NCBI GenBank assembly: GCA_021205365.1
Contig: JAJPXP010000049.1
Span: 11,495 to 75,494 of the forward strand
Direction of reading: 5' to 3'
DNA from: Clostridia bacterium
GTDB taxonomy: Bacteria; Bacillota; Clostridia; Oscillospirales; Butyricicoccaceae
DNA: 64,000 nt
Shown here: in pieces, positions 1 to 64,000 of the stretch
How the letters are laid out: each line of letters opens with the position of its first letter
How positions within the stretch are numbered: the stretch's first letter is position 1
Translations under genes and position numbers: made by a program
Notes under the pieces: model-generated
The model's input: the letters and a program-made list of their open reading frames with translations, nothing else
Told to the model about the DNA's origin: nothing
Database searches by the model: none

Positions 1-1266
1 GATGTATCCTATTATGTTGCGGAAGACTCCCCACTGGACAAAGAAGCATACCGCCGCGGCACTTCTGTGTATTATGCCGATCAGGTTATCCCGATGCTGC
101 CGCTGACCCTGTCCAATGGCATCTGCTCACTGAATCCAGGCGTCAACCGCCTTGCTTTTTCTGTTTTTGTCGAGCTTGGAAAGGATGGCTCACGATATTC
201 TGTCGATTTTCACCGCTCCGTCATCTGCTCCTATGCCCGCCTGACCTATAACCAGGTAAACAAAATTCTTTCCGGCGACTGGCAGGAACGGCATCTCCGC
301 CAAGACCTTGCCCCTATCCTGGATGAAATGAATGCCATGGCAAAGGAGCTGCACGCAAACCGTATGCGCCGCGGCGCACTGGAATTAAACATCCCTGAAG
401 CCGTCATCCTCTGTGACCGCAACGGCAAAGCATCCGGTGTGGCAAAGCGCAGCCGCGGTGACGCAGAGTCCCTCATCGAAGAATTTATGCTGGTTGCCAA
501 TGAAGCAGTAGCAGAAGCATTGTACCGCTATCAGATGCCGGCGGTTTACCGTGTCCATGAAGACCCGGATCTGGAAAAGCTCCGTACCTTTGCTACACAG
601 GCGCGCCTGTTTGGCTATCGCCTGCGGGAAAAAGATCTGACGGACACCCATCAGCTGCAGAACGTCCTCGACCATGCCGCAGCTGATCCAGAACAGCAGG
701 CGCTTCCGACTCTGCTGCTCCGTTCCCTTGCACGTGCACGCTATTCACCGAGCTGCACAGGGCATTACGGCCTGGCTGCAAAATATTATCTGCACTTCAC
801 ATCCCCTATCCGCCGGTATCCTGACCTTGTTGTGCACCGTATGCTGACCCGTATGCTTGCCGGCGAACAGAGTTCAAAAAAGCTGACTGAATTTTGTGAA
901 GAAGCATCCCTGCAGTCCACAGACCGCGAACAGGCTGCCGCAGAAGCAGAACGCGATATCGAAAAGCTGTACATGGCAGAATATATGTCCAGCTTCATTG
1001 GACACACCTTTGACGGCTATATTTCCAGCATTACCAGCTTCGGTGTATATGTCCAGCTTGACAATATGGTGGAGGGCATGGTTCGTCTGGATACCATGCA
1101 GAACGACTGGTTTGAATTTGATCCGGACAGAATGACGTTGTTCGGCAAACATACCGGCCAAAACTACCATCTTGGCATGCGTGTCAATGTTACGCTGGTC
1201 AATGCATCCAGTACCTCCGGTCTGATTGACTTCATCTTCACACCAGATGAGCATTCCGTCGGCTGA
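1..1266 (+). CDS. rnr: Ribonuclease R, C-terminal part (5' end outside window)
   Basis: The frame of ORF 67..1266 stays open back to base 1 (DVSYYVAEDSPLDKEAYRRGTSVYYADQ). RNB-type segment HYGLAAKYYLHFTSPIRRYPDLVVHR, then a C-terminal S1 fold (GYISSITSFGVYVQLDNMVEGMVRL). Confidence 0.85.
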   Translation, partial: DVSYYVAEDSPLDKEAYRRGTSVYYADQVIPMLPLTLSNGICSLNPGVNRLAFSVFVELGKDGSRYSVDFHRSVICSYARLTYNQVNKILSGDWQERHLRQDLAPILDEMNAMAKELHANRMRRGALELNIPEAVILCDRNGKASGVAKRSRGDAESLIEEFMLVANEAVAEALYRYQMPAVYRVHEDPDLEKLRTFATQARLFGYRLREKDLTDTHQLQNVLDHAAADPEQQALPTLLLRSLARARYSPSCTGHYGLAAKYYLHFTSPIRRYPDLVVHRMLTRMLAGEQSSKKLTEFCEEASLQSTDREQAAAEAERDIEKLYMAEYMSSFIGHTFDGYISSITSFGVYVQLDNMVEGMVRLDTMQNDWFEFDPDRMTLFGKHTGQNYHLGMRVNVTLVNASSTSGLIDFIFTPDEHSVG

Positions 1267-1282
1267 TTTCTCCCCCAATAGC

Positions 1283-1323
1283 AACAGCGCCCACCTTTTC
1301 AAAAGGGAGCGCTGTTTTTTTGT
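1283..1323. terminator. Intrinsic terminator between convergent rnr and LCP genes
   Basis: Hairpin AACAGCGCCC..GGGAGCGCTGTT followed by a T8 run. Confidence 0.6.
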
Positions 1324-2549
1324 TATCCGGCATCGTCCTCTGTCGGATCAATATCATAGAAAATATAATTGCGCAGGTGAGTTGCCAATACGTCATCGCT
1401 GAACTCAATGACAGACATGCCATCGCGGGTTCCATATTGCCATTCATTATCCAGCGGAAGCCGCAGGTGTTCCATAGACGGGAATCCATGGACAATCGTC
1501 CGCAGTCCCATATAGACGAAGTCTGTTTTGCTCATAGAGGATGTGATGTTCGGCATCAGGCCATGCAGGAACCGCAGCAGCCGGATTGGATTGCTGGTCG
1601 CCTTGGAAAATACCTGATTGAGCACCACAGACTGGCGTTCGGTACGCTGCCAATCGCCGCCAGTATCCCCCTTTCGGATTCGTCCATAGGTCATAGCCTG
1701 GATACCGTCCAGCTTCTGTTCTCCTGCCGCCTCAATGCGGTGCGTCGACATGTTATTGCTCCAGCAATATTCATCAATATACTTATTGGTTTCCGCCAGC
1801 TCTTCCTCAGTCAATGTGACGGTAACACCGCCGACTGCATCGATAATGGATGCCATCTGCGCGAAGTCTACCACCATATACTCCGTAATATTCATATCAA
1901 AATTTTCATTGATGGTTTCCATCATCAGCTGCGGCCCGCCATAGCTGTAGGCATGGCAAATCTTTGTCTTGCCGTAGCCCGGCACCTCCACATAGCTGTC
2001 ACGCATCAGAGAAATCAGCTTGACGGATTTGTTTGCCGGATTTACACTCATAATCATGATAGCATCCGAACGTGTGCCGCTTTCGCCATTATTCGCACGG
2101 GTATCCACACCGAACAGAGCAATATTCATCACACCTTGTTCCGTATGGAATACAAGGCTGCTTTCGTTCGTATCATCATATTCATACAGCGTCAGCAGAT
2201 AGCAGGTATCTGCTACCAGCAATGCGAAAATCAGTACCACAGCGATCAGGATTTTCTTCAGCAACGGTATCCGGCGCTTCCGGCCCTTCCTGCGTTTTCT
2301 GCTGTTTCGATTCTTTCCGATGCCGCCTATGCCCCTGCTGGGGCCAGAACTGCGTGCGCTTCCGGATGCTTTTCTCTCCGGTGTCGGAGCACGGTGCTGC
2401 GCCGTCTCTCGGGATGCCTGATTGTCTGCATATCCATCCCGGCTTTCCTCTTCGTAGGTCCTGCCGGTCTTGGGATTGATCGCACGTCCATACTCGTCCA
2501 CAGGCTGGCCATATTCATCGTAATACTTGAATTTTTTCTTTTTATCCAC
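1323..2549 (-). CDS. LytR/CpsA/Psr (LCP) family cell-envelope phosphotransferase
   Basis: N-terminal basic tail plus one TM segment. LCP core motifs are present: LFGVDTR..RSDAIMIMSVNP..KLISLMRDSYVEVPGYG..KICHAYSYGGPQLMMETINENF. GTG start preceded by GGAAAGGAAG. Confidence 0.85.
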   Translation of the reverse strand: MDKKKKFKYYDEYGQPVDEYGRAINPKTGRTYEEESRDGYADNQASRETAQHRAPTPERKASGSARSSGPSRGIGGIGKNRNSRKRRKGRKRRIPLLKKILIAVVLIFALLVADTCYLLTLYEYDDTNESSLVFHTEQGVMNIALFGVDTRANNGESGTRSDAIMIMSVNPANKSVKLISLMRDSYVEVPGYGKTKICHAYSYGGPQLMMETINENFDMNITEYMVVDFAQMASIIDAVGGVTVTLTEEELAETNKYIDEYCWSNNMSTHRIEAAGEQKLDGIQAMTYGRIRKGDTGGDWQRTERQSVVLNQVFSKATSNPIRLLRFLHGLMPNITSSMSKTDFVYMGLRTIVHGFPSMEHLRLPLDNEWQYGTRDGMSVIEFSDDVLATHLRNYIFYDIDPTEDDAG

Positions 2550-2768
2550 AGGTGAACTTCCTTTCCCCTGTTATGGTTTTGTTATTTCAGTACCTATGAT
2601 ACACGCCTTAGCCACTAGATGCAACCTCACCTACGCGAAATTTCTATAAAAATTCACAATTCCTTTCCATTTGCTCGAAACATGTCCTATTGTAATCATG
2701 CCTCAAATACCGTATAATAAATATATATTTCCTGTGGATATGACAGGAACACAAGGGAGGATATTACT

Positions 2769-3668
2769 ATGGCAAATCCGGTACTTGTCGTTATGGCCGC
2801 CGGTATGGGCTCCCGCTACGGCGGTTTGAAGCAAATCGACCCGGTTGGCCCAAATGGCCAGATTATTATGAACTATTCCATTTACGACGCATGGAAGGCA
2901 GGCTTCCGCCGCGTTGTATTCATCATAAAGGAAGAGCTTCTGGATGCATTCCGTGAGCGCATCGGCATCGCTGCAGAAAAACTCATGCAGGTAGATTACG
3001 TATTCCAGAGCCTGGACCGGCTGCCGGAAGGCTGCTCCGTGCAGGCAGACCGTACCAAGCCGCTGGGCACCGGACACGCTGTTTACTGTATACGCGGCGT
3101 CGTAGATGAGCCGTTTGCTGTCATCAATGCGGATGATTTCTATGGTTCCGAGGCATTCCAGTGCATGTATGACTATTTAAAGGATGCACAGGATGACGAA
3201 ACATATCGTTACTGCATGATCGGCTACCGTGTGGAAAATACCCTCACAGAAAATGGCACTGTTTCCCGCGGGATCTGTGAAGCAGACGAAAACGGCTATC
3301 TGACTGACATCGTGGAACGTACTGCGATTTCCCGCAATGCGGCTGGTGTGATTTCCGATCCGGAAGCCGGTGAAATCGCGGAAGGTACGCTGGTTTCCAT
3401 GAACATGTGGGGCTTTACGCCATCCTTCCTCCATGAACTGGATGCAGGTTTGACCGACTTCCTGCAGAATGAACTGCCCAAGAACCCGCTGAAGGGAGAA
3501 TATTATCTGCCGTTTGCGGTTGACCACCTGATTCAGGACGGACGCGCAACGGCAAAGGTGCTGCAAACCTCTGCACAGTGGTATGGTGTTACCTACCAAG
3601 AGGACAAGCCGATTGTCGTAAAGGCACTGCGCCGCATGACCGAAGACGGCATTTACCCTGCTGAATAA
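2769..3668 (+). CDS. Sugar-phosphate nucleotidyltransferase family protein
   Basis: N-terminal nucleotide-binding signature VVMAAGMGSRYGGLKQ. SD GGGAGGA lies 7 nt upstream of the ATG. Confidence 0.7.
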   Translation: MANPVLVVMAAGMGSRYGGLKQIDPVGPNGQIIMNYSIYDAWKAGFRRVVFIIKEELLDAFRERIGIAAEKLMQVDYVFQSLDRLPEGCSVQADRTKPLGTGHAVYCIRGVVDEPFAVINADDFYGSEAFQCMYDYLKDAQDDETYRYCMIGYRVENTLTENGTVSRGICEADENGYLTDIVERTAISRNAAGVISDPEAGEIAEGTLVSMNMWGFTPSFLHELDAGLTDFLQNELPKNPLKGEYYLPFAVDHLIQDGRATAKVLQTSAQWYGVTYQEDKPIVVKALRRMTEDGIYPAE

Positions 3669-3680
3669 GGAGGCTTGCGT

Positions 3681-4214
3681 ATGGATTTATACACACATGC
3701 CTCTGTATATCTGGACGCTTTTCAGGATGACATGCGCCAGAATTTCCATTTGATTTCCAATGCAGAATACGGTGACCGCCGTTTTCCGCTGTACGGTGTC
3801 CTGCAGATCGAGGAGACAGCAACGCTGCTGCAGCGCAACGGCAAGTCTGCGATCTCCTATGAATTTTGCTATTTTGATGTCTGCCCGCAGCTGACTTCCG
3901 ATGCTGTCGATCTCTATTGCGGCATTCTGAATGATATGGCAGCACGCTATGTCCCATGGACCGAACGCTCTCACAGCTTTTCTATGCTGAGCATGGTTGT
4001 TCTGGTGGATAGCGCCCCAGACAAGGCGCTCATCAAACAGATCCGCAAATATAAGCATGAGGAAAAAAAGAAAAAACCGGAAGATGGCTACGGCTGGTGC
4101 AGCGCACGCCTGTGTATTGTCGACATGAATACCGGCACCTGTTATACCAACAGGCACGGCAGTGCACTTGGCAACCGCGTCAAGCTTACCACACGACGTA
4201 TTGCCCTTGGCTGA
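3681..4214 (+). CDS. Hypothetical protein (177 aa), likely co-transcribed with the nucleotidyltransferase
   Basis: ATG at 3681 lies 7 nt after AAGGAGG, so the TTG at 3675 in the ORF track is less likely. No recognisable motifs. Confidence 0.5.
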   Translation: MDLYTHASVYLDAFQDDMRQNFHLISNAEYGDRRFPLYGVLQIEETATLLQRNGKSAISYEFCYFDVCPQLTSDAVDLYCGILNDMAARYVPWTERSHSFSMLSMVVLVDSAPDKALIKQIRKYKHEEKKKKPEDGYGWCSARLCIVDMNTGTCYTNRHGSALGNRVKLTTRRIALG

Positions 4215-4456
4215 CAGCAGCTTTCCTTTCTGAACAGTAGGTCATTTATGAATCAGGATAAACTGAATTTTATGTTTTCTACGATGGTAGGTCTGATCGT
4301 ATTTCTCTGCTGCAGCCTTTTCTTTGTCAATAAAAAACTGGATTCTATCCTTGAAAATCTGTCCGATATATGATATTATAGGTCTATTGTCGAGTAATAT
4401 CAGTCCGGCACACAAAATTTGCCGTTGTTTTACATGTTTCGGAGGTTGATTTTTTC

Positions 4457-4690
4457 ATGGCTGTTACTATTCTGTCTGTCATTCAGGTGATTGCATGCCT
4501 GTTTCTGATCGTTACCATTCTGCTGCAGAAGGCACCGAGCCGGGGTCTTTCCGGCGCAGTATCCGGTCAGCAGGAAACCTTCTTTGGTTCCAATAAGGCT
4601 ACCGGTATCGAAGCACTCCTTGCAAACCTGACCAAGATTTTTGGAGTCATTTTTGTACTTGATTCCCTGATTCTCGTCCTGCTGGGCTGA
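4457..4690 (+). CDS. secG: Preprotein translocase subunit SecG
   Basis: 77 aa with two TM segments flanking a glycine/serine-rich loop (LLQKAPSRGLSGAVSGQQETFFG). SD GGAGG upstream. Confidence 0.8.
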   Translation: MAVTILSVIQVIACLFLIVTILLQKAPSRGLSGAVSGQQETFFGSNKATGIEALLANLTKIFGVIFVLDSLILVLLG

Positions 4691-4707
4691 GAACTGGTTA
4701 CTGAAAC

Positions 4708-4742
4708 AAAGCGGATGGATTTTCCATCCGCTTTCTGTTTTT
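4708..4742 (+). terminator. Intrinsic terminator after secG
   Basis: AAAGCGGATGGA-ttt-TCCATCCGCTTT followed by a T-rich tail. Confidence 0.7.
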
Positions 4743-4826
4743 CCGACAGCGCAGGTATCAAATATTTGCAGGATATTCCTGTACCCACCTGATGCTGTCC
4801 TATTTTCCTTCCCTGGAGGTATCTTT

Positions 4827-5123
4827 ATGAAAACCGTTATGATTATTTTCCTGATCGGATTCCTTGTTTTCGGCGCAATCGGTCTCTATTTCCGCCTGAC
4901 CCATGACTGGAATAAGCTCACGGTGGAAACTGATAAGCTGGATGAGGATTCCGTTGCCAAGCGTGACGGACGTGCCATGCAGTTCGGCAAGGGCATTACT
5001 GTCAATGTCGAAAAAGCACAGAAAAAAGCGGATAACAAATTCCGTAGCCAGCTTCTGTTTTCTATTCTGTCCGTCATTTGCCTGGTCTGTGCCATCATTT
5101 GCGGCGTCATCATGCAGAGATAA
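4827..5123 (+). CDS. Hypothetical two-TM membrane protein (98 aa)
   Basis: SD CTGGAGGT upstream. Hydrophobic N- and C-terminal segments flank a charged middle region. Confidence 0.5.
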   Translation: MKTVMIIFLIGFLVFGAIGLYFRLTHDWNKLTVETDKLDEDSVAKRDGRAMQFGKGITVNVEKAQKKADNKFRSQLLFSILSVICLVCAIICGVIMQR

Positions 5124-5136
5124 TACAAATACATAC

Positions 5137-5176
5137 AAAAGCCGCCTTTCTCACGAAGAGACTGGCGGCCTTTTTA
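5137..5176. terminator. Shared terminator of convergent genes
   Basis: AAAAGCCGCC..GGCGGCCTTTTT hairpin between the 98-aa ORF and tadA. Confidence 0.55.
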
Positions 5177-5686
5177 TATGCTTGTATCATTTTGTTCTTT
5201 CTGTTGCTGCGCAAGCTGCTTTTCCAGCCTGCGTTTTTTCCGCAGTTCACGGAAAAACGCAGTCAAAATGCCGGAGCATGCCTCTTTCATCAGGCCGCGT
5301 ACAACCTCCGGTTTGTGGTTATACGCTACATCGAACAAATTAATGAGGCTTCCACAAGAGCCTGCTTTCAGATCGTCTGCACCATAATACACCGTTCGAA
5401 TCCGTGCATTGATAATCGCACCGGCGCACATCGGGCACGGCTCCAGCGTCACATACAAATCACAGCGGTGTAATCTCCAGCCACCAAGCTTTTTGCAGGC
5501 CTTCCCAATCGCTTCGATTTCTGCATGGGACAGGGCAGTTTTTTTTGTTTCCCGGCGATTGCGTCCACGCCCCACAATCTTTCCGTCACAGACAACTACA
5601 CAGCCTACGGGCACCTCTCCCTCTTCAGCAGATTTTTGTGCCAGCCGCAGGGCCTCCTTCATAAATTTTTCCTGTTCTGTCACCAT
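5174..5686 (-). CDS. tadA: tRNA-specific adenosine deaminase
   Basis: CDA zinc motifs HAEIEAI and TLEPCPMCAGAI. Start chosen at MVTEQEKFMKEALRLA; the longer ORF to 5842 would run through the upstream gene. Confidence 0.85.
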   Translation of the reverse strand: MVTEQEKFMKEALRLAQKSAEEGEVPVGCVVVCDGKIVGRGRNRRETKKTALSHAEIEAIGKACKKLGGWRLHRCDLYVTLEPCPMCAGAIINARIRTVYYGADDLKAGSCGSLINLFDVAYNHKPEVVRGLMKEACSGILTAFFRELRKKRRLEKQLAQQQKEQNDTSI

Positions 5687-6636
5687 GAGATATGCAAGAC
5701 CTCCAGATTTCCTGATGTAAAATAGATAGACAGAATCAAAACCAGTAACGCAGGAATACTCGTTAATACCGCAAATACGATTTGTCCTGCAGGCAATGCT
5801 GCCGGTCTGCCAAACAATCCCTGCCAGATTTCCTTCAGGCATCCTCTGCGGATGAACAGCACGATACCGATTGCACCCAGCAAGACTTCCAGCAGATAAA
5901 TGATAACTGACAATCCCGCGCCGATCATATCTCCTCCTGCCACATAACCGACATTAATGATCATATATACCGAATTAACGGCAAAATGTGCGCACATGGA
6001 TGGCAAAAGGGAGCCGTATCTTTTTCGAATATAGCCGCCAATGACACCAAACCCAACTGCAAGCGGTAAAATCTCAATGCTGTAGTGTGCCAGCCAAAAG
6101 CCGATTGCCGTCAGGCTGATGGCTGCCCATGTCCCCATGGAACGCTCGGCTGTTTTCAGATAAAAACCGCGGAAGCACAGTTCTTCCACAATCGGCGGAA
6201 CGATTGCCGTGGAAAAGAATTGTACCGCCAGCGCTGCCATGCCCGAAGGCAGCACATATTCCTCTGCAGTTTCCGTCATCCCAAACAGGTTCAAAATCCC
6301 TTCTATTCCCGCACCGAGAAAGCCTGCTGTCAAAGACCATCCCAATACAAGGCCAATGGTCATCAAATACACCTCTGCAGGCGGCTTCTCCTCGCCGACT
6401 AAGTCCCGCGCTGACATACCGGAAAGCTTTGCCCCAATGGAAAACGGAATGGTAAAGACAATGACATATAAAACCAGCTTCAGCAGCTCATACCAAATGG
6501 TCCCCTCTGCAAAATCTGGCAGCAATTGTACCAGCGGATACAGCAGATAATTGATGCCAAGGCTTGCCAGAGTTGTTAATCCTATGATATCCGCACTGCG
6601 GCGTATCTGCCGCCGGACGGTTCGTTCCCAGTTCAT
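5680..6636 (-). CDS. CPBP (CAAX/Abi) family intramembrane metalloprotease
   Basis: Polytopic membrane protein with EELCFRGF and HFAVN motifs. ATG at 6636 is preceded by AAGGAGGG. Confidence 0.8.
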   Translation of the reverse strand: MNWERTVRRQIRRSADIIGLTTLASLGINYLLYPLVQLLPDFAEGTIWYELLKLVLYVIVFTIPFSIGAKLSGMSARDLVGEEKPPAEVYLMTIGLVLGWSLTAGFLGAGIEGILNLFGMTETAEEYVLPSGMAALAVQFFSTAIVPPIVEELCFRGFYLKTAERSMGTWAAISLTAIGFWLAHYSIEILPLAVGFGVIGGYIRKRYGSLLPSMCAHFAVNSVYMIINVGYVAGGDMIGAGLSVIIYLLEVLLGAIGIVLFIRRGCLKEIWQGLFGRPAALPAGQIVFAVLTSIPALLVLILSIYFTSGNLEVLHISW

Positions 6637-6809
6637 CACTGTCCCTCCTTCATTCGTCTTTCCATCATACCACAGTAGCAGCACCCTGTCATGTTTTTTC
6701 CAAAAAATGTGACAACAAAATGCGTAAAAAAGCGGCATCCCGCCTGACAGTATCTGTCAGGTATTGGAATGCCGCCCTTTGATTTGGGATGGTTTTATTT
6801 TATTCTCAA

Positions 6810-6926
6810 TTAATTCTTATTCTGCTCTTCCCAATGCTCCCGGCGAATGCGCTCTCCGAGACGCTCATGAGAAAGCCCTACGCGTCTTGCCTGGACAAGT
6901 CCGCTGAAGAAACCTCTGCTTTTCAT
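6810..6926 (-). CDS. Small ORF P1 (38 aa) MKSRGFFSGLVQARRVGLSHERLGERIRREHWEEQNKN
   Basis: AAGGAGG lies 8 nt upstream of the ATG. Shares the FF-x2-LV-x9-H/N-ER-L/V spacing with P3-P5. A terminator follows at about 6740-6790. Confidence 0.45.
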   Translation of the reverse strand: MKSRGFFSGLVQARRVGLSHERLGERIRREHWEEQNKN

Positions 6927-7086
6927 GCTGATAATCCTCCTTCCGAATGACTGCAGACCCTTTTGCTCCCCAGATCATCTGAGAGTATAGACGAACTAAC
7001 GCCAGCCTGCTATTGCGGTCATTCGTGTTGTTTTATCATTAAGGATTCCACTTCTTGCTACCAATCATACGCAAGAGTAAACTTTT

Positions 7087-7173
7087 TTAGTGTCTGTTAC
7101 GTGCAGTACCCTGAAATCTCTGCTTCTCCCAGTCTCTAACCATCTTTGCTCTCTGGCTATAATACTCAAACAT
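7087..7173 (-). CDS. Small ORF P2 (28 aa) MFEYYSQRAKMVRDWEKQRFQGTARNRH
   Basis: GAGGAGGTG lies 6 nt upstream of the ATG. The N-terminus MF-x-Y-x-SQ matches P3. Confidence 0.45.
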   Translation of the reverse strand: MFEYYSQRAKMVRDWEKQRFQGTARNRH

Positions 7174-7210
7174 TACATTCACCTCCTCGTTGGTATTTTT
7201 ATCCATCGGT

Positions 7211-7315
7211 TTATTTTTCAGATTCATATCTCGGACGATGCATTTCGAAAGCAACCCTCTCCTGACGAAGCTGTTGCTCACGTGCCTTTATAAGCTGGCT
7301 CATATAACCGAACAT
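7211..7315 (-). CDS. Small ORF P3 (34 aa) MFGYMSQLIKAREQQLRQERVAFEMHRPRYESEK
   Basis: AAGGAGTG upstream. Aligns without gaps to P4/P5 over residues 1-21 (M1 F2 L8 R17 E19 R20 V21 identical). Confidence 0.5.
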   Translation of the reverse strand: MFGYMSQLIKAREQQLRQERVAFEMHRPRYESEK

Positions 7316-7350
7316 TCCGCTTCACTCCTTCTTCATAAACCAAAAGGATA

Positions 7351-7458
7351 TTACTTCTTGTTCTGCATCTTTGCACATGCATTGACGCGGCTGCTTACTC
7401 TTTCATTACGCATTGCACGCATCTGCACTTCTACCAGTTCATCAAAAAACTGAAACAT
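7351..7458 (-). CDS. Small ORF P4 (35 aa) MFQFFDELVEVQMRAMRNERVSSRVNACAKMQNKK
   Basis: TAAGGAGGAG lies 7 nt upstream. Near-duplicate of P5. Confidence 0.55.
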   Translation of the reverse strand: MFQFFDELVEVQMRAMRNERVSSRVNACAKMQNKK

Positions 7459-7611
7459 TGCATACTCCTCCTTAGAATCATTTCCAAATAAACATTATCT
7501 TCTTGTTTATTACTTGTGCTTCTTTGCACATGCATTGACGCGGTCGCTTACTCTTTCATTACGCATCGCATGCATCTGTACTTCTACCAGTTCATCAAAA
7601 AACCGAAACAT
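7370..7611 (-). repeat. Tandem duplication (period about 153 bp) carrying P4 and P5
   Basis: 7370-7458 and 7523-7611 differ by 6 substitutions over the first 30 codons (2 synonymous codons, 3 amino-acid changes). The 3' tails differ by an indel. Confidence 0.85.
7510..7611 (-). CDS. Small ORF P5 (33 aa) MFRFFDELVEVQMHAMRNERVSDRVNACAKKHK
   Basis: GGAGGTG lies 8 nt upstream. The 69-aa ORF in the track (7510..7719) is this ORF with an unsupported TTG extension. Confidence 0.55.
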   Translation of the reverse strand: MFRFFDELVEVQMHAMRNERVSDRVNACAKKHK

Positions 7612-7900
7612 GATAGATTCACCTCCAAAAAATTCACGAAGCTGTTTTTTTAGAATTATTGTCTGCAGTCGTTTTCCCCTGCACAATATTCTACGTTTCT
7701 GCTTTCGGCTAGGTTCCAAAGCCCGGAGCTTTCCAGTTTCTTTGGAACGGTTTCATACGACTTTGCCGTATGCTGCTTCCGGACTTCCGTCCTTCAGCTT
7801 GGCTATATCATACACATTTTCCCTCCAGCATGCAACATCCAAACTATATAAATATTGTATAAATTTTTCTGAAACCATTTGTGCATGTTCCATAATTTAA
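7612..7900 (-). promoter_or_regulatory. Long AT-rich promoter region plus hairpin-rich 5' leader of the small-ORF array
   Basis: About 290 nt between the mscS terminator and P5. Minus-strand hairpins: GGAC-GGAA-GTCC (7781-7792), CATACG-gcaaagt-CGTATG (7754-7772) and GTTCCAAAG-18 nt-CTTTGGAAC (7712-7749). No known riboswitch consensus recognised. Confidence 0.3.
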
Positions 7901-8011
7901 CTATTTTCCGTTATTTAATTCACACAATTCATTTTTACATTTTTTGTGCGTTTTCAACATCAATTTTTCATTTGTATTTTTATAATAAAAATCATATATT
8001 CCTCGAAAAAA

Positions 8012-8052
8012 CGGCAAAAAAAGCCTGCTCAGGAGGTATCCAAAGCAGGTTT
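8012..8052 (-). terminator. Intrinsic terminator after the MscS gene
   Basis: Minus strand reads AACCTGCT-loop-AGCAGGC followed by TTTTTTT. Confidence 0.7.
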
Positions 8053-8066
8053 TTATGGAAAAATCC

Positions 8067-9011
8067 TTATTTTGTAACGGTAACGTGCGGGTACGCAAAT
8101 TCAATGCCTTCAGCGTCAAACCGGTTTTTCACTGAGCGGTTGAGCGCAAATTTCAATGCCGAAGCGCTTGCCTGGTCTTCTGCCCATAACCATGCACGGA
8201 TGACAACCGCAGAATCTGCAAGTTCGACCACTTCAACCTTCACTTCCGGCTCTTTTGCGACGTTTTCCGGCGTGCGGACATCCACATGCAGCGGCTGCTT
8301 CATCACCTCATCGCGCAGGATCTCAATCGCCTTTTCCATGTCACTTTCATATGTAATGCCCACGTTAAAAAATTCACAGATCCGTTTATCCCCGTAGTTC
8401 GCATTTTCCAAAACACCCCCGTTTATGGTGCCATTGGGAATGATGATGCGCTTATTTTCCGGGGTCCGGATGACAGTGTGCCGCAAGGTGATCTCTTCAA
8501 TGGTGCCGGTTACATCCGTATACCGCACAAAGTCACCGATGACAAACGGCTTGAAAAATAAAATCATCACGCCGCCAGCCACATTGCCCAACGTATCCTG
8601 TGCTGCAAAGCCGACAATCACTGCAACAATGCCACCGGATGCCAATACCGCGGTCAGGGAATCCGATGCTCCCGGGATACTAGAAACAATAACAACGCCA
8701 CCGATAAAATAGATCCCCGTCAGCACAACATACCGTATAAAGGAAATCAGGGTCACACTGGTATTCCCTACCGCTGACATGGTATCAATTGTATGCCGGA
8801 ACGCCTTATTGACAAGCTTAACCGCTATCAGTACAACAACAATGGCAATGATGATGAATACAAGCCGTCCAAACCAGGTTGGAAGATGAAAAAAGCTGGT
8901 GACTGTCTGCACACTCTCAATGGCAGAATTTGTCGCATCATTGGTGACCTCCACCGCATCATCTGTCGTCATAATGCCGGAGCCTTCCAACTTGAATGCC
9001 CGTAAGAGCAT
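8067..9011 (-). CDS. Small-conductance mechanosensitive channel (MscS family)
   Basis: Three TM helices, then the MscS beta-domain signature GNVAGGVMILFFKPFVIGDFVRY..GTIEEITLRHTVIRTPENKRIIIPNG. Confidence 0.85.
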   Translation of the reverse strand: MLLRAFKLEGSGIMTTDDAVEVTNDATNSAIESVQTVTSFFHLPTWFGRLVFIIIAIVVVLIAVKLVNKAFRHTIDTMSAVGNTSVTLISFIRYVVLTGIYFIGGVVIVSSIPGASDSLTAVLASGGIVAVIVGFAAQDTLGNVAGGVMILFFKPFVIGDFVRYTDVTGTIEEITLRHTVIRTPENKRIIIPNGTINGGVLENANYGDKRICEFFNVGITYESDMEKAIEILRDEVMKQPLHVDVRTPENVAKEPEVKVEVVELADSAVVIRAWLWAEDQASASALKFALNRSVKNRFDAEGIEFAYPHVTVTK

Positions 9012-9080
9012 GAAAATAACACTCCCTTTCTACATACAAAATATTCCCAGCTGCGCCGAATATACCGCTTTGCAGCTAGG

Positions 9081-9118
9081 AAAAAGCACGCTGTAAGCAT
9101 CTAACCCCACAGCGTGCC
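9081..9118 (-). terminator. Intrinsic terminator after proS
   Basis: Minus strand reads GCACGCTGT-loop-ACAGCGTGC followed by TTTTT. Confidence 0.7.
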
Positions 9119-9136
9119 CTAAAATCGGTTTTAAAA

Positions 9137-10852
9137 TTATCTGAACTCAGCCAGCATGTCCTGAACCAGCTTCTCCACAAAGGCAGCTGCTTCTGCCGGT
9201 ACAACATCCTCACGCATGGACTTATCGCGCTTGGATACCTCAACGGCACCACGCTTGACTGTCTTCGGGCTGACGATAACGCGAACCGGTACACCCAGCA
9301 GGTCAGCATCCGAGAACATATTGCCTGCGCTTACCTTGCGGTCATCATAGATTACCTCGACGCCTGCATCCTGCAGCTGCTTGTACAGCATATCAGCAGT
9401 CTCACGAACCTGCGGATCGGTTGCCTTGATCGCACAGATGTGTACCTGCCACGGAGCAATGGACATCGGCCAGACTGGGCCGTAATCGTCATGCTTCACC
9501 TCACACACAGAAGCGCACAGACGTCCAACACCAATGCCATAGCAGCCCATAATCGGATAATGCGGCTTGCCGTCCTGACCAATATAGGTCATTTCCATGG
9601 ACTTGGTATACTTGGTTCCTAACTGGAAGATATTACCTACCTCAATGCCGCGGCTGACACGGATATGCGGCTTGCCGCAAACCGGACAGATCGCACCCTC
9701 ATAGGTCTTTGCAAAATCAGCAACCCTGGCATCCGGGGTATCACGCTTGACATTATAGCCAGTGTAATGATAATTTTCTTCATTTGCGCCGCAGACAGAG
9801 CTGGTCAATGCAGCCAGAGACTGGTCAATGACATATTCTACCCCTTCCGGCAGGCCAACCGGGCCGATAAATCCGGCAACAATACCGCTTTCCAGTGTGA
9901 TTTCAGCCGGATGGATTTCCTCGCCGAGGAAATTGCGCAGCTTGGTTTCATTGACTTCCAGATCACCACGGATAAAGGCCACTACGTATTCATCCGTCAT
10001 GTTCTTCTGGTAAACAACTGCCTTACAGGAGGCATTTGCCGGAGCGTTCAGGTATTCGCACACTGCTTCAATCGTCTTCGTTTCCGGCGTATATACCTTT
10101 TCCAGCGGAGCTTCTGCGGTTTCCGGGGCTTCCACGATGCAGTCAGCTGCTTCCATGTTGGAGCGGTAGCCGCAGTCACACAGAACGATGGTATCCTCGC
10201 CGCAGTCCGTCAGCAGCATAAATTCATGCGATACACTGCCGCCCATCATGCCGGAGTCCGACTTGACGGCTACAACCTCCGGGATGCCTGCACGGCGGTA
10301 AATGTTTTCATATGCCTGATAGCACTCTTCATAGTATGCTTCCAAATCCTCCTGTGAGGTATGGAAGGAATAGGCATCCTTCATGGTAAATTCACGCACA
10401 CGAATCAGGCCGCCGCGGGCACGCGGTTCGTCACGGAACTTGGTCTGAATCTGGTAAATCATGAACGGATACTGGGAATAGGACTGTGCGGTGCCGCGGG
10501 CCAGATGAACAGCTGCTTCCTCATGGGTCATACCCAGAACAACCGGCTGGCCGCTTCTGTCCTTAAAACGAGCCATTTCACTGCCGATGGATTCATAACG
10601 GCCGGACTCCTGCCACAGGGATGCCGGCATAACAACCGGGAACATGACTTCCTGTCCATCAATCTTGTCCATTTCCTCACGGATAATATTTTCAATTTTC
10701 TTCATGATGCGCTTTGCCGGCATGTACAGAGAATAAATGCCCGTGGTCAGCTGCTTCATATAGCCGCCACGCACCATGAGCTTATGGCTGTCAAGCTGGC
10801 AATCCGCCGGAGTTTCCTTAAAGCGGGCGCCGAGCATACTGCTCATTTTCAT
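9137..10852 (-). CDS. proS: Proline--tRNA ligase
   Basis: 571 aa, bacterial-type ProRS with class II motifs, an inserted editing domain and a C-terminal anticodon-binding domain (VPVRVIVSPKTVKRGAVEV). Confidence 0.9.
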   Translation of the reverse strand: MKMSSMLGARFKETPADCQLDSHKLMVRGGYMKQLTTGIYSLYMPAKRIMKKIENIIREEMDKIDGQEVMFPVVMPASLWQESGRYESIGSEMARFKDRSGQPVVLGMTHEEAAVHLARGTAQSYSQYPFMIYQIQTKFRDEPRARGGLIRVREFTMKDAYSFHTSQEDLEAYYEECYQAYENIYRRAGIPEVVAVKSDSGMMGGSVSHEFMLLTDCGEDTIVLCDCGYRSNMEAADCIVEAPETAEAPLEKVYTPETKTIEAVCEYLNAPANASCKAVVYQKNMTDEYVVAFIRGDLEVNETKLRNFLGEEIHPAEITLESGIVAGFIGPVGLPEGVEYVIDQSLAALTSSVCGANEENYHYTGYNVKRDTPDARVADFAKTYEGAICPVCGKPHIRVSRGIEVGNIFQLGTKYTKSMEMTYIGQDGKPHYPIMGCYGIGVGRLCASVCEVKHDDYGPVWPMSIAPWQVHICAIKATDPQVRETADMLYKQLQDAGVEVIYDDRKVSAGNMFSDADLLGVPVRVIVSPKTVKRGAVEVSKRDKSMREDVVPAEAAAFVEKLVQDMLAEFR

Positions 10853-10943
10853 CGTGTTTCATTTCCTTTCGGCATGCACCTTTTCCTCCGATGCATCATA
10901 CGCTGGGAACAGAATATGCTTCCCGATTCAGGAGGTGCAGGTC

Positions 10944-11249
10944 ATGCAATCTGTATTTTATGTCCGTCCCGCCCAGCGGGAACAGGTAGAAACCACTGTC
11001 ACACTGCATGCGGCAGACCGTCCGGTACTGCTGGGCACCATTGTCGGTGATGACGGCAAACCGCTGGCAGATGCCCTTGCGGTGCTGTATGCCTCCGGCG
11101 GTGCGCAGCCGGATACCGTTGCCGGTGTGACGTTTTCCGATACGCTGGGACGGTTCGTCTTCGGGCCATTGGAGCCGGGCGTGCTGTATCAGGTCAGCAT
11201 CCACGCCGATACCATGCTGCGCCGGACCCTCGAACAGCCAGAAGAATAA
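10944..11249 (+). CDS. Hypothetical 101-aa protein with a carboxypeptidase-regulatory-like (prealbumin-fold) pattern
   Basis: GGAGGTG lies 6 nt upstream of ATG 10944. Pattern GTIVGDDGKPLADALAV..GRFVFGPLEPGVLYQVS. Its stop codon abuts the thrS stop. Confidence 0.5.
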   Translation: MQSVFYVRPAQREQVETTVTLHAADRPVLLGTIVGDDGKPLADALAVLYASGGAQPDTVAGVTFSDTLGRFVFGPLEPGVLYQVSIHADTMLRRTLEQPEE

Positions 11250-13196
11250 TTACTTTTTCGCCTTAGTCTCTACAACCTCGGTCAGCAGTGCTTCAAAGTC
11301 CGCATAGGACATTGCCCCCAGATCACCCTCTGCACGATGGCGCGGGGATACTGTGTTGTTTTCGAGATCCTTGTCGCCTACAATCAGCAGGTACGGAACA
11401 CGCTCATTGCGGCCCTCACGGATCTTATAACCGAGCTTCTCGGAGCGATGGTCCACTTCCACGCGGAAGCCCTTTGCGGTCAGCTTTGCTGCAATGTCAT
11501 CTGCATAGTCAGCAGCACGGTCTGTAACCGGCAGAACACGTACCTGCTCTGGCGCCATCCAGGTCGGCAGGGAGCCTGCATACTTCTCGATCAGGTATGC
11601 CAGTGTACGTTCGTAGCAGCCCAGAGAAGTTCTGTGGATGATATACGGCAGAGCCTTCTGGCCGTTTTCATCAATATAATACATGCCAAACTTCTCTGCC
11701 AGCAGCATATCTACCTGCAGGGTAACGATGGTATCTTCCTTGCCGTGTACATTTTTATACTGAATATCCAGCTTCGGGCCATAGAAAGCGGCTTCATCCA
11801 CGCCCACTTCATAATCAATGCCCAGATGATCCAGGATTTTACCCATAACAGCCTGTGCTTCTTCCCACTGCTCTGCGGTACCCTCATACTTGTTTTTCGG
11901 GTTCGCCGGGTCCCACTGGGAGAAACGGAAGGTGCAGTCTTCCCACATGCCTACCGTATCCAGGCAATACTTTGCCAGTTCAAAGCAGTCACGGAATTCC
12001 TTCTCCAGCTGGTCCGGGCGCAGTACCAGATGTCCTTCGGAAATGGTAAACTGGCGGACACGGATCAGTCCGTGCATTTCGCCGGAGTCCTCCTTGCGGA
12101 ACAGCGTAGAGGTTTCACCCAGACGCATCGGCAGGTCGCGGTAAGAACGCTGGCGGTTCAGGAATACCTGGTACTGGAACGGGCAGGTCATCGGACGCAG
12201 TGCAAAGCAGTCCTCTTCCTCATTGTGCGGATCACCGATGATAAACATGCCATCTAAATAATGATCCCAGTGGCCGGAAATGCGGTACAGATCACGCTTT
12301 GCAACCAGCGGGGTCTTGGTCAGCAGATAGCCGCGCTTCTGCTCCTCATCTTCAATCCAGCGCTGCAGCAGCTGGATTACACGTGCACCCTTCGGCAGCA
12401 GGATCGGCAGACCCTGTCCCACGGTATCCACTGTCGTAAAGTATTCCAGCTCACGTCCGATTTTATTGTGGTCACGCTTCTTTGCTTCCTCGACAGCAGC
12501 CAGATATTCATCCAGCATGGACTTTTTCGGAAATGCGGTGCCATAAATGCGCTGCAGCATTTTGTTGTGCTCATCGCCGCGCCAGTAAGCACCCGTGCAG
12601 GAAGTCAGCTTGAATGCCTTTACCTTGGAGGTATCGGTGCAGTGCGGACCTGCACACAGGTCGGTAAAGTCACCCTGATGGTACAGTGTAATCAGCGCAT
12701 CTTCCGGCAGGTCTTCGATCAGCTCAACCTTATAGGTTTCGCCCTTTTCACGGAACATAGCGAGTGCATCCTCGCGCGCAACCTCTTCACGGATCATCGG
12801 GATGCCCTGTTTTACAATCTTCTTCATCTCGGCTTCGATCTTTTCCAGATCCTCCGGTGTGAAGTTGTGCTCAGAATCAATATCATAATAGAAGCCGTTG
12901 TCAATTGCCGGGCCGATTGCCAGCTTGACATCCGGATACAGATGCTTCACAGCCTGTGCCAGTACATGGGAAGCAGTATGGCGCAGCGTCCATTTTCCCA
13001 TCTTATCATCAAAGGTGAGAATGCTCAGTGCGCAGTCCTCGGTCAGCGGGGTTTTCAGGTCAACGGTTTCACCGTTTACCTCTGCTGCCAGTGCAGCACG
13101 TGCCAGGCCGCCGGAAATCTGCTTGGCTACATCCAGACAGGAAGAACCTTCTTCCGTCTGCAGGACAGTGCCATCCTTGAGGGTAATGTTGATCAT
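11250..13196 (-). CDS. thrS: Threonine--tRNA ligase
   Basis: TGS-domain start MINITLKDGTVLQ, editing domain, class II core and anticodon domain. ATG 13196 is preceded by AAGGAAAGGAAAG. Confidence 0.92.
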   Translation of the reverse strand: MINITLKDGTVLQTEEGSSCLDVAKQISGGLARAALAAEVNGETVDLKTPLTEDCALSILTFDDKMGKWTLRHTASHVLAQAVKHLYPDVKLAIGPAIDNGFYYDIDSEHNFTPEDLEKIEAEMKKIVKQGIPMIREEVAREDALAMFREKGETYKVELIEDLPEDALITLYHQGDFTDLCAGPHCTDTSKVKAFKLTSCTGAYWRGDEHNKMLQRIYGTAFPKKSMLDEYLAAVEEAKKRDHNKIGRELEYFTTVDTVGQGLPILLPKGARVIQLLQRWIEDEEQKRGYLLTKTPLVAKRDLYRISGHWDHYLDGMFIIGDPHNEEEDCFALRPMTCPFQYQVFLNRQRSYRDLPMRLGETSTLFRKEDSGEMHGLIRVRQFTISEGHLVLRPDQLEKEFRDCFELAKYCLDTVGMWEDCTFRFSQWDPANPKNKYEGTAEQWEEAQAVMGKILDHLGIDYEVGVDEAAFYGPKLDIQYKNVHGKEDTIVTLQVDMLLAEKFGMYYIDENGQKALPYIIHRTSLGCYERTLAYLIEKYAGSLPTWMAPEQVRVLPVTDRAADYADDIAAKLTAKGFRVEVDHRSEKLGYKIREGRNERVPYLLIVGDKDLENNTVSPRHRAEGDLGAMSYADFEALLTEVVETKAKK

Positions 13197-13223
13197 AACA
13201 ATACTTTCCTTTCCTTGGGGCAA

Positions 13224-13502
13224 GAAAAAACTCCCGCCCCCAAAATATTGTCAGGGGTGAGAGCTAACGGTTCCCACGGTTCCACCCTGCTTGCATATCT
13301 GAACAAAACAGAATATGCCGCTCGGTTATCCAAATAACGCGGATAAGACGCTGCAGGATACTTTTTCATATTCCCCTGCAGAGCTCCGGGACCGGTGCAC
13401 AAAGCCGCATATGCCACGGATGCTCTCAGCTATTGCATCCGTTCTCTGCAGGCATATCTTTTGCAGTCTGTGCGTTCCCTTCAACGCCGTTTCGTATAAT
13501 TG
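13224..13502 (-). promoter_or_regulatory. T-box leader (threonine) with terminator/antiterminator
   Basis: Minus strand carries the stem I motif AGCTGAGAG, a candidate specifier ACC in GTGCACCGGTC, and the T-box sequence CAGGGTGGAACCGTGGGAACCG. A terminator follows: CCCCTGACAATATTTTGGGGGCGGGAGTTTTTT. Confidence 0.8.
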
Positions 13503-13508
13503 TAATTT

Positions 13509-13537
13509 ATTTTACATCTCCTGCATTTTATTGTCAA
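13509..13537 (-). promoter_or_regulatory. Sigma-A type promoter of the thrS leader
   Basis: TTGACA, 17-nt spacer, TAAAAT on the minus strand. Confidence 0.6.
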
Positions 13538-13594
13538 CCGACAGTTTGAACAAAAGCAGGTATATTTATCCTCTTTCGTTCCCCATAATTCATA

Positions 13595-15808
13595 TTACGC
13601 CCCGGAAAGCATGGTTTCACTTTCGGAGACAAGCAGGACAATTTTGTCTTTTTCCGCCTGGATTTCCACCTGCTGTCCCGCCTTTCCGGACAACAGCAGC
13701 CCTGCAAGCGGATCTGTGACCTTTCTTGCCACTTCATCCCGGACGGCACGCGCACCACGGTTGGCGTCTACAATCCCCAGCAGCTTTTCCACCCTTTCAT
13801 CCCAGGTCAGCCGGGTTCCTCTCGCCAGACATCTGTTTGCCAGCTGGGCCAGCTCCTGTGCTGCAATCGCGGCACAGTCTTTGGCTGTCAGAGCAGAAAA
13901 TACAATAATATCATCCAGACGGGCTGCCAGCTCCGGCTGCAGGACCCTTCTCGCTTCTTCCTCTGCATGGGTCTGCGCCGGGTTTTCCTGTGAAGAAAAG
14001 CCAACTCTCCGTCCCTGCCGTCCGCTGCCCAGATTTGAGGTCAGCACAACAACCGCGTGCCGGAAATCAGCGCTCCTTCCTTCAGAATCTGTCAGCCTGC
14101 CGTCTTCGAGAAGGCGCAAAAGCATACGCAAAACATCCGGATGGGCCTTCTCCACCTCATCAAACAAGACCAGGGAACGCGGCCTTCTGCGGATTTTTTC
14201 CGTCAGCTGTCCGCCGTCACCATAGCCTTTATAGCCGGGAGGTGCGCCAATCAGCCGGGAGACATCCTGCGGCTGCTGATATTCGGAAAGATCGATGCGA
14301 ATCAGCCCGTCTTTGCCAAACAACGCCTGCGCCAGCGCAGTACAAATCGATGTTTTGCCAACACCGGTAGAGCCTGTCAGCAGCAAAGCTGCCACCGGGC
14401 GGGCTTCATCCCGCAAGCCGGCTCCGCCTCTGCGAACAGCACGGCAAATAGCCCTGACGGCAACTTCCTGCCCGATGATCGTCCTGCAAAGCTCTTTTTC
14501 CAGCTGCAGCAGCTTGTGTGCCGCATCACCCTTTGCTGCTGCGGAAAATCCGCCGAAACGCTGCGCAATCCGTGCAACCTCCCGTTCCGTGATATCCGTG
14601 CCGCCTTCCAGATGCACCGCAGCACACGTTTCATCCAGCAAATCAATCGCCTTATCCGGCAAATGCCGTTCCGGGCTGATACGCACAGAAATCTCCACTG
14701 CTGCGTGTAGTGCATCCGCATGGATGTGTACGCTGTGATGCTGTTCATACCGCGGCGCAATCCCCTTCAGGATTTCCTCTGCGCCTGCTTCATCCGGTTC
14801 TGATACATCAATACGCTGGAAACGCCGCTCCAGAGCGGCATCCTTTTCAATGGTTTTATGATATTCTGCTGTTGTTGTTGTACCGATTAACCGGATTTCT
14901 CCGCGTGCTAGCGCTGGTTTCAACAGATTGGATGCATCAATCGCGCCCTCCGCAGAGCCTGCACCCACCAGTGTGTGTACCTCATCAATAAAGGCAATGA
15001 TGTTCTTCGAAGCGCTTAGCTCCCGCACGATGTTTTTCAGCCGTTCCTCAAATTCACCGCGGTATTTGGTGCCGGAAATCAGGCTTGCCATATCCAGTGA
15101 AACCAGTCTCGCACCCTGCAGCTCTTCCGGTACTGCGCCGCTTGCTATCGCCAGCGCAAGCGCTTCTGCCACAGAGGTTTTACCGACGCCCGGATCACCC
15201 AGCAGCACCGGATTATTCTTTGTCCTGCGCTGCAAAATGGTCATCAGCCGGAACAATTCGTCCTCACGTCCGATGACGGGGTCCAGCTTGCCGCTCCGCG
15301 CCATCTCTGTCAGATCAGTGGCATACCGGTCCAGTGTAGAGGTGGACGCCATGCGTGCCATGGCACGCCAGCCGGCAGGTTCCTGCGCTACAGAAATCCC
15401 GGTCTGCCGTTCCAGAGCCGGGATATCCGCCTTCATTTTTTCCATGACACGTCGTGCGGTACACTTGCGGCAGCTCACCAGCGCACACAAAAGATGCCCT
15501 TCTCCAGCTGCCCCATTCCCGGCGGCGCCCGCCGCCTGCCGCAAAACCATCTGCAAATTTCTGCTGAGATGCTCCGGTTTATGCCGTGGAAAGCTTCTCC
15601 CTGTTATTTTTGCTGTATAATATAATCCGCGCCAGCTGCTGACACCGGCCTGTGTCAGTATTTTGCCCGCAGTAGAGTTCCGCTTTGCCGCGAGTCCCAG
15701 CAGCAGATGCTCTGTTCCCACGGTATCCTTCCCCAGCAGTCCCGCACGGCGTGCAGACACCTCCAGTACGCGCTTTGCATTCCGGTCAAATGGTTCCTGA
15801 AATTCCAT
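13595..15808 (-). CDS. Clp/Hsp100 AAA+ ATPase with two nucleotide-binding domains (ClpC-like)
   Basis: N-terminal Clp-R repeats (GTEHLLLGLA). Walker A motifs GDPGVGKT and GSTGVGKT, Walker B motifs IAFIDEVH and LVLFDEVEKA. 737 aa. Confidence 0.85.
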   Translation of the reverse strand: MEFQEPFDRNAKRVLEVSARRAGLLGKDTVGTEHLLLGLAAKRNSTAGKILTQAGVSSWRGLYYTAKITGRSFPRHKPEHLSRNLQMVLRQAAGAAGNGAAGEGHLLCALVSCRKCTARRVMEKMKADIPALERQTGISVAQEPAGWRAMARMASTSTLDRYATDLTEMARSGKLDPVIGREDELFRLMTILQRRTKNNPVLLGDPGVGKTSVAEALALAIASGAVPEELQGARLVSLDMASLISGTKYRGEFEERLKNIVRELSASKNIIAFIDEVHTLVGAGSAEGAIDASNLLKPALARGEIRLIGTTTTAEYHKTIEKDAALERRFQRIDVSEPDEAGAEEILKGIAPRYEQHHSVHIHADALHAAVEISVRISPERHLPDKAIDLLDETCAAVHLEGGTDITEREVARIAQRFGGFSAAAKGDAAHKLLQLEKELCRTIIGQEVAVRAICRAVRRGGAGLRDEARPVAALLLTGSTGVGKTSICTALAQALFGKDGLIRIDLSEYQQPQDVSRLIGAPPGYKGYGDGGQLTEKIRRRPRSLVLFDEVEKAHPDVLRMLLRLLEDGRLTDSEGRSADFRHAVVVLTSNLGSGRQGRRVGFSSQENPAQTHAEEEARRVLQPELAARLDDIIVFSALTAKDCAAIAAQELAQLANRCLARGTRLTWDERVEKLLGIVDANRGARAVRDEVARKVTDPLAGLLLSGKAGQQVEIQAEKDKIVLLVSESETMLSGA

Positions 15809-15938
15809 TCCACTCCCTCGCTTTCATTTACTCCTTTCTTCATCTTTACCCAATTCCTTCCTTTTTAGACGTGAATTTCTGATTTCGCTAAGAAAAATTT
15901 ACTTCCTGAAAATGGACACGTTTTTTTCCTTTTTGGAG

Positions 15939-15966
15939 TTGTTTTTTTTCATTATTGTGATATAAT
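15939..15966 (+). promoter_or_regulatory. Putative extended -10 promoter of the ferredoxin gene
   Basis: TTGTTT, 16-nt spacer, TGaTATAAT. Confidence 0.45.
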
Positions 15967-15999
15967 GAGGATGAAATTATTACAGGAGGTGCTACTCTT

Positions 16000-16170
16000 A
16001 TGGCTTATACAATTAGCAGTGCTTGCATCAGCTGCGGTTCCTGCGCTGGTGAATGTCCTATGGGCGCTATTTCTGAGGGTGACGGTCAGTACGTTATTGA
16101 CGCTGGTACCTGCATTGATTGCGGTTCCTGCGCTGGTACTTGCCCGATGGGTGCTATTTCTCAGGAGTAA
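16000..16170 (+). CDS. fdx: Clostridial-type 2x[4Fe-4S] ferredoxin (56 aa)
   Basis: Below the ORF-track size cutoff. Sequence MAYTISSACISCGSCAGECPMGAISEGDGQYVIDAGTCIDCGSCAGTCPMGAISQE has two CxxCxxCxxxCP motifs. SD AGGAGGTG lies 8 nt upstream. Confidence 0.92.
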   Translation: MAYTISSACISCGSCAGECPMGAISEGDGQYVIDAGTCIDCGSCAGTCPMGAISQE

Positions 16171-16198
16171 TCCAACAGAACAAACTACTTATGCAAGG

Positions 16199-16230
16199 AA
16201 GACCCGGTATTGTGCCGGGTCTTTTTCTTT
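16199..16230 (+). terminator. Intrinsic terminator after ferredoxin
   Basis: GACCCGG-tattgtg-CCGGGTC followed by TTTTTCTTT. Confidence 0.8.
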
Positions 16231-16501
16231 CTGCAGGAACACCATATCAAATTTTCTAATATAATGCTTTTGAGTCAGCGAAAAAGTCAAAATTTCACAA
16301 TTTGCATGATTATTTTTTGTCAGATTTTCTCTCATTCATCGGTAAATCCTAGCAAAATCTATGCGTTTTTCACCTTGTTTTAATACAGGAAACAATGTAT
16401 AATACAACCGCAGTGTAGATGAAACGATGCATTGATTTTATAGATTATCACATTGGGTAACCTACTCCGCAAATAAAATTATATGTTAGAAGGTGTTTAA
16501 C

Positions 16502-17683
16502 ATGGAAAATTATACCTTCCTGCTGGTTCTGGCAATTATCCTTCTTTCCACGAAGGTGCTGGGCCTTGCTTCCGGCAAGGTTAATATGCCACAGGTTGTA
16601 GGCGCACTGCTTGCAGGTCTGATTCTTGGACCATCCGTACTGAATCTCGTTACAGAAGACAGTGTTATTACTGTACTTTCTGAAATCGGCGTTATCATGC
16701 TGATGTTCTCCGCTGGTCTGGAAACCGACTTGCAGGAGCTGAAGAAGACCGGTGTTGCGTCCTTTGTTATCGCAATGGCAGGTGTTATCGTTCCTCTGCT
16801 TGGCGGCGCGGCCCTGTACATGGGGTGGTTCAACGGAGAAGGCGACCCACAGCATCTGCTGAAAGCTATCTTCGTCGGCGTTATCCTGACTGCTACCTCC
16901 GTTAGTATCACAGTTGAGACACTGCGTGAGATGGGCAAACTGCAGGGCAAGGTTGGCGTTGCCATCCTCGGTGCAGCTGTTATTGACGATATCCTCGGTA
17001 TCATTGCGCTGACTATCGTATCCAGCTTTACCGATCCGGATGTACAGATCGTCTCTGTTCTAATTAAGATTGTTCTGTTCTTCGTCTTTATTGCTGTTGT
17101 CGGCTTCATTGTTTACAAGTACTTCCAGCACCTGAACAATGCATTCAATGAAAAGATGCATCGCCGTGTTGCAATCTATGGCCTTGCTTTCTGCTTTGTT
17201 CTTGCATACTGCTCTGAGACTTTCTTCGGTGTAGCTGATATCACCGGTGCATATTTCGCAGGCCTGCTGCTCTGCAATCTGCCGAACGTACGCAATTACG
17301 TTAGCAGAAAAGTTGATATCTGCGCATACATGCTGTTTTCCCCGGTATTCTTCGCAAGCGTTGGTCTGAAGACTGACCTGAGCGGCCTGACTGTTAGCCT
17401 GCTGATCTTTGCTCTGCTGCTGCTGATTATCGCGATCCTGTCCAAGATCGTCGGCTGCGCCCTCGGTGCAAAGCTCTTCAAGTTCACCAATCATGAGGCT
17501 CTTTCCGTCGGTATTGGCATGGTATCCCGTGGTGAAGTTGCACTGATTGTTGCCCAGAAGGGTGCTGCATTCGGACTGGTTCCGGATTCCCTGTTTGGTC
17601 CGGTTATCCTCGTTGTTATCGTAACAACGCTGATTACTCCGGTTCTTCTCAAGCTTGTTATGGGCAGCAAGAAAACTGCATAA
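16502..17683 (+). CDS. Cation:proton antiporter (CPA2/Kef-NapA type)
   Basis: About 12 TM segments. N-terminal signature LGLASGKVNMPQVVGALLAGLILGPSVLN. ATG 16502 follows AGAAGGTG; the track's GTG at 16493 lies inside that SD. Confidence 0.8.
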   Translation: MENYTFLLVLAIILLSTKVLGLASGKVNMPQVVGALLAGLILGPSVLNLVTEDSVITVLSEIGVIMLMFSAGLETDLQELKKTGVASFVIAMAGVIVPLLGGAALYMGWFNGEGDPQHLLKAIFVGVILTATSVSITVETLREMGKLQGKVGVAILGAAVIDDILGIIALTIVSSFTDPDVQIVSVLIKIVLFFVFIAVVGFIVYKYFQHLNNAFNEKMHRRVAIYGLAFCFVLAYCSETFFGVADITGAYFAGLLLCNLPNVRNYVSRKVDICAYMLFSPVFFASVGLKTDLSGLTVSLLIFALLLLIIAILSKIVGCALGAKLFKFTNHEALSVGIGMVSRGEVALIVAQKGAAFGLVPDSLFGPVILVVIVTTLITPVLLKLVMGSKKTA

Positions 17684-17702
17684 CATATCGTTTTATATAT
17701 GT

Positions 17703-17742
17703 AAAATCCCGCAGATTAAACTTCTGCGGGATTTTTATTTTT
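17703..17742. terminator. Terminator shared by the antiporter gene and the last phage-like ORF
   Basis: AAAATCCCGCAG-loop-CTGCGGGATTTT with T-runs. Confidence 0.75.
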
Positions 17743-17744
17743 GC

Positions 17745-18377
17745 CTATAATGTTGCTTTCCAACGTTCCAGTGCAAGCTTCGCATTGTTGTAGGTACTGC
17801 TGGCAGTCCGTGTACCTGCCTTTACACCTAAAATTGCCGCATCTGCCGGAAGCACAACGCCATAGGTTTCCCAGCGTGCCATCGCCTGCTCATATGCTGT
17901 TTTCTGGACAGTATACGTGTACTGCCTGTCTGCATTGTACTGGTCAATCTTGGACTGCGCCTGCTGCAGCTTGATCTCCGCCATCCCATTGTTGTAGGTC
18001 TGTGTTGCCTGCGCCATCTCCGAAGCACTGTTGTTCCGTGCCTCCTGTTCTGCTTTCAGCTTCTGTACCGAAAGGTTGTTTAGATTGGAACGAAGCGCAT
18101 TATCCGCTGCAACGCGTGAGGTTTCTGTATAACCTGTGGTGGGCGAGGTATATATGCTGCCCCCGCTTAGTCCCGCAGCAGCCAGCTTTTCCTCCTGTCC
18201 CAGCGCAGAAATCCGTGCCGCATTCTGAGCCTGTGTCACGCTGGTACGGTAGGATGCCGCTATGTCCTTCAAATTCCACTGCATCCGGTTCAGACTTTCC
18301 TGTTGTGCTGTCTGCAAAGCATTGAGCCTGCTATTCTCGGCAGCACGATATAATTCATCAATATTGAATGTTGCCAA
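17745..18377 (-). CDS. Phage-like structural protein, Q/N/A-rich predicted coiled coil (210 aa); needle/plug-like by size and position
   Basis: TTG start 8 nt after GAGGAGG. Low-complexity helical sequence (QAQNAARISALGQEEKLAAAG..KLKAEQEARNN..IKLQQAQSKIDQYN). Last gene of the module. Confidence 0.45.
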   Translation of the reverse strand: MATFNIDELYRAAENSRLNALQTAQQESLNRMQWNLKDIAASYRTSVTQAQNAARISALGQEEKLAAAGLSGGSIYTSPTTGYTETSRVAADNALRSNLNNLSVQKLKAEQEARNNSASEMAQATQTYNNGMAEIKLQQAQSKIDQYNADRQYTYTVQKTAYEQAMARWETYGVVLPADAAILGVKAGTRTASSTYNNAKLALERWKATL

Positions 18378-18390
18378 CTGTCAAACCTCC

Positions 18391-20178
18391 TCAGATCTGG
18401 CGTACAGCCTTGCGCACGATATACCGTACGGTCAGCCCCAGCAGCCCGAATGGTTCCCCTTTATTTTTATTTTCCACGATCATCTGGAACTGATATGCCC
18501 TTCGAATCCGCCTGCGCACATCAGCCGGATAGGATGCTGCTGTTGAACGGAAAGAAAACCGGGAAAAATCCATATTCGCAAAGGAAAACTGGGAAAACTT
18601 CACTTTTTTCACCCATTCATACAGATGCTCTGTCCGGTACCAGATATCCGCCCCAGAGTAACCATACGGCATCAGCGCCGCCTGACAGGATAAAATGGTT
18701 TTCCCCTTATCCCATGTACCCAGCGCAGACAACGGCGTCACCCAGCGCGCAGCAACCGGCTCTCCATCATCAGAATATGCATCCACATCGTTGGTATGGC
18801 TAAAGGTGCAGACACGTCCATCCGCCGTCCCAAACCATAAATCCCCCGTGGTATCCGCGTCTGCAAGAAAGCAAACCGCCGGAATATGATCCCAGTAATA
18901 CCATTCCGGTATACTGTTTTCCATCTGCCTGCTGTCTGCTACATAGCAATGACCGCCAACTGCCAGATAATATTTTCCATCCCATACGCAGGCGACCGCC
19001 TTTCCCAGCTCTTCCCGGAGCAGCTTTGGATTGATGCGCTGGGATACGCCTGCTATGGTACGGTATTCCGTGACATACGTACCATAAATGCCCATCACGC
19101 CCTGTGGGGACAGATAATATGGCGTGCCATCCAGTACATCAATTGCATAGGCGCTGACCGCGCCTGCCGCCTCGGCGCCCTGCTTCAGCGGGTACGTCGG
19201 ATTGTCATTGTCATCCAGCTGGAAGGTACGCAGATACTGTTTCGCATCCTGTCCATCTGATTTCAGCACAATCTGCGTGTCATACTGTCTTGCATATCCC
19301 ATAATTGCCGATGCATCCAAACCAATTTTTGTGTAGCCGGTATCCGGAAAATAGCTTGGATCATATAATCCGGACTGCCAGTCACAGTTTGGAGCATCCG
19401 GATTGCCGGATATAAAAACACGTGTATCATTTTGTCCGCCATACAGGCCATAAATCCTGCATTTGTTGATGTCAATATGTTCGGTTGTCTTGGCGAACCG
19501 AATCTCTACATTTGCCAGTCCTCCGGCATCCGGCGGTGCTTCTGTGAGGGTAACGGTACCAGCTGCCGTATTCACAGAGGCAACCTCATATCCCTCGCAG
19601 GTTACTTCATCCAGATCAATAAATTTGCTGTCCAGCTGGAATACCGTACTTTTTCCATCTCCGACAAAGGTATTGATACGCCATGGTGTCAGCAGATTGA
19701 CCGCTTCTAGGCTGGTTCCGCCTCCTTCGGGCGGGCTGCCGATGGTTGTCGTCGGAATAAATGCGACGTCACGTACGGGTCTTGCCGTTTCCCCATCATA
19801 AACCAGATATGTCTTTCCATCCAGAAGCCACAGTTTTCCTTCCATTAAAAAGGATACAGACTGCGCTTCATTCATGTCCTCATACAGCAAATCCGTGGTT
19901 TCATCCGGATTCAACCGCCAGAGCTGTGTACCTGCATGGCATAGAACATCATCATTGAGCCGGTGTAGCCCATAGATTCGTCCATCAAAGCGTATCTTTT
20001 GCTTGTATCCGGTACGCTTTACCGGAAAATAGGTTTCATTGGCGATCATATTGCAGGCATCCGGTGAACGGGACCAATCCACTTTGGTGGCATGGTTTGC
20101 AAAATCTACACCGGCGAACCGCTCTACTGTCAGCTCCTGTATTGGTTCCGCATCAGGAAACTGATATGCTGTGCTCAT
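18391..20178 (-). CDS. Phage-like structural protein (595 aa), beta-rich; tail hub/nozzle candidate by position
   Basis: ATGA-coupled to the upstream ORF. Repetitive W/Y/G-rich beta-type sequence. No enzymatic motif seen. Confidence 0.45.
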   Translation of the reverse strand: MSTAYQFPDAEPIQELTVERFAGVDFANHATKVDWSRSPDACNMIANETYFPVKRTGYKQKIRFDGRIYGLHRLNDDVLCHAGTQLWRLNPDETTDLLYEDMNEAQSVSFLMEGKLWLLDGKTYLVYDGETARPVRDVAFIPTTTIGSPPEGGGTSLEAVNLLTPWRINTFVGDGKSTVFQLDSKFIDLDEVTCEGYEVASVNTAAGTVTLTEAPPDAGGLANVEIRFAKTTEHIDINKCRIYGLYGGQNDTRVFISGNPDAPNCDWQSGLYDPSYFPDTGYTKIGLDASAIMGYARQYDTQIVLKSDGQDAKQYLRTFQLDDNDNPTYPLKQGAEAAGAVSAYAIDVLDGTPYYLSPQGVMGIYGTYVTEYRTIAGVSQRINPKLLREELGKAVACVWDGKYYLAVGGHCYVADSRQMENSIPEWYYWDHIPAVCFLADADTTGDLWFGTADGRVCTFSHTNDVDAYSDDGEPVAARWVTPLSALGTWDKGKTILSCQAALMPYGYSGADIWYRTEHLYEWVKKVKFSQFSFANMDFSRFSFRSTAASYPADVRRRIRRAYQFQMIVENKNKGEPFGLLGLTVRYIVRKAVRQI

Positions 20179-20558
20179 TCATCCATCCCCCGAATCGTGG
20201 TTTCCGTGCATGGCGCATAATATGCCGCATGTTGTTGATATTCACTCATCAGCCAGTTGAACATAACGCGGTCATCTTCTGCAATCAATAATGCTGCAAG
20301 TCCATAGGGAAAGCATTCCTGTACAAACCGTTCCTCATAAGGAATTTCATCCTCCAGACTGTCCAGTGCTGCTACAGGGGAATCCCCGGCCAGGGCGGTA
20401 TCATATCCCTGTGCCCGCAGCAGTGCATTCTGCTCATAATTGCGGTCACACAACATTTGATTGATACAGCCCGGTGCCATATCTTCCAGATAGGTAACAT
20501 TCTCCGCCTCCAGCCCGAGCAGCACCAGCGCCTGTTCATACAGCTGTCTTCCGGTCAT
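20175..20558 (-). CDS. Phage-like small structural protein (127 aa); head-completion/adaptor candidate by position
   Basis: ATG 20558 is preceded by AAAGGAAGGTG. Lies directly after the capsid gene. Confidence 0.45.
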   Translation of the reverse strand: MTGRQLYEQALVLLGLEAENVTYLEDMAPGCINQMLCDRNYEQNALLRAQGYDTALAGDSPVAALDSLEDEIPYEERFVQECFPYGLAALLIAEDDRVMFNWLMSEYQQHAAYYAPCTETTIRGMDE

Positions 20559-20600
20559 AGGCACCTTCCTTTCTGTTTCAAAAAAATCCATATATTCAGT

Positions 20601-20623
20601 GGCGGGCGCGTCATGCGCCCGCC
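20601..20623 (-). promoter_or_regulatory. GC-rich 9-bp hairpin just downstream of the capsid gene
   Basis: GGCGGGCGC-atgac-GCGCCCGCC lies 15 nt after the MCP stop. No immediate U-tract, so it may be an attenuator or mRNA stabiliser. Confidence 0.5.
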
Positions 20624-20637
20624 ATTTTTGTGCCTTT

Positions 20638-21690
20638 TTAGCAGGAAGCTTCTGCCAGATCCGAAGTAAACCGGTTCGATGCAAAAGCAGCTGTACGAAT
20701 GGTCGTTCCGGCCGTCAGCGTGACTGCCGCAGCATAGACCTTTGCACTGTCGGAATAACGCGGGTCCGTGCCGTCCACTGTATAACGCACTTCCTCCGCT
20801 CCAGCCGGCGTAGTAACCGTTGCTTTCAGGCTGGAAATGCTGATGGTCGGTGCTGCCAGCTTGTTGCCTGCCAGAACCAGCGCATAAACACCCGTGCACT
20901 TTGCTCCGAGAACAAACGCATCATAATAATGTCTGCCTTCAATCAGTGCGCCGGACACACCAACCGGGTCATTATGTACCTTGGCATCGGAAATCTTATA
21001 CGGCATCAGTACGGAATTTTTATGTGTGATGATGAAGAAGCAGCCGTCCGGCATATAACTCTTTGGCACACGGACAATATTCAGGCCGGAAATTTCGCCG
21101 CAGACGCCCTTACCAATTGCCTTGACGCCTAAGCCCTCCAGCCCGGTAAACTCCGGTGACAGGCGGATCATCTTATATACTTCACTGGTGACATAAACAT
21201 AGCGGTCACTTTCCGGCACCAGATTGTCATCCAGAGCCTGGGCCCCGGTGGAAATCAGCTCGACAATCGTATCCTTGGTCGGCGCTTCCTCCGCAGTGGC
21301 AATGGTGCCTGCCATCATGGCAAAGCGTTTCAGTGCATATTTATCCGCCGCAGGCGTAGACTGCTCATTGATCTGCAAACGGAGCATGTCCGCTGCACGC
21401 TTGCTCATGTTCTGATCCAGATAGTTGCCCTTGTCAATGGTCAGGGTAAATGCCTTATCCTGGGTCATTTTGAGCTCCTGCACGATATCCTGCATTTCTG
21501 TCACAGCGCCATATCGTGCCATGCCCTCGCGGGTGTAATCCACTTCCGGCACCGTTACAGGTGTATATACCTTCAGAGTTTTTACACCAGTGAGATCAAA
21601 GGTTGTCGATGTCTTTCCCTTTACAAAGGAACCCGCCGTGAATACTTCCGCAATCTGGCTGGAATATTTTGTCGCTAGATTGACTGCCAT
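20638..21690 (-). CDS. Phage major capsid protein with a C-terminal Ig-like/Fn3-associated decoration domain
   Basis: 350 aa, SD AAGGAGG. Sits after an acidic scaffold gene. N-terminus MAVNLATKYSSQIAEVFTAGS is typical of P22-coat-like capsid families (recognised from memory only). C-terminus EVRYTVDGTDPRYSDSAKVY..AGTTIRTAAF resembles the chitobiase/Fn3-associated module. Confidence 0.7.
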   Translation of the reverse strand: MAVNLATKYSSQIAEVFTAGSFVKGKTSTTFDLTGVKTLKVYTPVTVPEVDYTREGMARYGAVTEMQDIVQELKMTQDKAFTLTIDKGNYLDQNMSKRAADMLRLQINEQSTPAADKYALKRFAMMAGTIATAEEAPTKDTIVELISTGAQALDDNLVPESDRYVYVTSEVYKMIRLSPEFTGLEGLGVKAIGKGVCGEISGLNIVRVPKSYMPDGCFFIITHKNSVLMPYKISDAKVHNDPVGVSGALIEGRHYYDAFVLGAKCTGVYALVLAGNKLAAPTISISSLKATVTTPAGAEEVRYTVDGTDPRYSDSAKVYAAAVTLTAGTTIRTAAFASNRFTSDLAEASC

Positions 21691-21704
21691 AATAAATTAC
21701 CTCC

Positions 21705-22178
21705 TTAGCCCTTTCCCATCAGTGCAAGAATGATGGGGTCTGTGATGTTGTTTTCGCCGTCAGAACGTGCGGAGCCCACATCCATTTTGCGATTTTCCGC
21801 ATTCTTTTTCAGCTCCTCCAGCTCCGTGCGCAGCTTCTGGATTTCATACGCACGGTATGCGCCCAGCAGATCCCCGGAACGGTTTGCCGCATCCCATACC
21901 TCTGACGGGATTTCATCGGGCTTGATTTCGGGATATGCATCCAGAAAAGCGCGATAGACATTGCCATCCGGCATGTTTTCCGTCTCCTGGCTGCGGCGTG
22001 CCGCGGTATTTACCTGAGATAATCCCTGTTCAGCTGCAGCAATCAGCTGTTCAATTGTCAGCTCGATTGTCTGCCCATCCACATTCACCGGATAGGTCTG
22101 TTCATCGCTGTCCATCAATGGCATATCCTCGGGATTCTGTGCACCGGCCTCCGGCGCTGCATTGTTTTTTGTCTGCAT
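21705..22178 (-). CDS. Phage scaffolding protein (acidic, helical, 157 aa)
   Basis: Sits between portal and capsid. Acidic N-terminus and helical C-terminus (YEIQKLRTELEELKKNAENRK). SD GAAAGGAGG. Confidence 0.6.
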   Translation of the reverse strand: MQTKNNAAPEAGAQNPEDMPLMDSDEQTYPVNVDGQTIELTIEQLIAAAEQGLSQVNTAARRSQETENMPDGNVYRAFLDAYPEIKPDEIPSEVWDAANRSGDLLGAYRAYEIQKLRTELEELKKNAENRKMDVGSARSDGENNITDPIILALMGKG

Positions 22179-22199
22179 AAAGCAGCCTCCTTTCTATTC

Positions 22200-23771
22200 C
22201 TATTGCTGTATTTGTCCCACACCTGCGGTACTATCCTTCAATGGCTGAATGTCCGTCAGCTGCCCATTTTCCCTCTGCTCTTTCAACGCACGAAGCAGGC
22301 GGGATTTGCCGCGGATCTGGTTGTCCGGAATATTTTCCACATACAGAATCGGGTCTGTGATGATGCCCCGCGCCAGCAGATTGTCGTTTGTGACAGTCTG
22401 CATGGTCTCTGCCCAGTAAGCGCTGGAGCCAACTTCCACATTCAGTTCCAGCGTTGCCGTATCCAGAGAATCAAAATCAAACCGCTCTGCAATTTCCTCA
22501 CCATTGTCATCGGTAATACATACGGTTCTGGATCCGTAATGTACGCGCATTAAATCCACAAAAATGCGCACAGTATCCTCTACAAAGCGGAAAAATTCCA
22601 TCTTTACCAGCTCCAGCGGTGCAATTGTTGCCTGCTGGACTGTGACAATCGCGGAGGTGTTGTCCGGTTTGACATTGCCAAGGGTTGCATCGGATGCACC
22701 CATGAGCTCCATGGTATCCTGAATCATCTGCTCCAGCAGCGGCATCACCTGAGCGGAAATATCCGGTGCCTGAAAAGCTGTGACAATCGCTTCATTTGGA
22801 TTGCCCCGCATGCCGATCGCTTTCCCCACATCAGAGGAATAGCCGGATGGGAAACGGGTCATATCATAGATGATTTTCGGAAACGCCACATGCTTGATGC
22901 ACTGTACATACATAGAGTACAGCTTATTGATGGCAATTTGGTTTGGAATGGCTTCTGAAACCGGAGATTCCCCATGGAAGCAATTTTTCACCCGCATCCA
23001 GCTCATATAAGCTACCGGATACAGGCGGTACGGTGTGACAGTTTCCGGCATAATTACGGTATTCTGCGTGCATTTAAAGAAAGAAATACCATCCTCCGTG
23101 CGCTCCATGCGCAGCAGAACCGTTACCATATTGTCGGTATCATCCACCTGCGCATCATATTGCGGTTCCAGAAGGCTGTCCGGCTTGATATTTTCCGCTT
23201 CACTGCGGCTCAGCCCTCTTGCCATCGCTTCTTTTCTGACACTGTCTACCGAACGGCGCATGGAGATGATGATATACGGCTGGCGCTGTACCTCATCCAC
23301 AGCTGGATTGCCAAAGAAAATATCGGTATTTTCAATGACATCCACTTCAATATCTCCGGCAATGCTCTGCCCGCTGTCCCTGTCCGGATCAAACCGGACA
23401 TAAAAGCATCCATCGCCATCCACACAGGCATTGCGCAGCATATACCGGTTTTTGCTTTTCACGCCGGCGCGTTCAATGACCGATGCTACCGAACGGTCAA
23501 TGATTTTCTGCATCATTTCCCCATCAGGAATAGACTGAAACGGCTGTGCCGTCACAGCAATATCATCCGAAACCAGCATGGAAATGAACATGTTGACAAC
23601 ACGGCGCAGTACATTGAAAATCAACGGGTCCAACGTGGTGACATTCAATCCTTCCCACTGCCGTCCGATGAAGAAATTCTCATTGGTTTTCACCCGGTCA
23701 TACAGGTCAATCCGGTTGTTAAAATCCACACCGCGCTGATATTCCTTCCAGACTGCTTCAGCTGTCTGCAT
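22200..23771 (-). CDS. Phage portal protein (523 aa)
   Basis: Size and position after terminase. ATG 23771 is preceded by GGAAAGGAGGAAAA. N-terminus YQRGVDFNNRIDLYDRVKTNENFFIGRQWEG looks portal-like. Confidence 0.65.
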   Translation of the reverse strand: MQTAEAVWKEYQRGVDFNNRIDLYDRVKTNENFFIGRQWEGLNVTTLDPLIFNVLRRVVNMFISMLVSDDIAVTAQPFQSIPDGEMMQKIIDRSVASVIERAGVKSKNRYMLRNACVDGDGCFYVRFDPDRDSGQSIAGDIEVDVIENTDIFFGNPAVDEVQRQPYIIISMRRSVDSVRKEAMARGLSRSEAENIKPDSLLEPQYDAQVDDTDNMVTVLLRMERTEDGISFFKCTQNTVIMPETVTPYRLYPVAYMSWMRVKNCFHGESPVSEAIPNQIAINKLYSMYVQCIKHVAFPKIIYDMTRFPSGYSSDVGKAIGMRGNPNEAIVTAFQAPDISAQVMPLLEQMIQDTMELMGASDATLGNVKPDNTSAIVTVQQATIAPLELVKMEFFRFVEDTVRIFVDLMRVHYGSRTVCITDDNGEEIAERFDFDSLDTATLELNVEVGSSAYWAETMQTVTNDNLLARGIITDPILYVENIPDNQIRGKSRLLRALKEQRENGQLTDIQPLKDSTAGVGQIQQ

Positions 23772-23964
23772 GGTTTTCCTCCTTTCCCGGTCCGGTATAC
23801 GCCAGCAATGCCGCAATATCCCTGCTCAGTGCATCCTCTGCATCCGGCAGGCCGGCATCGTTCTGTTTTTTCCTTCGGCGCGGCAAATGTGGGCCACCTC
23901 TTGCCGCCCACACGCCACAGGCAAAGCATAGCAGGCTGCACAGACAGCAAATCACATATTCCAT
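23758..23964 (-). CDS. Small Cys-rich single-TM protein (68 aa) between terminase and portal
   Basis: ATAAGGAGGAAAG lies upstream of the ATG. Sequence MEYVICCLCSLLCFACGVWAA, then a basic patch RRRKKQ. Overlaps the portal start by 14 nt. Confidence 0.5.
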   Translation of the reverse strand: MEYVICCLCSLLCFACGVWAARGGPHLPRRRKKQNDAGLPDAEDALSRDIAALLAYTGPGKEENHADS

Positions 23965-23975
23965 CGCTTTCCTCC

Positions 23976-25283
23976 TTATCTTTGATAGGACAGAAAGGCG
24001 TCCATATCGCCATCATACTGTCCCGGCTTCCATGCCTGTCCCGATGGCTGGATGGTTGCGGCAAAATACCGCAGGGCATCCGGCGCATGGGTCAGCTCAT
24101 GGGGATTGTTTGCTGTATCATTGGGATTTTTGTCATCCGCGGCCAGCATTGGCAGGGTGCGGATCAGATTTCTACACACCGGGCTGATTTTCAGCTTTGC
24201 GGTTAAAATCCCCTGTTCATCTGTAAAGGGACGCAGGTATTCCTTCACAGCATACCAGCCAGTGATGCGTTCCCCCATGGCTTTGTCAAAAAACAATCCT
24301 GCTTCTGCAAAGATATCCACAGCAGAACGTCCGGTTTCCTGCCTCCGGTTGAACAAATCCGGCGGGGCAAGCCGCTGGAAAATCACCTCATCACCGGTTT
24401 CGGCCCGGCAGATCACCTCCGCGGCTTCCGAAATAATCAAACCGGATTGATAGACTTCCCGGTATACCCATGCCGTGCCATCCGGTGACAGCGCAATCCA
24501 TAATGCAGCCAGCATATCCAAACCATAATCAATGGCAAGATACCGTTTCCACCAGCTTGGAAATTCCGGTGGTGCGCAGACATGCAGTTCCGGTGAGAAT
24601 TCACAAAAATACTGCCCTTCAAACAAATCCCACTGCCCATACAGCAAAGCTTTCCGGCTGCGTTCATCCAGCATTTCCAGACGTTTGACATAATCCGGAT
24701 CTTTCTGCATCAGAAACGTATTATCCTGCACCTTCGCCGGAAGAAACAGCTTTCCATCTGCTTCCTCACCGGGCATCAGCGGGTCAATGTATCTTGCCTT
24801 ACCCCAGCTATGTCCGACACCGCCAGGGTTTGTCGAGGATTTAACCTGTTTGGGATATGTATTCGTACCACGGATACGGGACAGCATATACGTAAACTGA
24901 AATTTTGTAAAATGCGTCAGTTCATCAAACCGGATGACATCATATTCCGCACTCTGGTATTTGGTCACATCATTTTCACTGTCGCAGTAGCCGAACTCGA
25001 TGATTGATTTGTTCCGGAATGTCCATAAATGGCTGGTTTCCCCATAGCTTCCCACTTCCTGCGGATACAGCGTCAGAGAAACCTGAATCAGGGAACGTTT
25101 CAATTCCGGAAAGGTTCTTCGCAGAATCAGCTGGCGGGATGCCGGATAGGTCAAAGCATAAATCAATGCATCAATCAACTGTGCATAGCTTTTCCCGCCG
25201 CCCGCCGCACCGCCGAACAGCGTTTCCATTGCAGTAGAACGGATAAAATCCAGCTGTCTGCGGGTAACGGAAATTTCCATCAT
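23976..25283 (-). CDS. terL: Phage terminase large subunit
   Basis: Walker A FGGAAGGGKSY, Walker B-like YDVIRFDELTHF, and a C-terminal RNaseH-like nuclease half (LAIDYGLDMLAALW). ATGA-coupled to the upstream ORF. Confidence 0.8.
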   Translation of the reverse strand: MMEISVTRRQLDFIRSTAMETLFGGAAGGGKSYAQLIDALIYALTYPASRQLILRRTFPELKRSLIQVSLTLYPQEVGSYGETSHLWTFRNKSIIEFGYCDSENDVTKYQSAEYDVIRFDELTHFTKFQFTYMLSRIRGTNTYPKQVKSSTNPGGVGHSWGKARYIDPLMPGEEADGKLFLPAKVQDNTFLMQKDPDYVKRLEMLDERSRKALLYGQWDLFEGQYFCEFSPELHVCAPPEFPSWWKRYLAIDYGLDMLAALWIALSPDGTAWVYREVYQSGLIISEAAEVICRAETGDEVIFQRLAPPDLFNRRQETGRSAVDIFAEAGLFFDKAMGERITGWYAVKEYLRPFTDEQGILTAKLKISPVCRNLIRTLPMLAADDKNPNDTANNPHELTHAPDALRYFAATIQPSGQAWKPGQYDGDMDAFLSYQR

Positions 25284-25543
25284 TCAACCACCCGCAGGAT
25301 CAGTTCAAAGGTATTGTCTGTTTTTTGCTCTGCATCCGGTACACAAAGCTGTCCTTTTCCCACTGCACGTTCCAGAATTTCCTTTGCAACACCCGCACGC
25401 GCAGTTCCGCTGAGGGAATCATCCTCCAGCATATCGCACAGGCATTGTGCCGCTTCCGGTGAATGGTCACACAAAATATCCCGTACCAGATCGTTGTGTG
25501 TCTTTTTCCGTCTGCGGCTGTTTTTTGTTTGCGCCAAAGGCAT
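25280..25543 (-). CDS. Terminase small-subunit-like protein (about 86 aa)
   Basis: Basic N-terminus KNSRRRKK plus the motif ARAGVAKEILERAVGKG, as in small terminases. GGGAGG abuts ATG 25543, so TTG at 25537 (7-nt spacing) may be the true start. Confidence 0.5.
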   Translation of the reverse strand: MPLAQTKNSRRRKKTHNDLVRDILCDHSPEAAQCLCDMLEDDSLSGTARAGVAKEILERAVGKGQLCVPDAEQKTDNTFELILRVVE

Positions 25544-25764
25544 ACCTCCCTTACATATGGTATTTTTGCAGCTCACGTGAATTATAATAATTTCCAGTTT
25601 TTTATTGTCTACCACAATTAATTGACAATCTGTGGATAACCTGCAAAACCGCCCGCTTCGAAGCAGGGTTCCCGTTTCGACGATACTTGCCAGAGAGTCC
25701 GCAGGATGCGGTGTTGCTCTGTTCAGCTTTGCGTAGCGCAACTGAAAAAAGCCGAAAAAAACAC

Positions 25765-25815
25765 TTGACATCTGCATTGTATTATTGTATGATTGTATCA
25801 ATCAATTAATACAAT
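25765..25815 (+). promoter_or_regulatory. Promoter plus GntR-type operator array
   Basis: TTGACA (25765-70), 17-nt spacer, TATGAT (25788-93). Three ATTGTAT direct repeats start 8 bp apart (25776, 25784, 25792), and an inverted ATACAAT sits at 25809. Confidence 0.6.
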
Positions 25816-25838
25816 AAGTCAATGAGAGGAGGCCTTCC

Positions 25839-26210
25839 ATGCAGTGGAATTTATCTGATGACCGTCCGATTTATCTGCAGCTGATGGATACCATCACCCT
25901 GGCAATAACCTCCGGTGCATTGCCAGCCGGAAGCAGGCTGCCATCCGTACGCGAGCTTGCGTCAGAAGCTGGTGTGAATCCAAACACCATGCAGCGTGCT
26001 CTGGCAGAGCTGGAGCGTTCCGGCCTGCTATATTCCCAGCGCACCGCAGGGCGGTTTGTTACCGATCAATCTGAAAACATCACGCAAAGGAGAAAGGAAC
26101 TGGCTATGGAACAGATTCATGTTTTTCTATCCGCTATGAAGGATATGGGATATTCTATCGCAGAAACCATTGAACTGATTCGTCAGGCAGAAAAGGAGGG
26201 TTCTGTATGA
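25839..26210 (+). CDS. GntR family (YtrA-like short) transcriptional regulator
   Basis: wHTH segment LPSVRELASEAGVNPNTMQRALAELERSGLLYSQRTAGRFV. 123 aa. Overlaps the downstream ABC gene. Confidence 0.85.
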   Translation: MQWNLSDDRPIYLQLMDTITLAITSGALPAGSRLPSVRELASEAGVNPNTMQRALAELERSGLLYSQRTAGRFVTDQSENITQRRKELAMEQIHVFLSAMKDMGYSIAETIELIRQAEKEGSV

Positions 26211-26908
26211 GCGAACCGATTTTACAGTGTACAGGGCTTTGCAAATCCTATGGTAAAAAGTCCGCACTAAACAACATCACATTTTCTCTGGAGCGCGGGC
26301 GCATTGTCGGCCTGCTTGGTCCAAACGGCAGCGGTAAGTCCACACTCATCAAGCTGGCAAATGGTCTTTTGACACCGACCTCCGGAGAAATCCGCATTTC
26401 GGGAAATCTGCCTGGCGTGGTAACGCATGCGCAGGTATCCTATCTGCCGGAGCGCACCTATCTGAGCGACTGGATGACTGCAGACGATCTGTTAAAATTC
26501 TTTTCAGACTTCTATGAAGATTTCAACATTGACAAAGCGGCAGACATGCTGACCCGCCTTGGCATCAGCCCAAAGGATTCGCTGAAGACCATGTCCAAGG
26601 GCACCAAGGAAAAAATCCAGCTGGTCGTGGTGATGAGCCGCGAGGCTGACCTCTATCTGCTGGATGAACCGATTGGCGGCGTCGATCCGGCTGCCCGCGA
26701 CTATATTCTGAATACCATTTTGACCAATTATAGTGAGAGCAGTACAGTTGTCATTTCCACCCATCTGATTTCCGATATTGAAAAGGTATTGGATGATGTC
26801 ATTTTCCTCAATCGGGGACAGATTACCCTGCACAAGTCCGTGGATGATATCCGCGCGGAATACGGCAAATCTGTCGATGCGCTTTTCAGGGAGGTGTTCG
26901 CATGCTGA
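26207..26908 (+). CDS. ABC transporter ATP-binding protein
   Basis: Walker A GPNGSGKST, signature MSKGTKEKI (degenerate LSGG), Walker B LYLLDEP. Confidence 0.85.
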   Translation: MSEPILQCTGLCKSYGKKSALNNITFSLERGRIVGLLGPNGSGKSTLIKLANGLLTPTSGEIRISGNLPGVVTHAQVSYLPERTYLSDWMTADDLLKFFSDFYEDFNIDKAADMLTRLGISPKDSLKTMSKGTKEKIQLVVVMSREADLYLLDEPIGGVDPAARDYILNTILTNYSESSTVVISTHLISDIEKVLDDVIFLNRGQITLHKSVDDIRAEYGKSVDALFREVFAC

Positions 26909-27729
26909 GCAAGCTGATTGGCTATGAGTTCAAGTCCACCCGCCGGATTTTCCTCCCGGCATATGCTGTCATCCTTCTACTGTCTATCGTTAACAGCATT
27001 TTTATAGCACTGCCAAATGCTATGGATTCCATCAGTATCCCATTCGGCGTCCTGCTGACAGTCTACATCCTGGCAATGTTCGCTGTTTGCATCCTGACCT
27101 TTGCCTACATGATCAGTCGGTTTTATAAAAACCTGCTGGGTGACGAAGGTTATCTGATGTTTACGCTTCCGGCACAGCCATCGAAGCTGATCTGGGCAAA
27201 GTGTATTACCTCCACCCTGTGGATGTTGTTTACAACGATCATATGCTGCGTGTCCCTGTTTGTCCTGACAATTCCCTCGGTAATTACCGAAGGTGCTCTA
27301 CAGTCCTCAGATTTTTCCCTTTTCTTACGGGAATTTCGCTTTGTATTGCAAAACCTTTGGAAGGAATACGGCATCCATATGTTCTCTCTGCCGCTTCTGT
27401 TTATCATCATCGGCATTATCTGGACTGCAAACTTCTGCATGCATATCTATGCGTGCCTGTCCATTGGTTCCCTGGCAAACAAGCACCGTCTGGGCTTTGC
27501 ATTCCTTGCCTATCTCGGCTTCAGCGTGCTGTGGGAGATCATCGTGCTGGTCTTTGCAAGCATTTCCGATCAAATAATGCCCACATGGAATCTGGATTTT
27601 CTTAATCTCAGCTCCATTGCCGAAATATATGTAGTTGCTTTGTTCTTCCTGATCTACTATCTGATTAAGCTTGTGATCAATTTCGTGATTACCAACTATA
27701 TTCTGAGCAGGCGTCTGAATCTGCAGTAA
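26902..27729 (+). CDS. ABC-2-like integral membrane protein (275 aa)
   Basis: Six predicted TM segments. Translationally coupled to the ATPase gene. Confidence 0.6.
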   Translation: MLSKLIGYEFKSTRRIFLPAYAVILLLSIVNSIFIALPNAMDSISIPFGVLLTVYILAMFAVCILTFAYMISRFYKNLLGDEGYLMFTLPAQPSKLIWAKCITSTLWMLFTTIICCVSLFVLTIPSVITEGALQSSDFSLFLREFRFVLQNLWKEYGIHMFSLPLLFIIIGIIWTANFCMHIYACLSIGSLANKHRLGFAFLAYLGFSVLWEIIVLVFASISDQIMPTWNLDFLNLSSIAEIYVVALFFLIYYLIKLVINFVITNYILSRRLNLQ

Positions 27730-28108
27730 TTTTTTCTGATACGGTTGGCACGTTACCGCGAAGGGAGCACCAACTCTCCGAGCGTCAGGGAGGGACTCTT
27801 CTGGCGAGTCCCTCCCTAACAACCCTCCCAGCCCATACGTATACTGACCGCCGAAATCTGCAATACAACAAAAGATTTCGGCGGTCTATCTTATGTCCCG
27901 ACAGAGATTGCAGGACGATATCCGTTACTGGAATCCCAGCCGGTAAAGCTGACGGTGCTGTTTGCCCCAAAGCCGCCTCCTTTGAGCTGGTGATATCACA
28001 GCTTTCCATCTACAAAGTGGATTTCCCTTTTATTTTTCCTTCAATCTGCCAATCGCGCTCCCTGAATGTTTTAAAAAATAACTATATCGTGATGAAAGAA
28101 GCATACTT

Positions 28109-29023
28109 ATGAACACTATCATTGAAACCAACATGCTCACCAAATACTATGGTACACAGGCTGTTGTAAATAAACTCAATCTTTCGGTTCCGGAAGGCAG
28201 CATTTATGGTTTTATCGGTCCAAATGGTGCCGGTAAATCCACAACTATGAAGCTTCTGCTCGGTTTGATTCATGAAAGCAGCGGCAGCATTTGCCTGCTT
28301 GGAAAACAAATGAACCAGTCCAACCGATTATCCCTATTGCGTCAGACCGGATCTCTGATTGAATCCCCTTCCTGTTATGGACACCTCACGGCACAGGAAA
28401 ATCTGGAAATCGTCTGTGACCTCAAGGGTGTCAAATATACTGATATCGACCGTGTTCTGGCAATTGTTGATCTGACAAATGACCGCGGACGTAAGGTAAA
28501 ACAGTTTTCGCTTGGTATGCGCCAGCGTCTGGGCATTGCGCAGGCATTGCTTGGCAATCCCAGGCTGTTGATTTTAGATGAACCAACCAACGGGCTTGAT
28601 CCTGCGGGCATTCAGGAAATGCGCAGCTTAATCAGTGAAATGCCAAAGCTGTGCGGTGCAACTGTATTGATTTCCAGCCATTTGCTCAGTGAATTGGAAC
28701 AGATTGTCGATCAGGTTGGCATCATCAATCACGGCAAGCTGTTGTTTCAGGGGAAATTATCTGCTCTGCAGCGTCACAGCAAGGGAGATATTGTCCTGCG
28801 TGTCCTGCATCCGCAAAAAGCCTGCAAAACATTGCTTGCGCAGGGCATCACAGTGCGTGCGGAGGGCAATTTGCTGCAAATTCCGCCTGTTCACGAGGAA
28901 ACACTTGCCGCTCTGGTGTATGATCTCGCCATGCAGGATGCCGGCATTGTCGGTCTGACACAGCAGACAAAATCCTTGGAGGATATCTTCCTCAGCCTGA
29001 CACACGAAAAGGAGGCGGGATGA
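28109..29023 (+). CDS. Lantibiotic-protection-type ABC transporter ATP-binding subunit
   Basis: Walker A GPNGAGKST, signature FSLGMRQRLGIA, Walker B LLILDEPTNGLD. Followed by two ABC-2 permeases in MutF/E/G-like order. Confidence 0.75.
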   Translation: MNTIIETNMLTKYYGTQAVVNKLNLSVPEGSIYGFIGPNGAGKSTTMKLLLGLIHESSGSICLLGKQMNQSNRLSLLRQTGSLIESPSCYGHLTAQENLEIVCDLKGVKYTDIDRVLAIVDLTNDRGRKVKQFSLGMRQRLGIAQALLGNPRLLILDEPTNGLDPAGIQEMRSLISEMPKLCGATVLISSHLLSELEQIVDQVGIINHGKLLFQGKLSALQRHSKGDIVLRVLHPQKACKTLLAQGITVRAEGNLLQIPPVHEETLAALVYDLAMQDAGIVGLTQQTKSLEDIFLSLTHEKEAG

Positions 29024-29764
29024 ATGCGTTCCATTTTCCATGCGGAGCTGCAAAAAGCACATCGCAGGCATGACCTCTTGGTGATTATTGTGATTGCCGC
29101 CGCTGTGTTCTCCCTCTCCTCTACCGACCATCACCGTGACCCGGGTATCGGATATTCCGCATTCTTTTACTCCATGCCGATTATGAATGCGTTGATTATG
29201 TCCACTGGCATGGCAGTTATTGCAAGCCGCATCTGGGATATTGAAACCAAAGGAAATACCTGCAAGCTGCTGTTCACCCTGCAAAGCCGTTCCAGTCTGT
29301 ATACTGCAAAAGTGATTCTTGGTATATTGGAGATCGCTCTGGTCAGCTTTCTGGAATGTGCTGCAATCATTGCTTTCGGCATGCTGAAGGGATATACCGA
29401 ACCATTGGAGCTTTCCCGGTTGTTCTGGCTGTTTCTCTGCACCTTTGTTGTCAGTATGATGTTGTTTTTCTTCTCTTTTGCGCTGTGCATGTATTTCCCG
29501 TCCCAAGCTCCTGCCCTTGCTGCCGGCCTTGCCGGAAGCTTAATCGGCTTATTCAGCGGTTTTCTGCCCCAAATTGCATCATATTTCCTGCCATGGGGCT
29601 ATTATATCCGGCTTTCCGCCATGGAAATGGGATGGGATCGGACAACCAGGGAAACATGGTATGTTCCGCAGCATTTTTCCGTCACACTGCTGATCGTTTC
29701 CGGTATTTTCATTGCCCTGCTTCTGCCTGCAGGACAAAACTGTATGCAAAAGAAGGAGGTTTAG
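29024..29764 (+). CDS. ABC-2 permease (MutE/EpiE-like)
   Basis: The stop of the ATPase gene overlaps this start (TGAATG). Six TM segments. Confidence 0.65.
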   Translation: MRSIFHAELQKAHRRHDLLVIIVIAAAVFSLSSTDHHRDPGIGYSAFFYSMPIMNALIMSTGMAVIASRIWDIETKGNTCKLLFTLQSRSSLYTAKVILGILEIALVSFLECAAIIAFGMLKGYTEPLELSRLFWLFLCTFVVSMMLFFFSFALCMYFPSQAPALAAGLAGSLIGLFSGFLPQIASYFLPWGYYIRLSAMEMGWDRTTRETWYVPQHFSVTLLIVSGIFIALLLPAGQNCMQKKEV

Positions 29765-29768
29765 CATT

Positions 29769-30503
29769 ATGCTTACCCGTTGTATGATTGCGGAAAACCG
29801 CAAGCTGCATGGCTCTGTCATCTGGTTAGCGTTTTTCATCATTCCGATATTTCCTGCCATTATGGGAACCTTTAACTATCTTCAGAATATAGCTATCCTG
29901 AAAAACGGCTGGTTTGACCTGTGGACACAGCACACATTATTTTATGCGTTAATTTTCTTTGCCCCCATGGTTGGTTTATATGCCGCCTATCTCTGGCGCC
30001 TGGAGCATCTCGGACACAACTGGAATATTATCATGTCCGCACCAGTCCGGCCATTCTATTTATTTTTTGCCAAATTTATCGTCGTAATAAAAATGGCATT
30101 GCTCACGCAGCTATGGGTATTTGTGCTGTTCTGTATCTGTGGGCACTTTTTCGCCCATCTTCCCGGCTTCCCGCCAATGCAGATTTTCCTCTGGCTTCTG
30201 CGCGGTGTACTAGGCGGTGTTGCTGTGATTGCTTTAGAATTGCTTCTTGCTATGGTTATCCGCAGCTTTGCTGCTCCGATTCTGATCGCCCTGCTGGGTG
30301 GTGTTGCAGGAATGGCATTCGTTTCCCAAGGGCACGGCCTTATGTTTCCCTATTCGCTGATGCTGCTTGGCATGAACTCCAACAAAGCGGAAGATATCAT
30401 CTCCGGCCAGGTTTCTCTTTTTGTGCTCAGCTGCATCCTGTTTTCTCTGCTTTTCTTCCTGTTATCCAATCTGTATCTCACCAAACAGGATACACATACC
30501 TGA
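29769..30503 (+). CDS. ABC-2 permease (MutG-like)
   Basis: ATG 29769 follows AAGAAGGAGG. Six TM segments. Paralogous in layout to the preceding permease. Confidence 0.65.
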   Translation: MLTRCMIAENRKLHGSVIWLAFFIIPIFPAIMGTFNYLQNIAILKNGWFDLWTQHTLFYALIFFAPMVGLYAAYLWRLEHLGHNWNIIMSAPVRPFYLFFAKFIVVIKMALLTQLWVFVLFCICGHFFAHLPGFPPMQIFLWLLRGVLGGVAVIALELLLAMVIRSFAAPILIALLGGVAGMAFVSQGHGLMFPYSLMLLGMNSNKAEDIISGQVSLFVLSCILFSLLFFLLSNLYLTKQDTHT

Positions 30504-30607
30504 GTCAAAATCCGTCAATCCTCTGTACATTCTCCCTCCCGATATGGTAAGATAGACACAACAAAACTCTGCTGCATTCACAGAAGCAATTGAGGGAGGG
30601 ATTACCC

Positions 30608-31465
30608 ATGAAATGTCCGCATTGTGGCATCTATTTTATGGAAGATGACAAAATATGTCCTGTCTGCGGCAAGCGTCCCGGTATACAGGCAGGAAAAACG
30701 GAATCGAAAACTGCCAGCCCAAAGCTGGATATGCCGTATCAACCGAATCCGAAGCAGTCCTCCGGGAAATCAACTGCACGAAAACAGACCTATAACAACA
30801 AATCGAAATCCACAGAAGCTGCATGGCAGCAGGCTGCGGCAGGCCAGCACCTACATGGCAATCCTCTGCAGACAAAGAAAAAAACCGGCTGTGGTACTGG
30901 CTGCTTGATTGTTGTTATCATTTTAGTGATTCTGATTGCGACCAATATCATCAGTGCCATCCATTTTACTACGACCACAAATTCCGGCGGCTGGTCAGAG
31001 TATGTTGATTCCATTTTTGAAGATAACTTTTCAGAGGATGATGCATATGTTGCTGTCGCGCCGACAGAGGCGTTCACCGGAACATGGCGCAGCAGTGACA
31101 ATACCATGACCATAATGGTCGATGAGGACGGAAATCTCTCATGGACAACAGAAGCGGGAAGCTTTTATGATCCATATCCTAGTTTCTATCGCATTGACAT
31201 AACGGAAGATAATTGGGAGGATTATTGCACGGCAACAGATCTGAAAAAATATCCGCTGGAATCCTACACCTACTACAGCGTTTACGCAGCAGAATATGAC
31301 ACAGCAGATGATCAAGATTTGGATATGTGGTTCTATATCCCGAAGGATAACGAAACACCAACATCGTTTGGCTACTACGATTTGGTTAACTATGAATACG
31401 GCACCTTCATTTTTTCCTCAGACAGCACAGAGCCGCTGTCTGTTCCCGAAGAACAGCAAGCCTGA
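30608..31465 (+). CDS. Zinc-ribbon membrane-anchored protein
   Basis: N-terminal CPHC..CPVC zinc ribbon, low-complexity linker, one TM segment (LIVVIILVILIATNII), then an acidic aromatic-rich extracellular domain. SD GAGGGAGGG. Confidence 0.6.
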   Translation: MKCPHCGIYFMEDDKICPVCGKRPGIQAGKTESKTASPKLDMPYQPNPKQSSGKSTARKQTYNNKSKSTEAAWQQAAAGQHLHGNPLQTKKKTGCGTGCLIVVIILVILIATNIISAIHFTTTTNSGGWSEYVDSIFEDNFSEDDAYVAVAPTEAFTGTWRSSDNTMTIMVDEDGNLSWTTEAGSFYDPYPSFYRIDITEDNWEDYCTATDLKKYPLESYTYYSVYAAEYDTADDQDLDMWFYIPKDNETPTSFGYYDLVNYEYGTFIFSSDSTEPLSVPEEQQA

Positions 31466-31475
31466 ATAGAATACA

Positions 31476-31518
31476 AAAACGCCCGTACACGTCTCTGTGC
31501 ACGGGCGTTATTCATTTT
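31476..31518 (+). terminator. Intrinsic terminator
   Basis: AACGCCCGTACAC-loop-GTGCACGGGCGTT followed by a T-rich tail. Confidence 0.7.
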
Positions 31519-31574
31519 CTACGGAAGCATCCGTTATAAAGCTCACCCCAATGATGGCACAAGCCAATTGTTCT

Positions 31575-32381
31575 TTACGAACGCTTCTTATTTTCTTCCG
31601 GCATATACTCTGTCTCAATGCGCTCCACGCTTCTGCATGTTCCAGTGCTTTCATCAATATCAAATACAGCACCCTGCAGCACGCAGATACCAGCCGCCGG
31701 TTCAAACCGGCTGGTCAGATCACCGCGGAACATAGCGATGGACTGCTCTTTACAGACACCCAAAACAGACCATTTCGGGCCGGTCATGCCCAAATCTGTA
31801 ATATATCCGGTTCCTTTTGGATTGACTCTTGCATCTGCGGTGGGTACATGGGTATGGGTACCATATACTGCCGAAACACGTCCATCCAGATAGTAACCCA
31901 TTGCGAGCTTTTCCGAGGTTGCCGACGCATGGATTTCACATACTGCGATATCATAGCGTCCTTCCTGCTCGCGCAAAATGCGATCAGCCCGCAAAAATGG
32001 ATTATCCGGTCCATACTGCATATCGCAGCGTCCGATCAATTCAAAGACCAGCACCCGCCAGCCAGAACTGGTTTCAAAAATACCGTAGCCCTCACCGGGC
32101 GATTGTGGTGCAAGATTCGCCGGGCGAATAACATATCGGTTATCCTCCAAATATGAAACGATATTCTGCTTTCGATAAGAATGGTTCCCCAGTGTAATGA
32201 CATCCGCACCGGCAGCAAAGATACTATCCGCCTGCTTTGGTGTGATTCCCACGCCGCTGGCATTTTCCCCATTGACAATCGTGAAATCCGCACCTGTTTC
32301 CTTTTGAATCCGGCGCAATACATGTGATACCGTCTGGAGTCCCGGCTGTGATACCACATCACCGACAGTCAGAATTTTCAT
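31575..32381 (-). CDS. ymdB: YmdB-family metallophosphoesterase (2',3'-cyclic-nucleotide phosphodiesterase)
   Basis: MKILTVGDVV..NGENASGG-like motif..GNH..THTHVPTAD pattern, as in TIGR00282-type proteins. Confidence 0.8.
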   Translation of the reverse strand: MKILTVGDVVSQPGLQTVSHVLRRIQKETGADFTIVNGENASGVGITPKQADSIFAAGADVITLGNHSYRKQNIVSYLEDNRYVIRPANLAPQSPGEGYGIFETSSGWRVLVFELIGRCDMQYGPDNPFLRADRILREQEGRYDIAVCEIHASATSEKLAMGYYLDGRVSAVYGTHTHVPTADARVNPKGTGYITDLGMTGPKWSVLGVCKEQSIAMFRGDLTSRFEPAAGICVLQGAVFDIDESTGTCRSVERIETEYMPEENKKRS

Positions 32382-32457
32382 TTTTTCCTCCCTCTAAATG
32401 ATAAAGTGGAAAAGGCGGCACAGAAGTTCTCTATGCCGCCTTATGTATTCCAGCAAA

Positions 32458-33417
32458 TCAATCAAACAGCGGGGAAACAGAGGATTCCTCGTAAATACGT
32501 GCAATTGCTTCGGTAAAGACCGGCGCAACCTGCAGCAGTTCAATCTTATCAATGCGCTTTTCAGCAGACAGCGGAATGGTATCCAGCAGGGTCAGCTTCT
32601 GAATCGGGCTTGCTTCCAGGCGCTCAATAGCCGGGCCGGACAGCACACCATGTGTAGCGCATGCATAAACTTCCTTTGCACCGCCAATCTTAATCAACGC
32701 TTCTGCTGCATGGCACAGCGTACCTGCGGTATCAATCAGGTCATCGCTCAGGATGCAGATTTTTCCCGATACGTCACCGATGATGTTCATAACCTCAGAA
32801 ACATTGGCACGCGGGCGGCGCTTGTCAATGATAGCAAGGCGGTAATCCAGCTTTTCACAGAACTTTCTGCAGCGGGTAACCGAGCCAAGGTCCGGGGATA
32901 CGATCATAACGTCATCACGGCCGCGGCCAAACTTGCCTGCGATGTACGGAATGAGTACAGACGCGCCCATCAGGTTGTCAACCGGGATATCGAAGAATCC
33001 CTGCAGCTGATGTGCATGTAAATCCATTGTCAGGACACGGTCTGCGCCTGCTGCTGTCAGAATATCGGCAACCAGCTTCGCAGAAATCGGATCACGCGCC
33101 TTGGACTTTCTGTCCTGACGTGCATAACCAAAGTACGGGATAACAGCAGTAATACGGCCTGCCGAAGCGCGCTTACATGCATCAATCATGATGAGCAGCT
33201 CCATCAGGTTGTCATTTACCGGACCACAGGTAGACTGAACAAGGAACACATCCGAGCCGCGGACCGTTTCGCCAATGGAAACAGACACTTCGCCGTCAGC
33301 AAAATGTCCAACCTCGCACTTGCCAAGCGGCAGGCCCAGTGCGGACGCAATCTGCATTGCCAGTGCGGGATGGGAATTGCCCGCAAGAATCTTAATGTTT
33401 TTACCATGAGAAATCAT
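32458..33417 (-). CDS. prs: Ribose-phosphate pyrophosphokinase
   Basis: Motifs YFGYARQDRK, DLHAHQLQGFFDIPVDNL and the PRPP loop ILSDDLIDTAGT. Confidence 0.92.
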   Translation of the reverse strand: MISHGKNIKILAGNSHPALAMQIASALGLPLGKCEVGHFADGEVSVSIGETVRGSDVFLVQSTCGPVNDNLMELLIMIDACKRASAGRITAVIPYFGYARQDRKSKARDPISAKLVADILTAAGADRVLTMDLHAHQLQGFFDIPVDNLMGASVLIPYIAGKFGRGRDDVMIVSPDLGSVTRCRKFCEKLDYRLAIIDKRRPRANVSEVMNIIGDVSGKICILSDDLIDTAGTLCHAAEALIKIGGAKEVYACATHGVLSGPAIERLEASPIQKLTLLDTIPLSAEKRIDKIELLQVAPVFTEAIARIYEESSVSPLFD

Positions 33418-33516
33418 AATTCATGTATCCTCCTGTAATTCGAAAATCCTCCCGAGACGCAGAAGCATTTTCAGTCGTTTTAATTCCAAGCTCTAGCTTT
33501 TTCGTCTCACAACAAA

Positions 33517-34740
33517 TTACTTGTCCTGTCCATGCATACGGCGGCGGCGGTCATTCCAGCCTTCCTTATTTTCCTGCCGTGCACGTGCCACCGCCATGGC
33601 ACCATCCGGTACGTCCTTTGTCACAGTCGTACCTGCCGCAGTCAGAACGCGGTTGCCTACGTTTACCGGCGCTACCAGGTTGGTATTGCAGCCGATAAAG
33701 CAATCATCCCCAATGATCGTCTGGCTCTTGACATAGCCGTCATAGTTGACAACAACTGTGCCGCAGCCAAAATTCACGCGTTCGCCCACAGTTGCATCGC
33801 CAATATAGGTCAGATGGGATACCTTGGTATCGTTTCCAATATGTGCCTTTTTCAGTTCAACAAAGTCTCCGATTCGGGTATTATCACCCACATCACAGCC
33901 CGGACGGATGTATGCAAACGGTCCAACCGTAGCATTCCTGCCCACACTGCTCTCGTAAACCTGAGAAGAGTTGACATTGGTGCCGTCACCGATGACAGCA
34001 CCCTCGAGAATGGTATTCGGACCAATAATGCAGCTGCTGCCAACCTTGCTGCCCGGCTTTATCATGCTGCCCGGCAGAATCGTGGTATCGTACCCGATTT
34101 CACTGTATGGCGATACATAGGTGTATTCCGGATCGAGTATATTAATCCCCTGATCCATCAGCGAACCATTGATCCGGCGCTGCAGTGTCTTCTGCGCACG
34201 GTAAGCATCACAGGCCGTATAAACTGCAATATGGCTTTCGGTTCGGCAGGATTCTGTCTTTGCGCTGATCTCATTTGCAATCCCGATGGACTGGGTCAGC
34301 GACATCGGATGATGGCTGAGAATCTCACGCAGAACCTCTACACGATATACAGCGCAGTGCCAGTGATCTGCCATAGCGCCGCAGGTCAGCATGGTTACAG
34401 TATTCTGGGATTTCTTATGCAGGGCCATCACACTCTGATATTCTTCCGCAACAACCTCCGGCATCGGTGTAGACAGGACCATAACATCCCCTTCCATACC
34501 GTCAATTGCTGTCGAAAGCATCTGTGTAAAATCTGCATCATCCGGACAAACCAGCGACGGGATTCCTTCCAGTTCATGCTCACTCTGCTGGCGGACATAA
34601 ACCAGTTCACACTGCTCTGGCAGAGCATCGGCAACCAGCCTTCCGACAGGGGAAAACAGAATTTCCCGCTGTACCGGGTATTTTCCATCCTTACCCTTGC
34701 GGCCGCCAAGTAAAATCGTATTCAACTTATCACAAGACAT
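33517..34740 (-). CDS. glmU: GlmU-like protein: intact left-handed beta-helix acetyltransferase domain, divergent N-terminal nucleotidyltransferase domain
   Basis: Conserved glmU-prs position. The C-terminal hexapeptide repeats are clear (IGDFVELKKAHIGNDTKVSHLTYIGDATVGERVNFGCGTVVVNYDG). At the N-terminus LLGGRKGKDGK replaces the GxGTRM loop. Confidence 0.65.
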   Translation of the reverse strand: MSCDKLNTILLGGRKGKDGKYPVQREILFSPVGRLVADALPEQCELVYVRQQSEHELEGIPSLVCPDDADFTQMLSTAIDGMEGDVMVLSTPMPEVVAEEYQSVMALHKKSQNTVTMLTCGAMADHWHCAVYRVEVLREILSHHPMSLTQSIGIANEISAKTESCRTESHIAVYTACDAYRAQKTLQRRINGSLMDQGINILDPEYTYVSPYSEIGYDTTILPGSMIKPGSKVGSSCIIGPNTILEGAVIGDGTNVNSSQVYESSVGRNATVGPFAYIRPGCDVGDNTRIGDFVELKKAHIGNDTKVSHLTYIGDATVGERVNFGCGTVVVNYDGYVKSQTIIGDDCFIGCNTNLVAPVNVGNRVLTAAGTTVTKDVPDGAMAVARARQENKEGWNDRRRRMHGQDK

Positions 34741-35016
34741 TGTCAATATCCTTTCTGGGCCTGAATGCTGCAACGAAGCTGCGCATACTGCCTCCAGAGA
34801 AATACATAATTTATTATACTATTTTTTTACAAAAAAAACATTATGAAATGTATAAAAAATCGTCGTATTCTTTTCGCTTGCACTATTACATTTGTCACGA
34901 TATAATAGAGTAGTCGTTATCTGTATGTAAAAGCAGTTTGCATCGAAATTATTTCACAGAAAATTTATATGATTTCTGTTTGTTCTTGACTATTTTGTGT
35001 ATTTCCGGAGGAAATT

Positions 35017-35994
35017 ATGTCTCTTGCATCCCTGATCCCCACCAGCGGGGAATTTTGTGTCCTGCGTGCACAGGTTGTGGACAGTCTGCTCGCCTGTCGC
35101 GATGGTGACAGCGCATTGCTGTACCTGTATCTGGTCCGGCAGGGGCAATCCTTTGATGAGCGCGCGGCCATGCGCGATTTGAATATGACCCGCGACCAGT
35201 ATGACCGCGCCGTGCATACGCTGACCAGCCTTCATCTGGTTACCACACCTGCCGAAGCAGCACAGAATCCTGTAAAGACCTCCTCTGCACCGCCGCGGTA
35301 TACTGCCGCAGAAATGCGTGCCCGCAGGGAAGGCGACCACCGGTTTGCATCTGTCTGCCAGACAGCGGAAATCGTACTCGGGCGTACATTGACGGAAGGC
35401 CAGCTGCGCACACTGATGAACGCGTATGAGCATCTCGGTCTGCCCGCTGATGTCCTGATTGACCTTTTGACCTATCTGCATCGGGAAAAAGGCACTGTCA
35501 GCCGCCGTGATATCGAAGAACAGGCATATCTGTGGGCAGATATGGGTATTTTTACAGCAGAGGCTGCTGCAGAATTTCTTTCCCGCCGGGAAGCTGAAAA
35601 GCCGTTGCTGGGTGATATGCTCCGTGTGCTGGATATGGCAGGACGTGATCCCGCGCCGGATGAATACCGCTATCTTTCCGGTTTTATCCGTCAGGGCTTC
35701 GATGCAGAAGCCGTCAGTTTGGCAAAGGAACGCATGTATACCCGTCTGGGAAAATTCAGCTGGAAATATCTCGCCGGCATCATGGAAAGCTGGCACAAGA
35801 AAGGCCTGCACACTGCAGCGGAAATCACAGCTGTGGAACCGAATCTGCGCCAGCCGAAGCCAGCTTCCGTACCTGCCGCAGCTGCCCCCAAGCCTCCTGC
35901 AACAAGTGACGGTAATCTTGCCGACTGGGAACGTGACTGGCTGGAGGAATTTCATGCAATGACACGTAAGGAGGGAAACAGCAATGGCATATGA
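35017..35994 (+). CDS. DnaD-domain replication initiation/membrane-attachment protein (DnaB/DnaD-like)
   Basis: DnaD-type repeat LTEGQLRTLMNAYEHLGLPADVLIDLLTYL and a second copy YRYLSGFIRQGFDAEAVSLA. Precedes a DnaI-like loader gene. Confidence 0.7.
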   Translation: MSLASLIPTSGEFCVLRAQVVDSLLACRDGDSALLYLYLVRQGQSFDERAAMRDLNMTRDQYDRAVHTLTSLHLVTTPAEAAQNPVKTSSAPPRYTAAEMRARREGDHRFASVCQTAEIVLGRTLTEGQLRTLMNAYEHLGLPADVLIDLLTYLHREKGTVSRRDIEEQAYLWADMGIFTAEAAAEFLSRREAEKPLLGDMLRVLDMAGRDPAPDEYRYLSGFIRQGFDAEAVSLAKERMYTRLGKFSWKYLAGIMESWHKKGLHTAAEITAVEPNLRQPKPASVPAAAAPKPPATSDGNLADWERDWLEEFHAMTRKEGNSNGI

Positions 35995-36979
35995 CCGCGC
36001 ACTGATCTCATCTATCCTGCGCCAGCTGGAACGCCAGCATGACCAGTATGAAGCAGAGGCAGAGAGCCGCCGATATCAGCTGACGATGGCAATTCCCCGC
36101 CTGGGTGAAATTGACCGTGAGCTCCGTGCTACCGCGGCAAAGGCAATGCGCATTGCCTTTGAATCTGACAATACAGATATCGAAATTGAAGCATTAAAGC
36201 AGAAAAATCTCGCCTTACAGGCAGAAAAGCGAAGCCTGATGCTCCAGCATGGTTATCCGGCGGATTATCTCACTGTAGCGGCAGATTGCCCTGTCTGCCG
36301 GGATACCGGCTACAACGGAAGCAAACTCTGCGATTGCGTAAAACGTAAGGCTGCAGAAATCCAGAAAAAGAATCTTTCTTCCCTGCTTCCGGTCGATCGT
36401 GAAACCTTTGAAACCTTTCGTCTGGATTACTACAATACGCAGCCAGACAACCGGTTCGGCATAGCCCCGCGTGAAATGGCAAAGTTCAATTTCCAGAAAT
36501 GTACCCAGTTTGCGGAAGGGTTTGGCTCTTCCTATGAAAATCTGCTGCTGTTTGGCTCTGCCGGCCTGGGCAAGACCTTCTTGTCCTCCTGTATTGCACG
36601 CCGTGTGACGGAGCGCGGCTTTTCCGTCACCTATGATACTGCTATTTCTATTTTTGACCAATATAATAGTGTAAAATTCAAAAGTGGTGATTTTTCTTCT
36701 GCCTCGCAGGCATTGGAACGCTTCCGCAGCACAGACCTGCTGATTGTAGACGACCTCGGCACAGAAATGCCGGGTGCATTCCATACCTCCTGTCTGTACG
36801 ATCTGCTGAACCGCCGTCTGATGCGCCGTCTGCCTACCATTCTCAACACCAACCTGCTTCCGGACGAACTGGAAACCCGGTATTCTCCCGCCATTGCCTC
36901 CCGTATTCTTGGAGAATTTACCCAATTGAGATTTATCGGTGATGATATCCGCAAAATCCGAAAAAAGCAGCGATTTTAA
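35984..36979 (+). CDS. DnaI/DnaC-like helicase loader ATPase
   Basis: Zinc motif CPVCRDTGY..CDC, Walker A GSAGLGKTF, Walker B LLIVDDLGTE. Confidence 0.8.
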   Translation: MAYDRALISSILRQLERQHDQYEAEAESRRYQLTMAIPRLGEIDRELRATAAKAMRIAFESDNTDIEIEALKQKNLALQAEKRSLMLQHGYPADYLTVAADCPVCRDTGYNGSKLCDCVKRKAAEIQKKNLSSLLPVDRETFETFRLDYYNTQPDNRFGIAPREMAKFNFQKCTQFAEGFGSSYENLLLFGSAGLGKTFLSSCIARRVTERGFSVTYDTAISIFDQYNSVKFKSGDFSSASQALERFRSTDLLIVDDLGTEMPGAFHTSCLYDLLNRRLMRRLPTILNTNLLPDELETRYSPAIASRILGEFTQLRFIGDDIRKIRKKQRF

Positions 36980-37167
36980 AGAACATTTTCAAAACACACA
37001 TAGAATTGTAACAATCGATTCATGGTTTGTTCACAACTTTATCAGAGAAATGCGGTATACTATGACCATGGAAAGAGGAACTGCGAATCCTCTTCCAGAA
37101 AAAGATATGCCGGTATCTTTGAATTTCTCTTACCCCCTTTTTATTTTGTGAAACGTATGCGAACGAA

Positions 37168-37200
37168 ACGGCCATCCGAAAGGATGGCTGTTTTGTTTTT
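37168..37200 (+). terminator. Intrinsic terminator about 190 nt downstream of the dnaI-like gene
   Basis: GCCATCC-gaaa-GGATGGC followed by TGTTTTGTTTTT. Confidence 0.75.
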
Positions 37201-37363
37201 CAAACATGTTCATTGCGTAAAAATCCATAGTATATTCTCCTTTCTGAGGGAGGTTTTGAGCGGATTCCCACATCAAAGATAGATATTCTTCTTTCCAATA
37301 TACCTGAAACCTGATATAATGGATAAGTAGAATTCATTCTTTCCGTTTTTCGGAGGTTTTCTT

Positions 37364-38458
37364 ATGCCTAATATCATCCATGCAGCCGATTTTCATATCG
37401 GTGCAAAATTTGATTTTCTTCCGTCAGAGCGTGCCGCGCAGGCAGTAAAGCTGCAGCTGAAAGCATTGCAAGCTCTCGTTACATATGCGGCAGAGTCTGC
37501 GGCAGATGTTGTACTGATTGCCGGGGATCTGTTCGATACGCCAGATATACGCCCACAGATTTCCTCTGCGGTCTTTGCATTGCTAGCAAAATGCCCCTGC
37601 CCGATTTTCCTTTCTCCGGGAAATCATGACTATTATCATGCCGGAAGCCCCTATGTAACCCAGCCTCTGCCGTCCAACCTGCATGTATTTACGTCCCGTA
37701 CACTGGAACCGTATGTGCTGGATGACGGGGAAACCGTGATCTGGGGCGCAGCCTTTCAGGACAACAAAGCATCCATTTCATTGGATGCACCGCTCAATCC
37801 GGCTAAACTAAATATCTGTCTGGTTCATGGTGAGCTTGGCGGCACCGGCGGCTACAACTCGCTTTCTGAAAGTGCCGTTATCAGCAGCCGTTTCGATTAC
37901 ATTGCTTTGGGTCATAACCATCGTTTCAGCGGCGTTTTCCGCATTGGTCAGACAGCGCTGAGTTGTCCGGGCTGTTTCTCCGCTACCGCTTCCAATGAAA
38001 CCGGTATCAAGGGCTATCTCGCCGGTAAGCTGGAAAAAGGCAATGCTGCTTTGACCTTCCATGCATCTGAAGCCACAGAATTTGTAGAAATTTCTGTCCC
38101 TATGACCGGCATCCATGATGATACCTCTTTGGGAGAAACGCTGCTGCCACTGCTGCCAACTCCCCCAAACCGTATCTGCCTGACTGTCCATCTGACCGGG
38201 ACCCGTATGTATGAGCCAAACCTTTCTGCACTGACCCGTTCCCTGCGGCATTCCTTTTTCCATGCACTGGTGATAGATGAATCCGCAGCTATGCAGGATT
38301 TATACCGTTATAAAAATGATGACGATCTGCGTGGTACCGTTACCCGCGATTTTATGAGCCGCATGGAACGCTGCGGCAATGATGAACGTTCTTATGCCAA
38401 GCTGACGCTTGCGCTGGAATATGCCCTTGCTGCACTGGATGGCAGGGAATTGGACTAA
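37364..38458 (+). CDS. SbcD/YhaO-like metallophosphoesterase (DNA repair exonuclease family)
   Basis: Motifs HAADFHIG, IAGDLFD, GNHD and GHNH. Confidence 0.75.
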   Translation: MPNIIHAADFHIGAKFDFLPSERAAQAVKLQLKALQALVTYAAESAADVVLIAGDLFDTPDIRPQISSAVFALLAKCPCPIFLSPGNHDYYHAGSPYVTQPLPSNLHVFTSRTLEPYVLDDGETVIWGAAFQDNKASISLDAPLNPAKLNICLVHGELGGTGGYNSLSESAVISSRFDYIALGHNHRFSGVFRIGQTALSCPGCFSATASNETGIKGYLAGKLEKGNAALTFHASEATEFVEISVPMTGIHDDTSLGETLLPLLPTPPNRICLTVHLTGTRMYEPNLSALTRSLRHSFFHALVIDESAAMQDLYRYKNDDDLRGTVTRDFMSRMERCGNDERSYAKLTLALEYALAALDGRELD

Positions 38459-38467
38459 TCCGGAGGT

Positions 38468-39379
38468 TTGTTGATGCAAAAACACTCCAAAGCATTTCTT
38501 GTCCGTGTTATCCTGACCATTCTGATTGTCCTTTGCTGCATCCGGCAGTTCATGAACGATGCATTTGAAAATGTGTTCACCTGTATTCTCTGCCTTGCAC
38601 TATTCTGTGTACCAAATTTAATCAGCAAGCGTTTTTCCATTCAGATTCCCACCTTTCTGCAGGCTATGATTATGATTTTTATCTTTTCCGCAGAAATCCT
38701 GGGGGAAGTGAATGCTTATTATGTCAAGGTTCCCATGTGGGATACCATGCTGCATACCATCAACGGTTTTCTGATGGCAGCCATCGGATTTTCCCTTGTC
38801 GACGTATTCAACCGCAGCGAACGTTTTCTGGTCAAGCTGTCCCCTGTTTTTGTTGCCATTGTAGCATTCTGCTTTTCCATGACAATTGGTGTCCTATGGG
38901 AATTTTTTGAGTTTGGCATGGATATGCTGTTTCATACAGATATGCAGAAAGACTTTTTCGTCAATACAATCCATTCGGTAGCACTCAATCCGAGCGGCGC
39001 CAATACACCACTCCATATAGCAGTCGAGGAATTGATTGTCAACGGCGAGGACTGGACAGCTGCATATGGCGGATATCTAGATATCGGTTTGATCGATACC
39101 ATGAAGGATTTGTTTGTCAATTTCATCGGTGCTGTTGTATTTTCATTCATTGGATATTTTTACGTAAAACAGCGCGGACGCAAAAAAAGTGTTGCGGCTA
39201 AGCTGATTCCCACGGTTGCTCGTGATGACGATGATACACTAGACAATTTCGGCAATCTGCTGAGCAAAAAGGAAACATATGAACTGGCACATGACACCAC
39301 AAAACATGCGGAACGTCTATTGTACCAGCATTCCTACAGCAGTATGCATCAGGAACACGCCGAAAAGATGAAAAAATAA
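38468..39379 (+). CDS. Integral membrane protein (YjdF/DUF2238-like, tentative)
   Basis: Five to six TM segments and a charged C-terminal tail. Starts 10 nt after the preceding gene. Confidence 0.5.
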   Translation: MLMQKHSKAFLVRVILTILIVLCCIRQFMNDAFENVFTCILCLALFCVPNLISKRFSIQIPTFLQAMIMIFIFSAEILGEVNAYYVKVPMWDTMLHTINGFLMAAIGFSLVDVFNRSERFLVKLSPVFVAIVAFCFSMTIGVLWEFFEFGMDMLFHTDMQKDFFVNTIHSVALNPSGANTPLHIAVEELIVNGEDWTAAYGGYLDIGLIDTMKDLFVNFIGAVVFSFIGYFYVKQRGRKKSVAAKLIPTVARDDDDTLDNFGNLLSKKETYELAHDTTKHAERLLYQHSYSSMHQEHAEKMKK

Positions 39380-39425
39380 CCAGTAAAAAAGACGGATGAA
39401 GCAAATGCTTCATCCGTCTTCTGTT

Positions 39426-39848
39426 TTATGTCGCATTCACATGCAGCAGCAATGTATACAGCCGCAGCTGCTCAAAAGTCTCCTGGCTGATCGTGTCGCC
39501 GAGCTTTTGCGCTTCCTCCTTTGCTGTCCTTTTATTGACGCCGGCTTTCATCAGCAATTTCTGAAAATAATTCCGGCGGTCATATACTTGAGCTGCCTTT
39601 TTCTTGCCAGCCTCAGTCAGGCGAATGCACCCATTCTTGTCAATTTTTGCATCAGCAGCTTTTTTCATCAGCCCAGCAGCAAATTTCACATGTTTCCCGG
39701 GTTCGTCAAGATATTCCGCGACATCATCCAATGAAACAGCATCCTTTGCCTGTGTTAGGGCAAAAACCGCTTCCAAATAGCTTTTATAGCTATGTTTTCC
39801 AAGCTTTTTCATCATCCTGCGTGTCTTTTTGCCAGCCTGTTTATCCAT
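39426..39848 (-). CDS. DtxR/MntR-like winged-helix regulator (140 aa)
   Basis: Layout SYLEAVFAL..VSLDDVAEYL..IRLTEAGKKKAAQVYDRRNYFQKLL..GV..AKEEAQKLGDTISQET matches the N-terminal and dimerisation halves of iron/manganese-dependent repressors. Confidence 0.55.
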   Translation of the reverse strand: MDKQAGKKTRRMMKKLGKHSYKSYLEAVFALTQAKDAVSLDDVAEYLDEPGKHVKFAAGLMKKAADAKIDKNGCIRLTEAGKKKAAQVYDRRNYFQKLLMKAGVNKRTAKEEAQKLGDTISQETFEQLRLYTLLLHVNAT

Positions 39849-40105
39849 GCTTCCCGGCTGTAGTCATCCTGCTTGTCCTCCGGCACAAGTTCCTTCGCGG
39901 ACAATGCACCAAACATACTGTCAATGGAAACACCATACAGTTCACTGAGCACAAAGCAGTCGTACGCGCTCGGTGCATCCGTACCATTTTCCCAAGCTTC
40001 CACTATATTGATATCGCCGTCAAAATACTGCGCGACCTTTTCCATCGAATAACCTGCATCCTCACGGAGCTTTTTCAACATCTTTGCAACATGATTTTCA
40101 TGCAT
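39812..40105 (-). CDS. XRE-family helix-turn-helix protein (97 aa)
   Basis: HTH_3 pattern LKKLREDAGYSMEKVAQYF..IVEAWENG. Its 3' end overlaps the next ORF by 37 nt. Confidence 0.7.
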   Translation of the reverse strand: MHENHVAKMLKKLREDAGYSMEKVAQYFDGDINIVEAWENGTDAPSAYDCFVLSELYGVSIDSMFGALSAKELVPEDKQDDYSREAWINRLAKRHAG

Positions 40106-40203
40106 AATCGTATCCTTCTTTCAAGTCGTTTTTGTTAACACATTTACTAATTTCGTTAGCTAATATGGTAAAATTTTCACCTGCAAACTGCAGGTTACTT
40201 TTT

Positions 40204-40623
40204 TTATTGCCAATATATATCTCTCAGCTTTTTCTGGATTCTAATATAGGCCATTGCATCATCCGGGCCGAGCTTCTCCAGCATCCTTGCAAACACTTCC
40301 AGCATTTCCTTATGGTCTTCTTTTACTTTTTCTATGCCTTTTTCTGTCAGCCGGACAACGATCTGACGATTATCATAGGCATCCACCGTCCGGGTAATCA
40401 TCCCCTGCTGCTCCAGCTTTCGCAAAATAACAGCAATTCTCGCTGTGCTCACGGTCATCCCCTGGCTCAGCTCCTTTGGATAGGCTTCATTATGATGGGC
40501 TGACAGGAAGTGCAGGGCAAAGTTCTCACCCTTTCCTATTTTATCCATTTTTTGCTCCACTCTATGCCGCGGCATCGTTGCCAGCAGGTGGAGCAGCTCT
40601 GCTGCTAGTTCATAATAATCCAT
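40204..40623 (-). CDS. MarR family transcriptional regulator
   Basis: Segment LSQGMTVSTARIAVILRKLEQQGMITRTVDAYDNRQIVVRLTEKG. Confidence 0.8.
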   Translation of the reverse strand: MDYYELAAELLHLLATMPRHRVEQKMDKIGKGENFALHFLSAHHNEAYPKELSQGMTVSTARIAVILRKLEQQGMITRTVDAYDNRQIVVRLTEKGIEKVKEDHKEMLEVFARMLEKLGPDDAMAYIRIQKKLRDIYWQ

Positions 40624-40736
40624 ATCTCATTCCCCTAACGAAATTAGCTATCTTTGTTAGCAATTATACACGCACTCTGCCAGCTTGTCAACCATTTTTA
40701 TAAAAAAACAGACCGGATTTTCCGATCTGTTTCTAT

Positions 40737-41561
40737 TTACAGCGTTCCCTGCAAGCAATCCAGCAGTTCTGTCATCGTTCTGCGGTAAACCGGATGTACA
40801 AAATACGGTGCAATCTGCACCATAGGCTTCAGCACAAAATCCCGCTTCGGAATTTCCGGATGTGGAATATGCAGTGTTTCATCAGAGAAAACCAGATCAT
40901 CATAAAAGAGAATATCCAGATCGAGCGTTCTCGGCCCCCAATGGATAATGCGTTCCCGGTTTGCTGCCTGTTCGATTGCATGCAGCGCATCCAGCAGCTC
41001 ATGAGGCGGCAGCAGAGTCTTGAGGCACAATGCGGCATTGAGAAAATCATCCTGTTCCACGCCGCCATAAGGTGCAGTCTCAATATAATCCGATACAGCG
41101 CCCACACGCATATTCTCATTGCATTTCAATGCATTCACCGCGCCATCCAAATATGCTTGCCTATCTCCCATATTCGATCCAAGTGCAACATATGCGGTAT
41201 GCCATCCCCGCTCCATGCTGACAGATGCCGTTTTCAATGGCAGGCCGATCGGAGCCCATGGCTTTTCAATTTCCATGCGGATGCTTTCCAGCAACGGCAG
41301 TTTTTTCAACAGATGTGCGCTCAATTGTTCTGCCGCAGTTTCCAGCAGCTGGAAGGTATGCTGCGTCAGAAAACTCTGGATCTCCGTGCATACTGCGCCA
41401 TAATCCATGGACAGCTGCAAGTTATCCGTCAGCCCTGCTTTGCGTAAATCCGCACGCAGATCCGCACTGACGACAAACTTTTGCCCCAAACGGTTTTCCT
41501 CTGGAAAAACGCCATGATGGGCAAAAACCTCCAGCTGCTTGATATGGATTTCATCCATCAT
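40737..41561 (-). CDS. folBK: Bifunctional dihydroneopterin aldolase / HPPK
   Basis: FolB half IKQLEVFAHHGVFPEENRLGQKFVV. FolK half AYVALGSNMGDR..HWGPRTLDLDILFYDD. Confidence 0.88.
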   Translation of the reverse strand: MMDEIHIKQLEVFAHHGVFPEENRLGQKFVVSADLRADLRKAGLTDNLQLSMDYGAVCTEIQSFLTQHTFQLLETAAEQLSAHLLKKLPLLESIRMEIEKPWAPIGLPLKTASVSMERGWHTAYVALGSNMGDRQAYLDGAVNALKCNENMRVGAVSDYIETAPYGGVEQDDFLNAALCLKTLLPPHELLDALHAIEQAANRERIIHWGPRTLDLDILFYDDLVFSDETLHIPHPEIPKRDFVLKPMVQIAPYFVHPVYRRTMTELLDCLQGTL

Positions 41562-42376
41562 ACCTTCCCCCCTGACTGCAGGATTGCCTGTGTCATATCG
41601 ACTGCCCGGCGGTTGCCCAATACATTGTGTACACGCACAAACATGCAGCCCTTCATAACTCCCATAACAGTTGTCGCGATTGTACCTTCCTCACGCTGGT
41701 CAGCAGGCAAATCCAGAGTCTTGCCAATCATAGACTTACGTGAAGTGCCCAGCAGGATTGGATATCCCAGCTCATGCATGATTTCCAGCCGGTTGGTCAG
41801 AATCAAATTGTGTTCCAGTGTCTTGCCAAATCCAATGCCCGGGTCAAGGATAATCTTTTCCTCTGCAATGCCTGCGGCCTTTGCCAGACGCACACATTCG
41901 CGCAGATCATTCCGTACATCCGGCAGGTAATCATCATATACAGCTTCCTTTCGGTTGTGCATCAGACAGCATGGCACCCCGGCTTCCGCAATGACGCCAG
42001 CCATATCCGGGTCATATTTCAATCCCCAGATATCATTCACAAGGTCCGCGCCCGCAGCCAGTGCGGCCTTTGCCACACGGCTCTTATAGGTATCAACAGA
42101 AACCGGAATGTCAAAGTTCTTCTTGACCGCTTCTATTGCCGGCACTACACGGGAAATTTCCTCTTCATCCGGTAGCAGCGTATAGCCCGGACGGGTGGAT
42201 TCTCCACCGATATCGAGAATATCTGCGCCATCTGCAATCATTTCCTCCGCATGCTTTAACGCCGCATCCATATTGTTCCATTTTCCGCCATCGGAAAAGG
42301 AATCCGGTGTCACATTCAAAATACCCATCACATAGGTTTTTCCTGTTGTCTCAAACTGTCTTCCGCCAATAATCAT
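41558..42376 (-). CDS. folP: Dihydropteroate synthase
   Basis: Motifs GILNVTPDSFSDGG, DIGGESTRPG and GIGFGKT. Confidence 0.92.
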   Translation of the reverse strand: MIIGGRQFETTGKTYVMGILNVTPDSFSDGGKWNNMDAALKHAEEMIADGADILDIGGESTRPGYTLLPDEEEISRVVPAIEAVKKNFDIPVSVDTYKSRVAKAALAAGADLVNDIWGLKYDPDMAGVIAEAGVPCCLMHNRKEAVYDDYLPDVRNDLRECVRLAKAAGIAEEKIILDPGIGFGKTLEHNLILTNRLEIMHELGYPILLGTSRKSMIGKTLDLPADQREEGTIATTVMGVMKGCMFVRVHNVLGNRRAVDMTQAILQSGGKV

Positions 42377-42394
42377 TGCAATATATCCTTTCTA

Positions 42395-42883
42395 TTAGAG
42401 CAAAACCGTATGATTTCTGCGTTCCTCCGGCCAGTAACAGGTATCCTTGGCCGGGCAGGTAAAGCACATCCGGCTTGCTTCATCTGCTTCAAAAAGTATC
42501 TGTGCCAGGCTGTCCGGCGCTGCCCCTGTCTGATGCCGTCCAATGGCATACAGGATTTCTTCCTGCTCCTGCTCTGTAAATGCAGTTTCCCGCAAAATGT
42601 CTTTTGCCATTGCTACGCCGGCTTCCGCATGCGGTTCCCCGGTTGTGTACTGCTTCAACCGTCCCAAATCATGCAGCAGGGCCGCGGCATAAATCACATC
42701 CTTTGGATAAGGAGCTTTCCGTTCCACTGCCAGAAGGGCCGCTATCCGTGCCACATCCAGCAGATGCGGCAAGCCATGCCTGCAGTAAACACGGTCACGC
42801 TCCAGTTCTTCTATTTTCCATAAGCTGTCACAATAAAACGGATTGTGCAGCAAAGGCTGAATGCGTTCCATCTCCTGTATCAT
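42395..42883 (-). CDS. HD-domain phosphohydrolase embedded in the folate operon
   Basis: Motifs HGLPHLLDVA and AALLHDLGR. Cys-rich C-terminus CFTCPAKDTCYW. Coupled to the flanking genes with 4-nt and 19-nt gaps. Confidence 0.75.
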   Translation of the reverse strand: MIQEMERIQPLLHNPFYCDSLWKIEELERDRVYCRHGLPHLLDVARIAALLAVERKAPYPKDVIYAAALLHDLGRLKQYTTGEPHAEAGVAMAKDILRETAFTEQEQEEILYAIGRHQTGAAPDSLAQILFEADEASRMCFTCPAKDTCYWPEERRNHTVLL

Positions 42884-44625
42884 GCCTGTCCCTCCACTGC
42901 ATCCCGCAGCTCATGCAGCCAGGAAAGTGAACCAAATGCCAGAACCGGCCTGTCTTCTGCTGATTTTTTTGCCAGTTCCAATGCTTGCTGCACATTGTCC
43001 GCCGGTGTCACATCTGTACAGAATGCCCGCAGGCACTCTGCCAGCTGCTCCGCTTCCAACGCCCGCGGATTGCGCGGCGTTACGGTGATAATTTTCCGTG
43101 CCATCGGCGCCATCAATCGTCCAACCTCGGTAAAATCCTTATCTGCCAGCACACCCACAATTTCTACCAGATCTCCTTCCGGCCAGCGTCGTTTCGCTTC
43201 TTCCTGCAAACGTTTCGCTGCATTGGGATTGTGCGCACCATCTATCACAATGACCGGATGATCGCAAATCTGCTCCATCCGTCCATGCCACCGGACATTT
43301 TGCAATCCGGTCCGGATGGCTTCTTCTGTGATTGAAAACTCCGTCAGCTGCTGCACCGCTGCAATTGCCGTGGCAGCATTGTCTGCCTGAAACAGTCCCG
43401 GCATGGAAACCGCCAGCTGCTTCCTCTCCTTGAAATCAAAGGTAATGCTGCGTGCATCCGTACTGGTTACCGTAATATCCTCTGGATGAACGATTGTCAG
43501 CATACTTTGCTGTTCCCGGCAAATGGCTGCAATGACCTGCTCTACATCGGCACTTTGCCCCTGTAAAACCACTGGAACATTCTGTTTGATGATGCCGCCC
43601 TTTGCCCATGCAATTTCTTCGATCGAATCTCCTAAAAACTTCATATGGTCCATGCCGATTGAAGTCAAAACACTGACTACTGTTGTTGAAATGATGTTGG
43701 TTGCATCCTCTCTGCCTCCCATGCCGCATTCTACAACAGCAATATCACATTCCTGCTGTGCCATCCAGCCAAAAGCAAGCACCGTTTCCAGTTCAAATGC
43801 AGTCGGTGCCGCACGCCCAGCCTCCTGCATCGCGTCGCAGACACTGCTCAGCCGTGTCATCCATGCGGCGTATGCTTCTCCGGAGATCATCTCGCCATTC
43901 ACCCGCCAGCATTCCCGTTCCTGAAACACTGCTGGTGATGTGTATGTTCCCACACGATAGCCTGCTGCCTGCAGGATGGAAGAAATCATTTCCAACGTCG
44001 AGCCTTTCCCATTTGTGCCTGCGATATGGACAATCGGATACCGGTTCTGCGGGTTTCCCAGCTTTTCCAAAACATCCTTCATCGGCTGCAAACCGAGGAC
44101 AATCCCCTTTTTCGCTGTCAGGCCAGCTATATATTCCCTTGCCTGCGCATAATCCATAGTTTTCCGCTGCAAGGTCATAAAGGTATACGGAATGGTTCCC
44201 CAAACATCTGTTTTTTCCGTCTGGATATACTGCCCGGCATCAAAATCAGGAAACCTAGTGTCCCCTTCAAATGCCTGATGAATTTCTGTCAGATACAATA
44301 CATCAGCCAACGGTAACGCTTCCTGATACAGCTGTGCACCGCCGCAGATAAAAACATCTCTGCCTGCTGCCTGCTCTAGCGCTTCTCCAAGGCTGGAAAC
44401 CGTTTTGCAATGCGGTTGATCGAAATTTTTTGTACTGGAAATAACAATTGTCTCCCGTCCTGGCAGAGGAAAACCAATTTCCTCATAGGTGCGTCTTCCC
44501 ATTACCATAACATGTCCCATTGTCAAGTCACGAAACCGATGCTTTTCTTCCGGGATATCCCATGGAATCCGCCCCTCATTTCCAATGATTTGATTTTCTG
44601 CATATGCGGCAATCAATGCAAGCAT
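42880..44625 (-). CDS. folA-folC: Dihydrofolate reductase fused in frame to folylpolyglutamate/dihydrofolate synthase
   Basis: Residues 1 to about 160 are DHFR (IIGNEGRIPWDIPEEKHRFRDLTMGHVMVMGRRTYE..FICGGAQLY). The sequence then runs straight into MDYAQAREYI..HIAGTNGKGST (Mur-ligase P-loop) with no stop codon. The start is uncertain: 44625, 44643 or 44703. Confidence 0.8.
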   Translation of the reverse strand: MLALIAAYAENQIIGNEGRIPWDIPEEKHRFRDLTMGHVMVMGRRTYEEIGFPLPGRETIVISSTKNFDQPHCKTVSSLGEALEQAAGRDVFICGGAQLYQEALPLADVLYLTEIHQAFEGDTRFPDFDAGQYIQTEKTDVWGTIPYTFMTLQRKTMDYAQAREYIAGLTAKKGIVLGLQPMKDVLEKLGNPQNRYPIVHIAGTNGKGSTLEMISSILQAAGYRVGTYTSPAVFQERECWRVNGEMISGEAYAAWMTRLSSVCDAMQEAGRAAPTAFELETVLAFGWMAQQECDIAVVECGMGGREDATNIISTTVVSVLTSIGMDHMKFLGDSIEEIAWAKGGIIKQNVPVVLQGQSADVEQVIAAICREQQSMLTIVHPEDITVTSTDARSITFDFKERKQLAVSMPGLFQADNAATAIAAVQQLTEFSITEEAIRTGLQNVRWHGRMEQICDHPVIVIDGAHNPNAAKRLQEEAKRRWPEGDLVEIVGVLADKDFTEVGRLMAPMARKIITVTPRNPRALEAEQLAECLRAFCTDVTPADNVQQALELAKKSAEDRPVLAFGSLSWLHELRDAVEGQA

Positions 44626-44825
44626 GCTGTTCTCCCCTGTCATTTTCTGTTCGTGTTTCTTAAGCATACCATATTTTCTTTCCCGTGACAAACCCAAATA
44701 CATCTTCTCCTGTTTATATGAGTTTTTTTGTTTTTGTTCTAAATTTCATTTTGTTTGCTTCCCCAAACGCGCGGAATTATGGTATACTGTTACCGGACCG
44801 CATCCGACAGACAGGAGGAGTTGAC

Positions 44826-45689
44826 ATGTCACAGATCAATGTCCCAGAGAAGTATCCGACCTGTTTTCGGGGCCGGCTTCCAGAGCTTACTTATGTCGGG
44901 AAACGGAAGAATGGAGATTCCTTTTCCCCTCCCCGCATCCTCCACAGCCATACAGATGTCGCTGAGCTTCTGCTAATTACCCAAGGGACTGCCAATTACA
45001 CTGTAGGTGAGCATCAGTATGTCGTCACCGAAGGGGATGTCATTGCCCTCAACGCAGGCGTGATGCATGATGAGGATGCCCGTCTGGCCGCCAATACCAC
45101 ATCGCTGCTGATCGGGCTCAAGCATATCCAGCTGTTTCATTTACCGGACAATGCATTGATTCCGAAAGAAGCCTGCCCTGTGTTGTCGTTAAAGGATTCG
45201 TTTCCCTTTGTTCAGAATACACTGGAGACCATTTATGCGCTCTTGAAAGAGGACAGGGTGCAATACGCGGAAACGTGCCAGCAGCTGACAGTTGCCCTTG
45301 TATCCCTGTTTGTTGAGCTGTACCGCCGTCACGCAGTCCCCACTGCTCCCGCTGGAAAGGGCGCCTTGCTGACAGACCGAATCCGTAAATATATTGATGA
45401 CCACTATAACGAAGAGGTTTCCCTGCAGGCTATCAGCGATGCCCTGCATGCCAATTCCTATTATCTGGCTCACGTTTTCAAGGAAAATACCGGGTATTCT
45501 CCCATGCAATATGCCATCCGGCTGCGTATTGGCAAGGCACAGGAGCTGCTGACCTATACAAATTATTCCGTCACCCAGATCGCCGGTATGGTAGGCTATG
45601 ACAATATCAGCCATTTCAATGCTATGTTTACCAAATATATCGGCATGGCCCCTGGCAAATACCGCAAAATCTCTGTTACAACAGAGTAA
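44826..45689 (+). CDS. AraC family transcriptional regulator (cupin + HTH)
   Basis: C-terminus SLQAISDALHANSYYLAHVFKENTGYSPMQY..TQIAGMVGYDNISHFNAMFTKYIGMAPGKYR. SD AGGAGGAG. Confidence 0.85.
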   Translation: MSQINVPEKYPTCFRGRLPELTYVGKRKNGDSFSPPRILHSHTDVAELLLITQGTANYTVGEHQYVVTEGDVIALNAGVMHDEDARLAANTTSLLIGLKHIQLFHLPDNALIPKEACPVLSLKDSFPFVQNTLETIYALLKEDRVQYAETCQQLTVALVSLFVELYRRHAVPTAPAGKGALLTDRIRKYIDDHYNEEVSLQAISDALHANSYYLAHVFKENTGYSPMQYAIRLRIGKAQELLTYTNYSVTQIAGMVGYDNISHFNAMFTKYIGMAPGKYRKISVTTE

Positions 45690-45738
45690 ACATAAAAAAC
45701 CCGCTGTTTTAAAACAGCAAGGAGGCATTATTTTTACT

Positions 45739-46275
45739 ATGAACACAATTGAATGCATTCAATCCCGCCGTAGTATCCGAAAGTTTACGGATAAGCCTGT
45801 ACCGCACGAGGTTCTGGAGGAAGTGATTGCAGCCGCAGCTTACGCACCTTCTTGGAAAAACACCCAGATTTCCCGTTACATCGCAGTAGAAGGCCGCGAG
45901 GCGATTGATGCTCTGGTTCAGGATTACGCACCGTTTAACAAACATACGGTTTCCACTGCACCGCTGCTGATCGTTCAAACCTTTATCAAGAACCGTTCCG
46001 GTTATGAGCGCGACGGTTCGTTCACCACAGACCGTGGTGATGGCTGGCAGATGTACGACTGCGGCATTGCTGCACAGACCTTCTGTCTGTCCGCACATGA
46101 GCATGGTCTCGGTACTGTCATTATGGGTATTTTTGACCGTCTGGCGCTGGAAAAGTATCTGAACATTCCGGAAGACCAGGAAATTGCAGCTCTGATTGCT
46201 GTCGGCTATCCGGATGAAGAGCCGAAGGCCCCACGCCGCAAAGATGTTGCAACACTGCTGTCCTATGCAGAGTAA
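45739..46275 (+). CDS. Nitroreductase family protein
   Basis: IQSRRSIRKFTDKPV start motif. About 178 aa. SD AAGGAGG. Confidence 0.8.
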   Translation: MNTIECIQSRRSIRKFTDKPVPHEVLEEVIAAAAYAPSWKNTQISRYIAVEGREAIDALVQDYAPFNKHTVSTAPLLIVQTFIKNRSGYERDGSFTTDRGDGWQMYDCGIAAQTFCLSAHEHGLGTVIMGIFDRLALEKYLNIPEDQEIAALIAVGYPDEEPKAPRRKDVATLLSYAE

Positions 46276-46295
46276 ACAATACTATATCTACATAT

Positions 46296-46345
46296 AAACA
46301 TGCTCCCTCCACCTGATTTCAGGCAGAGGGAGCATGTTTGTTATT
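46296..46345. terminator. Bidirectional terminator
   Basis: AAACATGCTCCCTC-16 nt-GAGGGAGCATGTTT. Confidence 0.7.
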
Positions 46346-46396
46346 TCAGATGAGTTTGAAAGATATGTGATAGGAGATATACCCTTATCCATTATG

Positions 46397-47332
46397 TCAA
46401 CGGGCAAAGAATCCAAAGCCTTCCGGCATCGGTTCTGCAATGCTCGGTACACCAACCAGATTCTTCTCAATGATTTCTCTGGTACGAACGCCGTCAGAGA
46501 TTGCTCTCTCCGGGAAGCCCAGCGGATTGAAGGTTGCAATGGTGTCTTCCTGCTCATTGAAGCCGATTTCACGCAGCGTCTTGAAGATGCGGTCAAAATC
46601 AACATCACCTTCCCCCAGATGTCCGATGTGCGCATGGCAGCGCACGGTGCCATCTGCATACAGCGGGGATGGGTTGATATTGTAGCGGAACAGCTTGGTA
46701 TAATTATAGGTATCTGCAAACAGGACATGCTTGAGATGCTTGCGTGCATATTTCAAATTGTGCTCAATATCGCCCTTGCCGCCATCATAGTGGAAGGTGT
46801 GCGGAATGGAGTACAGATATCCCAGAGATGGGCTGTCGTAGTAGCGGATGATGTCGTAGGCATCGTTGTTATGCTCATAAAAGTCATCCGGATGTGCCTG
46901 AATGTCCAGACGGATTCCCTTTTCTTCCATAATCGGAACCAGAACATCAAGCGAACGCATCAGCTTGGCTTCACACAGCTCCGGATTGCTTCTGCCCGGT
47001 CCAAGCTCGGTATTGAATACATGGATATCCATCAGCTCACCGATCTCAAACATGCGCTTCCAGCAGTCAACTGCATACTCACGGACAAATTCATCCGGGT
47101 CCTGCCAATGGAAACCGGTGGTCAGGGATGCAATTTTCAGCCCCGCATCTGCGATTGCTTTCTTATGCCACAAAACCTCCTCATTGGTAGCCTTCGGACG
47201 CTTCCAGAAGCCCGGAAAGTCTGCGTTATACGGATTGATGTACTCATAGCCTGCACGTGCAACCACATCGTACTGCTCTTCATAGGTCATGCCGGTATCC
47301 CAGAATGCACTTCCATCAAATGCGATTTTCAT
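46397..47332 (-). CDS. Sugar phosphate isomerase/epimerase (xylose-isomerase-like TIM barrel)
   Basis: AP-endonuclease-2/TIM-barrel pattern (ARAGYEYINP..VFNTELGPG..LDIQAHPDDF). 311 aa. Confidence 0.7.
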   Translation of the reverse strand: MKIAFDGSAFWDTGMTYEEQYDVVARAGYEYINPYNADFPGFWKRPKATNEEVLWHKKAIADAGLKIASLTTGFHWQDPDEFVREYAVDCWKRMFEIGELMDIHVFNTELGPGRSNPELCEAKLMRSLDVLVPIMEEKGIRLDIQAHPDDFYEHNNDAYDIIRYYDSPSLGYLYSIPHTFHYDGGKGDIEHNLKYARKHLKHVLFADTYNYTKLFRYNINPSPLYADGTVRCHAHIGHLGEGDVDFDRIFKTLREIGFNEQEDTIATFNPLGFPERAISDGVRTREIIEKNLVGVPSIAEPMPEGFGFFAR

Positions 47333-47388
47333 AGTAGTGTCCTCCTTAAATCTTTATTTTCTTCACGTTTTATATTGTATGCTTTTCA

Positions 47389-48387
47389 TCAGGAAAGCAT
47401 GGTCTCCTTGAGGAATCTTGCAGATTTCTGGATTGCAACCAGATTATTCGGCATAGACGGATCTTCTACTTCAATGGATACCGGGCCGTGATAATCCCCC
47501 ATTGCCAGTGTTGCAAAAAATTCCTTCCACCACAGGTGGTCATGTCCATAGCCAACTGCTACATAGTTCCATACGCGGTCAATCGCTGGCCCATTGTATG
47601 TACCCAGCTCGAAGCATTCCAGCCCCTTAATATGTCCATTCAGACGGGTATCCTTGCCATGTACATGGTAAATTGCCTTTTCTTCGCACAGCTTACGCGC
47701 AATCATCATCGGATCGCCGCCCATAAAGAACAGGTGGCTCGGATCAAGGTTCAGGCCGATGATATCGCCAACCGCATTGCGCAGCTTCATGAGTGTGCTG
47801 ACATTGAACACCATGTTCATCGGATGGTTTTCCAGTGCGATAGTCTTCACACCACACTCCTTTGCCAGATCGGCTGCCTTACTCCAGAAATCAATGGTGA
47901 CTTCCCACTGATACTTGAGGACATCCATCATTTCCGGCGGATAGGTATGCAGCACCCAGTTCAGCGTTTCATCATTTGGGCTGCCCGCCGGAAGACCAGA
48001 CTGGGAAACGACATGTTCAACACCCAGCAGCTCCGCCAGACGGAAGGTATTCATGACATCCGGTGCATGGCTTGCCCAGCGTTCACCTGGACCGACTGCA
48101 TTTGCGGAGCAGTTCAGTGCACAAATTTTCAGACCGCGGCTTTCAATCGCATTCAGGTATTCTTTCCGTGCTTCTTTGCTATGCAGCAGCTTATCCATAT
48201 CGAGATGCGGCGCACAGGAATAACCGCCTGTACCAAGCTCTAAAACCTCAATCCCCATCTCACAAGCCATATCCAGTACCTGCTCAAACGGCATATCTGG
48301 AAGTCCATCGGTAAACAGACCCAATTTCATCGGATTCGGGTTAAAGGAAGCCACCGGCATATCAAAATCCTTAGGAGCAATGCTCAT
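47389..48387 (-). CDS. Sugar phosphate isomerase/epimerase (TIM barrel) paralogue
   Basis: Pattern MGIEVLELGTGGY..IALENHPM..GLNLDPSHLFFMGGD. 332 aa. Confidence 0.7.
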   Translation of the reverse strand: MSIAPKDFDMPVASFNPNPMKLGLFTDGLPDMPFEQVLDMACEMGIEVLELGTGGYSCAPHLDMDKLLHSKEARKEYLNAIESRGLKICALNCSANAVGPGERWASHAPDVMNTFRLAELLGVEHVVSQSGLPAGSPNDETLNWVLHTYPPEMMDVLKYQWEVTIDFWSKAADLAKECGVKTIALENHPMNMVFNVSTLMKLRNAVGDIIGLNLDPSHLFFMGGDPMMIARKLCEEKAIYHVHGKDTRLNGHIKGLECFELGTYNGPAIDRVWNYVAVGYGHDHLWWKEFFATLAMGDYHGPVSIEVEDPSMPNNLVAIQKSARFLKETMLS

Positions 48388-48402
48388 GTGAATCCTCCTC
48401 TC

Positions 48403-49560
48403 TTAAAAATCAACCCATACGCCGCCGTGATCACCGGACTCTGCGCACTTTTCAACCCACTTGACACCCAGCACACCGGCATGAATGCCCGGATACCAGA
48501 AGTCAATTTCCTCGCCCTCTTCGTTCTTATCGATTGCCTTTGCAAACTTGGTATACAGGTTCGACCAAGACTCAAACAGGCCTTCCGGATGTCCGCCGCC
48601 GATGCGGTCATCTGCCAGTGCTTCGGAATATAGATAGCCTGCGCCGCGCTGCATCACACTCTGTGCATTGCCCTGTACCTCATAAGCGAGCTGGTTCGGA
48701 TGTTCGACATCCCACGCGATGGAAGCCTTTTCACCCACAATGCGAAAGCGTGCGCCAAACTCAGAGCCTGCATTCACACAGCTGGACCAGATATAACCGA
48801 TTGCACCATTATCGTATTCCTGAATGGTCATTGCGTTGTCCTCTAGCTGTCTGCCTTCGACAAAGGACTGCTTGGAGCACATCAGCCGCTTGATCTTCAG
48901 CTCCGGCACAATCGCTTCGGACAGATACAGCATATGGGTTCCGACATCGCCCAGTACATATGCCGGGCCAGCCTTCTTCGGGTCAACGCGCCATGCAGTC
49001 GCGCCGTTTTTCTTTTCTACCGCTACATTATGTGCACCGTGTGCAAACTGCATGTTGATGATGCGGATTTTTCCGAGATCACCGCGTTCCACCATCTGGC
49101 GAGCCTGCTCAATCATCTGATGGCCGCAGTAGCCATAAGAAATAAACATTACCTTGCCAGACTTCTTTACCAGAGCTTCCAGTTCCTCCGCCTGCTCGGT
49201 CGTGAAGCACAGCGGCTTTTCACAGTATACATGCAAGCCAGCTTCCAGCGCTGCCTTTGCAATTTCATAATGGGTAAAGTTCGGGGTTGCGATGGAAACA
49301 GCCTGTACGCCATCTTCCCGCTTTGCTTCCTCTTCAATCAGTGTCTTATAATCAGGATAGCAGCGTTCCGGATCGACATGGCAGTTTACACCAAAATCCT
49401 TGCCGCGTTCCGGATCGACATCAAATGCGCCTGCTACCAGTTCAAAATTTGCATCACGCAGTGCAGCAGAACGATGGATGTAACCAATCTGGCTGCCTCT
49501 GCCGCCGCCGATCATCGCCCAGCGAATCGGCTGGTCTACAATTTTCTCACCGTTAATCAT
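48403..49560 (-). CDS. Gfo/Idh/MocA family oxidoreductase
   Basis: Rossmann start IRWAMIGGGRGSQIG..ATPNFTHYEIAKAALEAGLHVYCEKP. ATG 49560 is preferred over the track's GTG at 49581. Confidence 0.8.
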   Translation of the reverse strand: MINGEKIVDQPIRWAMIGGGRGSQIGYIHRSAALRDANFELVAGAFDVDPERGKDFGVNCHVDPERCYPDYKTLIEEEAKREDGVQAVSIATPNFTHYEIAKAALEAGLHVYCEKPLCFTTEQAEELEALVKKSGKVMFISYGYCGHQMIEQARQMVERGDLGKIRIINMQFAHGAHNVAVEKKNGATAWRVDPKKAGPAYVLGDVGTHMLYLSEAIVPELKIKRLMCSKQSFVEGRQLEDNAMTIQEYDNGAIGYIWSSCVNAGSEFGARFRIVGEKASIAWDVEHPNQLAYEVQGNAQSVMQRGAGYLYSEALADDRIGGGHPEGLFESWSNLYTKFAKAIDKNEEGEEIDFWYPGIHAGVLGVKWVEKCAESGDHGGVWVDF

Positions 49561-49675
49561 TATTTTTGTTACCCTTTCCACATACGATCATTTTTGTGCT
49601 TGTTTTTGCTCTTTATCAGGTTTGTTATTTTTGTTCTGTCTGATTCTTATTATATGGGCAACCGGTATTTTCTGC

Positions 49676-49751
49676 CTGCAAATTCTTGACTTTGTTTTGC
49701 TGGAAAATGCGAAAATTCCAGTTGTTTTTCATAATCAACTGCAAATTCTTG
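49676..49751. promoter_or_regulatory. Direct repeat CTGCAAATTCTTG x2 (63-bp spacing) in the promoter region of the oxidoreductase operon
   Basis: Identical 13-mers at 49676-49688 and 49739-49751, between the AraC gene and the operon start. Confidence 0.4.
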
Positions 49752-49947
49752 CATTTCCTTTCAGCATAAGAAAACCGGTTCCAAATGGAACCGGTTCACA
49801 GTGCATTCGTATCTATAATCTTGTCATATTTCATAGCATCCAGCACGGCAGCTGCATGTTCGGGATAATTCTGCAACCGTCTGCTGCCAAACGAAGCGCT
49901 CTACGCTTTACGCAATACCATCACTGCGCATCTCCTACGTTCTCCCC

Positions 49948-50883
49948 TTATCGATATCGCTGTTTTATAAACTGCTTTGGCGTCATTCCAAACTCACGTT
50001 TAAACAAATGATCAAAATGACCGACACTTCCAAACCCGGAGGCGAGCGCAATATCCATAATACTGAGATTCGTTGTCAGTAGTTGCTGCTTTGCATAGTC
50101 AAGACGGTACATCTGTAAATAATGGTTGGGCGAATCATGTATGCATGCACGGAAGCAGCGCTGCGCCATACTGACACTGACATTCGCTGCCCGTGCAATG
50201 TCTTCCAGCTTAATTGGCTGAGCAAAATTCTGCCAAATGTACTGGAGCATCACGCGCAATCTTGCCTGCAGCATTAAATTTTTATTGACTGTTTCGGATT
50301 GTTCCAGTTCTGGTAAATGCTCTGCCAGCTCTTTCCAGATACTACATAGGGCAATATGAATGGATAGCTCCTGCATAGCGTGTTTTTCACAGCAAATGGA
50401 ACGGATTTCCTCTACGATTCTATTGACTCGTATTTTCCATATATCATCCTGGCGAAAATCAAAATAATATTCGCCAGACTGAAGTACCGGAAGAATATTT
50501 TTTTCATAAATGATTGAATGTGGCGATGCAATCATATCTGTCGAAAACAGGAGGCTGATCCATCTGCCTTTTTCCGAAGAAAGCGCCGGTGGTGCTTCAT
50601 ACCGATGTACGACACTGCTGTTAACGAGGATACAATCCCCTTTTTTCAGCTGTAGTGTCTGTTCACCGATCCGGCATATCATAGCTTCACTTTCCAAAAT
50701 GAGAAACTCCAGTTCCTTATGCCAATGCCATTCCACATAGCTGCGTTGTTTCCATTCACAGGTAATATCGTAATATCGAAATGGAAAAGCCTTTGTTCCA
50801 TGTGATTTGGTTTCCTGCAGCATGCTGTCAATTTTCAGCTGAATAATATCCTCTGTTGTTTCTTTTACCGGTTCATTTGTCAC
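49948..50883 (-). CDS. AraC family transcriptional regulator (cupin + HTH)
   Basis: C-terminus KLEDIARAANVSVSMAQRCFRACIHDSPNHY..IMDIALASGFGSVGHFDHLFKREFGMTPKQF. Confidence 0.85.
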   Translation of the reverse strand: MTNEPVKETTEDIIQLKIDSMLQETKSHGTKAFPFRYYDITCEWKQRSYVEWHWHKELEFLILESEAMICRIGEQTLQLKKGDCILVNSSVVHRYEAPPALSSEKGRWISLLFSTDMIASPHSIIYEKNILPVLQSGEYYFDFRQDDIWKIRVNRIVEEIRSICCEKHAMQELSIHIALCSIWKELAEHLPELEQSETVNKNLMLQARLRVMLQYIWQNFAQPIKLEDIARAANVSVSMAQRCFRACIHDSPNHYLQMYRLDYAKQQLLTTNLSIMDIALASGFGSVGHFDHLFKREFGMTPKQFIKQRYR

Positions 50884-51079
50884 ATTTCAACACCCCTTTC
50901 CATTCCCAGGCTCCGAAGAACATGATACATAGCAGTACATAAAAAATTATACTGCAATTGGGCTGAAAATTACACGATCTGGTTGTATGTTCTCCTGTTA
51001 AAGCACGCTAAGAGCACCGGACAAAGCGTCCGATGCTCTCACAAAATCAATCTAACCCTGTATGTGATGAGATATTATA

Positions 51080-52108
51080 TTACATGTAATCGGCAACATT
51101 ATCAACCGTAACCGGCTCAAACGGAATCCACATAATCGAGTCACTGTAATCCTCACCGTCGTCATCCAGATCATACTGCTCCACGCCCTGATTAATCGGG
51201 TTTCCATTTAACAGGTTATACGCTGCGGTCAGAGCACCAACGCCCTGTCCCTGCGGATTCTGGAATACAGTCATTGCCAATGTGCCATCGACAAGCGCCT
51301 GTGCGCCATCCTTTGTGCAGTCAATGCCGACAATCGGGAAATCGATTTCTACGCCTGCATCCTTGCACGCTTCAATAGCACCCAGTGCCATCGCGTCATT
51401 GTTAGAAATAATGCAATCATAGTCGATAGAAGAGACCAGCGGCTGAACCATTTCCTGTGCAGTCGGACGATCCCAGTCAGCTACCAGCGGAGCCTGTGCT
51501 TGCGTTGCCTTGATCCCGTTGTCTTCCAGTGCACGAATAACACCTGCAGAACGCTTGGTGGTGGAAACATTGCCAAGAGTACCCTGAATCATGATATACT
51601 TGATTTCCTTCTTGCCCTTTGCCTTGAAATACTCTGCCAGATACTCGCCCTGATAGTAACCGGAAGTATCCTCATCAGAGCCAACATAGCACACATTATC
51701 AGCAGCCAGTTCATGCAGATTGGTTGGCGGACGGTTTACGAATACCAGCTTGGATTCACCGGCCGCATCAATCAGGGATTGTGTACCGTCAGCATCAACG
51801 GGCAGGCAGATAACTACTTTTTCACCGCCGTTTACCGCAGTCTCAATGTACTGAATCTGCTTAGCAGCATCGTTCTGTGCATCCTGCGTAACGATCGAGA
51901 AGCCCAAATCTTCCGCATTTGCCTGCATATTGGACTCAATTGTAGACATAAATTCATCACGAGCTGCAATAACGAAGGTCAGCTGTTCCAGATTGCCGTT
52001 GTTAGAAGCCGCAGAACCAGCGTCAGAAGAAGCATTGCCACAGCCTGCCAGCATGCCGGCGCCCATTACGCCCGCCATAAGAAGTGACATGATCTTTTTC
52101 ATTTTCAT
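51080..52108 (-). CDS. Periplasmic-binding-protein type I sugar-binding lipoprotein (ribose/galactose class)
   Basis: Lipobox MLAGCGN. PBP1 pattern FVIAARDEF..NDAMALGAIEA. No permease or ATPase gene is adjacent. Confidence 0.75.
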   Translation of the reverse strand: MKMKKIMSLLMAGVMGAGMLAGCGNASSDAGSAASNNGNLEQLTFVIAARDEFMSTIESNMQANAEDLGFSIVTQDAQNDAAKQIQYIETAVNGGEKVVICLPVDADGTQSLIDAAGESKLVFVNRPPTNLHELAADNVCYVGSDEDTSGYYQGEYLAEYFKAKGKKEIKYIMIQGTLGNVSTTKRSAGVIRALEDNGIKATQAQAPLVADWDRPTAQEMVQPLVSSIDYDCIISNNDAMALGAIEACKDAGVEIDFPIVGIDCTKDGAQALVDGTLAMTVFQNPQGQGVGALTAAYNLLNGNPINQGVEQYDLDDDGEDYSDSIMWIPFEPVTVDNVADYM

Positions 52109-52539
52109 TTTTTACTTACCTCTTTTCTTCTTACTCATACCAAATAGAAGCTGCTGCCGCCTCCCACAGCGGCCTCAGCCCCCAGTATGACTTTTACGAT
52201 AATAAGAACTATTATCTCTGGCCATAATACATCAAAATTGCGAAGAGGAGAGAAACAAATCATTGAAACTCAAAAAATGATCGTTTCTGTTTTCGCAGTC
52301 TGATTATGTATATAGTATATAGGGATTATATCCATATTTCTTACGAGATCTGGTACAAAAAATGTGCAATCTGGTCATCTTTTGTTGTATCCTTCGATTC
52401 GTTTACCTGAAACTGTGCAGATAGCAAACAGGAAAGGTCTTTCTGAAAAATAGTGAAGACCGGGGAATGATTGGATAGAACACAATTTTTCCTGAATGCT
52501 CTCACCAGAAAAGCTCAAAAAATCAAGTGCTCAGGAAGT

Positions 52540-52575
52540 GATGAAAAACGCCTGATTTCAATGAAATCAGGCGTT
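52540..52575 (-). terminator. Intrinsic terminator after nadA (copy 1 of a duplicated terminator)
   Basis: Minus strand reads AACGCCTGATTTC-att-GAAATCAGGCGTTTTTCATC. Confidence 0.8.
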
Positions 52576-52592
52576 CATTTGTTTTTATCAGA

Positions 52593-53507
52593 TCATCCTC
52601 CGAGACGAATCATCTCATCAATGCACTTTTTGGCAGCCATCCGGGTCTGCTCGTCCATCGTAATCTCTTCTCCGCTGTTCCCCCGCAAAGCAGATAAAAC
52701 ATCCACAAGCGTTGTTGCTTTCATATTCGGACAGATCAGTTCCTTTGTTAATGGATAAAACTTTTTCTGTGGGCAGTCATATTGCAGGTGTTCTGCAATA
52801 CTAATTTCCGTGCCAATGATAAATTCATTCGCTGATGCGTTCTTTGCATACTCCATAATCCCACTGGTCGAGCCAACATAATCCGCCTGCTCAAATACCT
52901 CTGGCTGGCATTCCGGATGTACCAACAGCAATGCGTCCGGATGTTGTTCGCGCGCTTTTATCACATCCTGTTGCCTTACCCGGGCATGGATCGGGCAGCC
53001 TCCCTGTAACAGCTTGAACTGCTTTTCAGGCACTTTCTCTGCTACAAATCGTCCCAAATTACAGTCTGGAATAAACAGGATCTTATCCCCCTTCATCTTT
53101 TTAACAATCTTCACTGCAGAGGAAGAGGTTACGCACACATCGCATATGGTCTTCAGTTCGGCAGTGGTATTGATATAGGCGACCACCGTATATTCTGGAT
53201 ACTGTTCTTTTACCGCCGCAATCATATCACGGTCCATCTGCTCTGCCATTGGACATCCGGCAATGGCATTTGCAAGATACACACGCTTTTCAGGTGATAA
53301 TATCTTCACCGTCTCTGCCATGAAGCGGACTCCGCACATCAATACATTTCTATGCGGAACAGTTGCTGCCTTTACACTAAGAGCATAGGAATCCCCTGTA
53401 AAATCTGCAATTTCTGTAATTTCTCTTGCCTGATAGCTGTGGGCAAGAATACAAACATCTTTTTCTTTTTTCAAGCGGAGTATTTCATCCTGAATATCAC
53501 GAATCAT
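52593..53507 (-). CDS. nadA: Quinolinate synthase
   Basis: Motifs ILAHSYQAREITEIADFTGDSYALS, CPMAEQM and the triplicated NadA fold length (304 aa). Confidence 0.88.
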   Translation of the reverse strand: MIRDIQDEILRLKKEKDVCILAHSYQAREITEIADFTGDSYALSVKAATVPHRNVLMCGVRFMAETVKILSPEKRVYLANAIAGCPMAEQMDRDMIAAVKEQYPEYTVVAYINTTAELKTICDVCVTSSSAVKIVKKMKGDKILFIPDCNLGRFVAEKVPEKQFKLLQGGCPIHARVRQQDVIKAREQHPDALLLVHPECQPEVFEQADYVGSTSGIMEYAKNASANEFIIGTEISIAEHLQYDCPQKKFYPLTKELICPNMKATTLVDVLSALRGNSGEEITMDEQTRMAAKKCIDEMIRLGG

Positions 53508-53614
53508 GTCCGTTCTCCTCGTTTGTGTACATAGACAGAACAGACCGAAACTGCATTTTGCAGCTCCAGTCTGCTCTCTTTATATGGTGAATAGTGAATA
53601 GGCAGTAAATTCGA

Positions 53615-53971
53615 TCAATCAAGCGTTCCTGTTGCTACGATGTCTACACCGGTATCACAGATATTTTCAATTAACACATCATATGTCTGAATGGGTGCCT
53701 TTGCCTGATATGTGCGAATTACCTTCATGCAATCCATGACCTTTTCCTTTGGAATCGGCTTTGCGGAACGTACCGGAACCAATGGGTTCTTTTCATTATC
53801 CGTCCTGATTGTCGTGGTCAGGATGCGAACTGGATGTGCAAATTCGGTAGATGCGTATTGCTCTCCACGTTTGCAGGTGAACCCGGTCACAGAAAGGATT
53901 GTATCCCCTTCACCGTCTACAGTGATATGGCAGCCCATCGGGCATACCGTACAAATAATTTCCTTTGTCAT
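53615..53971 (-). CDS. DUF1667-domain protein (third subunit of the clostridial G3P dehydrogenase-like trio)
   Basis: Segment CTVCPMGCHITV..GFTCKRGEQYA. 118 aa. Follows two FAD oxidoreductase genes. Confidence 0.75.
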   Translation of the reverse strand: MTKEIICTVCPMGCHITVDGEGDTILSVTGFTCKRGEQYASTEFAHPVRILTTTIRTDNEKNPLVPVRSAKPIPKEKVMDCMKVIRTYQAKAPIQTYDVLIENICDTGVDIVATGTLD

Positions 53972-53976
53972 GATAT

Positions 53977-55239
53977 TCAGCCCTCCTTGACTACTTCAAC
54001 AGTGACATTTTCATCACATATATCCTTTGTCTGGAATTCAATATGCTCCATCTCACCCGGATTCACACGCGGACGCTTTTTCTTTGCAATGATGGTACCG
54101 CCGGATTTTGCCACGAGCGTCACATCCAACTCCGGCTGCAGTACGCGGAAATACAGGCTGATGGTTTCATTTTTTTCAGAGATGTCAACCGACTGCGGAC
54201 ACAGATAACGTACATTACTGCCGGTTACACTCTGTGCAGTCTTTACTGTCTCAGGCAATGTATTCATAGCATACTGCGCCGCAAATCTGCCCGCTTTCTG
54301 GCTCTCTGTGGTTACATTGTCTACCAGATCGTTTACATGGACAACATTGCCACATGCAAAGATATTCCCTGCTGAGGTCTGCATATACTGGTTTACCTCT
54401 GGGCCGTTGGTAATGCGATTCATTTTGATTTCCGCCTTGCGGGTCAGCTCATTCTCCGGGATCAGGCCGACAGACAGCAGCAGTGTATCACATTCGATGA
54501 ACTGCTCGGTTTCCGGAATCGGCTTCTTCTTCTCATCTACCTTTGCAAAGTGAATCCCTTCGACACGCTGATATCCGTCTATCTTTGTAATCGTATGGGA
54601 TAAATACAGCGGAATACCGAAGTCATCCAGACACTGGACTTTATTTCTGGTCAAACCTGCAAGAAAATCATTCAGTTCGATCACAGCCAGCACCTTTGCG
54701 CCCTCCAGCGTCATACGGCGCGCCATAATCATGCCGATGTCACCGGAACCGAGGATAACAACCTTCTTGCCAACCATTTCATTTTGGCGGTTAACCAATC
54801 TCTGTGCCGAGCCTGCCGTATACACGCCGGCAGGCCGGGAACCCGGAATCATAATATTGGCCCTGGTTCTCTCACGGCATCCCATTGCAAGAATGATGCT
54901 GGATGCAGTTACCTGTGTCATGCCATACTCTTTGTTGACACAAATGACCGCATTGTTTGCATTATCTACCTCCAGAACCATAGAATTCAGCAAAAATTCC
55001 ACTCCAAGCTCAATCGCTTCCTTTGCGAAGCGTCCTGCATATTCCGGACCTGTCAGTTCTTCCTTAAAGTAAGTCAGACCGAAGCCCGGATGGAGGCACT
55101 GCTGCAGGATACCGCCAATGCTCTCATCACGCTCAATAATCAGAACTTTCTTTGCGCCTTCTTTTTTAGCAGCAACGGCTGCGGACAGACCCGCCGGACC
55201 ACCGCCAACGATTGCTACATCACATGTTACGTTGTACAT
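53977..55239 (-). CDS. FAD/NAD(P)-binding pyridine-nucleotide-disulfide-type oxidoreductase
   Basis: Two Rossmann motifs, VAIVGGGPAGLSAA and VVILGSGDIGMIMA. ATG 55239 follows AAGGAG. Confidence 0.8.
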   Translation of the reverse strand: MYNVTCDVAIVGGGPAGLSAAVAAKKEGAKKVLIIERDESIGGILQQCLHPGFGLTYFKEELTGPEYAGRFAKEAIELGVEFLLNSMVLEVDNANNAVICVNKEYGMTQVTASSIILAMGCRERTRANIMIPGSRPAGVYTAGSAQRLVNRQNEMVGKKVVILGSGDIGMIMARRMTLEGAKVLAVIELNDFLAGLTRNKVQCLDDFGIPLYLSHTITKIDGYQRVEGIHFAKVDEKKKPIPETEQFIECDTLLLSVGLIPENELTRKAEIKMNRITNGPEVNQYMQTSAGNIFACGNVVHVNDLVDNVTTESQKAGRFAAQYAMNTLPETVKTAQSVTGSNVRYLCPQSVDISEKNETISLYFRVLQPELDVTLVAKSGGTIIAKKKRPRVNPGEMEHIEFQTKDICDENVTVEVVKEG

Positions 55240-55264
55240 ATCGATACTCCTTCCGCAATGCTGC

Positions 55265-56704
55265 TTACTTGTTTTTCCCGACAATCATATGGGAACCCGG
55301 CAGGTTCTTGTTTACTTCTTCGGTCGGAATGCCAAGCTCTCTGGACAGAATCTCAATCACCTTCGGCCCGCAGAAGCCGCCCTGACAGCGTCCCATTCCG
55401 GCACGCACTCTGCGCTTGACCGCATCGACTGTTCTTGCTCCCAGCGGACGTCGAATCGCATCGACGATCTCGCCCTCTGTAATGGTTTCACAGCGGCATA
55501 TGATCGTGCCATACAGCGGATTGTCCTGAATCAGCTTTTCCTGCTCTTCACGTGACATCTCATGGAAACGTGGGATGCCAGTTCTGGTCGGCTTGAAATC
55601 CTCCTTGAAGGTCATCTGACAGCCGATCTCTTTCAGCTTTTCCACAACATACTTGCCCATGGCAACCGACAAGGTCAGGCCAGTGGAACGCACTCCGGAC
55701 AGGTTGACATAGCCCGCCAGATCGTCATACACATCCACATGCAGCCCTTCCGGATTGCGATTTGGACGCAGTCCACTGTACTGGGTAATCGTATCGCGGA
55801 TATTGACATGCGGGATCATCTTGCTGACATCTGCATAAATGCTGTCCAGCCCTTCTGTTGTCGTAGATACATCAACCTTATTATCCAGATCCTCTGCGGT
55901 CGGTCCTACCAGCATATTGCCGTGGATCGTCGGCGTCATCAATTTGCCCTTGGTGATCTTGGTCGGGATCGGCAGAACGATATTCTGTACCTTACAACTG
56001 GTATTCTTATCCAGAATATAGAACTGGCCCCGGCGTGCAACAACCTTATAATCAGCCTTTCCCACCATTGCAGCAATATCATCACAATGCAGTGCAGCTG
56101 CATTTACAACAAAGGTTGTCTCAATCGAGCCGTTTGTCGTTTCAACAGACTTGATCGCACCATTTTCCACCTTGATATCGACAACCTCGGTGTTCAGCAT
56201 GAAGTCCACACCATTTTCGTTTGCATTCTCAGCCAGGGCCTGCACAAGAATAAACGGATCAATGATGCTCTCACGCGGAATGTACAAGCCTCCCTTGACT
56301 TCCGGATTGAGTTCAGGCTCCTTTTCCAGAATTTCCTCTCTTGTCAGGTACTCAACATCATAAACATGATTCTTAAATGCCTTTTCCTTGATTGCGGGCA
56401 GTTTGTCATACTGCTCTTGCGTAAATGCCGGAAGAATAGCACCGATACGCTTGAATGGAATGTCCAAATCCTTTGCCAGCTTGTCATACATCGGATTTGC
56501 AGCCACAACCAATTGGGATTCCAGTGTTCCCGGCGCTGCATCATAGCCGGTATGAATGATCGCACTGTTCGACTTGGAAGCGTCACCTCCGATATCATCG
56601 CGCTTATCTACAACAACAACTTTTACCTGATATTTCGACAGCTCTCTTGCAATAGCGCATCCTACTGCGCCTGCGCCAATAATAACAACATCTGTTTTTA
56701 CCAT
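55265..56704 (-). CDS. FAD-dependent glycerol-3-phosphate dehydrogenase-like oxidoreductase with BFD-type [2Fe-2S] domain
   Basis: Motif VVIIGAGAVGCAIA. C-terminus ICRCETITEGEIVDAI..GMGRCQGGFCGP. ATG 56704 follows GGAGG. Confidence 0.8.
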   Translation of the reverse strand: MVKTDVVIIGAGAVGCAIARELSKYQVKVVVVDKRDDIGGDASKSNSAIIHTGYDAAPGTLESQLVVAANPMYDKLAKDLDIPFKRIGAILPAFTQEQYDKLPAIKEKAFKNHVYDVEYLTREEILEKEPELNPEVKGGLYIPRESIIDPFILVQALAENANENGVDFMLNTEVVDIKVENGAIKSVETTNGSIETTFVVNAAALHCDDIAAMVGKADYKVVARRGQFYILDKNTSCKVQNIVLPIPTKITKGKLMTPTIHGNMLVGPTAEDLDNKVDVSTTTEGLDSIYADVSKMIPHVNIRDTITQYSGLRPNRNPEGLHVDVYDDLAGYVNLSGVRSTGLTLSVAMGKYVVEKLKEIGCQMTFKEDFKPTRTGIPRFHEMSREEQEKLIQDNPLYGTIICRCETITEGEIVDAIRRPLGARTVDAVKRRVRAGMGRCQGGFCGPKVIEILSRELGIPTEEVNKNLPGSHMIVGKNK

Positions 56705-56730
56705 GGCCTGATTCCTCCATCCCAAGTTTA

Positions 56731-58227
56731 TCAATCCTTTTCCCAGTCCTTGGCACGCTCTACAGCCCGGTGCCATTTTCTGAGAAGATTATCTCTCGTT
56801 TCCTGATCCATCTTCGGTTCAAACCGCTTCTTCAGCTTCCATTTGCCCTTGATTTCATCCAGGCTCTTAAATTCGCCAACGCCATACGCTGCCAGATATG
56901 CAGCGCCCAGTGCCGTAGTCTCTGTAATTTCTGGCACATCCACCGGAATGCCCAGAATGTCAGCCTGGAACTGCATCAGGAAATTGTTTACCGCTGCACC
57001 GCCGTCTACACGCATCACTTCAATTGGAATGCCGGAATCGCCAACCATAACATCCAGATTATCCTTTACCTGGTATGCCATGCTTTCCAGTGTAGCACGA
57101 ATAATATGTTCGCGTGTTGTTCCGCCAGTGATGCCTACCATGGTGCCTCTCGCATACTGATCCCAGTGTGGCGCTGCCAGTCCGGAAAATGCCGGTACAA
57201 AGAACACACCAGCCGTATCCGGTACGCTTTCTGCAATCGCTTCGGTCTCTGCTGCATTATTGATGATCTTGAGCTTGTCACGCAGCCACTGTACGGCTGC
57301 ACCGGCAATATAGATGCCGCCATCCAAAGCAAATGTCATTTTGCCCTCATTAATGCCCCAGCCTACCGTTGTCAGAAGGCCATTTTCAGAATAAACCGGC
57401 TTGTCACCTGTATTCATCAGCATGAAGCAGCCTGTTCCGTAGGTTGTCTTTACTGTACCTGGTTCAAAGCACGCCTGTCCAAACAAGGCTGCCTGCTGGT
57501 CAACCACCGAACCAGAGATCGGAATACGTGCACCAAAGAAGTCCAGTGGATCAGTTGTTCCATACACCTCTGCACTATCACGAATTTCCGGTAGAATTTC
57601 CTTTGGAATGTCCAGCGCTTCAAGAATCTCATCATCCCACTGCCCGGTATGTACATTGAACAGCATGGTTCTGGATGCTGTTGACTGGTCAGTGACAAAT
57701 ACTCTGCCATGCGTCAGCTTCCAGATCATCCAGGTATCCAGTGTGCCTGCATTGATTCTGCCCCGCGCAATCTTTTCCTTTACCCCTGGAACATTTTCAA
57801 TAACCCATTTTATTTTCGTTGCACTGAAATAAGCATCCACAACCAAGCCGGTCTTCTCGCGAATCATTTCGCCATACTTCTCTGCAATAACGTCTGCTTC
57901 CCGTGCGGTTCGACGGTCCTGCCATACAATTGCATTGTATACCGGCATACCTGTCACATTATCCCACAGTACAACGGTTTCTCCCTGATTATCCAGACCC
58001 ATGCAAGCGATGTCATCGACATTGGCTCCGGCAATCTCAATTGCCATTTCTACGGATTCCAGAATTTTATCCCAGATTTCCAGTGAATCATGCTCTACCC
58101 AGCCCGGCTTCGGGAAATGCTGCGTATGCTCCTTATAACCTCTTGCACACAGATTCCATTCCTCATCCAGAATCAATACTGTCGTACCGGTTGTACCCTG
58201 GTCAATACCCATATAATACTTACTCAT
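56731..58227 (-). CDS. glpK: Glycerol kinase
   Basis: Motifs GIDQGTTGTT..FPKPGWVEHD and GTGCFML. 498 aa. Confidence 0.93.
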   Translation of the reverse strand: MSKYYMGIDQGTTGTTVLILDEEWNLCARGYKEHTQHFPKPGWVEHDSLEIWDKILESVEMAIEIAGANVDDIACMGLDNQGETVVLWDNVTGMPVYNAIVWQDRRTAREADVIAEKYGEMIREKTGLVVDAYFSATKIKWVIENVPGVKEKIARGRINAGTLDTWMIWKLTHGRVFVTDQSTASRTMLFNVHTGQWDDEILEALDIPKEILPEIRDSAEVYGTTDPLDFFGARIPISGSVVDQQAALFGQACFEPGTVKTTYGTGCFMLMNTGDKPVYSENGLLTTVGWGINEGKMTFALDGGIYIAGAAVQWLRDKLKIINNAAETEAIAESVPDTAGVFFVPAFSGLAAPHWDQYARGTMVGITGGTTREHIIRATLESMAYQVKDNLDVMVGDSGIPIEVMRVDGGAAVNNFLMQFQADILGIPVDVPEITETTALGAAYLAAYGVGEFKSLDEIKGKWKLKKRFEPKMDQETRDNLLRKWHRAVERAKDWEKD

Positions 58228-58245
58228 AATTTCGGTTACATCTCC

Positions 58246-59355
58246 TTATACGGTTTCGGTAGTAGTGGTTTCCTGATCTTGCTCCATCAGATTTTTTGTC
58301 ATGAAATATGCTAAAATAATGGCCAGCACACCAGCCGACAGCTTTCCAACAACAACCGGTGTAATCATGCTTGGCTGGACGCCTGCTGTAAAGCCAAGAT
58401 GATCTCCTAACGCAGCTGTTGCAGGTACAAGCCAAGCGGTATTGATAATAATACCCCGTTTTTTCATGTCCTTCATCATTGTGTATACCGGTACGGAATT
58501 TGCCAATGTAAATACGATTCCAGCCGCACTTGTGGCATCCATTCCCATTTTTCTGCCAATTGCATTGAGCGGCTTATCCAGCACCTTAACCAGAATCGAC
58601 AAAATTGGGAAGGTTCCAAGCAACACGATTGCAATACCCGCAATGGCATTCATACCGTCCATAATCGGCGCCATACCCGGAATAATGACAACTCCTGTGA
58701 TATACTCAAAGACAGCACATGCTAATCCAATATAAATGACTATTGTTATGAACCGTCCAAAGATCGTGCATCCGCTAATCATCTTTTCCGGGATCACTTT
58801 CAGCCCCAATGCCAGAAGTACGGAAATAATTAAAATCGGAAGCGTGTTTCTGATAACCATCATGACATCAAAGCCAGCAACAAATCCGCCAATCAAGCAG
58901 CCCACAGGAATTGTAATCAATCCAATCAGCAAACCTCTTGAGAAGTACTGATTATCCTCTTTTTCAATGAGTCCCAGTCCCACCGGAATAGAAAATACCA
59001 GTGTACAGCCCAGCATGGAAGCCACAATATTTCCAGCAAATAATCCTGCCTGCGCATCCTGTGCCAGCTCCATGGCAAGGGAATAACCACCCATATCATT
59101 GGCGAGAATCGAACCAAATAACGCAGGGTCTGCGCCGATTGCCTCACACACAGGAATGATCACAGGTCCCAGCAATTTTGAAATTACCGGTGCCAGACAT
59201 ACAATACCTACCATGCCAAGAGCCAGCGCTCCCATTGCTTCAAAGCCTTCATCAAATTTTTCACCTAACTTAAAATGATTTCCTGTGATTTTATCAGCAG
59301 CACCAATCAAAGCACCTACCGCCATGATCCATAAAATAATCTGATCAAATGACAC
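58246..59355 (-). CDS. eutH: EutH-family permease
   Basis: Polytopic protein. N-terminus IILWIMAVGALIGAADKITGNHFKLGEKFDEGFEAMGALAL is typical of EutH. GTG 59355 lies 9 nt after AAAGGAG; the track's TTG at 59364 abuts the SD. Confidence 0.7.
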   Translation of the reverse strand: MSFDQIILWIMAVGALIGAADKITGNHFKLGEKFDEGFEAMGALALGMVGIVCLAPVISKLLGPVIIPVCEAIGADPALFGSILANDMGGYSLAMELAQDAQAGLFAGNIVASMLGCTLVFSIPVGLGLIEKEDNQYFSRGLLIGLITIPVGCLIGGFVAGFDVMMVIRNTLPILIISVLLALGLKVIPEKMISGCTIFGRFITIVIYIGLACAVFEYITGVVIIPGMAPIMDGMNAIAGIAIVLLGTFPILSILVKVLDKPLNAIGRKMGMDATSAAGIVFTLANSVPVYTMMKDMKKRGIIINTAWLVPATAALGDHLGFTAGVQPSMITPVVVGKLSAGVLAIILAYFMTKNLMEQDQETTTTETV

Positions 59356-59588
59356 TTGTTCCAACTCCTTTCTTCGTTATCCTCTTCACCTTCGAAAAGA
59401 ATTATGATTGCTTTGCGATCGATCGTCTCTTGCTGGTTCTACAATATCACATCGCCAAAAAATGTGCAAACGGTCAAAACTCATTGATTTTTGTGTGTTT
59501 TGCGCAAAAAATAGCAAAATAAAATGTGGATATAACCTGCAAACGCAAATTATCCCACATTTTTATTTATTTTATTGTTTTATAAAAC

Positions 59589-60347
59589 TCAGGCAATAAC
59601 AACTTCTATATTCTGTTCCCGTAACTCCTTTACCATTTTTTTATCCGTCTGCTCATCCGTTATAACACAGTCTATACTACTAATTGGGCATACGATATTC
59701 AACGCTTTAATTCCAAATTTACTGTAGTCTGCCATGGCAATGACCTGTTTGGAATGCTTTAAAAAGTGCCGGCGCAGGTTGGTTTCCGAAATATCATAAT
59801 CCATAACACCCGTTTGGGTTTCAATTGCACCAACACCTAGAAATAATTTGTCCGCATAGAAGCCATCTATCATTTCCTCTGACCAAAATCCAGAGGTTGT
59901 CCCCTCTCCACATCGAACGAGTCCGCCCAACACAATCACCGTGATATTTGGATCATCCATCAATGTCATGGCAATAGCCAGTGAGTTTGTCAGAACTGTA
60001 ATCTTTTTTTTCCCCTTCAGCATTCGCGCAAACTCTAACACAGTAGTACCTATATCGAGGATAATCGTATCACCATCCTCCACGATTTCTACTGCTTTTT
60101 TACCAATCCTGACCTTCTCCTCAAAGTTCTTCATTTCCCGGTCAGAGTAGTCTGGCTCCATACTGTATGTTGTATTCAGGATTGCACCGCCATGTGTCCT
60201 TCGGGCGATCCCTTCACGTTCCAGCTCTGATAAATCGCGCCGTATTGTTTCCGCGGATACCTGAAATTGCTCCGCCAGTTGATTCGCTTTTACAATTCTG
60301 TTTTCTGTTAGCAAACGAAGTATTTCATCTCTTCGCTGTATCTTCAT
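59589..60347 (-). CDS. DeoR/GlpR family transcriptional regulator
   Basis: HTH segment RRDEILRLLTENRIVKANQLAEQFQVSAETIRRDLSELEREG plus a DeoR C-terminal sensor domain. Confidence 0.88.
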   Translation of the reverse strand: MKIQRRDEILRLLTENRIVKANQLAEQFQVSAETIRRDLSELEREGIARRTHGGAILNTTYSMEPDYSDREMKNFEEKVRIGKKAVEIVEDGDTIILDIGTTVLEFARMLKGKKKITVLTNSLAIAMTLMDDPNITVIVLGGLVRCGEGTTSGFWSEEMIDGFYADKLFLGVGAIETQTGVMDYDISETNLRRHFLKHSKQVIAMADYSKFGIKALNIVCPISSIDCVITDEQTDKKMVKELREQNIEVVIA

Positions 60348-60657
60348 ACCTTCTCATTCCTTTTGTTGCTTTCCGCTCAAAACTCCACAGATTTTCCAAG
60401 ATACAATCTGTTACTTTTTCACAAACTTTGTAATCTATAAAAAAATTTTTGTCGTAACATCATTGTATCAATAATCATCTTAAAATTCAAATATCAGAAT
60501 AGGTGCTGTTCTCATTTCCTATACAGCAGCACAAACATGAAGCTGAAAATCAGCGGTGGCGATATCAAAGATACAGGACGCGCACAGTTTAACATGGTTA
60601 CGATGTATGCAACAAATGTTTGAAACTAATATTTTGTCAATTTAAAATACTTCAAAA

Positions 60658-60694
60658 GATGAAAAACGCCTGATTTCTCACGAAATCAGGCGTT
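60658..60694 (-). terminator. Intrinsic terminator directly after the tRNA fragment (copy 2 of the duplicated terminator)
   Basis: Minus strand reads AACGCCTGATTTC-gtga-GAAATCAGGCGTTTTTCATC. Confidence 0.8.
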
Positions 60695-60697
60695 AGA

Positions 60698-60742
60698 TGG
60701 AGCTGCTAGGCAGATTCGAACTGCCGACCTCATCCTTACCAA
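60698..60742 (-). pseudogene. 3' half of tRNA-Thr(GGU): anticodon loop to CCA, with no 5' half
   Basis: Minus strand reads TTGGTAA (loop, anticodon GGT), GGATG, AGGTC, GGCAG-TTCGAAT-CTGCC, TAGCAGC-T-CCA. The sequence 5' of the loop (GACAA) cannot pair with GGATG, and no GCTGCTA acceptor strand is present. Confidence 0.7.
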
Positions 60743-60911
60743 TTGTCTAAAGTTGCTGTTATCGGGTGTTTGCTCGTATTATCTGGTACTTTTCTATCTA
60801 GAAAGTTCGGAAACTAGATACTTTTGTCTGAAATTCATCGTTTCTCATCCCTGTCTATATCGTCTGGTAAGGGGATTTGTTTGAAAATTGTTTGATCTTT
60901 CTCATTGATAA

Positions 60912-61553
60912 CTATGAAAATTTCGATGCACGATAAAATCGACGACACCATATGATCATCCCAATAAAAGCTATTTGAATCAGACCATGCACAATCCAGT
61001 AACTCGTTCCAAATCCATCTATCAGCCGATTGGGGCGCAGCAACACAGGAATATTGGTATCTGCCAGCGGAATGGAAATACAAATATAAACCAATCCCGC
61101 TGTAATGTTTATGACCGGAGAACACAGTAGATACAACAATGCAGTAAACGCAATACTGAGGCAAAAACTCTGAAACACCAAGATCCAAATGATGATTCGA
61201 TAATCCGGCAAAGCGAAAAACATCCAAATATAAAACGGAAGACAAATCACCTGCTCAATCAGCATAAGCTCCAACGCACAAAAAACGATAGGATATCTTA
61301 GCGCCTGCAATGTCTCGCGTATTCTCGGCTGATATATTGGCAGAAAGAAGCAAAACAAGGGCCAAAGCGTTATGAAAGCCAAAACTAACTGGCTATTTCG
61401 GAATATTGCCCTCGCTGCCGTCATCGTATCATAAATCTGAAGCACATGCATTTGATAAGGAAGCAGAAAACAGTATATCAAAACAGCGGGAACTCCTTGC
61501 CGAAGCAATGTGTGCTTCGGTGGGTAGGTAATAAGCCTAAATGCTTTTTTCAT
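60912..61553 (-). CDS. Polytopic membrane protein (ABC-2-like partner of the adjacent ATPase)
   Basis: Six TM segments. ATG 61553 lies 8 nt after AAAGGA and overlaps the end of the ATPase gene. Confidence 0.55.
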   Translation of the reverse strand: MKKAFRLITYPPKHTLLRQGVPAVLIYCFLLPYQMHVLQIYDTMTAARAIFRNSQLVLAFITLWPLFCFFLPIYQPRIRETLQALRYPIVFCALELMLIEQVICLPFYIWMFFALPDYRIIIWILVFQSFCLSIAFTALLYLLCSPVINITAGLVYICISIPLADTNIPVLLRPNRLIDGFGTSYWIVHGLIQIAFIGMIIWCRRFYRASKFS

Positions 61554-62406
61554 TGAGATCATCCTTTGTCAGTAAACATAGATAACCATCTTCCAATCTT
61601 GACACAAGTGACACTGCGCTTACATCCGGCGCACATTCTTTTTCCGCACAAAGAACTTTGACCAGCCGTTTCCCATTTTCTTCAATATATCCAATCTGCT
61701 TGCATGTACTTCTCTTCTGCCGATAGATTTCTTCCGACATTTTCCATACATGGCCTGCTGCAAGGCTGGAAAGGCGTTCAATTTCTCCGGTGAAAATGAT
61801 ATGCTTTTTTTGAAGAACGATAACCTGTTGACATGTTGCTTCAATATCTTCTGCAATGTGACTAGAAATGATAATCGGCTGTAGCCCACGCAGTTCTTCC
61901 AGCATTTCTTTCAATCGAACGCGTTCTTCAATATCCAGTCCAACAGTCGGTTCATCCAATAGAATCATGTCTGGTCGTCCAAGAATTGCCTGTGCAATAC
62001 CAAGCCTGCGCACCATACCACCGGAAAGCTGCCCGCATTTCATATCTCTCTGATCTGTTAAATGCGTCAGCTCCAACGCGCGGTCTACTTCATCTGTCCA
62101 GTCGATTCCATCATCCTTTTTTTGTTTCAGCTTTGCAAAATAAAGGAGTTGTTCCTTTGTCGTCAATGTCTGAAACGCACCAAACTTCTGTGGCAAATAA
62201 CCGATTTGCAGATTCTCTCTATTCCCGTCAACCTGCACTGTTCCACTGTTTGCGGAAATTAAGTTTGTTATAATACGAAATAGCGTTGTTTTTCCCGCGC
62301 CATTGGGTCCCAGCAACCCGTATGTATAATTGTCCAAATCCATGGAAATGTTGTCCAATACTACATTTTGCTTATATCGTTTTGTTATTGCATTAAGACG
62401 TACCAT
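61537..62406 (-). CDS. ABC transporter ATP-binding protein
   Basis: Walker A GPNGAGKTT, signature LSGGMVRRLGIA, Walker B ILLDEPTVGLD. Confidence 0.88.
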   Translation of the reverse strand: MVRLNAITKRYKQNVVLDNISMDLDNYTYGLLGPNGAGKTTLFRIITNLISANSGTVQVDGNRENLQIGYLPQKFGAFQTLTTKEQLLYFAKLKQKKDDGIDWTDEVDRALELTHLTDQRDMKCGQLSGGMVRRLGIAQAILGRPDMILLDEPTVGLDIEERVRLKEMLEELRGLQPIIISSHIAEDIEATCQQVIVLQKKHIIFTGEIERLSSLAAGHVWKMSEEIYRQKRSTCKQIGYIEENGKRLVKVLCAEKECAPDVSAVSLVSRLEDGYLCLLTKDDLNEKSI

Positions 62407-64000
62407 AGCGCTCTCTCAACTCCTTCCAGAATATTTCTTCATCAGCCTCTTCATGTTCCGAAATCAGGAATGCCGCTATCTCCTGTACCAACTGATCCTC
62501 TTTTCCGGCATCCTGCGCCGCATCAAGTAAATCTACCAGCTGTAGTTGTGCATCTGTAAGCTCCTCTCGCGGGATATCACTAAAAAATGACCAACTCTCC
62601 AGTGTTTGTTCCGGTGTGTCATTCAGTCCCATCCCACCAATCAAAACGGATAACTCACTTTTATTCCGTTCCATAATAAGCACTTTTGTGAAAGTACTAA
62701 AAGCTCCCAAATTTCCTTCATCGGTTAGAATATAGTCTGAAAAGATCGCAACATCTCCTCCTGTTCCGTTACAAGATAAATCGGCAGATGCTACAATAAT
62801 TTTTCGATCAGAAATCAACGTCTGATCCAGTCCGTAGGCTTCCATCTCATCACATACGCTCTGGTAGCTGTCTTTTAATTGTTCCACCTTTTGTTCTTCT
62901 GTAACGGACAGATTGAGCGGCAGAATATTTGCAATCATAGGATCATCCGTTTTCGCTATATATCCTCCAATGACTGTAATGCTGTCGCTTTCGCCTTCAT
63001 ATACCTGTTCTGACATCTGCGTCAAATTACTGACCAGTGTAAACGGTGCCTGAACGGCCAGCTGGATATGCGCCGGTTCGATTCGATTATATGTATTATA
63101 CTCAGAAGTCCAAGTTTCAAAATTCAAATAAATCTGTTTTTCACCCGCCATTGGGTACCACGGAAACCAGCCGGGCAGCATTGCACCGTCCATATTGCTG
63201 TAAAACAGGTTGTGATATCCTGCATAATGTAGTTCCAACTTCAGGTCTTTCGTCAGTTTTTTCGTCCTGATAGTAACCAAGTCATCCTGCACAGACCATG
63301 TGATCGGCTCTGCGCTGTCTATGCTCTTGATTTTGTAGCCACGATACAGCGTCAGGATAAATTCATCCGTTGGCCCTTCCGCCTGTAGTATAAGCGTTCC
63401 TGTCACATCCAACTGACGACCGAAATTCAGCGTCAAATCATAGTCCTGAATGCTATAGCCGATATCTGCTGCTTCCTGCATGCCGATTGCCTGCTCTTTG
63501 TAGAGATAATAATCTTCATTGCTATTATAATGACGAGATGTGCTAGCCGGTAATTGGGCGTAAGTCAAACATGCAATGCTGCAAGCCAGCAGCAGACAGC
63601 CTGACACACATACCTTCCGTTTTTTCATTAGGCAAAGCATACCAAGACAGAGCAGAATCCAAAAAAATTGAACGGCAAAACGGATCCATTCCGTCTGTAG
63701 CCCGATTTGTTCATTTGGCCACCAAATTGTTTCTTCATAAAAGATACCAAAGCTATGTCGAATCGCATATCCAATCCGGTTGCCCAGAGAATCAGCATTT
63801 TCTCCATTGCCAAACATCATTTCCGTCACGGGGCTGGACATAACCAGAAAGATAAGCAACACAATGGCCGAATGATGCTGATTCTGCCATTGTGCAAGCA
63901 CACAGCCCACCAAAAGGCAAATGAGCAGCGGCAAGAACAAATTGCAGACAAACATTTTGGGAAGTACGGACAGTGCATAGTCTGTTGCGTCATTGCGGAT
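62393..64000 (-). CDS. Large membrane protein (more than 535 aa; 5' end probably outside window) with a big extracytoplasmic domain
   Basis: The frame stays open from 63955 to the window edge (IRNDATDYALSVLPK-MFVCN). N-terminal TM segments, then a soluble beta-rich domain. Coupled to the ABC ATPase gene. Confidence 0.55.
   Translation of the reverse strand: MRNDATDYALSVLPKMFVCNLFLPLLICLLVGCVLAQWQNQHHSAIVLLIFLVMSSPVTEMMFGNGENADSLGNRIGYAIRHSFGIFYEETIWWPNEQIGLQTEWIRFAVQFFWILLCLGMLCLMKKRKVCVSGCLLLACSIACLTYAQLPASTSRHYNSNEDYYLYKEQAIGMQEAADIGYSIQDYDLTLNFGRQLDVTGTLILQAEGPTDEFILTLYRGYKIKSIDSAEPITWSVQDDLVTIRTKKLTKDLKLELHYAGYHNLFYSNMDGAMLPGWFPWYPMAGEKQIYLNFETWTSEYNTYNRIEPAHIQLAVQAPFTLVSNLTQMSEQVYEGESDSITVIGGYIAKTDDPMIANILPLNLSVTEEQKVEQLKDSYQSVCDEMEAYGLDQTLISDRKIIVASADLSCNGTGGDVAIFSDYILTDEGNLGAFSTFTKVLIMERNKSELSVLIGGMGLNDTPEQTLESWSFFSDIPREELTDAQLQLVDLLDAAQDAGKEDQLVQEIAAFLISEHEEADEEIFWKELRERYGTS

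Follow-up and report, generated by a model that had tools for sequence, protein, structure and literature searches.

A putative operon of tandem mini-genes for predicted single-helix proteins in uncultured Clostridia

Among the closest systems described to date, the psm-alpha 1-4 operon of Staphylococcus consists of tandem genes for products of 20-30 aa without signal peptides, each gene with its own ribosome binding site (RBS) and each product a single alpha-helix, with duplicated paralogues among them; the PSMs themselves are hydrophobic amphipaths (GRAVY above 0) that are exported by Pmt and controlled by Agr. The leaderless multi-peptide class II bacteriocins aureocin A70 and enterocin L50 are small, cationic peptides encoded in tandem, rich in Trp and Lys and hydrophobic, and their accessory or mobile loci carry a dedicated ABC transporter with a CPBP-family protein next door. 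In loci for class II bacteriocins, CPBP/Abi proteins provide immunity. The Firmicutes cytoplasmic regulators Sda, MciZ and SR1P/SR7P are hydrophilic, helical proteins of 30-50 aa that have no export signal, are single-copy and bind a larger, known partner, and we know of no multi-copy array of three subtypes among regulators of this kind. Annotation routinely overlooks proteins of less than 50 aa, and a role has been demonstrated for few of them; conserved but uncharacterised families of such ORFs from gut-type metagenomes, overlooked by standard annotation, are catalogued in Sberro et al. (bioRxiv 10.1101/494179), GMSC (PMC11364881) and sORFdb (PMC11796252).

The array considered here lies on the minus strand at 6810-7611 of the window, by which we mean the whole 64-kb stretch of DNA that was analysed, and comprises five mini-ORFs of 28-38 aa. 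Each follows a strong Shine-Dalgarno (SD) motif (GGAGGTG, TAAGGAGGAG, AAGGAGTG, GAGGAGGTG and AAGGAGG) placed 6-9 nt ahead of the ATG, so that the ORFs and motifs listed in the initial annotation are borne out, as is its observation that the array is lower in GC than its flanks (array 0.43, genes on either side 0.49-0.52). The first gene of the operon, P5 (7510-7611), encodes an A-type peptide of 33 aa, MFRFFDELVEVQMHAMRNERVSDRVNACAKKHK, has its GGAGGTG motif 8 nt upstream, scores 50.2 bits against the family HMM and is among the genes called in two public assemblies. P4 (7351-7458; 35 aa, 48.3 bits) is also A-type and differs from P5 at 6 nt over the first 30 codons, with two of the changed codons synonymous and three amino-acid changing; this exact recount agrees with the earlier one, and P4 is a recent tandem duplicate of P5. 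P3 (7211-7315), of 34 aa and starting MFGYMSQLIKAREQQLRQERV, is B-type and scores 51.5 bits. The last gene, P1 (6810-6926), is C-type, encodes 38 aa starting MKSRGFFSGLVQARRVGLSHERL and scores 50.4 bits; its N-terminal extension, originally given as four residues, is two residues long in the alignment. Wherever a C-type gene is present it closes the array, and orthologues of P1 were found at eight related loci (L003, L006, L008, L015, L016, L018, L019 and L020).

All five ORFs had been proposed to be paralogues, which holds for P5, P4, P3 and P1; for P2 (7087-7173, minus strand, 28 aa, strong SD) it does not, the score against the family HMM being -1.0 bits, not above shuffled P2, and that against a B-type-only HMM being 2.8 bits, equalled by 75 of 2000 shuffles. 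The P2 N terminus MF.Y.SQ and C terminus ..ARNRH-stop are kept and the central AR...L..EK motif is lost. Its position, its 3' end (CGTAACAGACACTAA) and the spacer downstream are all the same as those of the B genes of relatives, and by position P2 is the orthologue, though a diverged one, of the last gene of B type; it may be decaying or taking on a changed function.

The array is judged to be more than chance because it is conserved in other genomes, the window alone being insufficient for this. A locus of the order ProRS-MscS-array-CPBP-TadA was found in at least 10 lineages (seen in L003-L024 and most of L026-L037), with CPBP proteins that are 51-75% identical; the number of homologous mini-genes per locus ranges from 2 to at least 7. 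A gap-free alignment of the 65 unique peptides gives the pattern M-F-x-[WFY]-F-x-x-L-x-x-A-R-x-x-x-L-x-x-E-[KR]-[IVL], and matches to the family HMM, at 38-60 bits, are confined to the syntenic position and the coding strand, the rest of the window scoring none. Three subtypes occur in a fixed order, A copies followed by B copies and then one C, and the copy number varies by tandem duplication. L023 has the CPBP gene and no A, B or C genes. In L039 one stand-alone homologue, equipped with a promoter, an SD and a terminator of its own, has genes for soluble enzymes alongside and no CPBP gene within 4 kb. A profile search of 1.84 billion representatives, in which the window sequences were the only query, returned about eight new genuine members together with P5 and P1 of the window; two further hits were discarded, P0060 as a spurious repeat protein and P0065 as a fused miscall. 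A scan of genome contigs with the CPBP protein as query found three MAGs. A search pattern for the family was taken from a six-member A-type subset, the full 26-sequence alignment being too diverse. The family appears to be limited to a narrow clade of uncultured Clostridia. Narrow distribution and fast change in copy number are typical also of genes of conflict and competition.

The mini-ORFs are regarded as proteins because change is saturated at synonymous but not at replacement sites: in six independent pairs pS is 0.53-0.95 and pN 0.16-0.30 (Fisher p 1e-3 to 5e-8), giving an omega of approximately 0.05-0.35. The comparison of P3 with its L003 orthologue gives a pS of 0.95 and a pN of 0.23 (Fisher p = 7e-8), and for P1 the pS is 0.76 and the pN 0.18 (p = 5e-8). 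Furthermore, all copies in the family have an SD site 6-11 nt upstream. Frame conservation, an RBS and synonymous excess are all found for P5, P4, P3, P1 and their relatives, and for P2 the RBS and position only. These features, with the synteny and the gap-free alignment, agree with the original proposal of a real protein family, and on sequence evidence the mini-ORFs are real genes of the translated type under purifying selection, at least four of the five belonging to one family. Gene callers mis-handle the array, with genes missed or fused into artificial ORFs, and it also fragments metagenome assemblies.

The initial annotation did not recognise the family, and neither do the curated libraries, since the five window peptides and 10 relatives have no match that reaches any cutoff in Pfam-A, NCBIfam, PADLOC or the PDB sequences; likewise no match to the family was found in phage or plasmid sequences. 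The sole match to a small protein, SR7P (E = 0.04; 14 bits where the cutoff is 45), those to DUF4041 and TIM, and that to a light-harvesting 'ExxxxR' helix in a PDB profile search (E = 0.08 or worse) were put down to chance because they are far below the cutoffs. No family string occurs in the main texts of indexed papers or in 11 supplement files of Sberro et al. By curated libraries and literature text, the family would appear to be previously undescribed, with a listing in large catalogues of small proteins possible.

The peptides were described from the outset as hydrophilic, basic and helical, which is upheld by a GRAVY of -0.6 to -1.65 and a net charge of +2 to +4 for the five in the window and by an AlphaFold2 model of P4 that is a single helix over residues 2-34 (pLDDT 90). 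When relatives are included GRAVY ranges from -0.4 to -1.65 and net charge from +2 to +6, with 3-8 acidic residues per peptide. Across the 65 members the conserved residues (F4, F5, L8, A11, R12, L16, E19, K/R20 and R26) occupy 280-100 degrees of the helical wheel, that is one face of mixed hydrophobic and charged character. Conservation of the N-terminal 21 residues, or two-thirds, is far above that of the last 8-15 residues, the tails being variable, basic and often His-ending, with no conserved Cys/Ser/Thr pattern or cleavage motif in the 65-member alignment. The aromatic-rich positions 2-5 (MFxWF, after Met1) and the basic tail could equally suit a membrane-interface anchor or leaderless export. 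A-type peptides and the co-resident D-type peptides are Met-rich, with 3-7 Met in 30-43 aa, and the B and C types are not.

A dedicated operon for undescribed proteins of approximately 30-40 residues, each a single alpha-helix, is the explanation we favour, and we give about an even chance to its full form, in which the proteins are cytoplasmic, abundant and dock one helical face on a partner. The proteins would stay in the cytoplasm and be made in large amounts, at a dose set by gene copy number, and the conserved face would dock onto another protein, onto each other as a helical bundle of A, B and C, or onto nucleic acid by way of the basic tail. The most likely role, we infer, is that of an abundant intracellular binding protein and not of a bacteriocin.

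The array forms a transcription unit of its own, distinct from the CPBP gene. Its promoter (7807-7835, minus strand) has a -35 element TTGCAT (7835-7830), a 17-nt spacer and a -10 element TATGAT (7812-7807), and the promoter block GTATGATATAG(C/G)CA(A/T)GCT is near-invariant in an alignment of 10 lineages and in a motif search; its consensus points to a sigma-A-like promoter. Readings of the region as a sporulation sigma-factor promoter or as Rex, CodY or cre sites were considered by eye and none fitted better than sigma-A, and an element upstream of the promoter that by eye seemed common to the array loci and L039 was not significant against shuffles. Transcription would start at about 7800, ahead of a structured 5' leader of approximately 190 nt (7612-7800, minus strand) with an MFE of -59 kcal/mol (z = -3.8; none of 200 shuffles folds as well). 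The leader opens with an interrupted hairpin, GCU-GAA-GGAC...GUCC-GGA-AGC (~7798-7775), followed by a second, CAUACG...CGUAUG (~7772-7754). Over the first 75 nt all 10 lineages are predicted to fold with this interrupted hairpin at the start, and a second hairpin is at the matching position in 9 of 10 predictions, with a stem sequence that is wholly different in other lineages; a covariance model from six near-identical leaders failed to align hairpin 2 of divergent clades. Rfam 15 gives no match at E = 1 or better within 5500-9500, which takes in leader, spacer and array, and none at gathering score across the window; the leader is a candidate new structured RNA.

The spacer before the C-type gene (6927-7086, minus strand) is also conserved in the alignments, with a fold z of -2.0 and limited covariation. 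It opens with a degenerate copy of the promoter and leader start (TATGAT at 7069-7064); also present are a long-range 7-bp stem and, overlapping the P1 SD, a small UCC-GGAA-GGA hairpin. Both an internal promoter and masking of the P1 SD are putative. At the end of the array transcript an intrinsic terminator (approximately 6722-6780, minus strand) has a hairpin of -34 kcal/mol (z = -6.5) with a U-run after it, as the initial annotation had anticipated, and an equivalent hairpin and T-run occur at every related locus; a simple terminator scan missed it because its loop is long. A speculative reading, to which we would give a low probability, makes A, B and C non-redundant subunits of a hetero-oligomeric helical bundle under a new cis-regulatory RNA that combines the conserved two-hairpin leader with the related GGAA hairpin masking the RBS of the C gene, a regulation that could be autoregulatory. 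If true, a multi-helix protein would be encoded as separate 30-aa genes.

Behind this strong terminator lies the gene for a CPBP (Rce1-like) intramembrane protease (5680-6692, minus strand; Pfam PF02517, E = 2e-17), with its true start at ATG 6636 and its own promoter, ATGACA-17-TATGAT with a TG (6692-6664), which is kept in all relatives. It adjoins every multi-copy array locus examined on the downstream side. The hint in the initial annotation of a functional link to this protease is unsupported because the CPBP gene and the array are each served by their own conserved signals for transcription, and a homologue without a CPBP gene nearby exists. Adjacency in itself says little because the whole neighbourhood (ClpC-like, ThrRS, ProRS, MscS, TadA, SecG and RNase R) is syntenic housekeeping DNA, and it would seem to reflect this conserved synteny and not a shared pathway.

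A rival reading that we consider unlikely is that the peptides are leaderless, exported multi-peptide bacteriocins or PSM-like agents for which the adjacent CPBP/Abi protein is the producer immunity or maturation factor. Tandem small genes without signal peptides, an aromatic N terminus with a cationic C terminus, a CPBP gene directly downstream in all array loci, and recent duplicates and flux in copy number like those of bacteriocin loci would all be expected of it. However, leaderless bacteriocin and PSM comparators have a GRAVY of -0.1 or higher, whereas the array peptides are strongly hydrophilic, with their acidic residues and a modest net charge as given above. By Pfam and gene content, neither an ABC exporter nor a RiPP enzyme nor a peptide receptor is encoded within ~10 kb in the window, or at more than 20 related loci. 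Array and CPBP gene are separate transcription units, inheritance is vertical amid housekeeping genes and under purifying selection, and each occurs without the other (L039 and L023). The absence of a hydrophobic stretch from the peptides also argues against the transmembrane segment of a type I toxin, and the earlier view that they are neither classical bacteriocins nor type I toxins is sustained.

Slightly less probable again is that the peptides are peripheral-membrane amphipathic helices which modulate a membrane protein encoded next to them, the upstream MscS channel or the downstream CPBP protease. The helices of MinD and Noc type are membrane-targeting and amphipathic; the N-terminal MFxWFxxL or GFFxGL may resemble such sequences, anionic lipid could bind the basic tail, and genes for membrane proteins flank the array at every array locus (MscS upstream and CPBP downstream). 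Yet charged residues (R12, E19, K20 and R26) make up half of the conserved face, the mean hydrophobicity is low, neither gene is co-transcribed with the array, to judge from the separate transcription signals, and the stand-alone homologue adjoins genes for soluble enzymes.

It is improbable that these are abundant protective proteins, whether hydrophilin-like osmotic or desiccation protectants encoded beside mscS or, in an anaerobe, sacrificial antioxidants rich in Met. Such a role would suit very hydrophilic peptides from multi-copy genes with strong-looking expression signals, and the Met-rich A and D types, but not the composition of the B and C types, and a specific face conserved by position is unexpected for a bulk protectant. 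RiPP or pheromone precursors, in which residues 1-21 would be a conserved leader, the variable C terminus the core and the CPBP protein the leader peptidase, are very improbable: the conservation profile and the several precursor-like copies that adjoin a membrane protease gene are of the right kind, but all loci lack a modification enzyme, exporter and receptor, the basic tails lack a conserved modifiable or cleavable motif, and the CPBP gene is transcribed separately. Finally, chance ORFs inside a non-coding RNA or regulatory region, for which structured RNA segments and the lack of demonstrable homology for P2 might speak, are effectively refuted by the frame kept in at least 10 lineages, the marked synonymous excess, the SD ahead of every copy and structured segments that lie between the ORFs and not within them.

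Taken together, the sequence comparisons indicate a tandem operon that purifying selection maintains within a small clade of Clostridia, uncultured and of gut type. By evolutionary evidence it is a clean case, with three subtypes, a fixed order, conserved expression signals and a copy number that shifts between close relatives, and it provides a defined target for the function of abundant single-helix proteins in anaerobic gut bacteria.

In comparison with known systems, the array shares with the psm-alpha operon its tandem arrangement of small, signal-less, duplicated single-helix genes, each with an RBS, and differs from it in its hydrophilic peptides, half-charged conserved face, absence of an exporter nearby and absence of sequence similarity. 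With aureocin A70 and enterocin L50 it has in common small leaderless cationic peptides in tandem and a CPBP neighbour, whilst its peptides are neither Trp/Lys-rich nor hydrophobic, its setting is syntenic housekeeping DNA without a dedicated ABC transporter and its CPBP gene is transcribed separately. Sda, MciZ and SR1P/SR7P differ in being single-copy, in having known partners and in sequence, but they are alike in size, hydrophilicity, helicity and lack of an export signal, and by analogy their binding of a larger partner is the function we would favour for the array peptides. As conserved ORFs of less than 50 aa overlooked by annotation, these genes resemble the families reported by Sberro et al., GMSC and sORFdb.

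Five minus-strand ORFs of 28-38 codons with ATG starts are present between 6810 and 7611 of the window, as reported in the initial annotation, and a GGAGG-type Shine-Dalgarno lies 6-9 nt 5' of all five, in keeping with the strong sites claimed for them. In order of transcription they are P5 (7510-7611, 33 aa, MFRFFDELVEVQMHAMRNERVSDRVNACAKKHK), P4 (7351-7458, 35 aa, MFQFFDELVEVQMRAMRNERVSSRVNACAKMQNKK), P3 (7211-7315, 34 aa, MFGYMSQLIKAREQQLRQERVAFEMHRPRYESEK), P2 (7087-7173, 28 aa, MFEYYSQRAKMVRDWEKQRFQGTARNRH) and P1 (6810-6926, 38 aa, MKSRGFFSGLVQARRVGLSHERLGERIRREHWEEQNKN). The lower GC content noted for this array was confirmed (0.43, the flanking genes having 0.49-0.52), and the terminator attributed to it consists of a hairpin of -34 kcal/mol and a U-run at the array end (z = -6.5). 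P5 and P4 do differ by the 6 substitutions counted over 30 codons (2 synonymous codons and 3 replacements), a pair that is by itself uninformative on selection (p = 0.5). The window alone was insufficient to decide whether these ORFs constitute a family, and related genomes were therefore sought by way of the flanking genes.

Orthologues of the CPBP protein, an Rce1-like intramembrane protease encoded 3' of the array, were followed to their contigs at 51-75% identity, and three further MAGs were taken from a species-representative genome set. The gene order in every such locus is ProRS, MscS, a gap of 1.1-1.7 kb, CPBP and TadA, with the MscS-CPBP gap containing between 2 and 7 small ORFs on the same strand, some already annotated by public gene callers. 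Copy number differs among close relatives: locus L012 has four near-identical copies of subtype A, L018 has three of subtype B, L024 has at least five of A with an assembly gap (a run of N at about 2958-3113), and L023 retains the promoter and the CPBP gene with an unrelated Met-rich type D as its sole small ORF. Many metagenome contigs end within the array (contig ends in L026-L038); because assemblies break or collapse at these repeats, MAG copy numbers are minimum values. One such contig, L038 (1-3400), has a typical promoter and array, but low-GC genes for a LytTR-domain protein, an XRE regulator and a lipoprotein-like product replace ProRS and MscS upstream, the cause being a rearrangement, an insertion or an assembly chimera.

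The small ORFs of the first syntenic loci align without gaps and a later set of 65 unique sequences keeps the same frame, with the consensus M1-F2-x-[F/W/Y]4-F5-x-x-L8-[V/T/A]9-x-A11-R12-x-x-x-L16-x-x-E19-[K/R]20-[I/V/L]21-x4-R26 and a basic C-terminal tail in which His is often last. A family HMM scores these ORFs at 38-60 bits, and across the 64-kb window it matches only P5, P4, P3 and P1, with no hit in any other frame or on the opposite strand. Counts by the Nei-Gojobori method for orthologous and paralogous pairs gave pS of 0.53-0.95, at or near saturation, and pN of 0.16-0.30, with omega about 0.05-0.35 where computable; Fisher tests on six independent pairs gave p = 1.6e-3 to 4.9e-8, and the recent duplicates A1 and A2 of L012 show 6 synonymous changes against 1 replacement. 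That the array ORFs are non-coding or due to chance is hardly credible, being excluded by the purifying selection seen in these tests, and by comparison of their sequences the family mini-ORFs are protein-coding genes under such selection. The check in related genomes proposed in the initial annotation found homologous small ORFs that align without indels, and its view of a real family is borne out by these relatives, by a Shine-Dalgarno site for every member and by the synonymous excess.

Three subtypes recur across the loci in a constant order, namely type A (MFQWFDAMAKARMMQL.NEKI..., one to five or more copies, including P5 and P4), type B (MFGYM.QLVKAREQQL.QEK..., none to three copies, including P3) and type C (MKGRGFF.GLVQARRVGLSHERL..., at most one copy and always last, including P1), and the persistence of all three over the whole clade speaks against redundancy among them. 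The N-terminal extension of type C is 2 residues, not the 4 first given for P1. Paralogy had been claimed for all five window ORFs; it stands for the four that match the HMM and is not demonstrable for P2, which scores -1.0 bits, a value that shuffled sequences also reach, and which has no AR...L..EK motif in its centre. P2 occupies the exact place of the last B gene in relatives, retains the pattern of that gene over its first seven residues (MF.Y.SQ) and in its final codons (..CGT AAC AGA CAC TAA, RNRH-stop), and has the same spacer 3' of it; our reading is a B-type copy in the course of divergence. One clade has a divergent first gene of 24-31 aa (M.RSFNQMADAYVKELRKNKIDQAVIHMFGK; L012 and L013 3197-3271, L021 about 2960-3040, L024 2385-2480), whose weak resemblance to the family (HMM E = 0.4-1) makes it a possible remote member. 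Type D (40-45 aa, Met-rich, MKFFD..SMLLGMKMM.GG.VTRAEF.DM..H) is unrelated to A, B and C and is interleaved in several arrays (L003 3404-3541; L006 3001-3129 and 3172-3303; L008 3342-3473; L023 3269-3391); it has no Pfam or NCBIfam match and does not occur in the window.

A promoter common to all lineages lies 5' of the first gene (window 7835-7807), with a -35 of TTGCA(T/C), a 17-nt spacer and a nearly invariant block GTATGATATAG(C/G)CA(A/T)GCT that includes the -10 TATGAT. A strong terminator follows the C gene in every locus and beyond it is a separate conserved CPBP promoter (CATGACAG-N17-TGTGGTATGAT); the array therefore forms a transcription unit by itself, and it is close to certain that the family is real, translated and encoded in an operon of its own. 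We infer the sigma-A assignment, the transcription start and an internal promoter from sequence. Further upstream, the AT-rich gap after mscS (7879-7945, minus strand, GC 0.29) has a conserved block TTGTGTGAATTAAATAACG(G/A)AAA, flanked in most lineages by GCACAA boxes, which may be an operator or second promoter; a likeness seen by eye to the region upstream of the stand-alone gene of L039 was not significant against shuffles.

The leader of ~190 nt is strongly structured (z = -3.8, with 0/200 shuffles as stable). When its first 75 nt were folded one by one for ten lineages, the same opening interrupted hairpin was obtained (GCU/GAA/GGx-loop-xCC/GGA/AGC, with a GAA/GGA internal loop), and in nine of the ten a second hairpin of 5-8 bp was predicted at the corresponding place; in L015 a longer alternative pairing is predicted instead of the short AACAGU/ACUGUU stem. 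The stems of this second hairpin are wholly different among clades (CAUACG/CGUAUG, GGCAUG/CAUGCC, AACAGU/ACUGUU, GAAUGC/GCAUUC, CAGAC/GUCUG). The two-hairpin leader (window 7754-7800, minus strand; likewise L003, L006, L008, L012, L015, L016, L018, L020, L024 and L033) has no Rfam match and is a candidate for a new cis-regulatory or mRNA-stabilising element; the entire 64-kb window has no Rfam family at gathering score and no tRNA, rRNA or riboswitch. The spacer 5' of the C gene (6927-7086, minus strand), which L015 lacks, opens with a degenerate promoter/leader copy (TATGAT at 7069-7064) and has a long-range stem and, at its end, a small UCC-GGAA-GGA hairpin that overlaps the Shine-Dalgarno of P1, features that hint at a possible internal promoter and at masking of P1 translation.

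The mechanical ORF list puts the CPBP start at ATG 6738 (5680-6738), through the CPBP promoter and the array terminator; the start at ATG 6636 (5680-6636) is found in public gene calls and is backed by the Shine-Dalgarno GAAGGAGGG. A public protein of 156 aa (P0065) is a gene-caller fusion of the leader with two mini-genes. A 46-aa ORF over the promoter (7753-7893, minus strand, MEHAQMVSEKF...NVYDIAKLKDG...) is most likely not a gene, since its apparent amino-acid similarity to an L008 ORF coincides with invariant promoter/leader DNA and it has no Shine-Dalgarno.

Searched with a profile of the four window members, a set of 1.84 billion representative proteins gave 12 matches with E of 1e-3 or lower: P5 and P1 themselves, about eight new genuine members, one fused miscall and one spurious. 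Scanning metagenomes for the A-type motif gave 15 loci, 12 of them in the MscS/CPBP/TadA context. A single-copy member (MMKGFFNGLVSARMMELEGERV...) with its own promoter, Shine-Dalgarno and terminator occurs at L039 3256-3357 and L040 4001-4096, in a higher-GC organism, between a molybdo-hydroxylase-like and a dehydrogenase-like gene and with no CPBP within 4 kb, so the family is not confined to the MscS-CPBP locus. By ProRS identity the array-bearing loci form a tight clade (82-92%, the next step down being 74% or less), and the one outgroup locus examined had neither the synteny nor a family member. The relatives are labelled 'Clostridia', 'Eubacteriales', 'Clostridiales bacterium' and, once, 'Butyricicoccus sp.', and phage and plasmid collections held nothing similar to the family.

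GRAVY values of -0.4 to -1.65 mark the products as hydrophilic, they are also mildly basic, and AlphaFold2 predicts a single continuous helix (pLDDT 90) with the conserved residues all on one face, aromatic and aliphatic side chains being mixed with the invariant charged R12, E19, K/R20 and R26. This half-charged interface, the strong expression signals and long-term vertical inheritance favour an intracellular binder over a membrane-lytic or secreted peptide, and our tentative preference is for abundant products that would bind to nucleic acid, to one another or to some larger partner. A leaderless exported peptide, with the adjacent CPBP protein as its immunity or maturation factor, seems unlikely; gene content to a distance of about 10 kb, in the window and in all related loci, includes no exporter, modifying enzyme or peptide receptor, and the genes around the arrays are housekeeping. 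A peripheral-membrane modulator of MscS or CPBP, whose genes flank the array, is quite unlikely, a protective bulk protein is improbable in view of the conserved face, and a RiPP or pheromone precursor is highly improbable.

What emerges is a well-evidenced new small-protein family with a candidate regulatory RNA attached, narrow in distribution and with a putative role proposed from sequence and model. The peptides match no curated family, and a search for their strings in the indexed literature and the Sberro supplements, which leaves aside the large small-ORF catalogues, gave nothing. In form the array locus is reminiscent of the PSM-alpha operon and of the loci for leaderless multi-peptide bacteriocins, but it does not have their defining features of hydrophobic amphipathy, a transporter and accessory-genome behaviour. 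The intracellular binder that we favour would be closest in its likely mode of action to small cytoplasmic regulators of the Sda and MciZ kind, unlike which the family here is a multi-copy array of three subtypes. The tandem small-protein operon is a known form and the protein family inside it, as judged by these comparisons, is new.

Follow-up and report, generated by a model that had tools for sequence, protein, structure and literature searches.

A nine-gene phage head and nozzle module fixed in the chromosomes of Butyricicoccaceae that most likely builds a GTA-like particle

What is a compact set of phage head genes doing among the housekeeping genes of a gut Clostridia chromosome? The question was raised by a cluster within a stretch of 64 kb from a Clostridia bacterium, referred to here as the window. 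The nine ORFs named in the original prediction were confirmed at 17745-25543 on the minus strand, all intact and co-directional, with host genes on both sides. Translational coupling, also predicted, was borne out by 4-nt ATGA overlaps between g1 and TerL and between g7 and g8, and by a strong SD, AAGGGAGG, ahead of the g1 ATG at 25543; g3 and the portal gene overlap by 14 nt. One flank carries genes for a Na+/H+ exchanger, a ClpA/B-like protein, ThrRS and ProRS, the other a GntR/ABC operon, and the remainder of the window holds housekeeping or metabolic genes only. In line with the claim that other phage functions and direct repeats are missing, no integrase, replication, lysis or fibre genes were found anywhere in the 64 kb, nor a tRNA, nor direct repeats flanking the module. 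Lysis, fibre and receptor-binding genes were found neither in the window nor within 10 kb of any Butyricicoccaceae locus, and no homologue of the Bittarella-type tail fibre was detectable in this family. A bidirectional intrinsic terminator at 17703-17735, with a 13-bp stem and T-runs on both sides, is common to the module and the convergent exchanger gene.

A promoter scan placed the module promoter at 25569-25611 on the minus strand, where it is conserved across the Butyricicoccus clade. It comprises a -35 element TAGACA (25606-25611), a 16-nt spacer, a -10 element TATTAT (25584-25589) and a conserved GTGAGCTG (25569-25576). This composite pattern occurred a single time in the window (expected, 0) and, among the fetched loci, at module promoters only. 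The -35 element is preceded, at a distance of about 20 bp, by TTATCCACA (25631-25639, minus strand), a DnaA-box-like site that matches the consensus perfectly. Of 21 loci in the Butyricicoccus clade, 17 have the motif TTWTNCACA in this same fixed place, with variation at the degenerate W and N positions only. The window contains 9 matches to the DnaA-consensus 9-mer where 6.8 would be expected, so that a single 9-mer is weak evidence and only its positional conservation is informative. All 38 loci scored in the Agathobaculum clade have a LexA box, C[GA]AAC-N4-GTTC, that overlaps the -35 element. Neither motif is present in mobile relatives. We regard TTATCCACA as a candidate operator for a host regulator, possibly DnaA; regulation would then be exerted by DnaA in the Butyricicoccus clade and by LexA in the Agathobaculum clade.

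The proposed assignments of TerL, the portal and a capsid protein with an Ig-like domain were confirmed by profile searches. TerL (435 aa, 23976-25283; all module genes are on the minus strand) matched PF03237 (1e-12) and phrog_979 (3e-48), contains the Walker A motif GAAGGGKS and has a dN/dS of 0.03. The portal (523 aa, 22200-23771; dN/dS 0.03-0.07) is of the P22/SU10 type, with matches to P22_portal PF16510 (2e-12), SU10_portal PF23899 (8e-9) and phrog_156 (8e-23). The capsid protein, MCP (350 aa, 20638-21690; dN/dS 0.03), matched phrog_422 (4e-39), Fn3_assoc (1.5e-8) and CHB_HEX_C_1 (1e-7), reflecting an HK97-type core at residues 1-272 and a C-terminal Ig-like domain at 289-344 (boundaries approximate). 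Its identity to the MCPs of phages from Streptococcus, Bacillus and Geobacillus is 36-42%, and it gave no N4-gp56 match in NCBIfam.

Among the smaller genes, g1, g5 and, further downstream, g7 are assigned by context, and no homology search confirmed their roles. The first, g1 (87 aa, 25280-25543; dN/dS about 0.12), encodes a putative small terminase, as suggested by its position directly upstream of TerL. It has a basic N-terminus, the conserved motif KEILERAVGKG and no DNA-binding domain, and neither searches of Pfam, PHROG, NCBIfam and PDB nor comparison to the TerS of relatives revealed any homology. Between TerL and the portal, g3 (68 aa, 23758-23964; dN/dS 0.09-0.19) encodes a short protein rich in Cys, with a single TM helix at the N-terminus, a run of basic residues and DALSRDIAALLAYTG as a conserved motif; it matched no family, and an equivalent small TM ORF occupies this position in relatives, including real phage-like contigs. 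The acidic g5 product (157 aa, 21705-22178; dN/dS about 0.13) is a putative scaffolding protein, judged by its composition and its place between portal and MCP; it has no Prp or other family match and is short when compared to the 220-280 aa of its counterparts in mobile relatives.

A tail is indicated by g8 (595 aa, 18391-20178; dN/dS 0.03-0.09). Its AF2 model (pTM 0.67) was compared to the PDB with Foldseek, and the top 28 matches were all podovirus nozzle or hub proteins, among them those of Pa223, P22 gp10 (8eap_D, 9e-14), Sf6 gp8, T7 gp12 and SU10. The protein also matched phrog_3287, 'virion structural protein' (1e-26), and shares 34% identity with gp15 of Page, a podophage of Bacillus. 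Judged by its predicted fold, g8 is a podovirus tail nozzle of the P22 gp10/T7 gp12 type, as the original reading of a gp10-like hub had it. The gene before it, g7 (127 aa, 20175-20558; dN/dS about 0.09), carries the conserved motif FPYGLAALL..EDD, and homology searches detected nothing; its position and its overlap with the nozzle gene suggest a putative portal-nozzle adaptor. The last protein, g9 (210 aa, 17745-18377; dN/dS about 0.1), had been proposed as a gp26-like needle. This is not supported: its model (AF2, pLDDT 85) is a long helical hairpin (helices 6-67 and 81-172) with no needle match and no significant match in the PDB. Present in all clades with a conserved C-terminal motif, RW.TYG.VLPADA.ILGV.AGT, and weakly similar (best E 9e-4) to coiled-coil modules found in virion lysins and in internal virion proteins, it is probably virion-associated. 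The roles of g1, g3, g5, g7 and g9 are thus putative.

The module occupies fixed chromosomal sites. Identical sets of nine genes with the same boundaries were found at the same site, in the order GntR-ABC, module, Na/H exchanger-ClpA-ThrRS-ProRS, in about 20 Butyricicoccus-like species representatives, with nozzle identities of 60-87%; the antiporter and GntR neighbourhood is therefore shared, and no relative carries a full-length prophage there. A second conserved site was found in about 40 Agathobaculum/Intestinibacillus species: the stand-alone module follows FlavRed-FtsK-BacA-HAD in about 30 Agathobaculum species and adjoins DUF4914 in Intestinibacillus and others. The dN/dS of the module (about 0.03-0.15, with the small genes at about 0.1) is like that of the flanking housekeeping genes (ClpA 0.02-0.09, exchanger 0.04-0.06, ProRS 0.02), and its dS equals that of the flanks (0.37-0.50 versus L093, 0.7-1.1 versus L014). 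Distances of module and host proteins co-vary (Mantel r = 0.967, p = 1e-4, slope 0.88). All nine genes are under strong purifying selection, and the module is inherited vertically with the chromosome in Butyricicoccaceae. Most loci have TerL, portal, MCP and nozzle genes of full length; frameshifts or truncations in a few genomes (TerL of B. porcorum BB10, MCP of I. massiliensis, the portal of L074, and L011/L026) indicate that the module is dispensable. In one lineage, foreign prophage DNA abuts a truncated MCP.

The closest known parallel is FpGTA of Faecalibacterium prausnitzii, encoded by operons I and II (Nat Commun 2026, PMC12946183; preprint 10.1101/2024.11.15.623857), and the original statement that such a system was uncharacterised in Clostridia is outdated by this podovirus-type, GTA-like particle. 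Besides TerL, portal and MCP, it has a TerS that lacks a DNA-binding domain, a nozzle resembling gp10 and a 'TolA-like' protein that is abundant, and its podovirus-like particles of about 40 nm hold 8.4-8.9 kb of host DNA in a T=3 head (PMC12946183). Since that head holds about 8.5 kb, the earlier argument that 7.8 kb cannot fill a capsid is not established. Both systems are chromosomal stand-alone clusters of a gut Clostridia lineage, near-ubiquitous within their taxon and without integrase or replication genes, and both have the order small TerS-like protein, TerL, portal, X, MCP, small proteins, P22-gp10-like nozzle (PDB 8eap) and coiled-coil protein. FpGTA, however, has ten genes in 10.5 kb versus nine in 7.8 kb, an MCP annotated as N4-gp56 family and a preceding Prp-like gene, whereas the module has a phrog_422-type MCP with an Ig-like domain and a g5 without Prp match. 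Orthology of the head genes is therefore improbable, and by this comparison of annotations the module was probably domesticated independently of FpGTA. The host families differ as well, and the Butyricicoccaceae module has no known second operon for fibres or lysis. A literature search for GTAs or particles of Butyricicoccus or Agathobaculum found nothing, and neither genus is mentioned in the text or supplements of the FpGTA paper.

The ancestry of the module points to small short-tailed phages. Its nozzle is homologous (phrog_3287) to those of the Bacillus megaterium podophages of the Pagevirus group (Page, Pookie, Pony and others) and of related small, temperate, podophage-like elements from Clostridia (Bittarella, Guopingia, Christensenella). 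These relatives also have a P22/SU10-type portal and the same gene order of TerL, small TM ORF, portal, scaffold, MCP, small proteins and nozzle. Their genomes of 20-40 kb, however, also code for recombinases, replication and giant ejection proteins, as well as for lysis cassettes and tail fibres or spikes, and their scaffolds are longer, whereas the module is limited to its nine genes. With alphaproteobacterial GTAs it shares vertical inheritance of a phage-derived head and packaging cluster, purifying selection and, as predicted for the module, control by host regulators, a TerS without sequence specificity, and fibre, lysis and regulatory genes that are unlinked. RcGTA is siphovirus-like, with 17 genes in about 15 kb, a head protease and CtrA/GafA control; the module, in contrast, has a short-tailed architecture, no protease and LexA- or DnaA-type boxes directly at the structural promoter. 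An involvement of LexA/SOS in the regulation of GTAs has been described (PMC6473078).

A domesticated module might also serve an end other than gene transfer, with stress-induced capsids that deliver no DNA to recipients and act as an anti-phage decoy or packaging sink, a PBSX-like killing or altruistic-lysis device, or a DNA 'lifeboat'. The lack of linked fibre, receptor-binding and lysis genes and the putative SOS-type control in the sister clade, which resembles bacteriocin and tailocin regulation, would fit such a use, and the FpGTA authors themselves left DNA delivery open. We nevertheless consider it rather unlikely: none of the nine proteins matched a PADLOC defence family, there is no toxin or lytic domain, and terminase, portal and nozzle are equally strongly constrained, which argues for DNA-filled, portal-sealed particles and not for empty shells. 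Far less probable is the capsid-forming satellite offered in the original prediction, a helper-mobilised element with small capsids of its own and borrowed tails and lysis. Like cf-PICIs, the module encodes its own terminase, portal and MCP and a putative scaffold and connector, without tail fibres or lysis genes, its content being limited to packaging, head and neck functions, and related Bittarella modules adjoin primase and recombinase genes. But cf-PICIs are mobile, with integrase, regulators, replication genes and att sites, and use helper tails, whereas the module lacks all of these, and an excisionase, and encodes its own nozzle, so that a helper tail is not needed; its fixed position, host-like dS, co-divergence over roughly genus-level distances and host-type operators are also at odds with a satellite. 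An inert, decaying prophage remnant left intact by chance, to which the frameshifts or truncations and the prophage DNA beside one truncated MCP could point, is effectively refuted by the selection analysis, with nine ORFs kept at dS > 1 and dN/dS 0.03-0.15 in dozens of species, conserved promoter, SD and coupling, and a family-wide distribution at two fixed loci.

In summary, the locus probably consists of structural genes of a small short-tailed phage (Page/P22-type) that were domesticated, became fixed in the chromosome and now build a GTA-like particle, and the original reading to this effect gains support from the fixed site, the lack of a prophage there in relatives, the dN/dS values and the nozzle fold. 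The host-controlled promoter would fire upon replication or DNA-damage stress, sensed through the DnaA-box-like site in the Butyricicoccus clade and the LexA operator in the sister Agathobaculum/Intestinibacillus clade. Capsid protein and short scaffold would then assemble a procapsid on the portal, to be filled by headful packaging through the g1/TerL terminase. Release and adsorption functions (lysis, fibres), if they exist, would have to come from genes at another site, as in FpGTA with its two loci. The adaptor candidate g7, the nozzle and probably the coiled-coil g9 would form a minimal short tail that closes the portal. As there is no excision, replication or recognisable sequence-specific DNA-binding domain in TerS, the packaged substrate would be essentially random host DNA, and Butyricicoccaceae may thus form particles that carry pieces of their own chromosome.

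The module comprises nine intact, co-directional ORFs on the minus strand at 17745-25543, in agreement with the original prediction, and the translational coupling described there was also recovered: ATGA overlaps join g1 (87 aa, TerS-like) to TerL and g7 (127 aa) to g8 (595 aa), and a 14-nt overlap is present at the g3/portal start. The ATG of g1 at 25543 is preceded by a strong Shine-Dalgarno sequence, AAGGGAGG. Profile searches confirmed four of the nine genes. TerL, the second gene, matched PF03237 (1e-12) and phrog_979 (3e-48), and the fourth gene encodes a portal of the P22/SU10 type (PF16510, 2e-12; phrog_156, 8e-23). The sixth encodes the major capsid protein (MCP; phrog_422, 4e-39) with, as expected, a C-terminal Ig-like Fn3_assoc/CHB_HEX_C domain, and the eighth is g8 (phrog_3287 'virion structural protein', 1e-26). 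On one flank the module is bordered by host genes for a Na+/H+ exchanger, a ClpA/B-like protein, ThrRS, ProRS and MscS, on the other by the GntR/ABC operon of the host, and the remaining ~50 kb of the window holds housekeeping and metabolic functions only. A bidirectional terminator was placed at 17703-17735, between the last module gene and the convergent exchanger gene. An Rfam His_leader match (17619-17739) on this shared hairpin scored 31 bits (E 0.08), below the gathering score of 49, and was taken as chance.

[quoted passage not shown] The module is a chromosomal, phage-derived cluster of structural and packaging genes. As predicted, genes for integration, replication and lysogeny control are absent across the 64-kb window, and no att-like direct repeats were found beside the module; the locus has no tRNA either.

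One genome per GTDB species was scanned, which gave 96 relatives, 80 of which were fetched. In about 20 Butyricicoccus-like species the nine-gene module was found at the identical site, between GntR-ABC-permease and Na/H exchanger-ClpA-ThrRS-ProRS, the neighbours proposed for this check. Carriers at a second site, the Agathobaculum/Intestinibacillus clade, total about 40 species: in about 30 Agathobaculum species a stand-alone nine-gene module lies directly 3' of FlavRed-FtsK-BacA-HAD, and in Intestinibacillus and several 'Butyricicoccus sp.' a DUF4914 gene comes next after the module. Within 10 kb of the module, none of these Butyricicoccaceae loci contained an integrase, lysin or holin gene, and neither the window nor the 10-kb flanks of the loci contained a fibre or receptor-binding gene. 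A full prophage at this site, looked for in the relatives, was not observed.

Intactness was scored for TerL, portal, MCP and nozzle, and all four were full-length in the great majority of loci. The exceptions included two frameshifts splitting TerL over three frames in B. porcorum BB10 (L019:4886-6200), an MCP frameshift (two frames) in the type strain of Intestinibacillus massiliensis, Marseille-P3216T (L057:8632-9600), and a portal split over two frames in locus L074, each of which may be either a natural knock-out or an assembly error; module truncations were seen in locus L036. In the L011/L026 lineage, foreign myovirus-type prophage DNA adjoins an MCP truncated at about residue 83, and in L011 the 10 kb upstream lacks the half of the module that runs from TerS to the MCP N-terminus, reflecting either prophage insertion into the module or a deletion. 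The adjoining DNA (L011:1-8760; MAG S4M_St_42, the same as L026) is a prophage end with Baseplate_J, Gp10_C, holin, lysozyme, HTH and a Spo0A_C-like gene. Variation was also observed in the neighbourhood of the module. ThrRS (11250-13223 in the window; L007:16864-18612 and L009:18709-20655 at the same syntenic position) occurs in two forms among close relatives, one of 648-657 aa with a TGS domain (window and L009 85% identical) and one of 582 aa without TGS that is only ~52% identical, while the adjoining ProRS stays at 95-96%, which suggests a xenologous replacement of ThrRS.

Pairwise Nei-Gojobori comparison of the window with twelve relatives showed purifying selection on the module, with dN/dS of 0.03-0.15 overall. 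Values were ~0.03 for both MCP and TerL, 0.03-0.07 for the portal, 0.03-0.09 for the nozzle and ~0.07-0.2 for the five small genes, the same as in the flanking host genes (ClpA, 0.02-0.09; Na/H exchanger, 0.04-0.06; ProRS, 0.02). Module and flank also had equal dS, 0.37-0.50 against the closest relative (L093) and 0.7-1.1 against L014. In 11 syntenic genomes the amino-acid distances of TerL, portal, MCP and nozzle together tracked those of ClpA and the exchanger (Pearson r 0.967, Mantel p 1e-4, slope 0.88). The module is thus inherited vertically with its host under purifying selection. Host-like dN/dS, equal dS and co-varying distances mark a host locus under vertical inheritance and functional constraint, not a decaying remnant or a mobile element, and the comparative evidence for domestication is strong.

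The prediction of a gp10-like hub for the 595-aa protein was tested with an AlphaFold2 model built with 14 homologues (pTM 0.67). The top 28 Foldseek matches in the PDB were exclusively podovirus tail nozzle or hub proteins, among them Pa223, Sf6 gp8, PhiM1, VP1, T7 gp12, SU10 and, as second-best match (E 9e-14), P22 gp10 (8eap_D); on this model g8 is therefore confirmed as a gp10-like podovirus tail nozzle. With gp15 of Page, a podophage of Bacillus megaterium, it shares 34% identity. Its family is very large, comprising 4356 clusters at 50% identity in a representative search, and the ten top clusters looked up contained only Clostridia MAGs, none under a Faecalibacterium name. Across Butyricicoccus, Agathobaculum, Intestinibacillus and Bittarella, nozzle identity grades smoothly from 97% down to 47%.

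The needle of gp26 type expected for the 210-aa last protein, g9, found no support. Its confident AlphaFold2 model (pLDDT 85) is a long helical hairpin with a small C-terminal element and no significant match in the PDB, and its viral matches were weak (best E 9e-4), to coiled-coil modules of virion-associated lysins and internal virion proteins. For g1, g5 and g7 no homologues were found in Pfam, PHROG, NCBIfam, the PDB or among the corresponding proteins of relatives. The 87-aa g1, upstream of TerL, has no HTH or family match, and neither PDB profile search nor hhalign against the TerS of the virome contig L002 and a Bittarella upstream ORF demonstrated homology to any TerS. Likewise, g7 gave nothing significant by PDB profile, PHROG or hhalign against the pre-nozzle proteins of the virome contigs L002 and L003, and g5 (157 aa) had no Prp, Pfam or NCBIfam match. 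The roles of g7 as adaptor, g1 as TerS and g5 as scaffold are putative, assigned by position, size and composition only. The 68-aa g3 is a single-TM protein; every relative, phage-like contigs included, has an equivalent between its TerL and portal genes. The putative scaffold (21705-22178) measures 154-163 aa in all domesticated modules, whereas it measures 220-280 aa in the mobile relatives compared (Bittarella, Page, L002 and L003); speculatively, the shorter form is compatible with a reduced capsid or a changed capsid size.

Larger relatives of the module indicate where it may have come from. In Bittarella massiliensis, the homologous genes form part of a larger element that also encodes a DUF927 primase, a Page-gp16-like tail fibre directly 3' of the nozzle, several fibre-like paralogues around a tyrosine recombinase, and a GH25-LysM lysin and holin preceding the g9 homologue. 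A search for an unlinked fibre gene with the Page-gp16-like fibre returned 18 matches, all Bittarella-like. In strain GD6 the four fibre-like genes (L004:12662-17549, starts at 12662, 13923, 16188 and 17040) share a ~125-nt 5' segment, the copies being 64-70% identical to the first; the recombinase gene (15129-16100) lies among them, and a 246-aa gene is inverted between L004 and L005 (L005:12662-16104). This array resembles a shufflon-type switch between receptor-binding proteins, in which case the 'integrase' may act as an invertase. Immediately 5' of TerL, a ~190-bp repeat occurs in five tandem copies (L004:3795-4552), a possible pac/ori-type region that has no counterpart in the domesticated modules. 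In Christensenella sp. MSJ-20, a Page-like prophage encodes a giant protein of 2187 aa 3' of the g9 homologue, and Page-like podophage prophages with the same nozzle family occur in four Christensenellaceae loci (L085, the MSJ-20 chromosome, and L087, L089 and L091). These are candidate GTA loci, since GTA-like packaging has been reported in Christensenellaceae with the locus not assigned (PMC12946183).

Two human faecal virome contigs from Mexico, MT836592.1 (L002, 9.6 kb) and MT836833.1 (L003, 10.8 kb), have the order TerL-small TM-portal-scaffold-MCP-nozzle, together with a TerS with a basic helical N-terminal region. They were considered as packaged copies of the module and rejected, since each is a phage-like element in its own right, L002 having a collagen-like fibre and L003 a tyrosine integrase. 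Both are small, temperate and podophage-like, and akin to the module's ancestor. Because of these larger free-living relatives and the 4356-cluster nozzle family, the Butyricicoccaceae module is read as a stripped-down derivative of widespread small podophages of Clostridia and Bacilli.

The module shares architecture and logic with FpGTA, the podovirus-type GTA described in 2026 from Faecalibacterium, a genus in another family of the same order. FpGTA operon I (10.5 kb, ten ORFs) encodes a TerS without DNA-binding domain, TerL, portal, a Prp-like protein, an N4-gp56-family MCP, a nozzle and an abundant 'TolA'-annotated protein (FpGTA proteins RCH50844-RCH50853, of which RCH50846-RCH50852 include TerL, portal and nozzle); an unlinked 5.5-kb operon II encodes fibres, RBP, holin and endolysin (PMC12946183). 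The ~40-nm particles, of proposed T=3 geometry, contain 8.4-8.9 kb of host DNA (PMC12946183). The earlier argument that a 7.8-kb locus cannot fill its capsid is therefore unsafe, as an FpGTA-type T=3 head holds ~8.5 kb. Both systems have a nozzle of the P22 gp10 (8eap) type, that of FpGTA (RCH50846.1) having been so annotated (PMC12946183). Where FpGTA has its TerS, 5' of TerL, the module has g1, a putative TerS with no HTH match and no demonstrable homology to any TerS. In contrast to FpGTA, the window MCP has no NCBIfam match at E <= 0.01, and hence none to N4-gp56, but matches phrog_422, and g5, between portal and MCP, has no Prp match. The head genes, compared by annotation only, therefore appear to derive from another phage lineage, which in turn suggests that the module was domesticated independently of FpGTA. 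Set against the P22 module (genes 3-2-1-8-5-4-10-26), the gp10-like nozzle was matched, g9 lacked a needle match and g7 a detectable homologue. The literature searched held no mention of an element of this sort in Butyricicoccus or Agathobaculum.

About 100 bp 5' of g1 are conserved throughout the Butyricicoccus clade, also in loci with a different upstream neighbour. The promoter reads TT[AT]T[N]CACA, ~18 nt, (G)TAGACAA (-35), 16-17 nt, TATTAT (-10), 7 nt, GTGAGCTG, Shine-Dalgarno sequence and ATG; the composite of -35, -10 and GTGAGCTG is found at a single place in the window, against a chance expectation of 0. In 17 of the 21 Butyricicoccus-clade loci the first element agrees with the DnaA-box consensus TTWTNCACA at a fixed distance, varying only at degenerate positions, and in the window it is a perfect consensus, TTATCCACA, at 25631-25639, a candidate operator 5' of the module promoter. 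A single DnaA-like 9-mer is meaningful here only because of this positional conservation. All 38 loci scored in the Agathobaculum/Intestinibacillus clade carry a Gram-positive LexA (Cheo) box, C[GA]AAC-N4-GTTC, with conserved half-sites and variable N4 spacer, some loci having two; in 24 aligned Agathobaculum-type promoters it overlaps the -35 (TTGAC) and is followed by a TATTCT -10. Neither motif was present in the mobile relatives. We infer that host stress regulators captured the module promoter, LexA and the SOS response in the Agathobaculum/Intestinibacillus clade and possibly DnaA and replication status in the Butyricicoccus clade; a LexA input into GTA regulation has a precedent in alphaproteobacteria (PMC6473078). 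A composite-promoter scan of metagenome contigs for a co-regulated second locus gave one unrelated AT-rich 1.2-kb contig. Further upstream, a palindromic, AT-rich stretch that is conserved and directly precedes the divergent GntR gene (TTGTA.TAATTGATTGATACAATAATACAA; 25760-25838) is probably the operator of the GntR/ABC operon itself, and is placed outside the module because it is absent where GntR is not the neighbour.

Taken together, we favour, with some reserve, the view that the module encodes a stress-induced, host-controlled, GTA-like short-tailed particle, with particles, cargo and delivery predicted. The terminase would package host DNA into MCP/portal heads, which the adaptor candidate, the nozzle and probably g9 would seal; lysis and adsorption functions, if any, would have to come from other loci, as they do in FpGTA. 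That the domesticated particle serves a role other than transfer is unlikely, though a reading to keep in mind. Capsid-forming PICIs have an integrase, att sites, a replication module and a helper-responsive regulator, all absent at the module locus. The helper-dependent capsid-forming satellite offered in the original prediction did not hold up, as mobility genes and att sites are lacking and the locus co-diverges with its host, and we regard it as very improbable. An inert remnant is scarcely credible, given that synteny, intactness and dN/dS speak against decay, and a truncated prophage was rejected on the same three observations. A defence system was dismissed, PADLOC matches being absent for the module proteins.

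The GTA-like particle could be taken further. It may be the smallest self-sufficient GTA yet seen (nine genes, 7.8 kb), with g3 and g9 supplying release and cell-wall penetration and production wired to replication status via the DnaA box in Butyricicoccus and to SOS via LexA in Agathobaculum; all of this holding jointly is quite doubtful. If true, one ancestral particle would have been captured twice, independently, each time by a different host stress regulator, and the system would be a tractable one in which to examine a DNA-repair 'lifeboat' role of GTAs in gut commensals that are abundant and produce butyrate.

The first demonstration of podovirus-type GTA-like elements is recent and comes from a single genus, Faecalibacterium. 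Another family of commensal butyrate producers from the gut has fixed a comparable, apparently independently derived module and held it under housekeeping-level constraint over dozens of species. What is added here is this family-wide conservation, a minimal gene set, which amounts to a near-minimal parts list for a DNA-packaging short-tailed particle, and the clade-specific LexA and DnaA-type promoter boxes, which are concrete hypotheses on the timing of particle production. Confirmed particles would make capsid-mediated mobilisation of chromosomal DNA look like a recurrent, selected trait of gut Clostridia and not a peculiarity of Faecalibacterium.
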